NCBI GenBank assembly: GCA_001775995.1
Contig: MEZH01000007.1
Location: 200,714-264,713 of the forward strand
Length of the DNA: 64,000 nucleotides
Source: Candidatus Bathyarchaeota archaeon RBG_16_48_13
Lineage (GTDB): Archaea > Thermoproteota > Bathyarchaeia > RBG-16-48-13
Reading direction: 5' to 3'
Below are positions 1 through 64,000 of this stretch, one piece after another. The translations under genes and the position numbers were made by a program. Every line of letters begins with the position of its first letter. The first letter of the stretch is position 1. Below the pieces are notes generated by a model, which did not search any database, had not been told where the DNA came from, and saw nothing but the letters and a program-made list of their open reading frames with translations.

Positions 1-213
1 TGGATAGTGTTTCATCACACCCAAGGCATTAGCTTTGTCACCTATCTCTTGGAGGTTCTCCGCTTGCCCAACATCTATGGTTACGGTCACTACTTCTGAA
101 CGGTATTTCTCTTGGAGCCATTTGATTGCAACAGAGGTGTCCAGTCCTCCAGAATATGCCAATACTACTTTACTGACGCGTTGGTTTGTATTCATTTCTA
201 ATAAAGACTCCAT
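1..213 (-). CDS. argG: Argininosuccinate synthase, N-terminal part (runs off the window edge)
   Basis: Manual translation gives [23 protein letters not shown]...VTIDVGQ. In-frame ATGs at 213 and 195. Not in the ORF track. Confidence 0.9.
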
Positions 214-314
214 ATTGCTTCTATTTTGTTCATGGAGTCCTCTTAAGGACTTTAAAGTTGCTAATAAATATTTCTTATATCGATGCAACAAAGATATGAA
301 GTTTCAACATTTCA

Positions 315-910
315 TCAAGCGTTTTGTTGAATTTCCCTCGGATTTTTTGGCATTCTGCGTGAGAATGCATCATATGCTAGTTCTTTCCCAAGTCCCAGTA
401 TTTCCATGCCCAACCGCTGTAAACCAGCATCTGAGCCTTTGCCAGATCTATCTTGCTTTCTTGGTCAAGAATCTCCTCATCTACATGGGTAGCCACGACT
501 TCTCCTACGACCAGTCGTGGGATTTCGGTGCACCAATCACCAATTTCTGCCTCAATATGCATTCCATGTTCACTGGGCATTCCTCTATCAGGGGTGATTT
601 GCTTTTTCCGGAATTAATCGGAGTCAGTCCGGTTGCCTCGAACTTGTCCACATTTTTGTCGGAGGAGCGAGTTCCTATGAAATCGGTCTCCCACAATAAT
701 TCGATTGTGGGAAGTTTACAACGAAATCCTCCGTTCCTCAATTAGTCTGTAGGAATGGCGGAATGGGTATATTCCTATGCCGAGAATTGGCGGATTTGAG
801 CTGATGTGTGTGACCGCCCACAAGGTAATTATGTTTGGCTTTTCATTCCTCCCTACGCATGATACTAGAGCCACTGGAAGAACTGGCAAGACAGATGAAT
901 TCTTTTCCAT
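315..910 (-). pseudogene. Flavin reductase-like (DIM6/NTAB family) gene broken by about four single-base deletions
   Basis: Pieces PVALVSCVG..KPNIITL, (T)EDFVVN, PTIELL..DKFEATGLTP...IEECPVNMEC and (F)VGEVVATHVDEEIL lie in different frames, with shifts near 735, 714, 510 and possibly 385. Confidence 0.75.
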
Positions 911-1045
911 GCCTCTTCATAAGGAAACCCCTTTTGAATGTGATATGCAAAATAGATTCTTGAGCTTTTGGACGTGACAAGTTATTGTTCCCCATAAACT
1001 TGAGGATTGCTATATTCAAGATCATTGACAAGATTCTTTGGAGAA

Positions 1046-1705
1046 ATGTCCCGAGGGGTATCCCATTTGATTGGTGACGAAATAGTTGCGAGATTAAGGG
1101 AGTATTTCCCAATAAGATGGTCGCAGCCCACAAACGGATTTGGCAGTTTAATCCGGACAATTCTCTCTCAAAACACAAACTTCAGAAATGAAGATTCAGC
1201 GTATAAGACCCTTGACAAAAGGATTGGTGTTAGTCCAGAAGCGTTAGCCAGTGCAAGTATTGATGATGTTATGGATTCCATAAGATCAGCGGGACTCTAT
1301 AGAAACAAGGCTCCCCGAATAGTCGAATTGGCAAGAATCGTGCTTGAGAAATATTGCGGTGATCTGTCGTCACTCTTGAAAAAGAACTACGATGAAGCCA
1401 AGGAAGAGTTAATGACACTGCCAAGCGTTGGTATGAAAACAGCTGATGTCTTCTTGCTCTTTCAGGGCAATAAGGCGGTCATCCCGATTGACACCCACAT
1501 TTTCAGGATTTCGAGAAGGCTAGGCTTTGCTCCTAAGACCTCCAATCATGATGAGGTCAGGAGAGCGTTGGAGGCAGTATTTAGACCAGAAGACTACCGT
1601 GACATTCATCTATTGCTGATACAATTGGGAAGGGAGGTCTGCACGGCCAGAAAAGCCAAGTGCATTATTTGCCCTTTGGCAGACATCTGCCCCAAACTGA
1701 TATAA
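1046..1705 (+). CDS. nth: Endonuclease III (HhH-GPD glycosylase with 4Fe-4S motif)
   Basis: ILSQNT, LPSVGMKTAD, IPIDTHIFRISRRLG and CTARKAKCIICPLADIC. ATG 1046 preferred over the ORF-track start at 1007. Confidence 0.9.
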   Translation: MSRGVSHLIGDEIVARLREYFPIRWSQPTNGFGSLIRTILSQNTNFRNEDSAYKTLDKRIGVSPEALASASIDDVMDSIRSAGLYRNKAPRIVELARIVLEKYCGDLSSLLKKNYDEAKEELMTLPSVGMKTADVFLLFQGNKAVIPIDTHIFRISRRLGFAPKTSNHDEVRRALEAVFRPEDYRDIHLLLIQLGREVCTARKAKCIICPLADICPKLI

Positions 1706-1722
1706 AGAATGAAGATTGAAGC

Positions 1723-3210
1723 TTAGCCTTTTATCACAGCCAAGGGCACAAGTCTGGCAACCTTCGTCGCTATTCTGAGATCGTGGCTGACTTGGACTAC
1801 TTCGTCGACATTCTTGTATGCTGGATCGGCTTCTTCGGCCAAGACAACTGATGAGGCTGCTCGTACAACCATCCCTCGACTCTCAAGCTCCTTCTTGACC
1901 TCATTCCCCCAGAAACTCTTCTTGGCCATGGTTCGGCTTAGCATTCGACCAGCTCCGTGAGCAGTGCTCCCCCAGGTAATATCCATGGCATGTGGTGCGC
2001 CGACCATGACCCAGGAGCTGGTTCCCATGGATCCAGGTATTATTACTGGCTGTCCGACAGATCGATATGCGGAGGGTATTGCTGGATGTTCTGGTGGAAA
2101 AGCTCGAGTAGCTCCTTTTCTATGAACGATGACCTTTTTGATGCTACCATCAACAGCGTGTTCCTCGATCTTTGCTATATTGTGCGCAACGTCATAAACG
2201 ACTTTTAAGCCCATTTTGTCTGCTTGGGCATGGAAAGCCTGTTCGAAGGATTGACGAACCCAATGAGTGATCGCTTGTCTATTGCTAAATGCAAAGTTGA
2301 CCGCGCTGGCCATTGCCTTATAGTAATCTTCAGCCTCATTACTGCTAGCTGGAGCACAAGCCAATTCTCTATCTGGGAGTGAGATTTTATACTTGTCTAT
2401 GGCGCGTTCCATAACTTGGAGATAGTCGCTGCAAATCTGGTGACCAAAACCTCGACTTCCCGTATGAATCATCACCGTAATCTGATCAGGTTCCATCAAA
2501 CCGAAGGCTTTCGCAGTTTGGGTGTCGAAGATCTTGTCGATTTTTTGAATTTCAACAAAATGATTGCCACTGCCCAAGGTTCCGATTTGCGATTCACCTC
2601 TATCTTTTGCGGTCTTGGAGACTTTCTCTGGATCTGCGTTCTTCATGAAGCCGTTCTCTTCACAGTAATTCGGATCTTCAGGCCAACCCAGACCTCTTTT
2701 CTCAATTAACCAATTAACGCCTTCTAGAGCAATCTTGTCCAGCTCAGCTCCACTAACTCTGAAATCTTTTCGGCGACTTCCCAAGCCACTCGGTACGTTT
2801 TGAAAGATTGAGGTTGCCAAATCGGCAAGTTTTGGTCGTATGTCATTCAGGGTTAGGTTTGTGGAAAGAAGTCGGACACCGCAGTTTATACTATTGGAGG
2901 GCTAGCTCACAATATTTATATCGTATCCGACTCCGCCCGGACTAATTACTCCCGATTCATAATCGGTAGCTGCTACTCCACCTATGGGGAAACCGTAGCC
3001 TTCATGACCGTCCGGCAAAACAATACTGGATTTGTAGATACCCTTGAGGTGCGCCACATTCACTCCTTGCTCTATGGTCCTGTCGAGCTGCATTTTTTTT
3101 AGAAGTTCTTCGTTGGCAAATATCGTGCAAGGCACTCTCATGCCCGATCTATACGAGGGTGGCAGACGCCAAGTGTTCTTATCGATTCGTTCTAGGGGAA
3201 AATGAGACAT
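1723..3210 (-). CDS. rtcB: tRNA-splicing ligase RtcB, join(3210..2916, 2885..1723), 485 aa after intron removal
   Basis: N-part [27 protein letters not shown]; C-part [61 protein letters not shown]. Both parts are in one frame, separated by a 30-nt insert containing TAG. Confidence 0.95.
2886..2915 (-). other. Candidate 30-nt BHB mRNA intron in rtcB
   Basis: Central helix AUAU/GUAU, two AAA bulges, intron stem UAUUG(U)GAG/CUCCAAUA, and a 12-bp exon-exon helix. Cleavage after the second bulge nucleotide regenerates GAT ATA AAC TGC. Confidence 0.9.
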
Positions 3211-3575
3211 TATTACCCATCCTAAAAGAACTAGAAAATGGACTTCGATTTTAACCTATTCGAATCAGCTTGTCATTTCTTGTATGTGGTCTAGGGTAGT
3301 TCAAGATCCAAGAATTGTTGCATCCAGCTGAGGTTTCTCGTTTCTTTCTTGATATCATAATGGTGAAGGGAAGGACTTATGCTCAGAGCCAAACTGCCGT
3401 TCAAGGCATCTAAATATCTCGCATTCAGAATATTTTTCTTTCTAAGAAGTGTTCAAATGCGCAGAGTTCTGACTCAGGGGGGAAACTTTGCCCCGCGAAG
3501 TAGGTGGCAGAAGTCCCATTTCCTTTTTGAGAGTCTTTGGACAAAGACTAGATCATGAAATGAAGCAATGCCGTG

Positions 3576-4020
3576 TCAGCGTTTCAAGGACTGGTGCACA
3601 TTCCTCCCACAACTATTTCTGAGAGAACCCAGTATTATCCTTCTTTTCAGACGAAGCTCTTGATCCTTGAGATACTGATGGCGCTCAATTGACCTGTACG
3701 AAAGAACAAGGCGCTCTGCAACAAGTTCTCCCAAAAAAGCTTGTTGCATGTCCTTCTCAAAAAGCAACCCATCAATAGTGACTAGGGAAACATTGAATTG
3801 ATTCTCCTTCTCGAAGGAAAATCGCACTAGCTTCTGATAGTCTTGCAGGACTGCAGCTATCCAGAGCCAACCTTTTCCGCTCTGGGTTAACGCGTAAAAA
3901 AAACCGTGGCCACAACCTTATACTCTGCAAGTTTCTTTTGCAACATGCGACTTTCTAGAGGAACTTCGTCCTTCTGCATATCAACCGATTCCTCGGAATC
4001 AAAGTCCTGCGATCTTCCAT
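3576..4020 (-). pseudogene. Probable decayed hypothetical gene between archease and rtcB
   Basis: An ATG overlaps the archease stop (TAATG at 4022-4018). Protein-like segments lie in three frames, one joined across a T8 run (3896-3903). No family recognised with confidence. Confidence 0.35.
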
Positions 4021-4454
4021 TATACATCCAGAATGAACCTTAAGGTCGTCTTCCCTTTTCTTTCGGAAATCGCCATTCTGTGATACGTTATGGCCTTGAC
4101 GCCAACTCTCGACGGGTGCCGTTCTCCATCATAAGTTTCCCCATATATTGTGGCCTCCAGATGGAAGATTTTCCACCGCATTTCTATTTTTTCTACTTGA
4201 AATCTTGAGTACACGTTGTTGTCTATTTCGAATTTTAGGATTAATTGTTCCAGCCACTTATATAGGAGTTCATGTTTGTCTCTTGCCTCTACAACTATTG
4301 TCTCTCGTTTCGTTGGCTTCACAGTGCTAGTATCAATCATGACCTCGAACAAAGCCAATGCAGCGTCTTCGAAAGATTTTCCGATGGTTGGGCCCCAAGC
4401 TTCCACATATACATCGGCTGTATGTTCAAGAAATCTAAATCCCACTTGAATCAA
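4020..4454 (-). CDS. Archease (RtcB cofactor)
   Basis: FRFLEHTADV N-terminus, VKAITYH and C-terminal ILDV. Lies upstream of rtcB. Confidence 0.95.
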   Translation of the reverse strand: MIQVGFRFLEHTADVYVEAWGPTIGKSFEDAALALFEVMIDTSTVKPTKRETIVVEARDKHELLYKWLEQLILKFEIDNNVYSRFQVEKIEMRWKIFHLEATIYGETYDGERHPSRVGVKAITYHRMAISERKGKTTLRFILDV

Positions 4455-4563
4455 CTAAGAGATATTTCATTACGCAGTAGAAAAAGACTTGCACGTTCTT
4501 CCAGCAAGGTAAGACTTAAGATATTGAGCTACTAGAATCTCAAAATGCCGGGAGATAAGAGGT

Positions 4564-4728
4564 GCCGGGATGACGCGTAAACTAAAAGATTTTCGCGTCT
4601 CGACGGCTGAGTGGACTAACACGCCCAGACGATGCGTGGCCCAAAAGCGCCGGCCTTGAGCCGGTCATAAGCAAGAGAGCCGGTGGCCCTTCTGGGTCTC
4701 AAGGGTTCAAATCCCTTTCCCGGCGCCA
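4564..4728 (+). tRNA. tRNA-Ser(UGA) with three introns: 8/9 (4572-4604), 21/22 (4619-4644), 37/38 (4661-4677); CCA encoded
   Basis: Acceptor GCCGGGA/UCCCGGC, G73, T arm AAGGG-UUCAAAU-CCCUU and a long variable arm. Each insert folds as a BHB, and removal gives a standard cloverleaf. Confidence 0.9.
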
Positions 4729-4803
4729 TTCCATCCTTGGCAAGAACCAAAAATTCAATCAGCAATGAATGGTTTCGAGTCATTCAATTCTGATCGATTT
4801 CTA

Positions 4804-5112
4804 TTAGACCAATTCAATTTCTATATATATGTCGTCTGGAACTTTAATTCGCATGACGCGTCTCATGGCCCGTTCATTAGCGTCTATATCTATCATTCTC
4901 TTATGAACTCGGAGCTCGTATTTGTCGTAAGTATGTGTTCCCTCTCCACATGGTGATTTCCTCACCGGGACTAACAATCTTTTGGTGGGTAAAGGCATAG
5001 GCCCAGCTATCTTAACCCCCGTCTTTTCGGCGATGTCTCTCAATTCATCGCATATGATTTGAAGTTTCTTTGGGTCGGTGCTGGTCAACCTAATTCTAGC
5101 TTTCTGAACCAT
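4804..5112 (-). CDS. rps10: 30S ribosomal protein S10 (uS10)
   Basis: [23 protein letters not shown] and HKRMIDI. Confidence 0.97.
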
Positions 5113-5220
5113 GTAGTTTTGCTCCGAACATGAAACATTGGGGCTGAAGCTATGAGATTCTGTGGGGCTTATTTAATGCTTTTGTCTCCTTCAAAAAGAA
5201 GAGGGTAGAGAAGAAAAAAG

Positions 5221-6537
5221 CTATATCTTTTGTCCTGGTTCGACTTTCGTTGTTATCTCCTTTACGACGCCGGCTGCGATGGTAGTCCCCATATCTCTAA
5301 CTGCAAATCTGCCAAGCTGGGGTATGTCTGAGAATGCCTCTATTGCTATTGGATGGAGAGGCTCCAGCTTGACTAGGGCGCCGTCACCTGTCTTAAGGAA
5401 GGCGGGTTTTTCCTCTACTACTTGACCGGTCCTTGAATCGATCTTCTTTATGAGTTCTGAGAACTTGCAGGCGACTGTTGCTGTGTGGATGTGAAGGACC
5501 GGGGTATATCCTTGAGCAATAGCCGTTGGATGATGTATCACTATGATTTGACCAATGAATTCTTTCGCAACTGTAGGCGGATTTTTCAGTGGCCCTGCAA
5601 CATCGCCCCTATGGATTTCATTCTTGGCTACACCTCTGACGTTGAAGCCTATGTTATCGCCTGGAACAGCTTGGTTGATGCGTACGTGATGGGTCTCAAG
5701 AGATTTGACTTCGCCTTTGACATTGGACGGCATGAAGACTATAGAGTCGCCTTCTTTGACAATGCCTGTTTCGACTCTTCCCACGGGGACCGTGCCTATT
5801 CCGGTGATGGTGTAAACGTCCTGAATTGGAAGCCTCATGGGTTTGTCGATTGGTTTTGGCGGAACTTGAAGCGCATCCAGGGCTTGGATCAATGTTGGGC
5901 CCTTATACCAAGGCATATTCTCGCTTTGCTTCACCAAGTTATCTCCTAACCATCCGGATATGGGGACGAACGATATCTTACTTGTGTCATATCCGACGGT
6001 CTTAAGGAGTTTATCGATCTCTGCTTTGCACTCATTATATCTTTCTTGGGACCAATTGACAGATGGATCATCCATCTTATTTATTATCACAACCATCTGG
6101 CCAACACCTACAGTTCGAACCAAGAAAGCGTGTTCTCGAGCCTGACCTCCAGGAGCTATGGCGGTCTCGAACTCTCCTTTCTTCGCGGAGATTGTCATTA
6201 GACTTATGTCTGCCTGACTGGCCCCCGTGATCATATTCTTGATGAAGTCCCTGTGACCCGGGGAATCGATGATGGTGAAGAAGTACTTTGGAGATTCGAA
6301 TTTCCAGAAGGATAGGTCTATCGTGACCCCTCTCTCACGTTCTTCTTTCATCTTGTCCATTATCCAAGCGAATTTGAAAGACTCTCCCAGACCTGTCTTC
6401 TTTGACTCTTCTGAAAGGCTAGCCATGGCTCTCTCGTCTACATAACCTGTGAGGAAAAGGAGATGCCCCATAGTTGTTGATTTCCCATGGTCTACGTGAC
6501 CGTTAACGACGATGTTAAGGTGCGGTTTCTCGCTCAA
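5221..6537 (-). CDS. tuf: Elongation factor 1-alpha
   Basis: GHVDHGKST, ERERGVTID, DSPGHRDF and NKMD. Confidence 0.98.
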   Translation of the reverse strand: MSEKPHLNIVVNGHVDHGKSTTMGHLLFLTGYVDERAMASLSEESKKTGLGESFKFAWIMDKMKEERERGVTIDLSFWKFESPKYFFTIIDSPGHRDFIKNMITGASQADISLMTISAKKGEFETAIAPGGQAREHAFLVRTVGVGQMVVIINKMDDPSVNWSQERYNECKAEIDKLLKTVGYDTSKISFVPISGWLGDNLVKQSENMPWYKGPTLIQALDALQVPPKPIDKPMRLPIQDVYTITGIGTVPVGRVETGIVKEGDSIVFMPSNVKGEVKSLETHHVRINQAVPGDNIGFNVRGVAKNEIHRGDVAGPLKNPPTVAKEFIGQIIVIHHPTAIAQGYTPVLHIHTATVACKFSELIKKIDSRTGQVVEEKPAFLKTGDGALVKLEPLHPIAIEAFSDIPQLGRFAVRDMGTTIAAGVVKEITTKVEPGQKI

Positions 6538-6648
6538 CTAATCAAACCTCCAATCAAGTCAGATTGATTGTCTATACCTTATTTGCCTCAACGTATTTTA
6601 ATTCTGCTATATTTAACTCTATTCCAGCTGAGATTTCAGAGGAATTAC

Positions 6649-7227
6649 TTACCGCGAAGCCAAAGCGACCCTCTCAGTCTCATCCCTTTTCTGAACGGCA
6701 TAGCTTTTTGGGTCCCTAGCTGCAGCATACAGAAGCTCATCTGCCAAACATTCTTCAATTGTCTTTGGGTTATTCAGAGAGGCTTCTCTAGCGCCATTGG
6801 AAATGAATCTCAATGCCAAGTCAACGCGCCTTTGGGCAGAGATGTCTACCGAAATATGATACACGACACCCCCATAGCTTATTCTCGTGGTCTCCTCAGA
6901 CGGCGCTGCATTTTCTACGGCTTTCACCAAAATTTCTAATGGGTTCTTCCCTGAACGGAGATTTATTATTTCAAAGGCGTTTTTCACAAAGTTGATTGCC
7001 CGGGCCTTCTTCCCCCCAGCTCGGCCGGGTCTCATCAGCATATTCACCAAACGTTCCGCGATATTGACCTCTGATTTTTTGAAACGCCTGTGCTCGTGGC
7101 GACCTCCACTAGTCGGAATCAATACTGGGTCAAGACAAACATACTTCTTGAGACCAGGATCATTAACCTCTAAGTCGTCAAAGGACCACTTTTCGAAGAG
7201 TCTTATCTCTGCTTTGTATTTGTTCAA
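6649..7227 (-). CDS. rps7: 30S ribosomal protein S7 (uS7)
   Basis: LFEKWSFDD, ERLVN and RRVDLALR. TTG start preceded by GGTGA. Confidence 0.97.
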   Translation of the reverse strand: MNKYKAEIRLFEKWSFDDLEVNDPGLKKYVCLDPVLIPTSGGRHEHRRFKKSEVNIAERLVNMLMRPGRAGGKKARAINFVKNAFEIINLRSGKNPLEILVKAVENAAPSEETTRISYGGVVYHISVDISAQRRVDLALRFISNGAREASLNNPKTIEECLADELLYAAARDPKSYAVQKRDETERVALASR

Positions 7228-7261
7228 GAGTTTTCACCAGGGCATGATCATGAATGGAAGT

Positions 7262-7699
7262 CTAGCGAACTGGTTTCTCTTTCTTACCAGTGATGAGTGA
7301 TTTCAAAGCCACCCCGTTGACTGAGAGAACTCTATATCTGACGCCGGGAAGGTCACCATATGACTTACTTCTAGGGCCTCCAATCCCCTCGATAAGTACT
7401 TCATCATGTTCATCAATGAAGTTGAGAGCCCCATCACCAGGTAGAAATGCTGTTACCACTTTACCATTTTTTATCAATTGAAGCCGTACACATTTTCTGA
7501 TGGCAGAGTTAGGCTGACGACTTTCAATTCCCACTTTCTCAAGGACGATACCTCTTCCCAAGGGAGCTCCCCCCAAGGGGTTAGCTTTTATATCTAGGCC
7601 TAAGAGACGTCTCTTGTAGGTTCTGAGTTTCCAACGGAGACGCTTGTGTTTCTTCATAAGCTGTCTCGCAGCGTATTCGCCTCGCGGAGATTTGACCGT
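7262..7699 (-). CDS. rps12: 30S ribosomal protein S12 (uS12); probable near-cognate ACG start at 7699
   Basis: KQPNSA-like [10 protein letters not shown] and GDLPGVRY. The S12-type N-terminus [13 protein letters not shown] lies upstream of the first ATG (7657). Confidence 0.95.
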
Positions 7700-7719
7700 G
7701 GATTCCCCCTCCCGAATAT

Positions 7720-7730
7720 CTTTATATAAG
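7720..7730 (-). promoter_or_regulatory. TATA box upstream of rps12 (a second candidate lies near 7753-7762)
   Basis: CTTATATAAAG on the minus strand, about 25 nt upstream of the inferred start. Confidence 0.5.
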
Positions 7731-7774
7731 CTCGATAGTTGGAACGACGACCCTTATATATGGTTTTTGCAAAT

Positions 7775-8212
7775 CTATGAAATCACGACGTCACTTATCT
7801 CGAAATACCTCTTAGCCAAGAAACGTATTCTCTCTACAGTCCGCCCATCTTTTCCTATAGCTACACCTTTGTCCTTTGGCTCAACCGCAATCACAGCAAT
7901 CTTTCTACCATCTGGTCTTACAGTGATACGTACCTCATTTATTCTGGCTGGCGCAAGAGCATTCTTGATGAAGTCTGTGGGCTGTTCATCAAATTCAACG
8001 ATTTCAACGTTTTTGTTGATCATGCGCATGAGGAGTTTTACGTTGTATCCACCTTTTCCTATGGCCAAGCCAACATTTCCAGCTTTGACCACATATATGA
8101 TTCTGTTGGCTTTCTCGTCAATTATGCAGTCTTTGGCAAGGGCACCGGTGACATTCTCGAACAGTGCCATGTACTTGATTTCATCTTCTCTTAGGAGGAT
8201 CTTACTGGGCAT
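7775..8212 (-). CDS. nusA: Archaeal NusA (KH domains)
   Basis: GLAIGKGG and GVAIGKDG KH motifs. Located between rpl30e and rps12. Confidence 0.95.
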   Translation of the reverse strand: MPSKILLREDEIKYMALFENVTGALAKDCIIDEKANRIIYVVKAGNVGLAIGKGGYNVKLLMRMINKNVEIVEFDEQPTDFIKNALAPARINEVRITVRPDGRKIAVIAVEPKDKGVAIGKDGRTVERIRFLAKRYFEISDVVIS

Positions 8213-8522
8213 TCTGGTCCTCCACGGTCTTCATTATGTCCGAGTCCCCAATCTCCTTCATGACCAAAGCCGCCACGCTATAGGGTTTTCCGCAAGCGGC
8301 ACCAAGGTCCATGCCGGATCCTTTGAACATATACAAGGGAACAGTGGAGAGTCTTATGTAATACTCCATATCTTGACGTATCCCTTTGGGACAATTGGAC
8401 GCTAAGATTATCAGTTTAGCTTTGCCAGATCTTGCAGCGTCCAATGCCAATTTGGCACCAAAAAGAACCTTACCCGTCTTGACGGCCATTTTCAGAGCCT
8501 TGTTTACATCAACTTCGACCAA
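8202..8522 (-). CDS. rpl30e: 50S ribosomal protein L30e
   Basis: AVKTGKVLFG and LGAACGKPYSVAAL. TTG at 8522 after GAGG is preferred over the ORF-track start. Confidence 0.95.
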   Translation of the reverse strand: MVEVDVNKALKMAVKTGKVLFGAKLALDAARSGKAKLIILASNCPKGIRQDMEYYIRLSTVPLYMFKGSGMDLGAACGKPYSVAALVMKEIGDSDIMKTVEDQNAQ

Positions 8523-8532
8523 ATTAGTCGCC

Positions 8533-11500
8533 TCAATTCTTGTTTTCGTTTTTTGGGACCACGGAGGCCATGTAGAGCTCCACCAAGCCTGTGCCAACTG
8601 GAACGCTTTGCCCAACTATTACGTTTTCAGTTACACCCTTAAGCATGTCGCTCTGTCCTCTTAATGCTGCTTCTATTAGAGATGGTACAGTGATTTCAAA
8701 AGCGGCTCTAGCTAGTACGCTTGCTTTCTCGCCACTTACACCATGGCGACCTATCTGATGAACCTCACCCATAGAGGTCATGACATCGGCCACTAGCATA
8801 ACGTGCCTTATGTCGACGTCAAGTCCTTGTTCCTCGAGAACGTTCATTGCCTCTCGGATAATGGAATTCCGAGCGGCTTCAATTCCCAATGTCTCGGCAA
8901 TTTCATGAATATTGTTCGATACTATGTGGGACGGATCCACTCCTGGGACTTTCATGACTTTCGAAAGGTTTGAGCCATCGGTATATATTACCCATTTTCC
9001 CTTCTCCTCGACCAAAAGGACCCTCCGGATCCCAGGTATACCCAAAAGGTGGAGCGAGAATACTTTTGAGTAGAGTTTTCCAAGGTTCAGTGCGGTCTTT
9101 GGTCTTATTGTCAGGATGTTCTCATTCAGAGACGTTTCGCAATCAGGAATCTTTATTATCTCCCTTATCTTCTCCGCCGTGAGCCCTCTGTCTTTGAGCA
9201 TTGAATCATCTAGCTCTACAGTCACCGCAACGTCCATAGGGTCTATGAAGATCTTTTTGGCCACGTCTTCAACTGAAGTATATATGACTCTCTGAGCTAC
9301 TTCCGTTGCTTTTTCTTTGCTAACCTGATGTTCCTTATCAAGGCTAATCGTCATGACTGGTGTGGAAGGGTTTCTTCGAGCATCAACAATCTCTATGAGT
9401 CTTGGCAAACCCAATGTAACGTTTCTCTCCTTGACGCCCGCATAGTGAAATGTTCTGAGCGTCATTTGGGTTCCAGGTTCACCTATGGATTGAGCGGCTA
9501 CTACTCCCACTGCCTCACCGGGTTCAACTAAGGCTTTTCTGTAATTTTCAGCGGCTAATTCTATTATGTTGTCGATTTTTTTCTTCTCAAAATTGGCTTC
9601 GGAGAGCCCTTTTTCAAGCTCGGATAATAGAGAGACTGGAAGTTTTTCTCTGTAAACATCGAGCTTCTTTGTTATATAGCTCTTATCTGACATTCCCTCT
9701 TCTTTAGCATCAATCTTGAAGATGTCGATTAGCCGTTCGACATTGACTGCCTTACCATGATCACTCTTCGCTGGGTCCACACCATCCTCGCCGTATACCA
9801 GTTGTATTATATTGCCTTTGGAATCTCTGATCGTCCCATCATATTCTGCCTTAAGGTGCTCCAGCGCATTTATGAGCCTTCTCTGCATGTAGCCACTCTG
9901 CTGAGTTCTCACAGCGGTGTCCACTAGCCCTTCTCTGCCGCCCATAGCGTGGAAAAAGAATTCTATGGGATTCAACCCGTCTCTATAGCTAGTGTAGACG
10001 AAACCTCTAGCCTTTGGACTAGGGTCGCCTGGCAAAAAGTAGGATAAAGCTCGGTCTCGATATCCTCTAAGAATTCTCTTCCCCCGGACTGCTTGTTGGC
10101 CTATGCAGGCTGTCATCTGACCGATGTTCAAGCTAGAACCGCGAGCCCCGCTACGAGTCATTATGACGCCTTCATTGTCTATAGTGAAGTATTTGTCCGC
10201 AACATCGCCCGATTTATCTCGGGTGGTTGCCAGTTCGTTCATTATGAAAATCTCTAAGGATTCATCAATAGACCTTCCGGGCAATCTTTGGAGTGTCCTT
10301 GACTTATACTTCTCTATAAGATCTTGGACCTTAGTTTCAGAATTGGATATGACTTTGTCGATCTTCTTTCTCGCCTCCTTAGAGAGATCCAATTCACCCA
10401 AGGAATAGGTGAATCCTCTCATGGTAATGAAGGCGGTAGCTAGTCTGCAAATCGAGTTCAAAAATTTCCGGGCTTCTTCCGATCCATAATCCTTGACTAT
10501 CCTGTGATATATGCTGTCGGATTTCTCGGCACCAATGGAGTTCTTGTCTATTCTCCCCATTTCGAGGAGACCATTTTTGATTATCACCGGCGACGTCTCA
10601 GATCTTTGGACATAATTGAAATCCTTCGGAATGAAGCAACTAAAAAGCTGCCGTCCACTCCACATCGGCTGGGGGTCTTTGACAACCGGTTCAGGCAGTT
10701 CTCCTTGATAGTCAGCGGCGGTGAGAAGATTACAGACTACCTCTTTCGGCAGCAGAGTCTCATCTGAAGTCAGTATGAAAGAGGAACTGAGGAAATCCCT
10801 GATCGCGCCAATAATTGGCCCACCGTAACGAGGAGAAAGAATCTGATCCTGAACCAACATCAATATTCTAGCTTCTGTTTGGGCTTCTTCACTTTGCGGG
10901 ATGTGTAGATTCATCTCATCCCCGTCAAAGTCTGCGTTGTACGGTGGACAGACAGATAAATGCAAACGGAAGGTTTTGTAGGGAAGAACTCTAACCCGAT
11001 GCGCCATTATGGACATCCGGTGTAGCGATGGTTGTCGATTAAAAACCGCTATGTCGCCGTCCTTCAAATGCCTCTCCACGACAAAGCCGTATTGGAGGGT
11101 TTCGGCCAATTTGTCCCGCTCGGACACGAATTCCAGTCTAATACGTTTTCCGTCGGGTCGCAGAATGTAGAGAGCGCCGGGATATTTCTCAGGCCCATTC
11201 AAAATATATTGTCTCAGTTCTTCCATGTTCCAAGTGGCAACCTTCTCAGGAACTGTAAGGCGCATAGCGACATCTAATGGTACTCCCACTTCGTTAATGT
11301 CTATGTTTGGATCGGGGGATATTACGGTTCGTGCAGAGAAGTCGACTCGTTTTCCGGAGAGATTGCTTCTAAAACGTCCTTCTTTTCCTTTCAAGCGTTG
11401 TGAAATTGTCTTCAAAGCCCGTCCTGAGCGGTGACGGGCTGGAGGTATACCAGATGCTTCATTATCAAAGTAGGTCGTGACATGATATTGTAAGAGCTCC

Positions 11501-12315
11501 GAAAGATCCTGAATTATCAAGGTTGGTGCTCCAGCGTCGATATTCTCTCTCAGTCTCTGGTTGATTCGAATTATGTCAACCAACTTATGCGTCAAATCAT
11601 CCTCGGATCTGATTCCAGATTCCAGAGTTATTGATGGTCTAACGTAGACAGGTGGTACAGGAAGGACCTGTAGGACCATCCATTCAGGCCTGGCTGCATT
11701 GGGTTCTATGCCGAAAAGGATGAGGTCATTCACGCTGATCCTTTCAAGCCGCTCCCGAATCATAGCTGGAATGAGGCGCATCGCGCCTCCGCCCTCAAGG
11801 ATCTCGTGAAATGTTGTAGGTTTGCTGAATTCGATCTTGTATTGTCTGGCACCGCAATAGTAGCATTCCGTGTTCTTCTTGGCTTCCTTGACAACTGATA
11901 CATAGAAACTGTCAGTAATGTACCCCATTATTCTTTTCTCTTCTTCAGCTTGGCCTAGGAACTCCTTGACCCTTTCTTCGCTTAGAAGAACTCTACCACA
12001 GTCTCTACATGTACTAGATAGCAAGTCATGGATTTTCTTGGCAAAAGCGACATGAACAACGGGAGCAGCCAACTCGATATAGCCAAAGTGACCAGGACAC
12101 CGAGCTGCAGTATTCCCACATGTCTTACATCTCTGGCGTGGCTCTAATGTCCCCAATCGCCCATCCATAAGACCTGATGTTATAGGAGCTCCGTCTTCAT
12201 CGTACGTATCTGCCGTCTGTATCTCCACAACCGCAAGTTTTCGGATCTCCTGAGGAGAGAGAACCTTGAACCCTATGCCATCGATTTGCTTATAATAGCC
12301 TTCTTCTGCCGACAT
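8533..12315 (-). CDS. rpoA: RNA polymerase subunit A, unsplit A'+A'' (Rpo1)
   Basis: NADFDGDEMN and RQPSLHRMS, continuing without a stop into the A'' motifs IGEPGTQMTLRTFH and ARAAFE; 1260 aa. Confidence 0.97.
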   Translation of the reverse strand: MSAEEGYYKQIDGIGFKVLSPQEIRKLAVVEIQTADTYDEDGAPITSGLMDGRLGTLEPRQRCKTCGNTAARCPGHFGYIELAAPVVHVAFAKKIHDLLSSTCRDCGRVLLSEERVKEFLGQAEEEKRIMGYITDSFYVSVVKEAKKNTECYYCGARQYKIEFSKPTTFHEILEGGGAMRLIPAMIRERLERISVNDLILFGIEPNAARPEWMVLQVLPVPPVYVRPSITLESGIRSEDDLTHKLVDIIRINQRLRENIDAGAPTLIIQDLSELLQYHVTTYFDNEASGIPPARHRSGRALKTISQRLKGKEGRFRSNLSGKRVDFSARTVISPDPNIDINEVGVPLDVAMRLTVPEKVATWNMEELRQYILNGPEKYPGALYILRPDGKRIRLEFVSERDKLAETLQYGFVVERHLKDGDIAVFNRQPSLHRMSIMAHRVRVLPYKTFRLHLSVCPPYNADFDGDEMNLHIPQSEEAQTEARILMLVQDQILSPRYGGPIIGAIRDFLSSSFILTSDETLLPKEVVCNLLTAADYQGELPEPVVKDPQPMWSGRQLFSCFIPKDFNYVQRSETSPVIIKNGLLEMGRIDKNSIGAEKSDSIYHRIVKDYGSEEARKFLNSICRLATAFITMRGFTYSLGELDLSKEARKKIDKVISNSETKVQDLIEKYKSRTLQRLPGRSIDESLEIFIMNELATTRDKSGDVADKYFTIDNEGVIMTRSGARGSSLNIGQMTACIGQQAVRGKRILRGYRDRALSYFLPGDPSPKARGFVYTSYRDGLNPIEFFFHAMGGREGLVDTAVRTQQSGYMQRRLINALEHLKAEYDGTIRDSKGNIIQLVYGEDGVDPAKSDHGKAVNVERLIDIFKIDAKEEGMSDKSYITKKLDVYREKLPVSLLSELEKGLSEANFEKKKIDNIIELAAENYRKALVEPGEAVGVVAAQSIGEPGTQMTLRTFHYAGVKERNVTLGLPRLIEIVDARRNPSTPVMTISLDKEHQVSKEKATEVAQRVIYTSVEDVAKKIFIDPMDVAVTVELDDSMLKDRGLTAEKIREIIKIPDCETSLNENILTIRPKTALNLGKLYSKVFSLHLLGIPGIRRVLLVEEKGKWVIYTDGSNLSKVMKVPGVDPSHIVSNNIHEIAETLGIEAARNSIIREAMNVLEEQGLDVDIRHVMLVADVMTSMGEVHQIGRHGVSGEKASVLARAAFEITVPSLIEAALRGQSDMLKGVTENVIVGQSVPVGTGLVELYMASVVPKNENKN

Positions 12316-15300
12316 CTAGGCTCGCTCCTTTAGTTTTATCTTGGAAGCAACACACAGGCTCATCATCTCTTGGATGAGGAGTTTGAATGCATATGAAACA
12401 GCTACCGTCGATATATGAGCATCTTCTCCACATACTTTGCACACATATTTTCTCTGCTTGAGATCGAAGTATGAAAGGTAGCCACAACGTTCGCAGACAT
12501 ATATTATGCTCTTATCCGATTCTTCTAGCAAGCGGTCTTTAAGGAGCATTGCTGCACCATGTCCTATCAAACAATCTCGTTCCATTTCTCCAAATCGAAG
12601 ACCACCGCCTCGAGCCCTACCCTCCGTGGGTTGTCGGGTTAGCATTTGGACTTGGCCCCTAGCCCTTGCGTGCATCTTGTCAGCTACCATATGGTGGAGT
12701 TTCTGATAGTAGACAACACCAATAAAAATGTCGGCAACGAATTTCTCTCCGGTCATACCATTGTACATTACTTCGCGCCCGTCAGGTTGGAATCCCATTG
12801 CCCTGAGCGTCTCTCTTATTTGATCCTGTTTCTTATGGTTGAAGGGCGTCCCGTCTTCGAACTGCCCATGGAGCAATGCGTTCTTACCGGCTAGCGATTC
12901 TATAAAATGCCCGATGGTCATACGTGACGGAATAGCGTGAGGATTGATTACTATATCTGGAACTATGCCTTGTTCCGTGAAAGGCATGTCCTCTTGAGTT
13001 ATTACCATTCCCACAACGCCTTTCTGTCCATGTCTAGAGGCGAACTTGTCTCCAAGCTCTGGGATCCTTTGATCTCTCACTTTGACCTTAACCAATTTAT
13101 TTCCTTGAGAAGTCTCGCTTATGAAGACGGAATCAACAACTCCAGCCTCTGCTGGCCTCATGCTGACGGAAGTGTCCCTTCTAGTTGGACCTCTGACTTC
13201 GAACTCCTTATATTCTTCTAGAAATCTTGGAGGACTGGTTCTGCCAATAAGGACATCGCCGCCATTAGTCTGAGCCTCTGGGCTGACTATCCCATCTTCT
13301 TCCAAAAGACGGTAGAATTGTTCTCCGCGAAAACCTCTGATTCCGGGTTCGGGTAATTCGAATTTGTCTTTAAGACCACCAAGATAATGTTGGCACTCGG
13401 CTTCATAAACTCTAAAAAAGGATGACCTGAAAAGTCCACGTTCTATCGATGATTTGTTGAAAACCAGCGCATCTTCCATATTATATCCTTGAAAGGACAA
13501 AACTGCGACAACGGCATTCTGACCTGATGGACGATCATTATAGCCTATTAGCTCCATAGGCTTGGTCTTAACAACTGGCTTCTGCGGATAGTGAAGGAGG
13601 TGAGCTCTGGAATCAACCCTATTTGAGAAGTTAGTAGAAAAAATGCCTAAAGCCTGTTTGGCCATAGCCGCTTCATAGGAATTCCTTGGGGACTGATTGT
13701 GCTCAGCAAACGGAATTATCGACGTGCATATTCCCAAGACTGAGTAGGGCGCGATCTCCAGATGGGTATGTTCAGAAGTTAGTTCATTTAGGTCCAGAGC
13801 GATATATGCGTTCTCTTCCTCGTCTGAATCCAAATATTCTATTATACCATTCTTCACGAGATCGTCCCATTTCCATTCTTCTGCCGAGATTCTATCCAAA
13901 TGTTCCTTCATTAGTCTGGGTATGCCCTTGTCAACTATTATTACTGGCCGCTTGACTCGCCCGGCATCACAGTTTATGTAGATTTCACGACATATGCCGA
14001 TTTCGTTGTTCAAGTAATGCACGAAGTTGACCTCAGAGCTTAAGTCGCCCTTTCGCCTCTTTTCTTTCAGACTTGAGATTATCATGTCAGAGTTATTCGA
14101 GTATCCTACCAATGATCCATCTATGAAAATCTTGGCATAGTCTCGTTTCATCTCTGTGTTTACTGATTCACTCGGAACCATTCCCAGCTGAAAGAGGAAT
14201 TGCCTGATCTCTGAGGAATCAGTCGCGACTGACGTGGAAGCCATAAGGGCCAAATTCTTTACCAACCCGCAGTTCGATCCCTCAGGTGTCTCATTGGGGC
14301 AGAGTCTACCCAAGTGGGTTGGGTGCAGATCTCTAGCCTCGAAGTTAGGCTGGCTTCGGCTAAGTGGTGATTGAAGACGCCTCAAGTGGCTCAAAGTTGA
14401 AAGGTAGTTCGTTCTATCCAAGAGTTGAGTTGTGCCAACCTTGCCTCGCCCCCAGTTACCCGTCGCCAAGGCATGTTGTATTCTCTCGGTGATTATGCTG
14501 GGCCTAACTGCGACCGCTACAACTACGCCTTCCCTTTTCCTTACGTTCATTCTCTCCAGTTGGTATTTGATATCTCGACAGAGATTGCGAAAGGCCATTC
14601 TGAATAGGTCCGCTACGAGAGAACCAGCTAATTTAAGCCGCTTATTGGCGTAGTGATCCTTGTCATCCTCTTTTCTAAGACCCAATTTCAATTCTATAGC
14701 CCTTGCGGCCATCTCACCCAAGAAGATAGCTTTTTCTCGACGTTTTTCGGTAACACGCCCTATATGAGAAAGGAAATTTCTATCTATTATTGATTCGGCT
14801 TTTTTGAATCGGTATTCCTCGACTTGACCATGTGCCACCCTATTTCCAATGTACAATATCGCGTCTTTAACGTTGTTAATGCCAAGTGCTTTCTCGAAAG
14901 ATATCTCAAGTTGATCCTGTATTCTAGAGTCGGAGGAGACAAGTTCGACCAATTCTTTATCCGATTCCATTCCGAGGGATCTCATCAGAACTATCAGCGG
15001 AATCTCAGTCGGAACTCCCGGCATATTCACGTACAACCCACCATCGGACTTGAAGCTCAGTTCTATCCTTGCTCTAAACCCAACAGTGGTAGAGAAGACC
15101 TTTGATCTATATGCGGGTTGAGTTCCGCTGTCATCAATATCCACTAATATCCTGTTTGGTGCTAGATCCTCCAATGCAACTATGACTCTTTCCGAACCGT
15201 TGACCGCAAAGTATCCACCGCAATCGTTTGGATCCTCACCATTTTCTATGAGCTCTTGGTTGGACATCTTCGAGAGAGGACATATGTTTGATTTCAGCAT

Positions 15301-15696
15301 CACCGGGATGTCACCAATATAGACAGATTCAGCCATGCTCTCTTTTCCATCAACTATTATTGACAAGTTGATGTATACAGGGGCTGCATACGTCAGATTC
15401 CGAAGCCTTGCTTCCATTGGATATATAGGATGTTCAGAGCCGTCAACCTCGATGACTCTGGGCTTGAGGACTTCTATTTCGCCCAATTTGATCTTGTAAG
15501 AATACTCAGGTATCTCAATTGGAATCTCGCCTATTTCATTGACTATCTCCTGGAGGCCATATTCCAGAAAATGATTATAGGAGTCCAAATGCTGTTTAAC
15601 AAGACCCTTCTCTTTCAGAAAAGACTTCATCAATATCCACATATTGCGATCAAATGCAGATGATGACATAGCGTTACCTCGAATGGATTCAACCAT
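12316..15696 (-). CDS. rpoB: RNA polymerase subunit B, unsplit (Rpo2)
   Basis: GDKFASRHGQKG, HHMVADKMHARARG and GGLRFGEMERD. Confidence 0.98.
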   Translation of the reverse strand: MVESIRGNAMSSSAFDRNMWILMKSFLKEKGLVKQHLDSYNHFLEYGLQEIVNEIGEIPIEIPEYSYKIKLGEIEVLKPRVIEVDGSEHPIYPMEARLRNLTYAAPVYINLSIIVDGKESMAESVYIGDIPVMLKSNICPLSKMSNQELIENGEDPNDCGGYFAVNGSERVIVALEDLAPNRILVDIDDSGTQPAYRSKVFSTTVGFRARIELSFKSDGGLYVNMPGVPTEIPLIVLMRSLGMESDKELVELVSSDSRIQDQLEISFEKALGINNVKDAILYIGNRVAHGQVEEYRFKKAESIIDRNFLSHIGRVTEKRREKAIFLGEMAARAIELKLGLRKEDDKDHYANKRLKLAGSLVADLFRMAFRNLCRDIKYQLERMNVRKREGVVVAVAVRPSIITERIQHALATGNWGRGKVGTTQLLDRTNYLSTLSHLRRLQSPLSRSQPNFEARDLHPTHLGRLCPNETPEGSNCGLVKNLALMASTSVATDSSEIRQFLFQLGMVPSESVNTEMKRDYAKIFIDGSLVGYSNNSDMIISSLKEKRRKGDLSSEVNFVHYLNNEIGICREIYINCDAGRVKRPVIIVDKGIPRLMKEHLDRISAEEWKWDDLVKNGIIEYLDSDEEENAYIALDLNELTSEHTHLEIAPYSVLGICTSIIPFAEHNQSPRNSYEAAMAKQALGIFSTNFSNRVDSRAHLLHYPQKPVVKTKPMELIGYNDRPSGQNAVVAVLSFQGYNMEDALVFNKSSIERGLFRSSFFRVYEAECQHYLGGLKDKFELPEPGIRGFRGEQFYRLLEEDGIVSPEAQTNGGDVLIGRTSPPRFLEEYKEFEVRGPTRRDTSVSMRPAEAGVVDSVFISETSQGNKLVKVKVRDQRIPELGDKFASRHGQKGVVGMVITQEDMPFTEQGIVPDIVINPHAIPSRMTIGHFIESLAGKNALLHGQFEDGTPFNHKKQDQIRETLRAMGFQPDGREVMYNGMTGEKFVADIFIGVVYYQKLHHMVADKMHARARGQVQMLTRQPTEGRARGGGLRFGEMERDCLIGHGAAMLLKDRLLEESDKSIIYVCERCGYLSYFDLKQRKYVCKVCGEDAHISTVAVSYAFKLLIQEMMSLCVASKIKLKERA

Positions 15697-15943
15697 CTAT
15701 TACGTATCGGTAAGTTATGGCTTCCTTGGCAGTTGGAGACTTTCGTATTATCTTTATGATGTTTCCAGGTTTGGCCTCTACGGCTCTCGCCCCGGGATCG
15801 GAAGCCTTGATGTAGGGAAGCTGATGAGGCACAAAGTGATGGGAAGCCAGTAGTGACTTAACTTCGCTTTCATTCAGCAATACGTGTTTAGGCACTAACT
15901 CATGCTCAAAAATATCAAATTTCTTGTCTTTGCTCTCGACCAA
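15689..15943 (-). CDS. rpoH: RNA polymerase subunit H (Rpo5)
   Basis: HELVPKH, LPYIKASDP and YRYVI. TTG at 15943 preferred. Confidence 0.95.
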   Translation of the reverse strand: MVESKDKKFDIFEHELVPKHVLLNESEVKSLLASHHFVPHQLPYIKASDPGARAVEAKPGNIIKIIRKSPTAKEAITYRYVIDG

Positions 15944-16136
15944 TAAGTAACCCCCGAAAATTGGTGAATGAGAACTCCGTCGAACTATCCTCACCTGAGC
16001 TCCTAAAGAGAGAGTTCCCTAATACGTAGGACTACCATGACTCACAAAGATGATATTAATAAACTTTCTTAATCAGCTGCAAACCAAAGGCTGAAATTAG
16101 CCGTTCCTGATTGAAATGGACTGATAACAACAACTC

Positions 16137-16736
16137 TCAGGCCAGAACCGCTTCGATCAGATATAGAGTCTCGAAGGATAGACTTCGGGTGTCTTTAATC
16201 ACGCCAGAAAGCCCGAACTGTTTGAGATTAGAGAGAGGGTCCACGCCTGATAGAGATGATTGTATGAAGAGAACACGCCCTTTCTTCTTCAGACATGCTT
16301 CAACTCTTCCAAGGAAAGCTGCTATGGTGCGCATCCCTGTTGGTCCCCCATCCCAAGCTTTCGATAGCCAGTCCTTAGTGCGAGCAGCCTCGTCTGGCAA
16401 GTATGGAGGGTTAAAAACTATTAGATCAAACTTTTCACGAGGTTTCAAGGCATTGAACAGATCGCCTAATCTGACCTCGATTTTGCCTTCGAGTCTGTGG
16501 AGAGCGATGTTCATATTGGCGCATGAAACAGCGTGCGGGTTTATGTCAATGGCTAATACTCTCTTTGCTTTCTTAGAGAGAATTATCGCCAAAATCCCAC
16601 AGCCAGTACCCATATCAAGAACCTCTTCTCCTTCAACGCCCTCCAAATTATCTGCAATAAGGTATGAGTCTTCAGCTGGCAGATATGTCTGACTCGTGAC
16701 TTTAATAACAATGTTATTGAACAAGATCTTCTGCAA
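16137..16736 (-). CDS. HemK2/MTQ2-family methyltransferase
   Basis: YLPAEDSYL, LDMGTGCG and FNPPY. Confidence 0.9.
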   Translation of the reverse strand: MQKILFNNIVIKVTSQTYLPAEDSYLIADNLEGVEGEEVLDMGTGCGILAIILSKKAKRVLAIDINPHAVSCANMNIALHRLEGKIEVRLGDLFNALKPREKFDLIVFNPPYLPDEAARTKDWLSKAWDGGPTGMRTIAAFLGRVEACLKKKGRVLFIQSSLSGVDPLSNLKQFGLSGVIKDTRSLSFETLYLIEAVLA

Positions 16737-17577
16737 GATTCCTCTTCACCACATAAATCATGTTTGACAACTCAATAAATTCAGAGGGCGATATCTGATA
16801 CACTCTCTTGCCTAAGTACGGCAACTTTTCTATCAAGGTATTGAGTCCGGACTCGTCTAGCATCAGATTCTTCTTGATAAACTCCTTAATCACTTTCTTG
16901 GATGTCTTGTTTCTTTGTGTGAAGAGTTCTCTGACAAAAAGGCTAAAAAGACTCACATCTAGAGGCTGTAACGAAGGTCCTTCGGGATTCAATCTCACAA
17001 CTGCAGATTCTACTCTCGGGGAGGGAGAGAATACTGCATGATTCACGTATTCTAATATTTCACTTCTAGATTTCAAATGGGCCATTACCGATAAACGACC
17101 ATATTCTTTTGTTCCCTCCTTAGCGATTAGCCTTCTAGCGAATTCTCTCTGAAAAGTGAGGACCATTACTTTGAAGCCGTGCTCAAGTAGTTTGAATAAC
17201 AGAGGAGAAGAGAGTTGGTATGGTGGATTTGACACTACTTTGTCGAAAATCAAGTCCCTTGTTTTCATTATATCTTTTTCGATAAGAACTATGTTTTCTT
17301 TGTTCCCAAGTCTGTCTTTTAGGATTCTCATTAGGTTCGAATCTTTTTCCACGGCAATGACTTTGCCTGCTTTTTCCGACAGCAACTCAGTCAAGAAACC
17401 CAGGCCCGCACCTATCTCCAATACCACATCATCTGAGCAAACTCTTGCGTAGTCTATCATTCTCTTTAGGAGAGCTGAATCCGTGACAAAGTTCTGACCG
17501 AATATCTTTTGAGGTTTTATACCGTACCTAGAGATGATGCGGCTCACATCGTCAGAAATATCCATTAATGGCATCAA
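16714..17577 (-). CDS. rsmA: 16S rRNA adenine dimethyltransferase
   Basis: FGQNF, LEIGAGLG, SNPPY and FSPSPRVES. Confidence 0.95.
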   Translation of the reverse strand: MMPLMDISDDVSRIISRYGIKPQKIFGQNFVTDSALLKRMIDYARVCSDDVVLEIGAGLGFLTELLSEKAGKVIAVEKDSNLMRILKDRLGNKENIVLIEKDIMKTRDLIFDKVVSNPPYQLSSPLLFKLLEHGFKVMVLTFQREFARRLIAKEGTKEYGRLSVMAHLKSRSEILEYVNHAVFSPSPRVESAVVRLNPEGPSLQPLDVSLFSLFVRELFTQRNKTSKKVIKEFIKKNLMLDESGLNTLIEKLPYLGKRVYQISPSEFIELSNMIYVVKRNLAEDLVQ

Positions 17578-17579
17578 CG

Positions 17580-18155
17580 CTATGGAAGACGAGTAAAGAT
17601 CCTGTACTTCGGTTCTTCAGTCAGCTCTTCAAGGATTCTATTGACGACCAGCTTTGATGGATCTGGAATACCAGTTCTTCTCCGGATATCATGAAGGTCC
17701 TTAAATGCCGATCGCTCCCGTTCATTCAATATTTGCCACATATATTTTTTTCCTATTCCCGGCAGCAATTCCAGAGAATGCATGCGAGGGGTTATAGATT
17801 GTGCGTTGTTGAAGAACTCTAGAAATCGGTTCTCATTGCTTCTGACTATCCTCTCTATCACGGAAGGCAATTCGCTCTTTGCGTTGGCCGAAAGTTCATT
17901 GTATTCTATGCGACCAACAATGTGGAGTATTTTATCTCGTATTCCTTCCTTTCCGACGTATACTTTTTCATTTGGGGAGAAAGACACACGAGCTTTCGCC
18001 ACAGCCTCCAGTAAGGTGAAGAAATCTTCGCCTACAAGTTGGACTAGGGCCTCAGCTTTGAAAGACTGCCTTACGGAAGATGGTCTTCCCTGAGGCAGAT
18101 AGTCTAACACGTAGGCGTAACTCTCGTACCTCTTTCTCTCCATAGATGGTCCCAA
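17580..18155 (-). CDS. DUF655 family putative nucleic-acid-binding protein
   Basis: AYVLDYLPQG and ITPRMHSLELLPGIGKK. Conserved position after rpoF. Confidence 0.9.
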   Translation of the reverse strand: MGPSMERKRYESYAYVLDYLPQGRPSSVRQSFKAEALVQLVGEDFFTLLEAVAKARVSFSPNEKVYVGKEGIRDKILHIVGRIEYNELSANAKSELPSVIERIVRSNENRFLEFFNNAQSITPRMHSLELLPGIGKKYMWQILNERERSAFKDLHDIRRRTGIPDPSKLVVNRILEELTEEPKYRIFTRLP

Positions 18156-18181
18156 TCCAAAATTTATATATGGAGAAGAGA

Positions 18182-18520
18182 CTATTCCATTCTATATTCT
18201 TTTAAGGCATTTAATATCTCTTGAAGCTGAGATGTCAAGAGCACTCTGTGTCTTCCTGCGGAGAAGAATACCTGCAACTCCTCGGTGCTTCCTGGCATGC
18301 AGTTAGCGATTTGGATGGCCTCGTTCCTTTCTAGAGAGAATTTGTGAATAAGAAGATCAACGAGCTCTTCGGCTTTACTCTCGTCCAACTTCATGAAATG
18401 GTTCACATATTCATAAGTTCTCAGTTGAAATTGATCCAGCTGGTCCTTTCCCTTTTGATCCAAGAGCATTTTGGTTTCAGCCAGAGTTATGGATTTGTCA
18501 TTCACGATCTTTCCAGGCAT
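18182..18520 (-). CDS. rpoF: RNA polymerase subunit F (Rpo4)
   Basis: ITLAE, QLRTYEY and IANCMP. Synteny rpl21e-rpoF-DUF655-rsmA. Confidence 0.9.
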   Translation of the reverse strand: MPGKIVNDKSITLAETKMLLDQKGKDQLDQFQLRTYEYVNHFMKLDESKAEELVDLLIHKFSLERNEAIQIANCMPGSTEELQVFFSAGRHRVLLTSQLQEILNALKEYRME

Positions 18521-18536
18521 CTTTTTCCCTCAGCTG

Positions 18537-18833
18537 TTAGGTTGATGTATAAAGCTTAAGGTGTTCCGGCCTTGAGATTATAACCTTCTGTCTATCGCCG
18601 TCGGTCACTTGGAGCAGATAAGCTCTTCCTCTTTTTTCTAGAATTGTGCCTATCTTTCCGTGACTTCGCTTATGCGGCATCCCTTTTTGGCAACCTGGAT
18701 CTATACTAATTACCGCTCTGTCACCGGGTCGGTACTCAATCAAAAGTTTGCCTAGGGGTTGCATGCCTTTGCTTCTAGACCTCTTTGTTAGAACGTCCCG
18801 CGTGCTTGAGCGGAATCCTTTAGATTTCGTCAT
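18537..18833 (-). CDS. rpl21e: 50S ribosomal protein L21e
   Basis: SKGFRSSTR, KGMPHKR and RPEHL. Confidence 0.95.
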   Translation of the reverse strand: MTKSKGFRSSTRDVLTKRSRSKGMQPLGKLLIEYRPGDRAVISIDPGCQKGMPHKRSHGKIGTILEKRGRAYLLQVTDGDRQKVIISRPEHLKLYTST

Positions 18834-20161
18834 CTCTCATCATTCCACACTATGTCTATTACCTCAAACTCCATCTTTCTTGTTGGATTCTCGATTATCT
18901 GCGAGAAATTATCTTTAAACTCACCTTGCTTACCCACTAGCTCTTTAACATATCTTCCTCCAGTGGCAGAAATCGTGATTTCAATGGAGTTTTGTGTCAA
19001 TTTTTTCGCATTGGTTTCATATATCTGTTTTTCTGGATTGGAAGTCAACATCTTATTTGGAGAAGAAGGCCTTCTAGCTTCGAAGTATCTGTGTACCCCT
19101 TCCTGGAGTCTTGCTAGATTGATATCCGAAAGAGGGTTTTCAAATTCAACTACTATTCGATAGGTTTTCCTAAGCTCTCCTTGAGCCTTCAATCGCCTCA
19201 CATTTTCTTTTCCAGACACGCTGAGTCCAGCAACAATTATCTTCCCTTCAGAATCTTGTTGAATTTCCTCACAAATCTCGTGGAGCCTCAAATCTCTTTT
19301 CAGCGGGTTCTTAATCTCCAAAATGAATGGCCTACCAGTACCCATAATCCTTGTGTCAGCATTCTCTCTACCTGCAGCGTGAAACTTTTCATCGCTTCCT
19401 TTTGAAGCCTGAAGTAAGGGCTTTGCGATGTATTCTTCTACAGATTCCTTCGATATTGTTCCAGCTCCATTACATTTTGGACACCCCTTACCTCCGCAAG
19501 AGCCGCAAATTGATTTCGATTGGGATATACCCGCTGCCAGTTTACGATAACGGCCAGAAATATATAGGGGGTTGATTTGAAACGTAACTTCCTCTGAAAA
19601 GGGATTTACCATGATGACCACGTCAGGTCTCATGAGGTCGAATTCCCTTTTGGTCACCTTTGTCAATTCTTTTCCTATTTCCCGACTGAACTCATTTCTT
19701 ATAGTCTCTCCCCATTTAATTCCCATCTGAGATCTAAGTTCATCTTCCTTTTCAATTATTGATGAAGCAATTTTGACGCCTACTAAAAAAGTGTTGAAGC
19801 CAATATGGGAAATTTTTTGATTCGCCACATCAGCGATGCGACTTATTGCCTCAAACTTCCCGCTGCATAAGTAGCAGCTCTTCTCGATTGGAATCTCTTC
19901 TCTGCCGAGGTTCTGGAGAATCATTGCGGCGGCTTTTGAAGAGCCCCCTTTTACCAGAGACTCGAGCAATTCTATGCCCTCTGATTTCTTATCCAAAGCG
20001 AGAGCATGCCCCTCCATTGCAAGGCAATCTTTGATGATTTTCCCTCTTTCGCAGTTGGTTGTCCCATGCATGAGAAGAGCAAACTGTCGCCCTAAACAGT
20101 GATCACAGAGTGGATATTTTTCAATAATAGCCTTAGCCAAATCAAGAACTTTCAACCACAA
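18830..20161 (-). CDS. pus10: Pus10-family tRNA pseudouridine synthase homolog with the catalytic Asp replaced by Asn
   Basis: CDHCLGRQFA, THUMP-like region, GRYRKL, FHAAGRENADTRIMGTGRPFILEIKNP and GGRYVKEL. Located next to rpl21e. Confidence 0.9.
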   Translation of the reverse strand: MWLKVLDLAKAIIEKYPLCDHCLGRQFALLMHGTTNCERGKIIKDCLAMEGHALALDKKSEGIELLESLVKGGSSKAAAMILQNLGREEIPIEKSCYLCSGKFEAISRIADVANQKISHIGFNTFLVGVKIASSIIEKEDELRSQMGIKWGETIRNEFSREIGKELTKVTKREFDLMRPDVVIMVNPFSEEVTFQINPLYISGRYRKLAAGISQSKSICGSCGGKGCPKCNGAGTISKESVEEYIAKPLLQASKGSDEKFHAAGRENADTRIMGTGRPFILEIKNPLKRDLRLHEICEEIQQDSEGKIIVAGLSVSGKENVRRLKAQGELRKTYRIVVEFENPLSDINLARLQEGVHRYFEARRPSSPNKMLTSNPEKQIYETNAKKLTQNSIEITISATGGRYVKELVGKQGEFKDNFSQIIENPTRKMEFEVIDIVWNDER

Positions 20162-20218
20162 AACACCTGAAGACGTCCTAGAACTTCATAGAGGACCTAT
20201 GAATCTGAACCATCTATT

Positions 20219-21301
20219 ATGACGCAAAGCCCATTAATTACCCTTGCCTTCTTTTCATGGGAAGATATGTCATCATCACTCTTTGACATGGGCAAATATC
20301 CCTTCACCAAGGAAACTCAGGACTATAGGCTTCTTAGGCAGAATTACATCGCGGAAGAAGACTTGTTGAAGTCTGAGTTCACGATTTTGACCGATCGAGC
20401 CAAGTCAAGGATTCTACAATCACTCGAGAAGGGGATAGTAGATTTTCTGCCGGACATGGATCCAGAAATCGAGATATGGTCTTTTTCCATAGCTATGTAC
20501 ATTGTCGCGGCCATCGGTGATTCCTATTTGCGGAGACGATATGCGTTGGCCGAGGCGAAAAGGGTATATGAAATCCTAAGGACTGATCAGAGGGAAAGGT
20601 TGTTCAAAATTGCGGTTGAGACATTCAATTGGAACATAAAGAAAGAGATGCCCAATTTTGGCGAACAATATGATTTCGCTCTCCACTTCGTGAACTACTT
20701 GGCCAATGCGTTGATTTTTCAAGACGATAGATGGAAACTCGTCAATAGGCTCCTCACTAATTCATATGTCTTCTTGACTCGAGAGGAGACAGCTAGACTC
20801 TTGGAGGAAGAGGTCAGGAAATTCATAGAGTCGAGATTGGACAAGACAGATGCTATAATTCATATCCCTCCTTCAGAATTGTCAGATGAAATAAGACGCC
20901 ATCTGGACTTGGCGAGAAAAAAGGTGGAATATGAAGAACTGCCCAAGAATGCAATCATAGAAGCGTATCCATCTTGTATAAGGCAACTATATGACCACGT
21001 GGTTGCCGGGCAGCACCTTTCACATTTAGGGAGATTTGCATTGACAACGTTTCTCTTCAACATAGGAGTCACTGTGGATGAGATTGTGAAACTTTTCGCA
21101 AATCAGTCAGACTTCAACGAAAAAATGACTAGATATCAAGTGGAGCATATTGCCGGTTCAAAGGGATCAAAAACAAAATACAAGCCGCCCAATTGCGACA
21201 CTCTGAGAACACACGGTCTATGCCTGCTAAGGGTGGAGGAGTGCAGGAAAATAAAGAATCCTCTGGTATACTATGGAAGAAAAGTCAGGACGTATGGTTG
21301 A
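20219..21301 (+). CDS. priL: DNA primase large subunit
   Basis: KYPF, YPSCI, HLSHLGRF, YQVEHIAG and PPNCDTL..HGLC. Confidence 0.93.
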   Translation: MTQSPLITLAFFSWEDMSSSLFDMGKYPFTKETQDYRLLRQNYIAEEDLLKSEFTILTDRAKSRILQSLEKGIVDFLPDMDPEIEIWSFSIAMYIVAAIGDSYLRRRYALAEAKRVYEILRTDQRERLFKIAVETFNWNIKKEMPNFGEQYDFALHFVNYLANALIFQDDRWKLVNRLLTNSYVFLTREETARLLEEEVRKFIESRLDKTDAIIHIPPSELSDEIRRHLDLARKKVEYEELPKNAIIEAYPSCIRQLYDHVVAGQHLSHLGRFALTTFLFNIGVTVDEIVKLFANQSDFNEKMTRYQVEHIAGSKGSKTKYKPPNCDTLRTHGLCLLRVEECRKIKNPLVYYGRKVRTYG

Positions 21302-21315
21302 AGGAAAGATGAATC

Positions 21316-22551
21316 TTGGGAAAACGCGAAGAAGTCATCAGGCGCCAATTCAGCCAGTTCTATGAGAAGAATAATCACAAGATTACCTATCCTTCACACT
21401 TGGAGTCAAGAGAATTTGGGTTCCTTCTTTTCAAAGAAGGCTACATGGTAAGGCACAAGAGCTTCAGAGATTATCTTGCATTGAGAGATTTCATACGAGC
21501 GACATCACCATCTGATGTCTATTATTCCACCGCCTATTATAAAAGACCGGAATACGAGATGGAGAAGAAAGGATGGATGGGAGCAGATCTCTGCTTCGAT
21601 ATCGATGCAGACCACCTAGAGACTCCTTGCAAGCAGTCTCATGATTCCTGGAAATGCGTGCAATGCGGAACTGCAGGCTTCGGAAACCCCCCCGAGATCT
21701 GCCCCGCATGCCATGCAAAACGTTTTGAAGCCAACAATTGGTTCTGCAAAGACTGCCTGAAAGCTTCAAAACTGGAAACTCTGAGACTTTTGGCGGTGCT
21801 GAGGGAGGATTTCGGTTTTCAAACATCAGATCTTGATGTTTGTTTCTCAGGTCATAGAGGTTTTCATGTCCACGTAGAGGACAAGCGCGTTATCGGCCTC
21901 GATCAGTCTGCTCGAAAGGAAATTGTCGACTATGTTATGGGCACTGGAATAGACCTCAAATACTATGGTTTTCCACAAAAAGAAGCGATTCGGGGAAACA
22001 TAAGGACAAGATTCGATTCTGATGAACCGGGCTGGAGAGGCCGTGCAGCTAGAAATGTCCATGATTTCTTGCTGAATCTGAAAAAAGAGGATTTGAAAAG
22101 GCAGGGATTCACGGCAAGCATGGAAAATGTCCTTCTGAATAATAAGGAGGAAATCGCAAACGAGTTGACCGAAAAAGCCGAGCTGAAAACTTACAAGGGA
22201 TTGAACATTCGAGGATGGGAGAGAATTGTGTATTTAGCTTTGAAGACTAGCGGTATCGAGATCGATACCGTTGTTACAGTCGATATTCACCGCCTGATAC
22301 GGTTGCCATATACTCTCCACAGAAAGACCGGCTTCATGGTTGTCGTCGTTCCAATTGACAGGCTTTTTGACTTTGATCCTTTTGCAGACGCTATAGCATT
22401 CAAAGAGGGTACAATGAAACTGCATGTCTCGGCGAGCCAAAAATTCGAAGTGGCAAGCTATGAGTATGGTCCTTATAAGGACGAAGACGTAGAATTACCT
22501 ATGGCATCAGCGATGTTTTTGTTATGTAAAGGCTTAGCCGAACCTCTCTGA
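21316..22551 (+). CDS. priS: DNA primase small subunit
   Basis: REFGF, LCFDIDAD, FSGHRGFH and IDTVVTVDIHRLIRLP. Confidence 0.95.
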   Translation: MGKREEVIRRQFSQFYEKNNHKITYPSHLESREFGFLLFKEGYMVRHKSFRDYLALRDFIRATSPSDVYYSTAYYKRPEYEMEKKGWMGADLCFDIDADHLETPCKQSHDSWKCVQCGTAGFGNPPEICPACHAKRFEANNWFCKDCLKASKLETLRLLAVLREDFGFQTSDLDVCFSGHRGFHVHVEDKRVIGLDQSARKEIVDYVMGTGIDLKYYGFPQKEAIRGNIRTRFDSDEPGWRGRAARNVHDFLLNLKKEDLKRQGFTASMENVLLNNKEEIANELTEKAELKTYKGLNIRGWERIVYLALKTSGIEIDTVVTVDIHRLIRLPYTLHRKTGFMVVVVPIDRLFDFDPFADAIAFKEGTMKLHVSASQKFEVASYEYGPYKDEDVELPMASAMFLLCKGLAEPL

Positions 22552-23121
22552 GTGAAGAATATGTATGAGGAGATATACAAAGCTTGGAAGAATGAAATAG
22601 AGAATTCGCTCCTCCAACCACTGCAAAGAGATTTCTACTCAAAGTCAAGCTTGTATATGAAGAGACTCCTAGCGGAAAAGGAGAATATCGATGAAAAATC
22701 TCTCAAATTCCGCTTGATCACAGGCGAATATGGCAATGCCAGAAGATTGATCATCGATCTTTGTAACTTACGTTTCAAGAAGATTGCAGACTTGGCATAT
22801 GAAGGACAGTCTGTACCTGAGACGACCCTTACGGATGAAGAAGAACTCTACTTTGAGAATCTCCTAAATGCGGCAACCCATTTCTCAAGGACGTCTAGAG
22901 ATCTTGTAGAAGGTCAGTTGATTACCATTGAAACGCCCCAGGATGAGAGAAAGCCAAAAAGAATATTAGTTCGATTTACCCGAGAGATTCCCGCCATAAT
23001 CGGAGTTGATATGAAGCCCTACGGCCCGTTCAAGTCTGAAGACGTGGCAACTTTACCCTTGGAAAATGTTGAGAACTTGGTAAAGCAAGGTGTCGCCATT
23101 AAGCTTGAGGTTGATCAATAG
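22552..23121 (+). CDS. GINS subunit (Gins15/Gins51-like)
   Basis: N-terminal A domain, C-terminal LVRF..IPAIIGVDMKPYGPF..DVATLP..N B domain. Located after priS. Confidence 0.85.
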   Translation: MKNMYEEIYKAWKNEIENSLLQPLQRDFYSKSSLYMKRLLAEKENIDEKSLKFRLITGEYGNARRLIIDLCNLRFKKIADLAYEGQSVPETTLTDEEELYFENLLNAATHFSRTSRDLVEGQLITIETPQDERKPKRILVRFTREIPAIIGVDMKPYGPFKSEDVATLPLENVENLVKQGVAIKLEVDQ

Positions 23122-23400
23122 ATGAAAGCGCCAAAAACCATAATCACTCACTGCCCAAAATGCAAAAAGCATACAGAGCATCTCGTAACACTTTACAAAA
23201 AAGGAAAAGAGAGAACCCTGGCAGCCGGCAAGAGGCGTCATGAAAGAGAAAAGCACGGCTACGGCGGACAGAAATTTCCTGAGCAAAAGAAGTTCGCCAA
23301 GACTACAAAAAAGCAGATGCTCAAGCTGAGATGTAAAGTGTGCAATTACACTTTGCAGAGACGCGGTATTAGATTGAAGAAACTTGAGATAGCCACCTAG
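23122..23400 (+). CDS. rpl44e: 50S ribosomal protein L44e
   Basis: CPKCKKHTEH, GYGGQ and KTTKK..C..C. Confidence 0.96.
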   Translation: MKAPKTIITHCPKCKKHTEHLVTLYKKGKERTLAAGKRRHEREKHGYGGQKFPEQKKFAKTTKKQMLKLRCKVCNYTLQRRGIRLKKLEIAT

Positions 23401-23411
23401 GTGATCTTCGA

Positions 23412-23609
23412 ATGTCTAAATGGAAGAATCTCATCCCCAGACCTAAGAGCAATTTTGCTCAGGTCAAATGCGCGAGTTGTGGAAATGAGCAGATTATTTT
23501 TCTCAGCCCAGCTACCCCTGTGACATGCAATGTCTGCAGTGCAATTCTGGCAGTATCAAGAGGAGGTAAGGCGGAGATCAAGGGAGAAATAATATCAATC
23601 CTTGAGTAG
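23412..23609 (+). CDS. rps27e: 30S ribosomal protein S27e
   Basis: PRPKSNF.QVKCASCGNEQ..C..C..GGKA. Confidence 0.96.
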   Translation: MSKWKNLIPRPKSNFAQVKCASCGNEQIIFLSPATPVTCNVCSAILAVSRGGKAEIKGEIISILE

Positions 23610-23632
23610 AGCATCTAGCGGAGTAGCTTCGG

Positions 23633-24424
23633 ATGTCCAAAGAAAAAGATGGTTGGCCTGACGCCGGAGACCTAATCGTCGGTACCGTGTCGCGGGTCTT
23701 ACCGTATGGCGCTTATGTAACACTCGACGAATACGAAAAGAGAGAAGGACTCATTCACATTTCAGAGATCAGCTCGACTTGGATCAAAAACATTAGGGAC
23801 TATGTCCGGGAAGGACAAAAGATCGTTGCCAAGGTTTTGAGGGTTGACCCCGCGAAGGGACATGTGGACCTTTCTCTAAGGCGAGTAACGGGCAGAGAAA
23901 AGAAGGATAAAATGGTCGCCTTTAAGAAGGCAAATAGGGCTGAGGGCCTCTTGAAACTGGCGGCTGAGAGACTAGGGATAACCCCCGAGGAAGCTTACTC
24001 GAGGCTTGGCTCCAAAATAGAGGACCATTTTGCAGGTCTATATGAGGGCTTCGAAGAGGTAGTTGAGAAGGGCGGAGCAGCCCTAGTCAAGATTGGCATT
24101 TCTGAAGAAGAAGCAAATATCATCGCTGAGATCACCCAAAGCAAGCTCAAGATCCCAAAGGTCAAGATAAAAGGAATCTTAGAGCTTCAATGCTCTGGTC
24201 CAGATGGAGTCAACACTATTAAAGAGATCCTTCTGAAATCAAAGAATATTAGAAGACCTAGGGAGACAGATATCAGCATATACGTCGTGGCTGCTCCTAG
24301 ATATAGAGTCGAGATTACGGCCAAGAATTACAGGGATGCCGAGAAGGTTCTTCACAACCTGACCGAAAACGCCTTGAGCGTCATAAAGGAAGAGGGCGGC
24401 TCAGGCACCTTCAAAAGAGAGTGA
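23633..24424 (+). CDS. eif2a: Translation initiation factor aIF2 alpha
   Basis: S1 domain GAYVTLDEY..EGLIHISEISS, HVDLSLRRV and AAPRYR. Confidence 0.96.
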   Translation: MSKEKDGWPDAGDLIVGTVSRVLPYGAYVTLDEYEKREGLIHISEISSTWIKNIRDYVREGQKIVAKVLRVDPAKGHVDLSLRRVTGREKKDKMVAFKKANRAEGLLKLAAERLGITPEEAYSRLGSKIEDHFAGLYEGFEEVVEKGGAALVKIGISEEEANIIAEITQSKLKIPKVKIKGILELQCSGPDGVNTIKEILLKSKNIRRPRETDISIYVVAAPRYRVEITAKNYRDAEKVLHNLTENALSVIKEEGGSGTFKRE

Positions 24425-24430
24425 TGATTT

Positions 24431-24604
24431 CTGGTTTGGATGCTTAGGAAGTGCGAAATTTGCGGAAGGTACTCTATGAAAACGGAAAAGTGCCCCAGCT
24501 GTGAGGGGACGCTTCGCATACCACATCCCCCCAAGTTTTCTCCCGAGGACAAGTACGAGAAGTACAGGAGAGAACTCAAAAGGATGTCAGAGAAAAAAGG
24601 CTAA
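24431..24604 (+). CDS. nop10: H/ACA RNP protein Nop10
   Basis: Manual translation (L/M)VWMLRKCEICGRYSM..CPSC..PHPPKFSPEDKY. Start is CTG 24431 or ATG 24440. Confidence 0.93.
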   Translation: MVWMLRKCEICGRYSMKTEKCPSCEGTLRIPHPPKFSPEDKYEKYRRELKRMSEKKG

Positions 24605-24625
24605 GACTAGCCACGACTATTTTGA

Positions 24626-26761
24626 CTAGGACACGCCGGTATAATTGACCTGGTATACTAATACCCATCGGCTGGTCGAAGCAAAGACCAAGTTGAAATG
24701 CTCAGGTGCCGAGTAACTGGACACTGGGGATCCACCTATGCCATTCCAGATCATCTTACCCAAGACCGTATTAGCATTGGGTATTCCGTAGCTGTTACCT
24801 GACGAATCTTTTGTAGTTTCTTCGAATTCAGTTTCGTTCAAGCCTGCTATCCTTGCCATCCAGCGCCATTTTCCGTCTTCCCCGAAACCATAAAATTTGA
24901 CGTCCTGTGAACCTGTCGTCGATGATGTGGTTGAGGACCAAGTGACGAAGACCACAACGTGAGTCACATCATGGGCTTTCAGGATCTTTGTGGCTTGCGT
25001 CTCGTTAGAGAGAAACATTTGTCCTATCTGGGCGATCTGGGTCGAGTTTATGGTTCCATTGTCTGCCAGCGTAGTATGGTTACCTATGACAGTGATCCAA
25101 TATCCGTAGTCCCACCATGCGGCGACCACTGATTCTCTCGGTAGATTATCATTCATCCATGAGAGGGCTTGAATCCAATCATCAAATGAGTTCGCATCTG
25201 TCGGTCTTACTGGCAGGGAGGAAGAAGCCAAAGTCGTTGGAGTATATGACGAGTCTACGGCGCGAGACAAAGGAGGAAAGACCAACAGGAGGAGTATAAT
25301 GACAAAGATCGCGCCGAATTCTCGGCCTACTTTGGGAACAAAGCGCCGCTTCTTGCTGAAAATCACGGTTTCTCGTGCAATATTGATAAATGGCTTAACC
25401 AGCTCGACCACGGCCACGGAGGCCAATATCGCCAAAGCTGGAGCCAGAATTAAAGTCAGTCTGACCATGGAAGCCGCGAAATAGAGTGCTGTAATGCCCA
25501 AGAGGACCACAAACAGATCACGCACGTTGCTTCTCCGGAGCAGGAAGTAGAATCCCAAAGGGGCTATGAATAGGATGGAGCCCATTTCATAAAAGAATGA
25601 GGCCCAAGTTGCAGGCCTATGTTCTGCAACAGACTCTATTAGTGGTTGAGTGACTCTTTCAAAGGGGTTCAACACTGATATAAATTTCGCAACGAGAGGT
25701 GATACGAGCCCGAAGTACTCCAACAGAAGGTATGTCGATCCGAGTGCTATGAAGAAGACACCGAATGATGCTATTCTCATATTTGAGTTTTGGATATTTC
25801 GCGTGAACTCCATCATGCACAAAAGCAGTGCCATGCCAATAGCAGATAGCGTTGGGAGTTGAGTTAGAAAGCCTACTCCTATCCTCGGAACCTGTATCGC
25901 TATTAGGAAGGCTATGCTTATGGTCACGCTGTACGAAACCAATAGTCTCCTTGAGTATTTCCTGAAGACGATGAGAACTCCTGCGAACAGAGCAATGAGA
26001 CTTACTACATATATGGAGGCGCCCCATGTAGCTTGCAGGTATCCCAAGCTAAGACCAGTAGCTATCGCATAGAGGATAGTGCCTTTAAGTGTCCTACGAG
26101 AATCCAGAGAACGCAGAAACAGCAAAGCCACTAGAACGAGGGTGAAGACACCTACCGTCTCGTCATCAAAGAATCCCAGCGAGGTTCGGCTTATGTGGCT
26201 TGCACTGAGGGCGATGAAAAGAGCGGAGAAAATACCCACTTCCTTTCCTCCAATGTCTTTGCCTAGAAAGTAAACCAAGATGATTGTCAAAACGCCCATG
26301 AGTACAGGCCAGATTACACAAACATCAAATACTGTCAAATTCAGACCTAGGACATTCAAGAAAGTGTATAAGGCAGCGGCGGAGAAGGGAATGCCGGGAT
26401 ATGATGACTGCGCCACACTTCTTCCCCAAGGGAACCAGACAGTGTTATCATGCCAACTGAACCATGCCAGGTATCCATGGTCGACAATATATTGGGTTTG
26501 ATGGTATTGCCAATACGGATCAAATTCGGTCAAATAGAATCCCCAGCGCACAGAGAGTGACCTTAGCATTGCGCCTATTACCACGATTAGAGCCAAGGCG
26601 CCCAAACTGAAGATCAACGATCTTGTGAATTTATGGCGTATCGACCCGATGGATCTGAGAGAGCCCATCACCGTCTCGCTACTAAAATAATCCTTGGTTG
26701 ACCCCTTTAGCCTCTCTTTAGTCCTCGTTGAACTCAAGTCAATATCTCCCAAATGAAACAA
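24626..26761 (-). CDS. aglB: Oligosaccharyltransferase AglB/STT3
   Basis: EFDPY, GFFDDE, SVAEH, WWDYG and DNGT motifs with many TM helices. The true start may be downstream. Confidence 0.95.
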   Translation of the reverse strand: MFHLGDIDLSSTRTKERLKGSTKDYFSSETVMGSLRSIGSIRHKFTRSLIFSLGALALIVVIGAMLRSLSVRWGFYLTEFDPYWQYHQTQYIVDHGYLAWFSWHDNTVWFPWGRSVAQSSYPGIPFSAAALYTFLNVLGLNLTVFDVCVIWPVLMGVLTIILVYFLGKDIGGKEVGIFSALFIALSASHISRTSLGFFDDETVGVFTLVLVALLFLRSLDSRRTLKGTILYAIATGLSLGYLQATWGASIYVVSLIALFAGVLIVFRKYSRRLLVSYSVTISIAFLIAIQVPRIGVGFLTQLPTLSAIGMALLLCMMEFTRNIQNSNMRIASFGVFFIALGSTYLLLEYFGLVSPLVAKFISVLNPFERVTQPLIESVAEHRPATWASFFYEMGSILFIAPLGFYFLLRRSNVRDLFVVLLGITALYFAASMVRLTLILAPALAILASVAVVELVKPFINIARETVIFSKKRRFVPKVGREFGAIFVIILLLLVFPPLSRAVDSSYTPTTLASSSLPVRPTDANSFDDWIQALSWMNDNLPRESVVAAWWDYGYWITVIGNHTTLADNGTINSTQIAQIGQMFLSNETQATKILKAHDVTHVVVFVTWSSTTSSTTGSQDVKFYGFGEDGKWRWMARIAGLNETEFEETTKDSSGNSYGIPNANTVLGKMIWNGIGGSPVSSYSAPEHFNLVFASTSRWVLVYQVNYTGVS

Positions 26762-26871
26762 AAGCTTTATGGAACATTCTATTTGAGTTACAGTTTAACC
26801 GTTTACTCATTTATGATCGATCTTAAAAGCTTACTCTTTAGAACCTGCATCAAATCAATAAGACCTTAAGG

Positions 26872-29800
26872 TTGATGGAGACTGTGGTCAAAGGCGACAT
26901 GAAAGGCTATAGCCCTAGAAGGCTGGAGAAGGAAGTCTCAACATGGTGGCAGGAGAATCAAATCTATGAAAAAAGCAAGATCGCTAGAAATAAAGGCCCC
27001 AAATTCTATTTCTTGGATGGCCCACCCTACGTGACAAACCCTATTCACGTAGGAACTACTTGGAACAAATCCATTAAAGACGCAGTAATTCGATTCAAAC
27101 GCATGCGCGGTTACAATGTCAGAGCACAGCCTGGCTTTGATACGCATGGTCTCCCAATTGAGGTGATGGTGGAGAAACGCTTAGGGATCCAGAACAAGCG
27201 TGAAATAGAAGAGAAGTTAACGGTCAGGAGGTTTGTCGAAGAATGCCGAAGATTCGCCCTAGAGAATCTCAGGATTTTGACAGATCAATTCAAGGATCTA
27301 GGTGTCTGGATGGACTGGGACAAACCTTACGTCACATTGAAGGATGAGTATATAGAGTCGGTCTGGTGGCTCTTCAAACGAGCCCATGAAAAAGGGGTTC
27401 TAAAGAGAGGGACGAAATCCGTACATTGGTGCTATCGATGTGGCACTGTCTTATCAGGCTATGAGGTGGCCCAGGAATATAGAGAGGTTGAGGATATCTC
27501 TGTATACGTCAAGTTCCCAGTAAGGGGAAAGGAGTCTCTATTAGTTTGGACAACAACGCCGTGGACCATCCCAGCTAACGTTGCGGTTATGGTGCACCCA
27601 GAAGCTGAATATGTTAGAGTCCAAGTGGACAACGAGATCCTAATATTGGCTCAAGAGCGTTGCACTATCTTCGGCGAAATGGGAAAGACCTACAAGGTTC
27701 TCGAAAAGTTCCAAGGGAAGATGTTGAGGGACGTAACATACTGCGCTCCTTTGTCTAATGAGGTACCTGCTCAAAGGAGACTGAAAGGAGCTCATAGGGT
27801 TATTCTCAACTCTCAGTTTGTGACAATGGTTGAGGGGACGGGCTGTGTTCACGTTGCGCCTGGCCACGGCGAGGAAGATTTTGAGGTAGGTGTGGAAAAC
27901 AAACTTCCTGTGCTGTCCCCTGTAGATGATAATGGGCGTTTTACTGATCAAGGAGGAAAATATGAGGGCAAAATGGTCTTTGATGCCAACAAGGATATAC
28001 TGCAAGACCTTGCGAAAAAGAACCTCCTTTTCCATACCGCCCTCATAAAACATAGGTATCCTCACTGTTGGCGCTGCAAGACTCCGCTAATATTGAGGAC
28101 AACCGATCAATGGTTCATAACCGTCTCCGAATTTCGAGACAAGTTATCTGAATCTAATTCACGCATAAACTGGGTTCCGAAATGGGCGGGGGAAGCACGT
28201 TTTGGAAAGTGGTTAAGCGAGGCTCGGGACTGGGTGGTAAGTCGACAACGTTATTGGGGTTCACCTTTACCCATTTGGATATGCAAGACATGCGGAACTC
28301 ACATAGCAATTGGCTCCAAAGCAGAACTTAGAAAGAGAGCAACAAAGAAATTTGCTGAGATCGAGCTTCACAGACCTTGGGTTGATGAAATCTATTTGAA
28401 ATGCGAGTGTGGAGGCATCATGCAAAGGGTTTCTGATATAATCGATGTTTGGGTAGATTCAGGTGTCGCGTCATGGGCCTGCCTCGGCTTTCCGAATGAC
28501 AAGACAGAATTCGATGATTGGTGGCCCGCCGATTTCATAACAGAGGGACATGACCAGACGCGAGGATGGTTCTACACACTTCTCGTTTCCAGTCTGGTCG
28601 CCTTTGGTGAAGCGCCTTATATGAACGTGTTAATGCATGGCTTCACACTAGATGAAAAAGGCAGAGAAATGCACAAGTCCTTGGGCAATTTCGTTTCCCC
28701 TGAAGAAGTCTACAATAAGTATGGAAGAGATACATTGAGATGGTTCGAAATGAGTTGCACCACGTGGGAGGACTTGAAGTTCTCTTGGAAAGGTGTCGAA
28801 GAATCCTTTAGGAGCTTACAGATCTTATGGAACATATTCAACTTTACGCATCTTTACATGAGTCTAGACAAATTCACCCCCCAAAAATGGCCTTTGAGAA
28901 GGGTGGGAAAGAACTTGCGGCTGGAGGATTCATGGTTAATATCGAAGACTGAAAATTTAAAATCAGAAGTAACAAAGAGCATGGAGAGCCTGAGCGTTCA
29001 CAACGCGGTTAGGGCATTAAACTCCTTTATTTTGGAGGATCTAAGTCGCTGGTACATAAAACTGGTCAGAAGAAGACTATGGCAAGAAAAGACAGACCCC
29101 GACAAATTAGCGGCTTATTCTACCATGTATTATGTTCTAGAAAGCGTTCTGATCATGTGCGCACCATTTATCCCCTTTTTGACGGAGAGCCTCCACCAAA
29201 TGCTGGTCCAGCCCCCGAGTGGCAAAACCCGCAGAAGCATTCACATGGAGAATTGGCCTGACATTCATCCAGATAATTTGAATATTCACCTGGAAGAAGA
29301 GATGGAGATCGCTAGAAACGTAACAAGAGCTGTGGCAAGCGCGCGACAAATCGCCAAGATCAAGTTGAGACAACCCATCATCTCCGTCCTGATAGCAACT
29401 GAAGACGTAGGAGTACGAAAAGCAGTGGAAGAGCTGAAAGATGTGATCTTGGATCAGGTCAATTCGAAGTCCGTGGAATTCCTTGGCGCTGCCGAGGAGC
29501 AGAAACTGAAGACTGTCAAAGCATTTCCTAGATACGAGACTCTCGGACCCTCATTCCGAAGAAAATCGGCTATGATTGGTGAGGCGATCAAGAGAGCAGA
29601 TGGCAGAAGGATTCTGGAGAGCTTTGAAAAGGAGAAGACCTGGAGTCTAATTTTGGGCGAAGAAGAATTCACCATAACGCCTAATCAAGTTTCATTCGAG
29701 GAAGGGTTATCAGAGGACTACGTTTCGAACGGGTTTAACGATGGAATGGTTTACATTAATACAAAGATATCCAAGGATTTGCTTCAAGAGGGATTAGCGA

Positions 29801-30054
29801 GAGATCTCGTGAGAAGACTTCAAGAGATGCGAAAATCCTTGGACCTGCCGGTGGAGGCTTTCGTTGGAGCCATCATCGTTGTTCCTACGAAGAAAGATGA
29901 GTTGTATCTAAGAAGGGAGAAGAGCTTCATTGCAAAGGAAGTCAGAGCGAAGAACCTTCAAATCATCCTTAAAAGCGAAAAAGTGCCGATGGCAACTCAA
30001 GAAATGACTTACATGATAAATGGAAGAGCCTTTGTAGTAGGCATCGTGCTCTAA
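26872..30054 (+). CDS. ileS: Isoleucyl-tRNA synthetase
   Basis: DGPPY..HVGT, WTTTPWT, GTGCVHVAPGHG, SRQRYWG, DQTRGWF and MHKSLGN. Confidence 0.97.
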   Translation: MMETVVKGDMKGYSPRRLEKEVSTWWQENQIYEKSKIARNKGPKFYFLDGPPYVTNPIHVGTTWNKSIKDAVIRFKRMRGYNVRAQPGFDTHGLPIEVMVEKRLGIQNKREIEEKLTVRRFVEECRRFALENLRILTDQFKDLGVWMDWDKPYVTLKDEYIESVWWLFKRAHEKGVLKRGTKSVHWCYRCGTVLSGYEVAQEYREVEDISVYVKFPVRGKESLLVWTTTPWTIPANVAVMVHPEAEYVRVQVDNEILILAQERCTIFGEMGKTYKVLEKFQGKMLRDVTYCAPLSNEVPAQRRLKGAHRVILNSQFVTMVEGTGCVHVAPGHGEEDFEVGVENKLPVLSPVDDNGRFTDQGGKYEGKMVFDANKDILQDLAKKNLLFHTALIKHRYPHCWRCKTPLILRTTDQWFITVSEFRDKLSESNSRINWVPKWAGEARFGKWLSEARDWVVSRQRYWGSPLPIWICKTCGTHIAIGSKAELRKRATKKFAEIELHRPWVDEIYLKCECGGIMQRVSDIIDVWVDSGVASWACLGFPNDKTEFDDWWPADFITEGHDQTRGWFYTLLVSSLVAFGEAPYMNVLMHGFTLDEKGREMHKSLGNFVSPEEVYNKYGRDTLRWFEMSCTTWEDLKFSWKGVEESFRSLQILWNIFNFTHLYMSLDKFTPQKWPLRRVGKNLRLEDSWLISKTENLKSEVTKSMESLSVHNAVRALNSFILEDLSRWYIKLVRRRLWQEKTDPDKLAAYSTMYYVLESVLIMCAPFIPFLTESLHQMLVQPPSGKTRRSIHMENWPDIHPDNLNIHLEEEMEIARNVTRAVASARQIAKIKLRQPIISVLIATEDVGVRKAVEELKDVILDQVNSKSVEFLGAAEEQKLKTVKAFPRYETLGPSFRRKSAMIGEAIKRADGRRILESFEKEKTWSLILGEEEFTITPNQVSFEEGLSEDYVSNGFNDGMVYINTKISKDLLQEGLARDLVRRLQEMRKSLDLPVEAFVGAIIVVPTKKDELYLRREKSFIAKEVRAKNLQIILKSEKVPMATQEMTYMINGRAFVVGIVL

Positions 30055-30074
30055 ATGTTGGTGTTCAGCAAGCA

Positions 30075-31175
30075 TTGAAGCTCCTAGGGTTAATTGTTAA
30101 CCCGATTGCTGGAATGGGTGGGTCAGTTGGGTTAAAGGGTACCGATGGCGCAGAGATCATAGAAGAAGCAATCGATTTGGGCGCAAGAAGGCATTCACCT
30201 GCGCGCACAGAAGAGTTTCTGCGCCAACTTTCTCATATTGAAAGCGAATTTGAACTCATAACATATGCGGGAATGATGGGGGAGGAGGAAGCTCTCAACT
30301 GCGGTTTGAAACCAAGGGTTTTGGGAAAAGTAGACCAAAAGACTTCAAGGGCTGATACAATAGAAGCTGCACGCCTGATGAAGGAGACTGTTGACATAAT
30401 AGTTTTCTGCGGTGGCGACGGAACAGCTATAGACATAGTAGAGGTTATTGATGCGAAAATTCCTTTATTAGGCATCCCAGCTGGGGTCAAAATGCACAGT
30501 GCAGTCTTCGCCTTGAACCCACAGGCTGCAGCTAGAGTAATCACAGAATTCCTGTATGATAGAGCGTATCTCTCAGACGCTGAGGTTGTGGATATCGATG
30601 AACAAGCATATAGAAGAGGCGATCTGTCACCTCGAATTTATGGCTACGCTTTGACACCAAGGATTCTGGATTTGGTTCAAAACATGAAGATGCCCAGCGC
30701 TGAAACCGAAGACGAAAGAGAAGACCAGAAGGGATTGGCCAGAAGCGTGATAGACAAGATGATTGATGGCGTTTACTATATCCTCGGACCTGGTACAACC
30801 GTCAAGACAATTGCTGAGATTCTAGGCGTTGAAAAGACAATTCTAGGAGTTGATATTCTCCTAAACAAGAAAATAATCGCCAAAGACGTGAACGAGAATG
30901 AAATTCTGGCGGTTGTTGAGGGAAAGGATGCTAGAATCGTAGTTTCGCCTATAGGTAACCAATTTTTCATATTTGGAAGAGGAAACCAGCAAATAAGTCC
31001 TTCAGTAATACGAAAGATTGGCAAATCCAACATTATTGTTATCTCAACAAGAGACAAAGTGCGCAAAACGACTTTGTTGAGGGTAGATACTGGAGACACT
31101 GAATTGGATAAGCAAATGAGGGGCTATATTAGAGTAGTGACTGGTTATAATGAGGAAACCCTAATGAGAATATGA
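30075..31175 (+). CDS. ATP-NAD kinase family protein
   Basis: NPIAGMGG.VGLKGTDG, GGDGTA, GVKMHS and FGRGNQQIS. Confidence 0.9.
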   Translation: MKLLGLIVNPIAGMGGSVGLKGTDGAEIIEEAIDLGARRHSPARTEEFLRQLSHIESEFELITYAGMMGEEEALNCGLKPRVLGKVDQKTSRADTIEAARLMKETVDIIVFCGGDGTAIDIVEVIDAKIPLLGIPAGVKMHSAVFALNPQAAARVITEFLYDRAYLSDAEVVDIDEQAYRRGDLSPRIYGYALTPRILDLVQNMKMPSAETEDEREDQKGLARSVIDKMIDGVYYILGPGTTVKTIAEILGVEKTILGVDILLNKKIIAKDVNENEILAVVEGKDARIVVSPIGNQFFIFGRGNQQISPSVIRKIGKSNIIVISTRDKVRKTTLLRVDTGDTELDKQMRGYIRVVTGYNEETLMRI

Positions 31176-31185
31176 TAAAGAGGGC

Positions 31186-31599
31186 CTAATGCTTCTTGGC
31201 CTCTTCTTTAACATGGTGCATATAATTTTCAGTGTTCATCAAATTCTTTAAGTCAGCATGGATTTTGTCAGCCTTTATTATTGCTATCCAGCCTTCTTCA
31301 TAGGGTTTCTCGTTAATTAGTTCAGGTTTGTCCAACAATTTCTCGTTGACCTCGATGATCTCACCCGAAACAGGACTGAAGACTTCTGAAACTGCCTTGA
31401 CCGACTCGACCGTTCCAATGGAATTCTTCTGCGAGACTTTAGCACCCTTATGCGGTAATTCCACGAACACTATCTCGTGTAAGGATTTTTGTGCGAAGTC
31501 GCTCAATCCAATTCTGATTTTGGCTCCCTCGACACTCGCCCATTCATGAGTGGCAGTGTAGTAAAACCCTTCCTTAACTTCGTATCCTTCAACTTTCAT
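31186..31599 (-). CDS. gcvH: Glycine cleavage system H protein
   Basis: HEW, GLSDFAQ..L.EIVFVELP, lipoyl motif ESVKAVSE and PYEEGW. ATG 31599 follows GGAGG. Confidence 0.95.
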   Translation of the reverse strand: MKVEGYEVKEGFYYTATHEWASVEGAKIRIGLSDFAQKSLHEIVFVELPHKGAKVSQKNSIGTVESVKAVSEVFSPVSGEIIEVNEKLLDKPELINEKPYEEGWIAIIKADKIHADLKNLMNTENYMHHVKEEAKKH

Positions 31600-31995
31600 T
31601 TCATGAACCTCCAATGATGCTTTCATTATTCTATTGCCATTTCTCTTTAAACATTGGTTTCTCACACCTTTTTAAGTTCTGCGCTTTACCACCCGACCTA
31701 ATGCATGATCTACTGCGGCGTTTGATGTGCGCTCGATTGGTCAGGCGAATTCAAGAAATAGAGAAATTAATGGTTTCGATTCAGAATTTACGACAACTTG
31801 AACCAGACCCGCTTAAGATAGCGCGATCTAAAGTTTGGAGGCTGTCAGTCATCGAATCTATTTATCGCAGCAGCTTCTTGATTGCTCTTGAATAATAAAG
31901 CGTGCATCATACATGCATCTCCATACATTCGCCTCGCAATCGCGGAGCTTGGAGAAGAATAAAGCACTCCAACACTTAGTGTCTCTTCAGCATTT

Positions 31996-32640
31996 TCATT
32001 TGAACATAAGGCCGGTCTCTTCAGACCACAGGAGAAGGTCAAGCTCACCCATGGGAATACCAATAGTCCTGGAGAAGACCATCATACTGTTCTCTATTTG
32101 TAGGTATGTTCTCTTAGAGAGACCTTTTGGGACGCCTTCAATTACACCTAACTCCTCCAAATTCCTCATTATATGGCGGTCCAATATGGCTAGATCTTCT
32201 CCTAAGCCTATATTTCTCAAAAAATGACTTGCTTCTTTCATGCCTATGCCTTTCACATTTTTGACTAACCAACCCCGCAATCTCAGGCTATTGTTGGCAT
32301 TTTTCATTATGCTTTTTATATTGAGGTGACCTTTCTTGGTGAAGAAATTCCTAGCTTCGACGATGTACTTAGCTTTGTTATTATGGAATCGAATTCCTCT
32401 TAGAAAGGCGCTGATTTCTTCTTTCGAACCATGATATAGCAGAGAGTTGTTCATCAGTCCTAGGATAGCGCGCCAGCATATTACTGCCTTGGATTGAGGG
32501 GTACATATACAGAAGGAGAGTTCCGCGAAAATTCTCTCCTCGCTCTCATCTAACAAATGCCTAAACTCTTCCAAACGCTTCAGGATCTGGCGTTTCTTAC
32601 CAGAGTGAAAGTTCACCAGCCGAGTGTTTTTGTTGCACAT
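31996..32640 (-). CDS. ogg: 8-oxoguanine DNA glycosylase/AP lyase
   Basis: ELSFCICTPQS, RFHNNKA and KGIGMKEASHFLRN..AILDRHI. Confidence 0.93.
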   Translation of the reverse strand: MCNKNTRLVNFHSGKKRQILKRLEEFRHLLDESEERIFAELSFCICTPQSKAVICWRAILGLMNNSLLYHGSKEEISAFLRGIRFHNNKAKYIVEARNFFTKKGHLNIKSIMKNANNSLRLRGWLVKNVKGIGMKEASHFLRNIGLGEDLAILDRHIMRNLEELGVIEGVPKGLSKRTYLQIENSMMVFSRTIGIPMGELDLLLWSEETGLMFK

Positions 32641-32657
32641 TTTCTCTCTTTTTTCGA

Positions 32658-33617
<960 letters not shown>

Positions 33618-33728
33618 TTACATATTTATTTATCTTCCAGTGACTCCCTTTTTTCTGCCGGATTGCAGAAACACAAAGCATATTATTTATGGAAGATGTC
33701 GGATAGTAGGAAAGGGGGCTTCTGGAAT

Positions 33729-34205
33729 ATGAGTTATGATTCGAGCCGTGAGCAACTGAAGATCAAGAAAATACATGATGGAACCGTTATTGATCACATA
33801 ACTGCAGGATATGCTCTTGATGTCCTAAAGATTCTGGGTGTTACTGGTAAGGAGGGCTATACCGTCAGCGTGTTGATGAATGTGCCTAGCAAGAGGTTGA
33901 AAAGGAAGGACATTGTGAAGATCGAGGGCAGGGAATTGGAACCTGAGGAGGTCGATAAGATAGCATTGATAGCAGCCCACGCAACAATAAATATCGTAAG
34001 AAACTTTGAGGTTATTGAAAAGAAGGTAGTGAAATTGCCTTCTCAAATATATGGAATGGTCAGATGCGCCAATCCAACCTGTATATCCAATAGCAGGGAA
34101 CCAATAAAATCATCATTCTTGGTGGAAGATGATGAAGATCTACGCTTGAAATGCCATTACTGTGGTCGAATCATGGAAAAGGGCGACGTCTTGAAGCAAT
34201 TCTAG
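33729..34205 (+). CDS. pyrI: Aspartate carbamoyltransferase, regulatory subunit
   Basis: GTVIDHI, KDIVKIE and C.NPTCIS..C.YC. ATG 33729 preferred. Divergent from pyrB. Confidence 0.96.
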   Translation: MSYDSSREQLKIKKIHDGTVIDHITAGYALDVLKILGVTGKEGYTVSVLMNVPSKRLKRKDIVKIEGRELEPEEVDKIALIAAHATINIVRNFEVIEKKVVKLPSQIYGMVRCANPTCISNSREPIKSSFLVEDDEDLRLKCHYCGRIMEKGDVLKQF

Positions 34206-34209
34206 GATT

Positions 34210-34566
34210 CTATCTGGTTTTCAGGAGTATTATGGCTTGAGCTAGGTCGCCCCCGGTCTCCTCCAATGCTTTTTTCGATTCTTGAGGCGAGACATTAGCT
34301 TGCTGAGCTACGAGGAGCACATCTTCCTCTTTTATGGTTGGCGTCACCTCAGCTCCGCCCTCTAAAGGTCGTTCAGAAGTTTTCTCACCAACGATTTGAT
34401 AGATCCGCTGACCTTGCATATTTATGACCGACACAGAAGGCTTTTCAATGACCAGTTCTCTTTCCGAGAGCTTGATAACAACTTCCTTCACGCCACCAAT
34501 TTCGTCCATTTTCATTCCCATTTGGCGCATCATCCTCATGGCGTTTCTTTGGTTCATCCTTTTCAT
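34210..34566 (-). CDS. nac: Nascent polypeptide-associated complex protein
   Basis: RMMRQMGM, NAC domain and UBA-like EEDV.LVAQQA..GDLAQAI. Confidence 0.95.
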   Translation of the reverse strand: MKRMNQRNAMRMMRQMGMKMDEIGGVKEVVIKLSERELVIEKPSVSVINMQGQRIYQIVGEKTSERPLEGGAEVTPTIKEEDVLLVAQQANVSPQESKKALEETGGDLAQAIILLKTR

Positions 34567-35048
34567 TCGTGGTTTCCTCCATCGACGCCTCGCCTTATTT
34601 TTACGGCAATCCCCCTCTTAAAGGCTAACATCTCTTCACCTGTCAGAATGGCCCTTCCAACTGCCAGCAACGTGTCTCCTGAATTGACCACTAGGACCTC
34701 ATCTAAGGGTCTTATTTCGTTATCGGCTGAGATCACGTGTTTGGAAAAGACGTTGTTGCCATGCCTGATGACTTCCTCAACGTCCTTGTTTATGATGACC
34801 CTGAGTGTTACGGGTTTGAACTCCTTCAATAGCCTAGACGCTCCCGCTAACGTAAGTGCGAAGAGGCTATTTGTTGGTTTGAGGGTTGCCAGGAGTTCAC
34901 CATTCAGAGAGATGAAACGAATCCTTTTTGTGGTTGGGGAAAGGTCTACTGTGACTCCCTTTGGGAAAAGAGCTTCTCCTGCTCCTCTCCTCAATTGATA
35001 GTCGGCTATGGATCTGATCTTTCGAAGATGATCTGGAGAATTGGACAA
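34563..35048 (-). CDS. PUA domain-containing protein
   Basis: IADYQ..GAG.ALFP, VFSKHV..AD..IRP.DEV.VV..AVG and AVKIRRG. Confidence 0.85.
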   Translation of the reverse strand: MSNSPDHLRKIRSIADYQLRRGAGEALFPKGVTVDLSPTTKRIRFISLNGELLATLKPTNSLFALTLAGASRLLKEFKPVTLRVIINKDVEEVIRHGNNVFSKHVISADNEIRPLDEVLVVNSGDTLLAVGRAILTGEEMLAFKRGIAVKIRRGVDGGNHE

Positions 35049-35237
35049 TACAGCATTCCTCTTAGAAGTTGCATTAGCTGTATTACTTGTGGAATGCCCT
35101 TTTAAGTTAGATCAAAAACCTAGGTATTCATATGACATAACATTTTCATGAACCCTTTGCGGTCCACGGATCAAGACAAGAAATGCTAAAACGTAGAAAT
35201 GACTAATTCTACCAACTAGATTTCAGGTGGAGTTTCT

Positions 35238-35738
35238 ATGAATTGCGAGATTTGCGGTCAACCGATTAGAGGTAGGCCAGTAAATGCTATAGTGGATAAA
35301 GCGAAACTCATAGTTTGCGTGGAATGTGGCAAGCATTCCAGTGGAAGATGGAAGGTTGGCGAGACTATCAGACTGTCAAACCCACCACACTTGAGTACGG
35401 TTAAGCCAAAGATAAGAACTGCGTCAGGGATGTCTAGAGAAAGAGTAGGTGAAGAATTAGAAGTCACTGAAGGCTTTGGTCTAAAGATTAGACAAGCTAG
35501 AGAGAAATTGGGTATCAGCTATGAGGAGCTGGGGAAGATCCTAAACGAAAAGGTGTCAGTCATTCAACGTGTAGAGAGCCAGAAATTGGTCCCAGACATA
35601 AAGCTCACAAAGAAAATCGAGTATGCTCTAAAGATCAAATTGTTGGGGGATGTTTCTGTGCCTTCTGAGCCATTGAAGGAACCGAGCACTTCTGAAGTCA
35701 CTCTTGGAGACGTCGTGGCTGTAAAACGTCGAAAATGA
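35238..35738 (+). CDS. mbf1: Multiprotein bridging factor aMBF1
   Basis: CEICG..C.EC zinc ribbon, HTH IRQAREKLG and TLGDVV. Confidence 0.95.
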   Translation: MNCEICGQPIRGRPVNAIVDKAKLIVCVECGKHSSGRWKVGETIRLSNPPHLSTVKPKIRTASGMSRERVGEELEVTEGFGLKIRQAREKLGISYEELGKILNEKVSVIQRVESQKLVPDIKLTKKIEYALKIKLLGDVSVPSEPLKEPSTSEVTLGDVVAVKRRK

Positions 35739-35757
35739 TCAAAGGGAGGACAGAAAT

Positions 35758-37032
35758 TCGTTAAGGACAATCATCGTTCAACGGAGGACTCGCGAAGAGT
35801 CTAAGAACCTTGAAGAACTGAAGAGTCTAGCCGAAGCAGCTGGATACTCGGTTGTTGGTTCCATGGAACAGGTTAGGGAACCTGGTTCTAAATATCAAAT
35901 TGGAGTTGGAAAAGCCCAAGAGTTGGCCCGACTTGTGAAAGAGAGAGCGTGCGATAAAATAATCTTTGATAATACCATGAAGCCCCTGCAGGAGTACAAT
36001 TTAGCCAAATTAACTGGGAGAGAGGTCATAGATCGATTTCTGCTGATTCTCGAAATTTTCAGTAGAAGGGCGTCAACTAAAGAAGCACTTCTTCAAATCC
36101 AGCTAGCCAAACTTCAATACCAATTGGCTAGGGCCAGAGAGAATGTAAATCTCGCGAAACATGGAGAGCAACCAGGGTTCTATGGTCTGGGAAAATATGA
36201 GGTTGACGTCTACTATGACGCGATAAAGAGACAGATGTCCCACATAAAAGAGGAACTCAAGGACATAAGAGGAAAAAGATCAGTCCAAAGGAGTCGCAGG
36301 CTGGCGTCAGGCTTTTCCCTAGTTGCATTTGCAGGGTACACAAACGCTGGGAAGACGACGCTCTTCAACTTGATGGCGGGAGAAAACAAGGCAGTAGGGT
36401 CTAAACTCTTCACCACTTTAACCACAACGATTCGCAGCGCCGATCTACAAAACAAGAAGGTATTGTTGATAGACACTGTCGGATTCATAGATCGCTTACC
36501 AGTTCAGCTAGTTGAGGCGTTTCAATCAACTCTCGAAGAGACGATATTCTCCGATGCTGTAATCTTGGTTGTGGACGGCAGTGAACTCTTGGAGACGATA
36601 AAGATGAAGCTGGAAACTTGCCTCCGGACGATAAGGAACATAGGAGCGCAAGGAATACCGATAATCACGACTTTCAATAAAATGGACTTGGTCTCAACCG
36701 AGGAACTGGTTCGAAAAGAAAGAGCTCTCGAGCAGCTCACTCCAAGTCCTATCTTCATCTCAGCTTTGAAGCAGACCAATATTGAAGCCCTAAGAATTGA
36801 GGTTGCTAGGCGCTTAGAAGTCTATTCAAAGCTTTTCCTAAAACTACCCATAGGGGACAAGTCATTGGGGCTGGTCTCGTGGCTTCATGAAAAGACATAC
36901 GTAAAAAGCATTAGCTACTCTGGCAAGTTTGTCGAGATTGACTTGGAAGCACCTTTCAGACTTGTTGAGGTCATTAGAGGCAAGTGTGAAAAGGCTGCAG
37001 GTAACATGAGAACATTGATCAACAACTATTGA
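35758..37032 (+). CDS. hflX: GTPase HflX (start uncertain; similarity extends upstream of ATG 35863)
   Basis: LEELKSLAEAAGY upstream of the ORF-track start, followed by GYTNAGKTT, DTVGFI and NKMD. Confidence 0.93.
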   Translation, partial: SLRTIIVQRRTREESKNLEELKSLAEAAGYSVVGSMEQVREPGSKYQIGVGKAQELARLVKERACDKIIFDNTMKPLQEYNLAKLTGREVIDRFLLILEIFSRRASTKEALLQIQLAKLQYQLARARENVNLAKHGEQPGFYGLGKYEVDVYYDAIKRQMSHIKEELKDIRGKRSVQRSRRLASGFSLVAFAGYTNAGKTTLFNLMAGENKAVGSKLFTTLTTTIRSADLQNKKVLLIDTVGFIDRLPVQLVEAFQSTLEETIFSDAVILVVDGSELLETIKMKLETCLRTIRNIGAQGIPIITTFNKMDLVSTEELVRKERALEQLTPSPIFISALKQTNIEALRIEVARRLEVYSKLFLKLPIGDKSLGLVSWLHEKTYVKSISYSGKFVEIDLEAPFRLVEVIRGKCEKAAGNMRTLINNY

Positions 37033-37589
37033 TGTGGCCCATTTTGCCAAAACTGCATGTTATGAAGATAGGACACAGACCAGAAAGAGACAAGAGAATT
37101 GACATGCATTGTGTCCTCGTTTCAAGAGCTTTCGGAGCCGCAGGCATAACCTTCGACTTTGAGGACGCGGAACTTGAGACTAGGGCAGAATCAGTAACAA
37201 AGCACTTTGGCGGGCGTTTCTCGATCGGGACGGGAGTCAATTGGAAGAGTTACCTAAAATCTTGGAAAGAAGAAGGGGGAGAGATCATACACTTGACCAT
37301 GTATGGTTTACCTATTCAAGATCTTATTGGCGAGATAAAGTTGTCCCCAAAAGACAAACTAATCGTTGTCGGTGGTCAGAAGGTACCTCCTTCGATCTAT
37401 GAATTAGCTGACTACAATATCTCGATTACGCAGCAACCCCACTCCGAAGTGGCCGCCCTCTGCATCTTTTTAGACAGGTACTTCGAGGGCGCAGAGTTTA
37501 ATAAGAAGTTTGATGACGCTGAACTGAGAATAATTCCTCAACGCATGGGGAAGTTAGTGGTTAGGGAAAGTGGGTTAGAGAGAACTTAA
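37029..37589 (+). CDS. trm56: tRNA (cytidine56-2'-O)-methyltransferase
   Basis: GHRPERDKR, HLTMYG, VGGQKVP and QPHSEVAAL. Confidence 0.95.
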   Translation: MMWPILPKLHVMKIGHRPERDKRIDMHCVLVSRAFGAAGITFDFEDAELETRAESVTKHFGGRFSIGTGVNWKSYLKSWKEEGGEIIHLTMYGLPIQDLIGEIKLSPKDKLIVVGGQKVPPSIYELADYNISITQQPHSEVAALCIFLDRYFEGAEFNKKFDDAELRIIPQRMGKLVVRESGLERT

Positions 37590-37631
37590 GTCACAGAAAT
37601 AGTATTCACTAATGATTAATTGGAGGTGGGT

Positions 37632-38150
37632 ATGGCTTTGCTTACAGGGATCAGAGAAGAACTCCTCCTTAAGGTGACCAACATTCTGGGCGGCGAGGAA
37701 GCCATAGCTGTTGTGAAGTATCTAGCCTCCAAGGATCGGGTCACCGACGATGAGATTGCTACGGCAACAGGACTGAAGCTGAACGTAGTTCGCAAGATCC
37801 TATACAAGCTTTATGATAGTTCTCTGATAACATGTGAGCGATTGCGAGATGAGAAGACCGGCTGGTTCATTTTTTGGTGGAGTCTCCAGATGGGTCAACT
37901 CGAGGGGTTCGTTAAGAACCGCAAGAGAGAATGTTTAGAAAAGCTAAAGATAAGACTTGAATACGAAAAGAAACACGACTTCTATTACTGCAATAACCCA
38001 ACGTGCAAAGAGATAACCTTCGAAGAAGCTATGGAAGTTGTTTTCCGATGCCCTTCATGCGGTAGGCCGCTTCAGCACTTTGATAACTCTTCTTTGATTA
38101 GGGTTTTGTCCGAGAGAATTGAGACTCTCCAGAAGGAGTTGGATGAGTAA
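37632..38150 (+). CDS. tfe: Transcription factor E alpha
   Basis: TDDEIA..LN.VRKILY.LY, GW..F.W and C...C..FEEA.E..F.CP.CG. Confidence 0.95.
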   Translation: MALLTGIREELLLKVTNILGGEEAIAVVKYLASKDRVTDDEIATATGLKLNVVRKILYKLYDSSLITCERLRDEKTGWFIFWWSLQMGQLEGFVKNRKRECLEKLKIRLEYEKKHDFYYCNNPTCKEITFEEAMEVVFRCPSCGRPLQHFDNSSLIRVLSERIETLQKELDE

Positions 38151-38681
38151 GTGGAGGTTCCCTCTCAGAAGGAGGCGGTACAGATACTACGAAATTCAGG
38201 TTGCTCAGAGCAGGTCATAAATCACTGTATCGCGGTTTCTAAATTAGCTAAGGAGATAGCTCAAATATGCCACAAAAAGGGTTTAAAGGTTGATATTAAG
38301 GTAGTCGAGATCGGCGGACTCTTACACGATCTCGGCAGAGCCAAAACCCACGGCATCAGACATTCGGTGATCGGGGGAGAGATTGCACGATCAATGAGGC
38401 TATCAGAGCCAATCATTTCGATTATTGAGAGACATGTTGGCGGTGGGATCTCAAAGGAGGAAGCAAAGGTTCTGGAAATCCCCGAAAGGAGTTACATCCC
38501 TGTGACCTTGGAGGAGAAGATAGTATCATATGCAGACAAACTGATCGAGGGCGATCGACAGGTTAAGATCGATGAAACCATAGGCAAATTCTCAAGGCAG
38601 CTTGGGAACGATCATCCAGCCATAGGTAGACTTCGAGCTCTCCATACCTTTTTCAGCGACATCCTGAAGGACAGCAAGTAA
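38151..38681 (+). CDS. HD-domain hydrolase (TIGR00295-like)
   Basis: HC..V, LLHDLGR, HSV.G, ERHVG.G and EEKIVSYADKL. Confidence 0.9.
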   Translation: MEVPSQKEAVQILRNSGCSEQVINHCIAVSKLAKEIAQICHKKGLKVDIKVVEIGGLLHDLGRAKTHGIRHSVIGGEIARSMRLSEPIISIIERHVGGGISKEEAKVLEIPERSYIPVTLEEKIVSYADKLIEGDRQVKIDETIGKFSRQLGNDHPAIGRLRALHTFFSDILKDSK

Positions 38682-39502
38682 TGGTTGAAGTCACCCTCAT
38701 AACAAGGGTCTATGGCCCTTATTCAGAACGAGTTCTTCGTTACTTAACGATGGCTATGAAATCTCTCTCTTCAGACCTGAGACTGAAATCTGAAATTCTC
38801 AACGTATCGAAACGGGGATTTGTGCAGATATTAGTGAACGGTGAAGATGAAGAAATAGCACTAAACTACATCAGAGGCAAATTCGGGATAGCCCTTCAAG
38901 CATTGAGTGAGAAGTCAATTGGCGTGAATACGGTTGGCAGGATCGTTGATTCGGGCAAGGTAGGCTATGGCTTGTACTTGGATCTAGGCTTGACATCCAG
39001 AGAGTATTCAGATGCATTGATTCCTCTCCGTACTTTGAGGGATCAACTCGTTGGCAGAGAGAACATGTCGATCCGCGGACTAATAAGGGCATACGCTCTT
39101 TATGATGACCTCCCTCTATCGATCGAAATCTCAAAGATAGACTCAGAGAAGAGGGAGATAACAGCAAAGCTGACAGATAGACAGAGGCGAACGTACAGAC
39201 GATGGTTGAAATCAGGCTTGGAAAGAGTCATCGTGACTGGAACTTTTCATGAGGAATTGAAAAAGGCGTTGGCAAGAACTGGCCATTCGAGGGATATTGT
39301 TAGAATAGATTCTTTGGGTTTGTTAGAACATGTGATCGTCTGCAAGAGTGGAACTGAGGCACCAGGCCTGATCGCTGCACTGGGACCATGTTTTCCACGT
39401 GTACCTCTTCATGCCCTAGTTCCTTCCAAGATTGCGACAGACAAAAAGGTCTTGAACATGGTGGGCCGGGCCGGACTCGGACCGGCGACCTCTGCCTTGT
39501 AA
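38681..39502 (+). CDS. DUF2110-like protein
   Basis: GRIVDSGKVGYGLYLD, LIPL..LR.QL, ERV..TG and LGLLEH..CK.GT.APG. The 3' end overlaps tRNA-Val antisense. Confidence 0.75.
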   Translation: MVEVTLITRVYGPYSERVLRYLTMAMKSLSSDLRLKSEILNVSKRGFVQILVNGEDEEIALNYIRGKFGIALQALSEKSIGVNTVGRIVDSGKVGYGLYLDLGLTSREYSDALIPLRTLRDQLVGRENMSIRGLIRAYALYDDLPLSIEISKIDSEKREITAKLTDRQRRTYRRWLKSGLERVIVTGTFHEELKKALARTGHSRDIVRIDSLGLLEHVIVCKSGTEAPGLIAALGPCFPRVPLHALVPSKIATDKKVLNMVGRAGLGPATSAL

Positions 39503-39554
39503 GGGCAGCTTCAGGCCCAACTCAGATATCCTGACCAGGCTAGACGACCGGCCC
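39459..39554 (-). tRNA. tRNA-Val(UAC) with an 18-nt intron at 25/26 (39510-39527); CCA encoded; C at position 55
   Basis: GGGCCGG/CCGGCCC acceptor, anticodon arm CUGCC-CU UAC AA-GGCAG, and central helix CAGG/CCUG with bulges AU|A and AA|G. Confidence 0.9.
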
Positions 39555-39661
39555 TTATGATAGATTTCATTCCTATGAATGATATATTTACTCTTTTTCC
39601 TTCTGGATCTGATGAGACATCTTGTTTATGCAAAAACAAACGCTCTCAATTGATTCTAAAG

Positions 39662-39800
39662 TGGCGCCGGGGGTGGGATTTGAACCCACGCGGGCTTCCG
39701 CAGACTGTTTCAACGGCCCACAGGCTTTCAACCCTAGGTGGCTAGCAGGCTTGGGCTAAGCTTGTTCAATCTGCCCCCTACCAGACTAGGGCACCCCAGC
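39662..39800 (-). tRNA. tRNA-Ser(GCU) with three introns: 29/30 (39751-39770), 37/38 (39727-39742), variable loop (39696-39710); CCA encoded
   Basis: GCUGGGG/CCCCGGC acceptor and G73. After removal: CAGGC-CU GCU AA-GCCUG and variable arm GGGCC-GUU-GGCCC. Each insert folds as a BHB. Confidence 0.88.
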
Positions 39801-40347
39801 AAGTCGCAATATCCATCCGTAACGCATATCGAAATGCGCTTCAAGTTTCTAACGATATTGTTCACTTGTATAAAAGAGTTGCAGCAATCAAGACACACCG
39901 GACAATCAGCAAATACTGACTCATCTGGATTCAATTCTGCAAAATGAATTTTGGAGGAAAGCGAAGCCTGAATCAGTAAACTCGGTTTCAAATGATCGAA
40001 AGATTCATCACTCAACCTATCGAAGTGGTCACAAAGAAGTCTTGCAACTGATCTCCTTTTTGATCATGAGTGCTCATAGCCATGGCTTCTACCTGTCCGA
40101 GAGAATGCGCACCCTGAAGATCGATGACCAAATCAATATGGATGAACGCTGTCAAATAAAGACGTCTGCCGAAGATAGCCTCGAGCTGATGGGTTTGGCT
40201 GCTAAGCTTACTCTCATACGTGCTTCGTATTTCTCATATTATTGGAAATCTGAAAGTGAGGCGCCAGAGAGGTCGATGAAGAGCAGCTTATGATATTGCA
40301 TTTAGAAAAGGTTCAAAGATGAATCCAAAGGATTATGGAAAGAAGGT

Positions 40348-40662
40348 AGCGGTAGCTCCTGGGCGTTGAAACCCATCCCAAGGAAGTGCACAATCCGCAA
40401 AATCCGTTCCATAGCCCTGAGAGCGCCATCCGTCCACTTTAGGGCTGCTCCATCCCTGGCCTGACCCGTTTCAGCAGTTAGGGGGAATCCTCCTTCCTAC
40501 AAAGGAGTATCTCCTTCCAACGGCCCCTCAGGATAGAATTTCATCTTCACGGAGTTGGTTTCCTCCCTGTTCAGAATGATCCTCCGTCCAGGTTATCAGG
40601 CTCCCGCGTGTCGCTCATTTCGGGTTGCAGGGAAGAGCGAGCTCCCCAGCCATCCTACCGCC
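40348..40662 (-). ncRNA. Signal recognition particle (7S) RNA
   Basis: Terminal helix GGCGGUAG/CUACCGCU, Alu-domain UGCAACCCG, helix 6 with GUAG tetraloop, and helix 8 GUCAGG-CCA-GGGA-UGG-AGCAGC. About 315 nt, with a TATA-like CTTATATC about 25 nt upstream. Confidence 0.9.
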
Positions 40663-40719
40663 GAGACTGAAATAAGAGGTTTAACGATATAAGCATCTCG
40701 CACCTGAAGCTAAGACGAC

Positions 40720-41649
40720 TTATTCAGGCTTCAAATGTGAAAGGATCTCGCAGGTCTTGCACATGTCCGCTGCAGCTGGTTCACCGCACTCCTTACAGTA
40801 CCTTATGTCCGCTATGGTGGAGGTCCTTATGGATGATGAGAGCCTCTCAAATGAGCGTAACATAGTATACCTGGTTCCTGGATGCTTCTTCTCAAAAGTG
40901 TTGATCAGCATTCTGGCGTCATTTCTCATGGATTCCTTTGCATAGGGGCAAGGAGTCTTTTGCATCTCTATCTTCCGGAGAAATGCATATAGTGCTATCT
41001 CTTCTTCTGGGACTTCCCGTAGGGGCTTTACCCTTGGAATCAACCCGGGGATCTTCCTCTCAACATCAGGCGTTATTCTTGGAAGACGAAGGATATCCCC
41101 ATGGATGACGTTAAGCAATATCGTCTGCACCTCGTCGTCCAAGCTGTGAGCTGTAATCAACTTATCGGCTTTCACAGCCTTAGCTGTTGAATTAAGGGCT
41201 TTTCTCCTTAGGACACCGCAATAAGAGCAAGTACCCAGACCTACTCCATCCCTCCTGAGAGCTTCCCTAATTTCATCCAGTGTGAAGCCATACAAATCCT
41301 CGAACGAGACGATTAAGTGATCTACCCCCAGCTGCGAACAGCGCTTTCGCGCTATCCTTATGGATTCATCCCTGTAGCCTGCTATACCCTCATCCACCGT
41401 AATAGCGACGAGTTCATACCCAGGAAACCGGGCCCCAAGTTTTGCCATTATACTGATGAGCGCTGTGCTGTCCTTTCCGCCCGAGAGGGCTAAAGCAACC
41501 TTCTCGCCGTGTCTGATCATTGAATATTTGGATATAGTTTCCCGCACCTTGTTTTCGATGGAGCGAAGAAAGCATCCCCTGCAGAGCTTTTCTCCAGAAT
41601 ACATGCGGAAGTAGACGCTTGGCCTTTCACAGGCCGCACAATTCTCCAT
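40720..41649 (-). CDS. TtuA/Ncs6-family tRNA 2-thiolation protein (TIGR00269-like)
   Basis: N-terminal CxxC pairs, PP-loop SGGKDS, CSYCGVLRR, AHSLDDE, CPY and C-terminal C..CGE...C..C. Confidence 0.93.
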   Translation of the reverse strand: MENCAACERPSVYFRMYSGEKLCRGCFLRSIENKVRETISKYSMIRHGEKVALALSGGKDSTALISIMAKLGARFPGYELVAITVDEGIAGYRDESIRIARKRCSQLGVDHLIVSFEDLYGFTLDEIREALRRDGVGLGTCSYCGVLRRKALNSTAKAVKADKLITAHSLDDEVQTILLNVIHGDILRLPRITPDVERKIPGLIPRVKPLREVPEEEIALYAFLRKIEMQKTPCPYAKESMRNDARMLINTFEKKHPGTRYTMLRSFERLSSSIRTSTIADIRYCKECGEPAAADMCKTCEILSHLKPE

Positions 41650-41670
41650 GATAATCAGAACCTGAAGACC

Positions 41671-42801
41671 CTAGAGATACAACTTCAGAAGACTTAGCCC
41701 TATGTTCAGTATGAGAATGGCAAGGAAAAGCATTGAAATGGCAGATCGTATCTTTTCTTTTTTCTTGGGCACATATTTTTCTAGGGCACTGCTCAAAAAG
41801 CCATCCCCGTCCAAGTAATAGACCGGCAGCATGTTGAGGATAGCGACGCTCAAGGCAACGATGAATGTCCAATTCAAGCTATTGAACGCCTCGTAAGATA
41901 CTATGTGTCCGAAGACATCTAATGCGGAGGGGAGGTAGTTATCTCTCTGAATTCCTATGAAAGACCTGCTTGAATTGGTTGGATCTTGGCTAGTAGTTAG
42001 CGGAACAGTTCCTCTGTCAGTGTCTAACATCAAGACCTGCCCCGGCTTCACCCCATTAATATAGTAGTACAAAGCTCCGATGTCCTTTGTCATGGTACCG
42101 TTAATGGAATAGATGATATCACCAGCCATGATTCCTGCCTTTTCAGCGCTGCCTCCCTGAACTACGCCGGTGATTAATATCCCCGAGGGGGAAGCGTACA
42201 TGGACGTCGTCAACAGAAAAACGATAACTCCAATTATCAAATTGGAGGATGACCCAGCTGCGAGAACTCTGAGTTTCGAAATCATCTTGGACTTGCTGAG
42301 CACATCCTCATCTGGCTCAACAAATCCACCCGGGAATAGGATAAAGAAAAAAAGGCCTGATGATTTTATCGGAATACCCTCAACCTGAGCTGAAATCCCA
42401 TGAGCCAATTCATGGACAGCGAGATTTATTGCGAGACCCACCAAGAGGTACGGAACCCAGTAAAGAGAAATCGTAATACCTGGCACAATTGGGACCAGGG
42501 GAGAAGCGGATTGCGGGACGAAAATGAAGCTTAGAAGGTTTTGGCTAATAAAGTACAAAGCATAGATTTGAAGACCTACTCCCATGGCTACACCTACTGA
42601 CCCAAGGGTACGCCATAACCTCGGCGACACCTGAGCGATCTTCCTTAGGAGTTTGTTCAAGCGTTCTGTTTTCCAAAGGAGATAGAAAGGTTTCAACTCG
42701 AGATTGAACCGCTTGAAGTTGAATGCCTTACTGAGTATGTAAATAGAGACCCAGAAGCCGACTATGACTAATGCAGCAGTGTATAGCTCGATGGAATCCA
42801 T
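41671..42801 (-). CDS. Site-2 protease family (M50) metalloprotease with PDZ domain
   Basis: HELAHG, GGFVEPDE, AAGSSSN, PDZ SAEKAGI..GD and NMLP...DGD. Confidence 0.92.
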   Translation of the reverse strand: MDSIELYTAALVIVGFWVSIYILSKAFNFKRFNLELKPFYLLWKTERLNKLLRKIAQVSPRLWRTLGSVGVAMGVGLQIYALYFISQNLLSFIFVPQSASPLVPIVPGITISLYWVPYLLVGLAINLAVHELAHGISAQVEGIPIKSSGLFFFILFPGGFVEPDEDVLSKSKMISKLRVLAAGSSSNLIIGVIVFLLTTSMYASPSGILITGVVQGGSAEKAGIMAGDIIYSINGTMTKDIGALYYYINGVKPGQVLMLDTDRGTVPLTTSQDPTNSSRSFIGIQRDNYLPSALDVFGHIVSYEAFNSLNWTFIVALSVAILNMLPVYYLDGDGFLSSALEKYVPKKKEKIRSAISMLFLAILILNIGLSLLKLYL

Positions 42802-43332
42802 TGCGCAAACTACCTTGGGAAGGAGAATACTAATCGAAGGGTGATAATTATCCTTTGCGAGTCTAGAAAAAGGAAGATGAACTACAAGATATTATTGGTG
42901 AGGGATTCTAACTAAGACGAAGAGTAAGAAATAGCCATGAACCTTTTGGAGAAGAGACTCGTCGCTTGTGCTAACGTAATCCCCTGTGTATGATCGATCT
43001 ACCTGTTGAAGGGAAAGATCGAGGACATACGAGAGACACTGCTCTTGATGAGGACAAGGGCCTTCATTGAAAAGACTGGTTCAGAATCTCCGAGATCCTT
43101 AATAATGGGATTTCGGAGGCCTTGACTCTTGATGTCTCTGTCGGCAACGTCTCATATTTAGAATGGTTGATGAAGGAGAATGAGATCAGGCCTCTTCCAA
43201 GAAGAGGCTGGGGAGGCAGTAATATCGGGGTATTGTTAGGCGTGAGATCAATGAAATCGAATGAATATTATTTAAAGCTACCACGATAGATCTCTGTTCA
43301 TTATGAATGATTCATCAGAAGAGTGCTAATAC

Positions 43333-44415
43333 TTGAAGATTTTCGAGAGGGATCTCAAACACGGCAAGTTGGTCGTTTTGCCAGCGAACCTTGATGACCT
43401 CTGGACATTGTATAATGTCTTGGATAAGGGCGACATTGTTTACTCAAGAACCTCGAGGGAGATCAAGGCCTCCGGAGATGAGACAAGCTCCTCTAAGCCC
43501 CGAAGGATACCTATGGTCCTCGGACTGCGAGTTGAGGAAGTCTACTTCGATCAGAGCGTCAACCGCCTTAGAATCCATGGCATAATAGTAGACTGCCCCG
43601 AGGAATTTGAGATCAAGGGCTCTCATCACACCATAAACGTTGTTCCCAACGAGAATTCACTGTCAATAACAAAGGATCGATGGTTCAGCCATCAGTTGAA
43701 GCGAATCGAAGTCTCCGCAGAGTCGCATACTCCTCCAGTAATACTGGTTGCCCTTGACGATGAGGAATGCGGGATAGCAGCAATCTATGAAAGGGGAATC
43801 AAGATGAAGGCTGAGATAAGGGCCAAACTACCTGGAAAGATGGAGGACAAGGGAAGAGACGAAGCCAGGGGCACCTACTACAAGAGTATTCTAGAGGCTA
43901 TTTCACAGGCGCACAACGAGACCCGCGGCCCCGTGATAATCGTGGGTCCAGGATTCGCCAAAGAAAATCTATCACGATTCGCCAAGGACAAGATGAGTGA
44001 GCTAGCCGCCCACATCATTGCTTTGAGCGGAGTCAGCAGCAGCGGCTTGGGCGGAATCAAAGAGGCAGTCAGGTCAGGCGTTCTTTCGACTGTTCTGAAG
44101 AAGTTACGGGTGAATGAAGAGATGACATTGATCGAGGAGCTGCTTGCCAGACTAGCATCGGGAAGAGGTCTAGTTTCTTATGGCATTGAGGAAGTCAACG
44201 AAGCCCGATGTTTGGGGGCGATAGATCAGCTCCTTGTCGCTGACACTTACATAAGAGGAAAAGTGGGAGAGGAGAGGGATAGTACAGAGAGATTACTCGA
44301 GGACGTCGAGAGGATGAAGGGAAAAGTCCACATCATTAGTACAGAGCATGAGGGTGGCGAGAAACTCCTTTCCCTTGGTGGAATAGCCGCCCTCCTGAGA
44401 TTTGCAATAACTTAA
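43333..44415 (+). CDS. pelA: Pelota/Dom34 ribosome rescue factor
   Basis: DDLWTLYN, RLRIHG, GSHHT, GPGFAK and GGEKL.SLGGIAALLRF. Confidence 0.96.
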   Translation: MKIFERDLKHGKLVVLPANLDDLWTLYNVLDKGDIVYSRTSREIKASGDETSSSKPRRIPMVLGLRVEEVYFDQSVNRLRIHGIIVDCPEEFEIKGSHHTINVVPNENSLSITKDRWFSHQLKRIEVSAESHTPPVILVALDDEECGIAAIYERGIKMKAEIRAKLPGKMEDKGRDEARGTYYKSILEAISQAHNETRGPVIIVGPGFAKENLSRFAKDKMSELAAHIIALSGVSSSGLGGIKEAVRSGVLSTVLKKLRVNEEMTLIEELLARLASGRGLVSYGIEEVNEARCLGAIDQLLVADTYIRGKVGEERDSTERLLEDVERMKGKVHIISTEHEGGEKLLSLGGIAALLRFAIT

Positions 44416-44479
44416 AGGACTCTCTCAAAGCCTTTAACTTCATCAATCAACGAATTCCGCGCAAAAAAGACGTGAAGGT

Positions 44480-45148
44480 ATGACGATGATCTTCAAGGTA
44501 AAAGCGATATTCTATGACTATGACGGGACCCTAGTGAACTCAAAGAAGGTCATCTTTGATGGTATCAATCTGGTTTTGGGGAGTCGAGGCTTATCAAGGA
44601 TCAAGACCAAAGAGCTGATGAATATCGCCGGGATGCCACTCCAGAAGGGGCTTGCCAAGAGATTCGAAGGTTTGACTGAGGAGAAAATAAAAGGTTGCCA
44701 GACAGATTTCGATGCTTATATGAGGGTAGCCTCAATGGAGTACAAATTGATCGAAGGGACCAAAGACGTTCTTTCGTATTTCCGGAAAAAAGGGGCGATT
44801 CAAGCGGTAATCACAAGCGCTCCGAGACATCAAGTCGACCATGACCTAAGTAGATTCGGCCTACACGAGTTCCTTGAACTGGTCATTTCAAGAGAGGACG
44901 TGGACAACCACAAGCCCGCTCCAGATTCAATTCTTAAAGCCCTCGCGAGCTTGAAGGTCAACGCAGAAGAATCACTCTATGTGGGCGATAGCTACGTTGA
45001 TTTGGCTGCAGGCAAAAGAGCGGGGGTAAGAACGATCGGCGTATTGACTGGATTCTGCGACCGAGGTACCCTAGAGAACGGATATCCGGACATGATCATT
45101 GATAGCGTTGCGGACCTCCAAAAAGTAGTAGAAGTTATAAGCGCGTAG
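44480..45148 (+). CDS. HAD-superfamily hydrolase (phosphoglycolate phosphatase-like)
   Basis: DYDGTLVNS, KPAPD and YVGDS..D. Confidence 0.9.
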   Translation: MTMIFKVKAIFYDYDGTLVNSKKVIFDGINLVLGSRGLSRIKTKELMNIAGMPLQKGLAKRFEGLTEEKIKGCQTDFDAYMRVASMEYKLIEGTKDVLSYFRKKGAIQAVITSAPRHQVDHDLSRFGLHEFLELVISREDVDNHKPAPDSILKALASLKVNAEESLYVGDSYVDLAAGKRAGVRTIGVLTGFCDRGTLENGYPDMIIDSVADLQKVVEVISA

Positions 45149-45197
45149 GCTTCCACCATTTAAATCTCCTAATTTGCACTAGATTGAAGGCAAGAAT

Positions 45198-45998
45198 TTG
45201 ATGCAGTTCTTTCCAATCCACACGAGGCTAATAAAGCCCAAGGAAGACTACCTGGAGATCATTTTAGAAGCAATGAAAGCTCAGAGTTTGACATTCGAAG
45301 ATGGCGACATACTCATTCTCTCTGAGAAAATCGTCGCCACGTCTGAGGGCAGGATTGTCAATTTAAAAGAGGTCAAAGCGAGCCCGAGAGCCAAAGAACT
45401 GGCCAAAAAATATTACGTTGATGAGAAGACCGTCGAGTTGGTCTTGCAGGAAGCCGATGAGGTGCTGAGCGGGGTTCCAAGAATCCTTCTGACGCTGAAG
45501 AATAATATGTTGATGCCGAACGCAGGAATAGACCACTCGAACGCACCTTCGGATCATGTGATTCTCCTTCCGAAAGACCCCTGGATCTCAGCCGAGAAAG
45601 CCAGATCGAAGATCATGAAGCGATTCGGAAGAAGAATTGGAGTCCTTATCATAGACAGCAGAGTCATGCCTATGCGGATGGGGACCATAGGCTTGGCTTT
45701 AGGAGTCGCAGGGTTTGAACCCATGGATGACATTCGAGGCAGAGACGATCTCTATGGGAAAATGCTACTGGTGACCCTCAGAGCTGTAGCGGACGATCTG
45801 GCCTCAGCGGCACAACTGGTCATGGGTGAGGCAAATGAGAGCAACCCAGCTGTACTGGCCAGAGGTGCACCGGTTATGATGACGGACAGGCCTATAAAGA
45901 GAGACTCGATGTACATTTCCCCTGATGAATGTCTATATATTAGGGGGTTCGAACGGTGGAATTGGGGGAAGAAAGACCGAAAGAGGGAAATGCCCTAG
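45198..45998 (+). CDS. cofE: Coenzyme F420-0:L-glutamate ligase
   Basis: EKIVATSEG, NAGIDHSN, IDSR..P.R.GT, ADDLASAA.LVMGE and P..L.RG. Confidence 0.9.
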   Translation: MMQFFPIHTRLIKPKEDYLEIILEAMKAQSLTFEDGDILILSEKIVATSEGRIVNLKEVKASPRAKELAKKYYVDEKTVELVLQEADEVLSGVPRILLTLKNNMLMPNAGIDHSNAPSDHVILLPKDPWISAEKARSKIMKRFGRRIGVLIIDSRVMPMRMGTIGLALGVAGFEPMDDIRGRDDLYGKMLLVTLRAVADDLASAAQLVMGEANESNPAVLARGAPVMMTDRPIKRDSMYISPDECLYIRGFERWNWGKKDRKREMP

Positions 45999-46159
45999 CT
46001 TTTGAGTGATATTTCAACCCTTTCGGAGCTGAACATAAGCTTCTTGCCGCAATGGGGGCAAGACCCATTAAGCTCTTGAATGATCTCCTGAGGGAATTTA
46101 AGTTCTGGTTCTTCGTATAGAATCTTCTTACAATTGTTGCAGATGATCTTTTGCGGCAT
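45995..46159 (-). CDS. Small zinc-finger protein (CxxC...CPxCG), 54 aa
   Basis: Manual translation MPQKIICNNCKKILYEEPELKFPQEIIQELNGSCPHCGKKL. Below the ORF-track size cutoff. Confidence 0.75.
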   Translation of the reverse strand: MPQKIICNNCKKILYEEPELKFPQEIIQELNGSCPHCGKKLMFSSERVEISLKS

Positions 46160-46274
46160 AAAGAACGCCAAGTAGTGCTAGAAGAAAATATGTGCGAGCA
46201 ATATTTTAACGTAACCTTGAGAAAGAAGACATCCTGAGCAAATAGCGCACGAATTTTAAGGAAAGTCTGAATGG

Positions 46275-48353
46275 TTGACGTATACCCTGATCATAGCCGA
46301 GAAGCCAGATGCGGCTGCAAGGATCGCTGAGGCATTGAACGATAAAGGGAGACCTGCCAAACATGCTAGAAATGGGGTCCCTTATTACATCGGCTCAAGA
46401 AAAGGGAAGGAGTTCGTGGCATGTTCGTCGATAGGTCATCTATACACAGTAGCAGCTGAGGATGCGGGGCGATTTCATTACCCAGTTTTCTCCTTCAATT
46501 GGGTACCCAAGTTCACGGTAGAGCGAAACTCTAAGTACCAACGGGCATGGATCGAGATCATTCAGGATCTGGGAAAAGAAGCAGATGATTTCATCAATGC
46601 GTGCGACTATGATGTTGAAGGCAGCCTGATCGGCTTCTCCATACTCAAATACGCTTTAGGCGATGTGACGAGAAAGTCGAAGAGGATGAAGTATTCTACC
46701 CTAACAAAGGACGAATTGGCCCATTCTTATGACAATCCTCTACCCACTCTCGACTTCTCATTGATCGAGGCGGGGAAGACGCGGCATGAAGTGGATTGGC
46801 TTTACGGCATAAACCTGAGCAGAGCGATGATGAAGGCTGCATATACAGCCAGTGATAAGTATTCGGCTCTCAGCATTGGCAGGATTCAGGGACCTACGTT
46901 GAAGGCACTAGCCGAAAGGGAGAGGGAGATCAACAATTTTGTGCCTATCCCTTATTGGAGTCTCAAGTGTGCGGTTGAGATCGATGGAAAAACATTTTCT
47001 GTCAGATATGACAAGGAAAAGATAGACACGAGAGACGAAGCCCAAAGAATAGTGAATGCTTGTAACGGGAAAGAGGGATTAGTGGACCTTGTGGAAGCGA
47101 AGAAGTATTATGAGAAACCTCCTCCACCGTTTGATGTTGGAGGCCTCCAGGCAGAAGCCTATCGCCTCTTCGGTTACTTCCCATCGAGGACCGTGGCATT
47201 GGCTGAACGTCTCTACTTGGAGGCCTTGATAAGCTACCCCAGAACGGGCAGCCAGAAGCTACCTCCATCAATAGGGTACAGGAATATCCTTATGGGTCTA
47301 GGTGGCCTGGTCGAGTATTCTGATCTGGCAAACGAGATCTTGAGTGGACGACTCATTCCCAACGAGGGGACAAAGACTGACCCTGCCCACCCAGCAATTT
47401 ATCCCACAGGAAACCCTTCCAGAAGGAGATTATCGACCGAGGAGCACAGACTTTACGACCTGATCGTCAAGAGGTTTCTGGCGGTCTTCTCCACTCCGTC
47501 GCATAAGGAGCGCACCAGAGCAAGGATTTCTTGCGGAGAATTCATCTTTTCTATGGAAGGATTCAGAATACTGGAGGAGGGTTGGATGAGGTCTTACATG
47601 CCATACACATCAGCTAAAGAGGTCCCGATGCCAGCGCTAACCGAAGGACAAAGAATCATATTTCTCGATCTGTCAGCTCACAAGAAGTTCGTCCAACCGC
47701 CATCAAGATACAATCCTTCCAGTTTGCTGAAGCTCATGGAAGAACAGAACATCGGGACAAAGGCGACGCGCGCGGATATCATAGAAACCCTCATGGAGAG
47801 AGGTTACATTCGGGACGAGAGAATCACTATGACCGAGTTAGGGTTCGGTGTGGTAGATACATTTGAGGAGATGTGCCAGGACATCTTAAGCGTGGACCTC
47901 ACAAGGAAACTTGAGAAGGACATGGAGTTGATAGAGGAAGAAAAAAAGACTCGTGAAGAAGTCCTAATCGAAGCAGTCTCATTCCTACGGAGGACTTTGG
48001 CTACAATAAGAACGGATGAAAGGCGAATTGGGGCCCGTCTGACCGAAGCCAAAAGGAGGGCATGGCTTGACAAGGTCGCGGTTTCGAGTTGCCCGAGCTG
48101 CAGAACAGGAAAGCTCCTCATGATAAGGTCTAGATCAACGGGAAAGGTCTTCATAGGCTGCTCCAATTACCAGAGCGGGACATGCTCATTCTCTGCACCT
48201 TTGCCTCAACATGGGATCATTCGGCCTAGCCACCGTCTCTGTCATACTTGCGGCTACCCGACAGTAATTGTCAGAAGGAAGAAAAGCAAGCCCTGGAGCC
48301 TCTGCATCAACATCCACTGTCCTTCAAAAGAGAAATGGGGGAAGAGGCAATAA
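46275..48353 (+). CDS. topA: DNA topoisomerase IA
   Basis: IIAEKP, NACDYDVEG, SIGRIQGP, catalytic ISYPRT, AHPAIYPT, GTKATR and C-terminal Zn ribbons. Confidence 0.96.
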   Translation: MTYTLIIAEKPDAAARIAEALNDKGRPAKHARNGVPYYIGSRKGKEFVACSSIGHLYTVAAEDAGRFHYPVFSFNWVPKFTVERNSKYQRAWIEIIQDLGKEADDFINACDYDVEGSLIGFSILKYALGDVTRKSKRMKYSTLTKDELAHSYDNPLPTLDFSLIEAGKTRHEVDWLYGINLSRAMMKAAYTASDKYSALSIGRIQGPTLKALAEREREINNFVPIPYWSLKCAVEIDGKTFSVRYDKEKIDTRDEAQRIVNACNGKEGLVDLVEAKKYYEKPPPPFDVGGLQAEAYRLFGYFPSRTVALAERLYLEALISYPRTGSQKLPPSIGYRNILMGLGGLVEYSDLANEILSGRLIPNEGTKTDPAHPAIYPTGNPSRRRLSTEEHRLYDLIVKRFLAVFSTPSHKERTRARISCGEFIFSMEGFRILEEGWMRSYMPYTSAKEVPMPALTEGQRIIFLDLSAHKKFVQPPSRYNPSSLLKLMEEQNIGTKATRADIIETLMERGYIRDERITMTELGFGVVDTFEEMCQDILSVDLTRKLEKDMELIEEEKKTREEVLIEAVSFLRRTLATIRTDERRIGARLTEAKRRAWLDKVAVSSCPSCRTGKLLMIRSRSTGKVFIGCSNYQSGTCSFSAPLPQHGIIRPSHRLCHTCGYPTVIVRRKKSKPWSLCINIHCPSKEKWGKRQ

Positions 48354-48559
48354 TGTGCGTAGTGTGCGGAACGAACGATGAGACAGAGTACTGCAAGAGA
48401 CATCAATCCGCCTATGAAAACCTCGTAAAAACTTACGATATTTGGCAACGCGCAACGGAATTATCTTGGGATGAATATTTGGGCAAAGTGATTGAAAACG
48501 AATTCACGGGTTTTTGGGCAATGGAAGTAGCCCAAAGACTGAAAACGAAGAAGGGTTAA
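48353..48559 (+). CDS. Small hypothetical Cys/His protein coupled to topA
   Basis: TAATG overlap with the topA stop; CVVCG..YC.RH..AY..L..W..W..YL. Confidence 0.65.
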   Translation: MCVVCGTNDETEYCKRHQSAYENLVKTYDIWQRATELSWDEYLGKVIENEFTGFWAMEVAQRLKTKKG

Positions 48560-48608
48560 GAAACCTTTAAAAAACATCTCATGCTATTTGCCATAGGGAC
48601 TTGCCTGG

Positions 48609-49049
48609 ATGACATCTCTTGCAGATAGATTGAGGTATTCAGGGATAGGGCGGCGCCTCAGGAAACTCAATATCCCTAGAGTCGGTCTGTTCAAGCCCTC
48701 AACTGTGCTTCTAACTGGGATAATCATTGCAGTTTCAATATTCATATTAGGTGGAGGAGTTTTCGATCTTCTCGAGCACCCCTTAGCCCTGTTGCCCAGT
48801 TCTAGTGGCTGGCTCTTCATTTATCCAGGTCTATATTCCCAGACTTGGAATGAGAGCATCTTCTCCATGTTCATGCTCACTCTGGGGATTGCAGGAACCT
48901 TTGTCTGTTATCGGAGCACCAGATATGCCTTCAAACCTAAGCAAGCCACTGTTCTGCTCCTAATAGGAACGGTGTTGATAGTTATATCCATCTTGGGCTT
49001 CGAGTACGCACTTTACCTGAAGCTTAACACTAGCACAACGTCAGCATAA
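48609..49049 (+). CDS. Three-TM membrane protein resembling the OST3/OST6/DC2 (OSTC) family
   Basis: FILGGGVFDLLEHP...SQTWNES...F..LGIAG...YRS pattern matches my recollection of DC2/OSTC. Alignment by eye only. Confidence 0.55.
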   Translation: MTSLADRLRYSGIGRRLRKLNIPRVGLFKPSTVLLTGIIIAVSIFILGGGVFDLLEHPLALLPSSSGWLFIYPGLYSQTWNESIFSMFMLTLGIAGTFVCYRSTRYAFKPKQATVLLLIGTVLIVISILGFEYALYLKLNTSTTSA

Positions 49050-49057
49050 CAGCTCTT

Positions 49058-49543
49058 CTACCAAGGCTCCTTCTTGAGATTCAGAAGATAAGCTGCAATG
49101 TTCGTGCTCAGATGTATAATTGGGGTCAAGATCGTTATGAGAAGAACCTCAGTGAAGGTAGGGGTATTGATGAGAGAAACTAGCAGAAAAGCGCCTCCTA
49201 CGAAATCGAGTTGATCAACTACTGGCAGTGATGCTCCAGGTTTCATTCCTAGTCTCCTCTTTAGAAAGGCTCCTCCGAGATCACCTAGAAGCGCCCCCAA
49301 GGAGAGCAAAAAACCCCTCAAAGGCCAACCTTGGAGAATTCCTACCAAGGTCCCTGCTGCTAAGCCCCCGGCAAAACCCCTCAGAGTCTTGTTTTGACCG
49401 AACAGTCGCTTTCCATCGATGAAGTTGTAGCCCATATCCAATGGAATCTTGCCCTTTGTCAATATTGGAGTAGCGTTGGCTAGATAGACGGGCAAAAAAC
49501 CGTAAAGTGTCAACGCGATCTGGAAGATGTCCAAAGGATTCAA
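49058..49543 (-). CDS. carS: CDP-archaeol synthase
   Basis: LPVYLANATP, PLD.G..F.DG.RLFG.NKT.RG, GDL.G.F.KRRLG and DQLDF. Confidence 0.93.
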   Translation of the reverse strand: MNPLDIFQIALTLYGFLPVYLANATPILTKGKIPLDMGYNFIDGKRLFGQNKTLRGFAGGLAAGTLVGILQGWPLRGFLLSLGALLGDLGGAFLKRRLGMKPGASLPVVDQLDFVGGAFLLVSLINTPTFTEVLLITILTPIIHLSTNIAAYLLNLKKEPW

Positions 49544-49601
49544 CTTCAGCCAAATTGATTTTAGATTGTTCTATTACCTGAACATAAAATCTTATGGATT
49601 T

Positions 49602-50291
49602 CTAGACATCACTAATGCCAAACTCAGTCAATTTGTAACTGCAGACTTTATTTGCTATCTTACCACGATATTTCTTTAGCAATGCCTCTCTCATGCCCAT
49701 ACCAGGGGCTTGCTTCAACTGCATAATCAAATCAGACCAATAGTTCAAGATTCTAGAGGCTGGAGGTTCAATAATGCCCTTCTTAAAGGCAAAATGAACT
49801 TGGCTGGTGAGAAGGACAACCAAGTCCTTCTCTTTAGACATTTTTGATAAATGTGCAAGTTGGCGATTTAGATCTTTATTCATCCTGAAGGTTCTTGAAT
49901 GAGCACCGATCTCCATTCTGTAGAGAGAAGTGATGGTATCTATTACAATCAGAGAAGTCTCGGGGGCAACATATTTTTCCATTTCTTCTAGGGTTTCTGA
50001 CTGTTCTCTGAAATTCCTAGGAGACGTAAGAAGAAATTGCCGAAGAAAATCTGGACCTGACAAAATGGCTAATTGTTCGAGGCGCGGAACCGAGAAGGCA
50101 TTATCCGAGTCGATGTAGATCGTCTTGAACCCTCTTTTCATTGCGGCCAAGGCACACTGCATCGCTAGGGTGGTTTTTCCCACATGGGCTTCTCCGTAGA
50201 CGAGAGATATTGCCTTAGTGGGGAAACCTCCAACCAGCAGCTTGTCTATTGAACTGCAACCTGTATAGGCTATTCGATTTTCCGCAATCAT
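49602..50291 (-). CDS. radB: RadB-like RecA-family ATPase
   Basis: Walker A GEAHVGKTT and Walker B LIVIDTITSLYR; single short ATPase domain. Confidence 0.8.
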   Translation of the reverse strand: MIAENRIAYTGCSSIDKLLVGGFPTKAISLVYGEAHVGKTTLAMQCALAAMKRGFKTIYIDSDNAFSVPRLEQLAILSGPDFLRQFLLTSPRNFREQSETLEEMEKYVAPETSLIVIDTITSLYRMEIGAHSRTFRMNKDLNRQLAHLSKMSKEKDLVVLLTSQVHFAFKKGIIEPPASRILNYWSDLIMQLKQAPGMGMREALLKKYRGKIANKVCSYKLTEFGISDV

Positions 50292-50352
50292 CGTTTATAG
50301 TCATCACAAACTCTGTATTTAAGAGAATATATTTGAGGTTTCAAGAGTCTAT

Positions 50353-50982
50353 ATGGTGGAGCTTATGGCAACAGAGATCGCGATCTCAACCCTTTTTGGG
50401 AAGGTTTACTTTCTCCTCGTCGATGAGCTCAAGAGAAGACACCTCCCGTTCATCAGTCTGAAACCAGGGGATCCAATTCCCGTTAGCATTAAGGTTGTTT
50501 TGACTTCTCAAGAAGAGGTGAAACTCTTCACCCATGTTAATGTACTGGCTTATACGGAAAGAGCTGATCCTTCCGCAGTAGTGGATATGGCCACAATGAT
50601 TCTACTCAGCAAGAGCTCTTTTCGTGAGTTGAGTATTGGCATTGACCCAGGCAAGACCATAGGAGTTGCTCTCTTAGGAGATGGAATAATTCTAAGAACC
50701 GAAAAGAGGAGAAGGGCCGAAGAGGTCATTGCGGACATATCACGGTTCCTAAGGAGTTTCAAAGCTGATAAACTCGTTATTAGGGTTGGAAATGGTTCCA
50801 CAGAGTATCATAGACACATAATAAAGAAGATTGAGGATAATCTTCCAAGAGATGTTGTTCTAGAATTGGTTGACGAGAAAGGAACTAACAGAACGCCCAA
50901 AAACAGATCGCGACCGATATCTCTGGATGAAAAACCAGCAATAAGAATAGCTGAAAAACGAGGAAAGACCTTGAGAAGCTGA
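50353..50982 (+). CDS. Hypothetical protein with an RNase H-like (YqgF/Tex-type) C-terminal domain
   Basis: IGIDPG.TIGVA, RVGNG and VDE.GT. Confidence 0.65.
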   Translation: MVELMATEIAISTLFGKVYFLLVDELKRRHLPFISLKPGDPIPVSIKVVLTSQEEVKLFTHVNVLAYTERADPSAVVDMATMILLSKSSFRELSIGIDPGKTIGVALLGDGIILRTEKRRRAEEVIADISRFLRSFKADKLVIRVGNGSTEYHRHIIKKIEDNLPRDVVLELVDEKGTNRTPKNRSRPISLDEKPAIRIAEKRGKTLRS

Positions 50983-50987
50983 AAGTC

Positions 50988-52217
50988 ATGGAATTGAGAC
51001 TGACACCTGGACGCACGTTGACGATCGACGGACCGGCTGTGGTTACCCTGCTACAGGGTAGAGTGGAAATCTTGGGAAATGTATGGACCCCTCAGAGCAA
51101 GTTGAGTGTCAGAAAAGGAAGAAGGATTCCGATCGAGTCTATGGATGGGTCACGTCTAGAAGTGAATTTGGGAAAGGATGCAACTTGGACCGAGGTCGCA
51201 GAGAAAGCAATTCCAGAGACATGGATGACAGTAGCCGAAAGAATAACCACAGAGAGAGGAACGGCCCTTATTCTCGGAGGAGGAGATTGTGGCAAAACTA
51301 CCTTCTGCACGTATCTCGCTAACAAGGCTTTGAGCAAGGATCTGAAGGTCGTGGTAATAGATGGAGACCTCGGACAGGCTAACATAGGGCCACCTACTAC
51401 ATTAAGTCTAGGGCTTGTTGAGTGCCCCATCGTTGACCTCTTCAGAATAAAACCAGAGAAGACATATTTTGTAGGAATCATCAGCCCAAGCACCGTTGGA
51501 AATATTGTCATTAGATGTTTGCGGAATCTGAAGGTCGATGCCGAGAACAAGTGTGCGGATTTGATCATAATCGACACAGACGGATGGATTCAGAGCGAGC
51601 TTGCGCGAAATTACAAGACAACAATGGTAAAGGAGATTGAACCAGACTTCGTGATAGCTATACAAGAAAAGGAGGAAATGAAAACAATCCTTGAATCCAT
51701 AAGAAAGAGGGGCGTTTTCATCCTGCAAGTCTCAGAAATGGTCCGGGAACGTGGGCGAGAAGATAGACTGCTTCTCAGAGAGCAAGGCTATCGAAAATGC
51801 CTCAAAGGATCAACTCTTCGAACCATCCAATTAATGAACGTAAAGATGGAATTCCTAGGCATCAATTTTGAACAACCAGCTCCCGCGGAGAAAGAGAAGA
51901 AATTCGAGAAATATCTGGGATGCTTGGCTAAGCATTTTGAAGAAGCTGCGTCTGATAGGAGTCCTCAAATGCCGATGACTTGCATCACCAAGGCTTTTGA
52001 TGGAAAAGACGCCAATTTCTCAAAGGAAGGCATCGAGAAGGGACTCCTAGTTGGACTGCTGGATCATGAAAGAAAATTCATAGGTTTGGGGACAATAATG
52101 AAGTTGGATTACGACAGAGGTTACCTGCAAGTAGCCACCCCCGCAAAGGCCGAGATATCCGTGATTCAATTCGGACGGGTCAAGCTCCTTAAGGGACATG
52201 AGGTAGGAATTGTGTGA
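50988..52217 (+). CDS. Clp1/Grc3/Nol9-family polynucleotide 5'-kinase
   Basis: GGGDCGKTT, DGDLGQ..GPP, DTDGW and R..RE. Confidence 0.9.
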   Translation: MELRLTPGRTLTIDGPAVVTLLQGRVEILGNVWTPQSKLSVRKGRRIPIESMDGSRLEVNLGKDATWTEVAEKAIPETWMTVAERITTERGTALILGGGDCGKTTFCTYLANKALSKDLKVVVIDGDLGQANIGPPTTLSLGLVECPIVDLFRIKPEKTYFVGIISPSTVGNIVIRCLRNLKVDAENKCADLIIIDTDGWIQSELARNYKTTMVKEIEPDFVIAIQEKEEMKTILESIRKRGVFILQVSEMVRERGREDRLLLREQGYRKCLKGSTLRTIQLMNVKMEFLGINFEQPAPAEKEKKFEKYLGCLAKHFEEAASDRSPQMPMTCITKAFDGKDANFSKEGIEKGLLVGLLDHERKFIGLGTIMKLDYDRGYLQVATPAKAEISVIQFGRVKLLKGHEVGIV

Positions 52218-52234
52218 AATTCTCCGTTAAGACC

Positions 52235-53422
52235 TCATGTTTTGCGGAAGAGGGCGATATAGTAACCAGAAGTATCGTGAATATGAGGCGCAAACCTCTG
52301 AGCTAGATTGGCTCCCAAGCAGAGTCTCTCCACTCCCGGAGAGCCCAGAATTATTGGTTGTTTGATCAGTTCCAAGCCGCATTCATCTATGACAAACTTG
52401 GTATTTTCTTCACATTCTTCTTTAGTCATCGTACAGACTGAGTAGGCAACGAGCCCACCGGATTTCACTATATTGGCAGCAGCCTTGAGGAATTGCCTTT
52501 GATATCGGGCTAGCTTGATTATATCTTCCTTTGTAGAATCCTCATACACGCTTGGCCGAAGACCCAAAGCACTACAAGGTGGATCAACCAATACCTTGTC
52601 AGCGCGCAAATTCGGATAATCGCGATCGACGTAGCGACTATCATGGCACAGTAGAGTCACATTCTTTACATGCAACCTTCCGATGGTTTCACGCAACCGG
52701 GAAATTTTCTCTTGACTTCTATCAATGGCTATGATCTTGCCCTTGTTTCTCATGAGCTGAGCTAAGTGGGTGGTCTTTCCACCCGGAGATGCGCAAAGGT
52801 CAACCACGACATCTTGCGGGCTAGGACCAAGAACAAGACCGCTAATGATGGCGGGTAACGATTGAGGAAATATGAGTCCCTCCAAGAACTCAGGGCTCGC
52901 TCTCATGTTCGGAACAACATATTTTGGAGTTGTGATTTCAACTGCAATACCCTTCCTGAGACCTAGGATTTGTTTTTCATTCATCTTGGAAATTCCAACC
53001 CCAACTGCCTGACCATGTTTGTCGGTTACGGTTACCTTCGAGCCAAGACGAAGTCCTTGACATGCGGTAACGCCTGGGGCGTAGACATTCGCGCCCAACA
53101 AGACTGATTCAGCTGTATTCTTGTCAACTTCTAAACGGTATTCAGTAGTTGGTAATGGATTCGGCCCACTGATTTCGAAATATAAGACATGGCTCACAGA
53201 AGGCTCTTGAAGTGCATTTAATCCCCTGGCTTTGAGTCGTTCAAGGACGATTTCTGGAGCGGCTCTAAGCGTGTTAACTCGGAAATAGTACTTGGTGCCA
53301 GGTTCTCTTAGGGCCTTAATAACAACCTTGAGTTGCTCTGGGTATATTTCGCCGAACTCTACTAAGACATCTTTGGAAAATCGATATTGCTTGGACAGCT
53401 CATCCAGATTGGTCGAAGACAA
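52235..53422 (-). CDS. RsmB/NOL1/NOP2 RNA m5C methyltransferase with PUA domain
   Basis: DLCASPGGKTT, DPPCSALG and YSVCT. Confidence 0.93.
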   Translation of the reverse strand: MSSTNLDELSKQYRFSKDVLVEFGEIYPEQLKVVIKALREPGTKYYFRVNTLRAAPEIVLERLKARGLNALQEPSVSHVLYFEISGPNPLPTTEYRLEVDKNTAESVLLGANVYAPGVTACQGLRLGSKVTVTDKHGQAVGVGISKMNEKQILGLRKGIAVEITTPKYVVPNMRASPEFLEGLIFPQSLPAIISGLVLGPSPQDVVVDLCASPGGKTTHLAQLMRNKGKIIAIDRSQEKISRLRETIGRLHVKNVTLLCHDSRYVDRDYPNLRADKVLVDPPCSALGLRPSVYEDSTKEDIIKLARYQRQFLKAAANIVKSGGLVAYSVCTMTKEECEENTKFVIDECGLELIKQPIILGSPGVERLCLGANLAQRFAPHIHDTSGYYIALFRKT

Positions 53423-53459
53423 AAGCCGATCCTCCGCGCGCGCATTTTTATCGCTTCTT

Positions 53460-55319
53460 TTACTCCTGTCTTACTTCTGGGAGCATGTACGTCACGTCGT
53501 CATATGGGTGTCGGTACAATGGCTGCTTGAGACGCTTCTGGTCTAGGTAGTGGCCAATCATTCCGATGGTGCGGCTAAGCACGAATAGGCCGTTAAGGTA
53601 TCCCAGTTCCAATACGCTTTCCACTTCATGCTTCTTGAATTCCTTGCTGTTCATCATCATGTCCATGAAGAGGATTCCCACGCACCCGTCGACGTTCAGG
53701 ATCAGATTATTCTTCTTTTCGGTGGTCAACTTCTCCACCTTGAGAGCGTAGTCAAGCAGAGGTGTTGCAGGGAAGTTTTTCCTCGCATAGGCCTTGAGCA
53801 AGGTCACCCGCATGTCGGGGTTCTGTACGCTCTTGACGCGGTGTCCTATGCCCGGAATCTTGATTCCCTGCGCTTTCATTTCGTCCATGAACTGTTTGGG
53901 CGTAAGTTTCCTCTCGTAGGCGCTCTTGAAATAGCGCGCGGCATCGTCGATTGCTCCACCGAATCTCGGCCCGATTGTGAGTATGCCGGAGGCAACGGAG
54001 CTCATCATGTCCTTTCCAGCTCTCGCCGTGACGATCGCATTGTGAGCTCCCGAAACGCAGGGCCCGTGGTCTGCCATAATTTTCAGCGCCATCTCTATGA
54101 AATCTGACGCGTATCTCGGCAGCTTACGCTTGAACCAAAGCAGACCGATAACGTCGCCAAGGGTAAATCCCTTCTCAATCACTTGGCTGATTGGATATCC
54201 GGCGTACGTGAGTTCCTGGCCACTGTCGTCGCTTATCGTGCATATTATGTTGGGGGCCTTGCGTATCTTCTCAGCCTTCAGCGCAGCCGAGAAATCCTCT
54301 GGCACTTGAGGTATCGCAGGTTCCGGCTTTTCCACGATTGTCCCCTTCGCCTTCAGTTGCTCGTAGACTTCCCTTATCTTCTCTCCGAAGTCGTCGAACG
54401 ATTTGGGAACGTATGCTCCAGCTTCGGAAAGCGCCTTATTCTTTGCGTCCGCCGTTTCCTCTATGCCCTCCGCCTTTGCGGCAGCGTGCCCAAATTGCAC
54501 GTCGGTTGTGAATATTTTGGCACAAGTTCCAGTCACCCAGATGACGAGCGGCTTTGCGATTTTCTTCGATTTCAGCGCATCTGAGATCCTGTACTCCTCA
54601 TTGCCGCCTAGTTCTCCGAGACAGACGAGCATTTTTATTTCGGGGTTGGCCTCGTAGCGCAACAGATGGTCCATTAGGGTGGAGCCGGGGAAAACATCTC
54701 CGCCTGTGGCTATCGATTCGTAAACACCGTCACTATTTCGTGCCACTATGTTATTCATCTCATTGCTCATGCCGCCGGATATGGAGACCAACCCAACAGA
54801 CCCCGGACGGTTCAGCTTTGATGCGATTATGTTGTCTATGGTTCCGCCAGTGTTGGCTATCTTGAACGCCCCTGCCATAAGCCCGCCTACGGTTGCAGGC
54901 CCGATAATCCATTTGCCTTTCTGCTTTGCCAACATCGCCAGCTCCTTCGCCCTGCGTTCAGGAACGCCTTCAGCGATAACTGCGAGCGTCCATATCGTCG
55001 GGATTTCAAGAGCCTCCTTTGTGGTAGGATAAGCAGAGCGATAGGAGGCGAAGTTTATGAAAACATCCGCGTCCGGATGCATCTGCGCCGCTTCCCTAGT
55101 TGTTGTGTACATGGGCACCAACACTTCCTTCTTGCCGAAGAACGCCTTGTGCCATCCGCTGCACTCCACATTTACGATCGCGGCCACCGATGGCCTAGTG
55201 CGCCCGCAGACGTAGTCGAAATCCAGCATTCTCTGTATCGCGTACTGATGGTAGCCGTATATTATCGAAGTGGTGTTCTTGTCGAACAAAAGATAATCTG
55301 GTTTTGCGTCTACCATCAC
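53460..55319 (-). CDS. aclA: ATP citrate lyase alpha subunit
   Basis: IIGPATVGG, SISGGMSNE, phospho-His QFGHA, and citryl-CoA lyase domain DHGPCVSGAHN, PGIGHR, LNVDG. Confidence 0.95.
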   Translation of the reverse strand: MMVDAKPDYLLFDKNTTSIIYGYHQYAIQRMLDFDYVCGRTRPSVAAIVNVECSGWHKAFFGKKEVLVPMYTTTREAAQMHPDADVFINFASYRSAYPTTKEALEIPTIWTLAVIAEGVPERRAKELAMLAKQKGKWIIGPATVGGLMAGAFKIANTGGTIDNIIASKLNRPGSVGLVSISGGMSNEMNNIVARNSDGVYESIATGGDVFPGSTLMDHLLRYEANPEIKMLVCLGELGGNEEYRISDALKSKKIAKPLVIWVTGTCAKIFTTDVQFGHAAAKAEGIEETADAKNKALSEAGAYVPKSFDDFGEKIREVYEQLKAKGTIVEKPEPAIPQVPEDFSAALKAEKIRKAPNIICTISDDSGQELTYAGYPISQVIEKGFTLGDVIGLLWFKRKLPRYASDFIEMALKIMADHGPCVSGAHNAIVTARAGKDMMSSVASGILTIGPRFGGAIDDAARYFKSAYERKLTPKQFMDEMKAQGIKIPGIGHRVKSVQNPDMRVTLLKAYARKNFPATPLLDYALKVEKLTTEKKNNLILNVDGCVGILFMDMMMNSKEFKKHEVESVLELGYLNGLFVLSRTIGMIGHYLDQKRLKQPLYRHPYDDVTYMLPEVRQE

Positions 55320-56593
55320 TGACCGCCTCCGAGTGCAATTCTGACAATACTAGTCATATGCGTCTCCGGCCCGTACGCTTCGATCGGCACGCTGAGGGTC
55401 TGTCCCAAATCGCGCATCTGCTTCAGCCCTTCTTGGTAATTGGGTCCGCCGCGCCGCACGTAGATTTTTACCCTATTGTCGATTAGCTTACGCTCGTATT
55501 CCTTCAGCGCCTTTATTATCCCCGCAAAAGTCTTCGCTACGTCGGTGAAATTCGCGATTCCTCCGCCGATTATCAGTATCTTTCCGCGCTCGTCCTTTTC
55601 TTGCGTCATCAAATCGATTACAGTCCTTGCGTAATCGTATGTCTCATCAGTTGTTGGATCGCCGGAATATTCGCCGTAGTTTGCGAGTTCTCCCGCGTAC
55701 CCCAAACCGACAACTGTGTCCGTATAGATTACCGACGCCCCTCCTCCCGCAATCATGGTCCAGACGCGCCCCTTGGGGTTAAGAATGGTGAGTTTCAGTG
55801 ATGCGCCGGATTTTTCGTCCAGCAGGTGGATATATTCCTCCTCCGGAGTCCGCCTCTTTCCGAAAGGCTCCGGGAACTCGATGTCGTCCCATCTTCCCTT
55901 GCATTCGAAGCCGGCTGTGTCATCAAGCTTAGCCGCAAGGTCAAGTGGGATCAGCCTGTCGCCGGCGAACGCAATTGGGTTTATTTCCAAATACGCGAAG
56001 CCGTTATCCGCGTAGAGCTTGAACGTGGAGCGTATGAATTTTGCCAGTTGCGCCATGCGATCCGGCGAAACGTTTTTCAGCAGTTTTCCCTCCACATCAA
56101 CATTGTCCACGTCATCAAATATTCCGATGGTCAGCTTCTCCGCCTTTGTCTCCACGTCCCCGACGTCTATTCCGCCTTGACGGTAGAACAATATTTCGTC
56201 GCCTTCGCGCACAGAGCGCATTGCGAAATAGTACTCATCCTTCGCGTCATGCGGCACGAAAGGCTCAACTATGAACGTATTCAGCCGGCCTGTGACCGTT
56301 CCCGAGGTGATTTCCTTGTTGATGCGCTCGGTGATCCAGTTCTTTGCCTCGTCCCAGGAAGCATCAAGCAGGACCAGGCCGACCTTGCCCCTGCGCTTTA
56401 TCAGCTGATCTGGCTTCACTACTAGTTTTGTCGTCACAAGCCAGGGATTTTCATGCTCGAGGTCCGCAAATTTTGTTTCGAGTCTTACCTGAACGCACTT
56501 GTCAGGTATGGTCACGCTCCCGCCGGAATAGTTGGGAAGCAGGCGCGCGATCATCTTCTTCACGTCATATTCCCTTATCGCCTTCTGCGCCAC
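55316..56593 (-). CDS. aclB: ATP citrate lyase beta subunit
   Basis: KAIREYD, KPDQLIKRRGK, AGGGASVIY, NYGEYSGDP and GGGIANFT. Confidence 0.95.
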   Translation of the reverse strand: MAQKAIREYDVKKMIARLLPNYSGGSVTIPDKCVQVRLETKFADLEHENPWLVTTKLVVKPDQLIKRRGKVGLVLLDASWDEAKNWITERINKEITSGTVTGRLNTFIVEPFVPHDAKDEYYFAMRSVREGDEILFYRQGGIDVGDVETKAEKLTIGIFDDVDNVDVEGKLLKNVSPDRMAQLAKFIRSTFKLYADNGFAYLEINPIAFAGDRLIPLDLAAKLDDTAGFECKGRWDDIEFPEPFGKRRTPEEEYIHLLDEKSGASLKLTILNPKGRVWTMIAGGGASVIYTDTVVGLGYAGELANYGEYSGDPTTDETYDYARTVIDLMTQEKDERGKILIIGGGIANFTDVAKTFAGIIKALKEYERKLIDNRVKIYVRRGGPNYQEGLKQMRDLGQTLSVPIEAYGPETHMTSIVRIALGGGQ

Positions 56594-56602
56594 TCTCTCA
56601 CC

Positions 56603-57832
56603 TCATTTCAGTTTGCTTTCGAGATTTCTTGCTACCGAATCTATGAAGCCCTCTGTGGTTACGTACTTGTCTGTCGGAGGCTCACAGACTCTTGTCAAGT
56701 CTCTTGTCATCACTCCGCTTTCGATTGTTTCAATCACAGACGCCTCTAGTTTCTTTGCAAATTCGACTACTTCGGGAGTGCCGTCCATCTCGCCGCGTTT
56801 TGCGAGTGCGCCGGTCCAAGCGAATATTGATGCAGTGGAGTTTGTGGATGTGGAATTTCCCTTCAGATGTTCATAGTAGTGGCGCTTTACGGTTCCGTGC
56901 GCCGCCTCGAATTCGTATTTTCCGTCAGGCGATACAAGCACAGAAGTCATGAGCCCTAGCGAGCCGAAGCCGGATGCCACCATGTCTGATTCAACGTCAC
57001 CGTCGTAGTTCATACAGGCCCAGAGAATTCCGCCCTCGTGCTTCATCATTTGAGCGACCGCGTCGTCGATCAGCATGTAGCGATAGGTCACGCCAGCTTT
57101 TGCCAAATCGTCCTTGCGCGCATCGACTTCCTTCTGGAATATTTCCTTGAACTTGGCATGGTACTTCTTTGAAATTGTATCCTTGGCGCCGAACCAGATG
57201 TCCTTCTTTTCGGAGAAGGCGTAGTTTATGCACGCTTGTGCAAATGAGCGGATGGACTTGTTTGTATTGTGCATTCCTAATAGAACGCCGGGGCCCTTGA
57301 ATTCGTGAACAACAAGGGAGACCTTATCTCCACTTTCAGGCGTGTAGACGAGTTCCGCTTTTCCTGCGCCCGGAACCACAAAGTCCACAGCCTTGTATAT
57401 GTCGCCATAGGCATGTCTTCCGATTATTATTGGCTTTTTCCAGGAACGGACCGCCGGCGGAACATTCTTTACAACTATCGGCTTTCGGAAAACTGTGCCG
57501 TCGAGAATGCTTCGTATGGTCCCGTTAGGGCTCGGCCACGCCTTCTTCAGATTGTACTCCTTGACCCTTTCGTCGTCTGGGGTGATGGTGGCGCACTTAA
57601 CGCCAACGCCGTATTTCAATATGGCGTTAGCAGCATCGACGGTGACCTTGTCGTCTGTTTTATCTCTGTTCCGGACATGCAGGTCGTAATAGAGCAATTC
57701 CACGTCGAGGTGCGGTTTTATCAGCTTGTCTTTGATAAGCCGCCAGATGACGCGCGTCATTTCGTCTCCGTCCATCTCGATGATCGGAGTCTTTATTTTC
57801 ACTTCCTTGCTTGCCATCAGGCATCCATCCAA
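56603..57832 (-). CDS. icd: NADP-dependent isocitrate dehydrogenase (type II, IDH1-like)
   Basis: [38 protein letters not shown] and EAAHGTV.RH. Confidence 0.95.
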
Positions 57833-57844
57833 ATTTTCGTCGGA

Positions 57845-59788
57845 TTACTTATTTACTGTATAAGGCAAGAGTCCTCCTTCGAATAGTATGTCCTTCTGGC
57901 GCTGGCTCAAGCTATACCTCAGCTTTACTCTCTTGCCGTCAACTTCCGCGTAAAGTTCCTTTCCTTCCGCAATAATTTTCCTGGCATCATGTATGCGGAT
58001 CTTTGCGCCCTGCGCCACCGCGTCGTAGTCCGCCTTGTTTTCAAACGTCAATGGTAGAATGCCGAAGTTTACCAAGTTGGCCGCGTGTATTCGCTCTATG
58101 GATTTCGCGATGACTGCCTTGACTCCGAGAAACATCGGGCACATCGCGGCGTGCTCCCTGCTTGAGCCTTGGCCGTAAGACTCGCCTGCTACGATCACGT
58201 TGTGAACGTTGTTTGCCCTGTTTGCCTTCGCTTTTTCCGGGAACTTGGGATCCACCGGTTCAAACACAAACGAGGCATATTTTTCTATATTCGAGCGGTA
58301 TTTCAAGCGCGCCCCGGCGGGCATTATGTGATCCGTGGTTATCAGCTCGCCGACCTTTATCGTCACCTCGCCGTTGATCTCATCGGGCATCTTCGTGTTT
58401 GTCGGAGGGTTGCCTATGTTCGGACCCCTGAATATTTTGACTTCATTCGCTTTTTCTGCCGGTACTGGGTTCAGTATCAGGGAATCGTCAATTGCGAATT
58501 TCGCCGGCATTCTTATTTGCGGATACTCTATTCCCATAGATTCGAGGGAGAGCGGATCGGTTATGAATCCGTTTAGCGCGGATGCCGCTGCGGTTTCAAC
58601 CGATACTAGATAGACTTGCGCGTCATGAGTTCCAGAGCGTCCTTCGAAGTTCCGGTTGCTCGTGCGCAGCGAGACGCCCTTTGTGCAAGGCGAGAAGCTG
58701 TTTCCAATGCAAAAGCCGCAGGCGCTTTCCATAATCCTTACGCCGGAACTTATCAAATCGACAAGAGCGCCGTTGTCAGCTATCATTCGCAGAACTTGGC
58801 TACTTCCGGGCGCAAGCCCGGTCGATGTCTGGGTGTTCTTGCCCTTTAGGATCTCTGCAAATCGCATAAGGTCAAGATAGGAAGAATTCGTGCAGGATCC
58901 CACGGCTATCTGGTCAACTACAAGCTTCTGCTTTTCGAGATCCTCAACACTTACGACATTTCCGGGGCTGTGGGGTGTGGCTGCAAGAGGCTTGAGGTCT
59001 GAAAGGTCTACGTCGATGACTTCATCGTATGCGGCATCTTCGTCAGCCTTGATCTCTGACCAGTCGCTTTCGCGGTCCTGCGCAGCAAGGAATTGTTTCG
59101 TTATTTCATCTGAGTGGAACACAGAGGTTGTCACACCAGTCTCTGCTCCCATGTTCGTGATCGTGGCGCGCTCAGGAACCGAAAGTTTGGCTACGCCCTC
59201 TCCGCCGTATTCTATCATCCAGCCAACGTTTCCCTTCGTTGTCAGAATCGAGAGGACTTTCAATACGACATCTTTTGCGCTTACCCATTTCTTCAGCTTG
59301 CCTGTTAGATTTATTTTTGCCATCTTCGGATAAGTCAGGTGGAACGGTCCTCCACCCATTGCCACCGCAACGTCTAACCCGCCAGCACCGATTGCCATCT
59401 GACATATTCCTCCGCCTGTCGGCGTGTGGCTGTCGGAGCCCAAAAGCGTGGTGCCTGGCTTTCCGAACCTTTCCAGATGAACCTGGTGGCATATTCCGTT
59501 TCCTGCGCGGGAATATCTTATCCCGTACTTTGCAGCAACTGTTTCCAAGTATTTGTGGTCGTCGGCGTTTTCAAAGCCGATTTGGACGGTGTTATGATCG
59601 ACATAGCTCACCGACAAATCCGTTTTCACGCGTAGAGTTCCCATCGCTTCGAACTGAAGGTACGCCATAGTGCCGGTGGCGTCCTGCGTGATGGTCTGAT
59701 CTATCCTGATTCCAACTTCGCTTCCTGGAACTAGATTGCCTTCGACTATGTGAGCGTCAAGGATCTTTTGAATTATGTTCTTTCCCAT
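57845..59788 (-). CDS. acn: Aconitate hydratase (short putative aconitase type)
   Basis: QDATGT, DHN, DSHT, GSCTNSS, CGFCIG, SNRNF, TTDHI and YGQGSSREHA. Confidence 0.93.
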   Translation of the reverse strand: MGKNIIQKILDAHIVEGNLVPGSEVGIRIDQTITQDATGTMAYLQFEAMGTLRVKTDLSVSYVDHNTVQIGFENADDHKYLETVAAKYGIRYSRAGNGICHQVHLERFGKPGTTLLGSDSHTPTGGGICQMAIGAGGLDVAVAMGGGPFHLTYPKMAKINLTGKLKKWVSAKDVVLKVLSILTTKGNVGWMIEYGGEGVAKLSVPERATITNMGAETGVTTSVFHSDEITKQFLAAQDRESDWSEIKADEDAAYDEVIDVDLSDLKPLAATPHSPGNVVSVEDLEKQKLVVDQIAVGSCTNSSYLDLMRFAEILKGKNTQTSTGLAPGSSQVLRMIADNGALVDLISSGVRIMESACGFCIGNSFSPCTKGVSLRTSNRNFEGRSGTHDAQVYLVSVETAAASALNGFITDPLSLESMGIEYPQIRMPAKFAIDDSLILNPVPAEKANEVKIFRGPNIGNPPTNTKMPDEINGEVTIKVGELITTDHIMPAGARLKYRSNIEKYASFVFEPVDPKFPEKAKANRANNVHNVIVAGESYGQGSSREHAAMCPMFLGVKAVIAKSIERIHAANLVNFGILPLTFENKADYDAVAQGAKIRIHDARKIIAEGKELYAEVDGKRVKLRYSLSQRQKDILFEGGLLPYTVNK

Positions 59789-59802
59789 AAAAACACCGTT
59801 GC

Positions 59803-60190
59803 CTAATGCATGTTACATCGTGGTCTCCGTGAAAGCTCCCATTTAGCCGCATGGCGTCTTGCCAACTTGGTTTTGTGGGCTGACCAGTGCTCGGACCGCT
59901 GCGCATAATATCCACTATGACCCAAAGGGGCCTCAGTCATGACGGCAAAGCCTATGTTCTCAGCCATGAGATCAAAACCTGGACCTGAGATTGCCATCAT
60001 AGCCTTGGCGCCTGCATAGAAGACGCCTATCACTGCTGTCATGGTAGCTGTCTTATCTTCCATCTGCACGCAAACGCCACCGACCTCGGAGGGATGTAGC
60101 ACCATGTGTTCAGAGATCTCAGTCGCGGGGGATATGGGGTAGCCTTGCATCGATCTTCAGGTATTCTGATATCGGGCAAAGTACCTCTCC
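59803..60190 (-). pseudogene. Truncated, frameshifted 2-oxoacid:ferredoxin oxidoreductase alpha subunit (KorA-like) remnant
   Basis: YFA/GYPISPATE, QMED, SGPGF.LM.ENIG, then in another frame VDIMRSGPSTGQPT..HGD. No C-terminus before the aconitase start. Confidence 0.85.
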
Positions 60191-60194
60191 TATG

Positions 60195-60245
60195 ACCTTT
60201 ACAAACGTAAAGGTTTTATTTAAGGCTTTACAAACGTAAAGGTTT
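60195..60245. promoter_or_regulatory. Two tandem palindromic operator-like sites (CTTTAC-AAAC-GTAAAG) with TATA-like tracts
   Basis: A 20-bp direct repeat at 60197-60216 and 60226-60245; each copy is an inverted repeat. Located in a divergent intergenic region. Confidence 0.7.
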
Positions 60246-60289
60246 ATTAATAAAATCGACGATTGAAGGAATTTCCAGAGGTATAGAGG

Positions 60290-60784
60290 ATGAGGAAGAC
60301 AGGTATTGACGAAAAGGGCACAATAAAATTATTGGATATGCTTGAAATCCTCGAAAAAAATCCTAGAAAAGAAGAAGCCGGTGCTATCACAATCTTCATC
60401 GGTAGAGCAAAGAAATACACCAGAAGGAACGAAGTTACCGAAGGACTCGAGTTAGATGCCTACAGAGAAAAGGCGGAGGAGACTCTAGCAAGTATCTCAC
60501 AAGAGCTCGAGAAGAAAAATGGAGTTATCGATGTCATAATCCATCACATGATAGGAGACTTTAAGGTCGGAGAGGACCTAGTCTACGTCATTGTGGCAGG
60601 AAAATCTAGAAAAGATGCATTCCCAGTCCTTCGGGAAGCGGTGGAACGCTATAAACACGAGGCTCCGATATTCAAGAGGGAGCTCCTGAAGAAGGGAAAA
60701 CCGTATTGGGTTTCCGAAGATAACAAGAAGAAACGCGAATTCTTAGGTTCTCAACACAAATGGGATCTTGCGAGCAACCCTTAA
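60290..60784 (+). CDS. moaE: Molybdopterin synthase catalytic subunit
   Basis: GAITIFIG, L.L.AY, H..G...GE..V.V...R..AF and K...PIFK.E..W. Confidence 0.9.
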   Translation: MRKTGIDEKGTIKLLDMLEILEKNPRKEEAGAITIFIGRAKKYTRRNEVTEGLELDAYREKAEETLASISQELEKKNGVIDVIIHHMIGDFKVGEDLVYVIVAGKSRKDAFPVLREAVERYKHEAPIFKRELLKKGKPYWVSEDNKKKREFLGSQHKWDLASNP

Positions 60785-60811
60785 ATTTGTTCCAGATGCC
60801 TTGAAATGTGT

Positions 60812-60913
60812 GCGGCGGTCGCGAAGCCAGGCCAAACGCGGAGGACTCAAGATCGCCCATAAGAAATCCTCTCCCGCAGGGGTTCGCCGGTTCGAATCCG
60901 GCCCGCCGCACCA
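60812..60913 (+). tRNA. tRNA-Leu(CAA) with a 14-nt intron at 37/38 (60852-60865); CCA encoded
   Basis: GCGGCGG/CCGCCGC acceptor, A73, GAGGA-CU CAA GA-UCCUC and a long variable arm. Confidence 0.92.
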
Positions 60914-60940
60914 ATCTCAGAGAGTCCACCAGAGGGCATC

Positions 60941-62029
60941 TCACTCGCCCAGACCATGATAATATTGGAGTTGCCTCTTGATGTCTGCTAATGTCTTTTT
61001 TACTGCCACGCTGGTTGAGTGAGCATCAGTAATGTGGATAGAATCCAAAACACTGTTAAGTTTGTTAGAATCGGCCTCCGAAATTGTCAAGAACATTGTA
61101 GCCCAACATCTGGGCACATTGTCCAAGTTGTATCCTCCCCCTCCTAACACTAGATATCTGCCGCCACAAGTCTCGTGGGATAGCCCGTGTAATATGGACG
61201 CAACTTCTTTGTAGGTATTTGTTGTGAGCGACAAACCCACCAAGGGGTCGCCGTAGTGTCCATCTACACCGAATTGATTTAAGATAATTTCAGGTTTGTA
61301 GTTTCTTATGAGGGGCGGAACAAGTTCTCTAAATGCACCTATATACGTTTCATCTCCAGTCCCCGCAGGCAATGGGACGTTGATTGTATAGCCCTGACCT
61401 TCTCCCATGCCTACTTCATCAACGAACCCAGTTCCCGGAAAAAAACCGAAACCTGATCTATGAAAATCGATCACAAGAATTCGTTCGGCGCGGAGCAATT
61501 CTTGAGTTCCATCCCCATGATGCCCATCTATATCGATTATAGCTATCCGTTTCATCCCGTATCTCTCTTGGAGATAACGAACCGTTATGACAATATCATT
61601 GAAGACACAGAATCCTGAAGCCTGATCTGACTTTGCGTGGTGCAGCCCGCCTCCAGGGTTGAAGGCGTGGGAGACTTCCTCTTTCATAATCAGGTCCGCG
61701 CAGGTGAGAGAGCCACCGACTACCGCAAGGCCACCTTCATAGAGGCCTTTAGTCGCTGGAGTGTCACCAAAGTCCAGGTAGCCTGAACCAGCTTCGCTCA
61801 TTTTTTTGACGAGTGTGACGTATTCCTTTGTGTGCACGAGCAATAGATCATCATCAGAGGCCATCCTAGGTTCATAGTGTTTGGCTTTACCGTTGAACAC
61901 CTCCATCTTTTTTAACAAATCAAAAGTTTTCTTCTCCCTGATTGGCTGGAAGGGATGGTTAGAACCAAAGCTGTACTTAAGGTACTCATCGCTGTAGACA
62001 AAGGCTGCAATTCCAGTCACTGGAGTCAC
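60941..62029 (-). CDS. Histone deacetylase/AcuC family deacetylase
   Basis: HPFQP.R, GGGLHHA..ASGFCVFND, DIDGHHGDG, GVDGH.GDP and GGGGY. Confidence 0.93.
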   Translation of the reverse strand: MTPVTGIAAFVYSDEYLKYSFGSNHPFQPIREKKTFDLLKKMEVFNGKAKHYEPRMASDDDLLLVHTKEYVTLVKKMSEAGSGYLDFGDTPATKGLYEGGLAVVGGSLTCADLIMKEEVSHAFNPGGGLHHAKSDQASGFCVFNDIVITVRYLQERYGMKRIAIIDIDGHHGDGTQELLRAERILVIDFHRSGFGFFPGTGFVDEVGMGEGQGYTINVPLPAGTGDETYIGAFRELVPPLIRNYKPEIILNQFGVDGHYGDPLVGLSLTTNTYKEVASILHGLSHETCGGRYLVLGGGGYNLDNVPRCWATMFLTISEADSNKLNSVLDSIHITDAHSTSVAVKKTLADIKRQLQYYHGLGE

Positions 62030-62079
62030 CTATGTATGAGAAACGAGAAAAGATCGTGATTCTCATAAAAAAAGAGGTA

Positions 62080-63216
62080 TCAGTAATCAATTGTCATTGC
62101 TTTCGTCGGGCACAGAGAGGTGCATAAACTGCATCCGTAACACAGATCTGTATTTACCGTTGCCTTCTTCTCTACGAAGTAGAGCGCGCCCCAAGGACAT
62201 GCCATGATACACAATCCGCAGCTGATGCATTTGTCCTTGTCGATCTTCGGGTTCTGAGGTTCAAAGATCTCATGCCCCTTCTCCTCCCTCTCAATGACGT
62301 TCCTGAGAGCAAGCCCTCTGAAATCAGCCAGTTTTCCGTAACCCTTTTTTCTCATAAAAGCTTCCATTTGGTTGCCAATGGTACCAAAGAACTCGTGGCC
62401 ATTCAAGATTATCGCTGTGCACAACTGAACCGCCTGAGCGCCAGCCATAATTGCCTCAACAGCGTCCTCACCGGACATGATGCCACCAATTCCCATTACC
62501 GGCAGCCCTGTTGCTCTCACGAGTTTGGCCACCCCGTAAACCATGAAGGGCTTCAGGGATGCACCGCCCATTCGACCGTAACTCGTGTGGCTACCCATGA
62601 AAGTCTTCCCGGTATTTATGTCAAATTTGTAAACGTTTCCCATCGTATCCATGAAGGATATGGCATCAGCCCCAGCTTTTTTGGCCGCTATGCCAAGGTC
62701 ATCGGGTTCGAAGGTAATCATAGAGAGTTTGGCTATAACTGGTAGTCCTGCCTTCTTGGCGGCTTTCAGCAAAGGAATCATCGTTCTTGGATCATATGCC
62801 GGGAGTTCAACCATATCAGCGCCTGCAGCTGCGACACCTTTTGCCACAATCTCGATGTCCTCTGGTGTCGAGTCGTAACTTAGTTTGCCGTTTATGTAGC
62901 GAGCCCCACCTATGCTCGCAATTACCGGCACGCCGCCCTTCTTGGCCTCCTTGATTTCCTTGTTTATCCAGCTATCATAGTCAAGGTCGGACCATAGCTC
63001 GTTATTGATCACGCCGCCCAAGGTTCTAGTTATGCATGGTCTTGGGACTATGGCGGCTTCAGGGCCGATGGTCTTGGTCACAACTGCACCAGCCCCGCAT
63101 TCGGCGGCTCTCAGGAGATCTTTTGAGTCCTTGGCTCTTGGACCTGAAGCAAGTATGAAGGGGTTTTTCAGATGGATTCCGCAAATTTCGACGGACATAT
63201 CGAGTTCGTTCTTCAA
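62080..63216 (-). CDS. Dihydroorotate/dihydropyrimidine dehydrogenase-like FMN protein with C-terminal 2x[4Fe-4S]
   Basis: L.NPFILASGP, VVTKT, GIGGI.SG.DA.E...AGA..VQ.CT, and two ferredoxin motifs. Confidence 0.85.
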   Translation of the reverse strand: MKNELDMSVEICGIHLKNPFILASGPRAKDSKDLLRAAECGAGAVVTKTIGPEAAIVPRPCITRTLGGVINNELWSDLDYDSWINKEIKEAKKGGVPVIASIGGARYINGKLSYDSTPEDIEIVAKGVAAAGADMVELPAYDPRTMIPLLKAAKKAGLPVIAKLSMITFEPDDLGIAAKKAGADAISFMDTMGNVYKFDINTGKTFMGSHTSYGRMGGASLKPFMVYGVAKLVRATGLPVMGIGGIMSGEDAVEAIMAGAQAVQLCTAIILNGHEFFGTIGNQMEAFMRKKGYGKLADFRGLALRNVIEREEKGHEIFEPQNPKIDKDKCISCGLCIMACPWGALYFVEKKATVNTDLCYGCSLCTSLCPTKAMTIDY

Positions 63217-63374
63217 CGCAGATGCACCACAGTGAAATAGGGATTATACAAATTCGCTGGTTTAAAAGTTTAACCTCTCTCTTGGTAAGTGTGGGGAAAT
63301 ATGCTCATCAAAACATTTAAAACCAAAGATCAAATATTGTCAGGACAGTAACAGGTTAGGAGAAATAAAACTTC

Positions 63375-64000
63375 ATGAGTGAAAAGTGGATTAATGATGC
63401 GCCCAAGATTGTTGTGAAGCCTCCAGGACCAAAAGCTCAGAAAATTGTTGAACAGAACTACAAGTATGTCAGCAGCCTTGCGTTAGGGATTGCCAAGGTA
63501 CTAAAGGTAGTCTTTGATGAGGCTAGAGGTGCAGTGGTAAAGGACGTTGATGGCAACGTATACATAGACTTCACAGCAGGCGTTACGACTGATAACACAG
63601 GTCACTCCCATCCGAGAGTCGTCAAGGCCATTCAAGAACAAGCACCGAAATTCCTTCATCCATATGAATACCCAACAAAGCTGAGAGGAGAAGTGGCTGA
63701 GCTCCTCTGCAAGATCACGCCCGGCAGCTTCGAGAAACGAGTCATATTCGCGAACTGTGGAACTGAATCTATAGAGAACGCCCTTAGGATTTGTGAGATG
63801 GCGACCAAGAAACATGAATTCATATCTTTGTGGAACTCCTTCCACGGGAAGAGTCGAGGATCAGCTTCAATAACGACCCTCGCGGGCACGAAAAAGGGTC
63901 TTAGGACCCTCGCTGGATGTTATAGTATGCCATATCCTTGGTGCCGGCATTGTTTCATCCATTTAAAATACCCAGATTGTGGCTTGGAATGCCTCAAGCT
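63375..64000 (+). CDS. Class III PLP aminotransferase (4-aminobutyrate aminotransferase-like), truncated at the window edge
   Basis: Manual translation PPGPKA...DVDGNVYIDFTAG...GHSHP.VV.A...NCGTES.E.A...SFHG. Not in the ORF track. Confidence 0.9.
   Translation, partial: MSEKWINDAPKIVVKPPGPKAQKIVEQNYKYVSSLALGIAKVLKVVFDEARGAVVKDVDGNVYIDFTAGVTTDNTGHSHPRVVKAIQEQAPKFLHPYEYPTKLRGEVAELLCKITPGSFEKRVIFANCGTESIENALRICEMATKKHEFISLWNSFHGKSRGSASITTLAGTKKGLRTLAGCYSMPYPWCRHCFIHLKYPDCGLECLK

Follow-up and report, generated by a model that had tools for sequence, protein, structure and literature searches.

A stop-containing bulge-helix-bulge intron predicted in the rtcB gene of a bathyarchaeon, the product of which may have to splice its own message

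How does a cell make its splicing ligase when the gene for that ligase has a stop codon next to the active-site Cys? The question is raised by a locus of Candidatus Bathyarchaeota archaeon RBG_16_48_13, in the window analysed here (i.e. the whole stretch of 64,000 nt, to which all coordinates refer), where the gene rtcB is interrupted on the minus strand by 30 nucleotides holding an in-frame TAG. A first-pass annotation of this DNA proposed that the insert is an intron with a bulge-helix-bulge (BHB) structure, cut by the endonuclease EndA and rejoined by RtcB itself, and that the arrangement forms an autoregulatory loop. We compared this proposal with readings in which the gene is broken, split, recoded or bypassed by the ribosome, and with one in which the intron is a mere passenger. 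The features of the gene and of its neighbour are the following (L numbers denote loci from separate metagenome assemblies).

3210-1723, minus strand: rtcB, the whole gene including the insert.
2916..3210, minus strand: exon 1 of rtcB, 98 codons plus 1 nt, with its ATG at 3210 and ending in ...GAT ATA A; Pfam RtcB profile positions 1-49.
2886..2915, minus strand: the predicted 30-nt BHB intron, assuming cleavage after the second nucleotide of each bulge.
2902..2904, minus strand: the in-frame stop TAG, in the apical loop of the intron (TAA in L042 and L167/L168).
1723..2885, minus strand: exon 2 of rtcB, which starts with AC TGC GGT and has its stop codon at 1725-1723; Pfam RtcB profile positions 50-426.
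4020..4454, minus strand: archease, the activator of RtcB (PF01951, E 5e-42), about 0.8 kb upstream of rtcB on the same strand.

Across the insert, the minus strand reads exactly as the first-pass annotation had quoted it, and the consequences that it drew for the protein hold. The unspliced open reading frame (ORF) has 102 aa and ends at the TAG at 2904-2902, before the metal-binding Cys. Removal of 2915-2886 joins GAT ATA A to AC TGC GGT and gives a RtcB of 485 aa that reads ...GYDINCGVR... over the junction. The insert splits the Asn codon of the active-site motif D-I-N-C, and the codon of the active-site Cys (TGC) stands at the start of exon 2, right after the junction. Pfam coverage of the spliced ORF is unbroken, since exon 1 ends at profile position 49 and exon 2 begins at position 50. 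Hence, nothing is missing or duplicated at the junction, and the spliced protein has no indel relative to intron-less homologues. The direct repeat TATAAA at both junctions leaves the exact cut ambiguous in the window genome. An intact second rtcB had been named beforehand as a sign that this copy might be decaying. We found a single copy in the 75%-complete assembly of the genome to which the window belongs (hereafter G000; 849 kb, 16 contigs), a completeness at which an unseen second copy is conceivable.

The predicted fold of the message around the insert has these elements.

2918..2921, minus strand: AUAU, the exon strand of the central 4-bp helix; its 4 pairs with GUAU (2888-2891) are formed in every carrier sequence.
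2888..2891, minus strand: GUAU, the intron strand of the central 4-bp helix.
2915..2917, minus strand: AAA, the 5′ bulge, which holds the predicted 5′ splice site.
2885..2887, minus strand: AAA, the 3′ bulge (ACA in L164 and L166), which holds the predicted 3′ splice site.
2892..2914, minus strand: the intron hairpin, with 5 bp, the bulged nucleotide U2909, 3 bp and a 6-nt loop; none of its 8 pairs varies.
2923..2934, minus strand: the 5′ strand of the exon-exon helix, formed by Gly-Val-Gly-Tyr codons.
2868..2879, minus strand: the 3′ strand of the exon-exon helix, formed by Gly-Val-Arg-Leu codons; A2872 is replaced by G in L042, where the pair is kept as U-G.

All 25 base pairs drawn in the first-pass annotation are standard pairs. 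Its description of the motif as a strict BHB stands in that a 3-4-3 bulge-helix-bulge can be drawn, but is slightly generous in that the closure on the exon side is weak: a single G2922-C2884 pair is followed by a 4-nt internal loop (UGCG, 2883-2880) and only then by the 12-bp helix. The exon-side flank is a relaxed form and not the textbook hBHBh′. On the intron side, helix h′ consists of 5 bp, a 1-nt bulge and 3 bp. The minimum free energy (MFE) fold (-26.2 kcal/mol, z -2.5) predicts both the 12-bp helix and the intron hairpin, and puts the central helix one register off (UAUA/UAUA) relative to the drawn 3-4-3 BHB. By itself, the sequence of this locus is only moderately above chance, and the case rests on comparative data.

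Related genes were to be aligned for an insert at the same site with covarying stems. The same 30-nt insert was found in L042, L164, L165, L166, L167 and L168, which come from separate ENA and JGI metagenome assemblies. Its presence in six independent assemblies rules out the assembly artefact that had been considered at first. A search with the truncated 102-aa ORF retrieved three clusters of proteins of exactly 102 aa (94, 83 and 77% identity), which end in GYDIN-IVS, GYDIN-IES and GYDIN-IAS. For one sequence, P0004, the insert is known from the tail of the ORF alone (IES and stop), and the bulged nucleotide U2909, which is C in L042, is presumably A in this case.

The comparison with L042, the most distant carrier, reveals the constraints on the exons and on the insert. 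The two spliced ORFs have 485 aa each and are 81.7% identical at the amino acid level without gaps, with pS of 0.80 (synonymous sites are saturated) and pN of 0.10 in both exons. The contrast between pN and pS extends to the codons that follow the junction and precede every possible downstream start, among them that of the essential Cys. Over the same divergence, 27/30 nucleotides of the insert are identical. The remaining three, which differ, belong to the bulged position of the stem and to the loop, where TAG becomes TAA and the stop is retained. Among the carriers of the 30-nt insert (5 distinct sequences), all pairs are standard when counted over every sequence (125/125). Ten of the 11 variable columns are unpaired (hypergeometric P 3e-4, six sequences), and the 11th is a change from U-A to U-G. 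The helix codons are identical between the window and L042 in 11/12 cases, against 42% of same-amino-acid codons gene-wide (P 6e-4). Every carrier forms 12/12 pairs of the exon-exon helix, whereas 155 intron-less rtcB genes form 4-10 of the 12 (mean about 7), which indicates that codon choice is tuned to build the helix. The expectation of covarying stems was borne out in part. Within the 30-nt clade there is no two-sided compensatory change, because the clade is too shallow (L042 excepted), and true compensatory pairs were seen only between two same-site introns of Hadarchaeales, L169 and L184. On this comparative evidence, the insert is confirmed as a real and conserved intron of the BHB type, the predicted RNA structure of which is under selection.

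The insert is rare in its class. We scanned 401 species genomes of the class (131 genera) for inserts of 14-60 nt at the DIN/C site and matched G000 alone, i.e. the other 400 sampled genomes have no insert of this size at this site. Similarly, a sample of 40 relatives from the order and the class gave 37 rtcB genes, all of them free of internal stops. In a tree of RtcB, the six carriers form one clade (100/100) nested among intron-less sequences of Bathyarchaeia, which points to a single and fairly recent gain. As a separate observation, all 120 metagenome loci that matched an rtcB pattern ending in TGCGG are uninterrupted; this pattern is also satisfied by intron-less genes via the downstream Leu-Arg CTGCGG.

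Other lineages have inserts at the same site of rtcB. They were found in L169 (29 nt), the nearest named relatives of which are Hadarchaeales, and in L170 (38 nt), the nearest named relatives of which are Nitrososphaeria MAGs. Both have AAA bulges, a central helix built from the exon GAY-AUA codons, and the same BHB geometry. Their sequences are unrelated to the 30-nt insert and their position is identical. The central helix of L169 is ACAU/GUGU, so that complementarity, and no direct repeat, accounts for the pairing. An intron of 31 nt homologous to that of L169 is present in L184, another locus of Hadarchaeales, and the inner stems of the two show the compensatory change (CAGC/GCUG versus CAGG/CCUG). 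The layout of a 5-bp stem, one bulged 5′ nucleotide and a second stem is common to all three families of DIN/C introns. L184 also has a second BHB-like intron, at ...GHQGY/GFPIGG..., which it has in common with L185.

The same junction is known to the inteins. It coincides with the RtcB intein site to within 1-2 nt, as the first-pass annotation stated for Pyrococcus and as we confirmed in two relatives of the same class, G004 and G025, which have inteins of about 500 aa at DIN/C. The insert was considered as an intein and rejected, since it consists of 10 codons with an internal stop and has no intein motifs. It was also rejected as an intein remnant, its DNA being without similarity to the intein ends of G004 and G025. 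We regard the 30-nt insert as an independent gain at a recurrent site.

The genomic context is that of an organism that depends on RNA splicing. Introns are predicted in most of the 27 predicted tRNA genes of G000, which agrees with the many tRNA introns invoked in the first-pass annotation and makes EndA and RtcB indispensable. Archease is near rtcB in the contigs of relatives too. No gene for a homing endonuclease was seen next to the rtcB of the window. For EndA itself, the 75%-complete assembly of G000 gave no PF01974 match and no credible tblastn match; one weak tblastn candidate (E 0.011) lies inside the gene for RNA polymerase A′ and is spurious. In same-order relatives (5/5), EndA is encoded by a pair of paralogs (about 157-195 aa), a picture consistent with the two-subunit type of broad specificity. 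The two-subunit type has a broad substrate range (PMC5829648).

A genome-wide scan of G000 for protein genes interrupted by BHB motifs gave 253 candidates in its loose form and 14 in its strict form, among which rtcB ranked first. The other strict candidates looked like gene boundaries or out-of-frame matches, and three plausible ones failed Pfam continuity, one of them lying inside an intact gene for a 411-aa M20 peptidase. The strict scan, which demands the canonical 3-4-3 motif and would let relaxed introns escape, confirmed no BHB-interrupted protein gene in G000 besides rtcB. The cbf5 gene of G000 has no interruption.

The reading that we favour, with a probability of roughly 0.8, is that the single rtcB found has a 30-nt BHB intron that is removed by EndA and by RtcB with archease, and that this intron is a passenger or selfish element and not a purpose-built regulator. 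The dependence of RtcB on RtcB would then simply follow from an intron lodged in a safe position, undeletable within a splicing gene that the cell cannot do without. In the folded pre-mRNA, the exon codons GAU-AUA-AA would form the 5′ bulge together with one side of the 4-bp helix. The 3′ bulge and the other side of the helix would come from the 3′ end of the intron (GUAU-AAA). EndA would cut in both bulges. The 12-bp helix of Gly-Val-Gly-Tyr and Gly-Val-Arg-Leu codons would clamp the two halves of the mRNA, as the tRNA body does, and pre-existing RtcB with archease would join the 2′,3′-cyclic phosphate and 5′-OH ends. The 30-mer would be released, probably as a circle. The variant with an ACA bulge (L164 and L166) bears on the position of the cut, because D-I-N-C is obtained there only with a cut after bulge nucleotide 2 or 3. 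Unspliced mRNA would give a 102-aa fragment without the Cys. As no Cys-containing RtcB would come from this mRNA, each cell would need inherited RtcB to make more. Very probably, new RtcB is made only after existing RtcB has rejoined its own message. It is important to highlight that the data show the sequence, its compatibility with the structure, its conservation, the tuning of codons and purifying selection; that EndA cuts and RtcB ligates, that the 12-bp helix serves as a clamp and that the cell is affected is what we infer from these patterns.

The recurrence at one site could have a more active cause. ORF-less BHB mini-introns might be mobile elements that home to the D-I-N/C site of rtcB, where the need of the ligase for the ligase would act as an addiction or as a bistable switch. 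Repeated insertion could then occur, for example, by reverse splicing by EndA and RtcB into the ligase's own mRNA, followed by recombination. We mention this idea as a speculation that is unlikely to be correct.

In the first-pass annotation, the intron was understood as an autoregulatory device that couples the supply of RtcB to splicing capacity, in competition with the tRNA introns and in loose analogy to the splicing of XBP1. RtcB synthesis would indeed require RtcB, and the stop in the loop is kept in all carriers, as TAG or TAA, so that unspliced mRNA cannot yield the full-length protein. The introns in most tRNA genes and the adjacent archease also fit such a role. However, the feedback is positive: a shortage of ligase lowers the synthesis of ligase, and is thus amplified rather than corrected, which is not homeostatic. 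The absence of such an insert from the 400 other sampled genomes of the class, together with the 37 rtcB genes of relatives without internal stop, makes no general need for this device evident. Furthermore, different introns recur at a site also occupied by inteins, as is typical of selfish elements at conserved positions. Three lineages have BHB introns at this very position, for which a passenger or selfish element would be at least as good an explanation as autoregulation. The combination of positive feedback, rarity in the class and recurrence at one site favours the passenger or selfish intron, and we consider a purpose-built regulator to be quite improbable.

A programmed translational bypass would give the protein without any splicing, the ribosome taking off at AUA (2919-2917) and landing on the AUA 30 nt downstream (2889-2887). 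The bypassed gap of T4 gene 60 has a hairpin and a stop, as does the insert, and with the TATAAA repeat of the window a hop gives the same D-I-N-C product. This does not extend to all carriers and lineages. In L164 and L166 the landing AUA is followed by CAC, and the hop gives D-I-H-C, without the Asn that hardly varies across the RtcB genes inspected (about 155). The same-site inserts of Hadarchaeales have GUGU and no AUA landing codon, and a hop would leave the tuned 12-bp exon-exon helix without a function. To our knowledge, translational bypassing has not been documented in archaea. The inserts in other lineages (29, 31 and 38 nt) would also throw the message out of frame. Given this, the D-I-H-C product and the lack of a landing codon, both bypass and readthrough are disfavoured, and we regard the former as very improbable.

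We also give very little credence to a broken or split gene, be it a decaying pseudogene, an enzyme made of two polypeptides (102 aa and about 365 aa) or an assembly artefact. Gene callers do split the insert-bearing rtcB into two ORFs in every assembly, and a completeness of 75% leaves room for a second copy. Against this stand the six independent assemblies with the same insert and its conservation, far above that of synonymous sites. In addition, RtcB is required in an organism whose tRNA genes mostly have introns. Purifying selection, with pN of 0.10 and pS of 0.80, acts on both exons including the 21-85 codons that precede any downstream start. This is incompatible with a pseudogene and speaks against an enzyme made of two polypeptides. 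The starts of the downstream ORF also vary among relatives (307, 353, 365 and 376 aa). Finally, recoding of the stop (as Pyl or Sec, or by reassignment) was rejected, as TAG ends 194/529 long ORFs of G000, the codon is TAA in L042 and L167, and the inserts that other lineages have at this site are of lengths (29, 31 and 38 nt) that would not keep the frame.

How does the predicted intron of rtcB compare with known systems? A BHB intron occurs in the pre-mRNA of cbf5 (encoding the aCBF5 pseudouridine synthase) in Desulfurococcales and Sulfolobales (Yokobori 2009, PMC2738675; see also Watanabe 2002, as cited in PMC7714728). It was the only additional archaeal BHB intron reported before the case of the HVO_1309 5′ UTR (Schwarz et al. 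2020, PMC7714728). Like the rtcB insert, the cbf5 intron is short, ORF-less and inside a coding sequence of a TACK-group archaeon with many tRNA introns. In both cases, a cut by EndA and rejoining by the tRNA ligase are presumed, and the distribution is patchy and clade-restricted, with gain and loss. The two differ in that rtcB encodes the pathway's own ligase and that the lineage is Bathyarchaeia. They also differ in that the rtcB intron lies in an active-site motif, at an intein site, and is flanked by a 12-bp exon-exon helix of tuned codons. Splicing of cbf5 has RNA and in vitro evidence, whereas that of rtcB is predicted. The HVO_1309 intron of Haloferax volcanii (Schwarz et al. 2020, PMC7714728) resembles what is predicted for rtcB, being an EndA substrate in an mRNA, beyond tRNA and rRNA, but it is in the 5′ UTR and not in codons, and its removal, unlike that of the rtcB insert, restores no reading frame.

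The other two parallels involve different mechanisms. RtcB inteins (in Thermococcus/Pyrococcus, and here in G004 and G025) have the same target as the insert, in the best-conserved motif of the gene, and must also be removed to give an active enzyme. However, they are translated and removed at the protein level, while the 30-nt insert has a stop codon instead. In XBP1/HAC1, as proposed for rtcB, a protein endonuclease cuts a small mRNA intron at stem-loops, a tRNA ligase joins the exons, and splicing alters what is translated. Yet, the cleavage of XBP1/HAC1 is by IRE1 and not by EndA/TSEN, at a different RNA motif, with ligation by RtcB or Trl1. This splicing has been shown to act as a stress switch, and the mRNA concerned does not encode the ligase.

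The first-pass annotation knew of no description of the rtcB intron, and our full-text literature searches found none. It is the first rtcB BHB intron in Bathyarchaeia that we are aware of. In the searchable literature, enzyme-spliced BHB introns in archaeal coding sequences are documented for cbf5 only (PMC7714728, PMC2738675). On the comparative evidence given above, rtcB would be a well-supported second gene, and its product is the very ligase on which splicing depends. As gene callers regularly cut genes of this kind in two, the annotations of these genomes list RtcB wrongly as partial or as absent. In several phyla, both inteins and BHB introns appear to be drawn to one short stretch of rtcB, a pattern of relevance to the spread of ORF-less introns in archaea. 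For an mRNA to be spliced in the manner of a tRNA, a long exon-exon helix such as this one, made of tuned synonymous codons, may be what is required. If RtcB expression presupposes RtcB, as the intron suggests, then the protein would have to be inherited.

The rtcB gene (window 3210-1723, minus strand), interrupted by its 30-nt bulge-helix-bulge (BHB) intron, lies downstream of the archease gene and has the following neighbours:

1007-1705, plus strand: HhH-GPD/endonuclease III-like DNA glycosylase gene, convergent with rtcB
3211-4019: archease-rtcB gap of 0.8 kb, with a sole ORF of 83 aa
3827-3576, minus strand: the 83-aa ORF

The pairing of glycosylase and rtcB is kept on the contigs of relatives sharing the 30-nt insert, and this conservation is probably plain synteny. 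The glycosylase gene is not recognisable as a homing endonuclease. The 83-aa ORF has no match in Pfam, and relatives have other genes at the position of the gap (a kinase-like gene, TrmO). Elsewhere, the window has these tRNA gene calls:

60812-60913, plus strand: tRNA-Leu(CAA) with a 14-nt intron (ARAGORN, intron mode)
39662-39800, minus strand: predicted tRNA-Val(GAC), containing an intron of 58 nt
39459-39536: tRNA-Val(TAC), adjoining the predicted tRNA-Val(GAC)

When ARAGORN was run without its intron mode, the first of these was returned as 'tRNA-???' with a 4-nt anticodon.

Two same-order and same-class relatives of the window genome encode rtcB inteins inserted exactly at GYDIN|C...VVSN|CGVR:

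G004:C11:90700-93800 (L182): intein of ~496-500 aa
G025:C27:3400-6400 (L183): intein of ~496-500 aa

The same intein start occurs in several metagenome protein fragments from Nitrososphaerota and Bathyarchaeia. Separately, the active-site Cys codon is replaced by TGA in a metagenomic rtcB (L117, plus strand, about 5407-5480), which could encode a selenocysteine RtcB, or could be a sequencing error or a pseudogene.

BHB or BHB-like introns or inserts were observed in further rtcB genes, at two sites:

L170:2276-2345: region with a 38-nt insert, D-I-N/C site
L169:465-545: region with a 29-nt intron, D-I-N/C site, Hadarchaeales
L184:1440-1515: region with a 31-nt intron, D-I-N/C site, Hadarchaeales
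L184:1353-1382 and L185:1461-1491: introns of 29-30 nt between ...DGHQGY and GFPIGG..., Hadarchaeales

The L170 gene, whose closest named relatives are Nitrososphaeria MAGs, carries an insert with no sequence relationship to the window intron but with the same layout, in which a single bulged nucleotide separates a 5-bp stem from a second stem. The DGHQGY/GFPIGG introns have a 3-4-3 BHB-like fold with central helix GGCU/GGCU; L184 has introns at both sites, L185 at this one only. The L169 and L184 introns at D-I-N/C, the position of the window intron, are homologous to each other, share the central helix ACAU/GUGU and have inner stems that differ by a compensatory change. When exon 2 of L169 was used as a query, ~17 of the 120 best matches were 375-408 aa long, versus the usual ~484 aa. 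Such lengths are expected if only exon 2 was called as a gene, which suggests that the D-I-N/C intron may be common across the Hadarchaeales.
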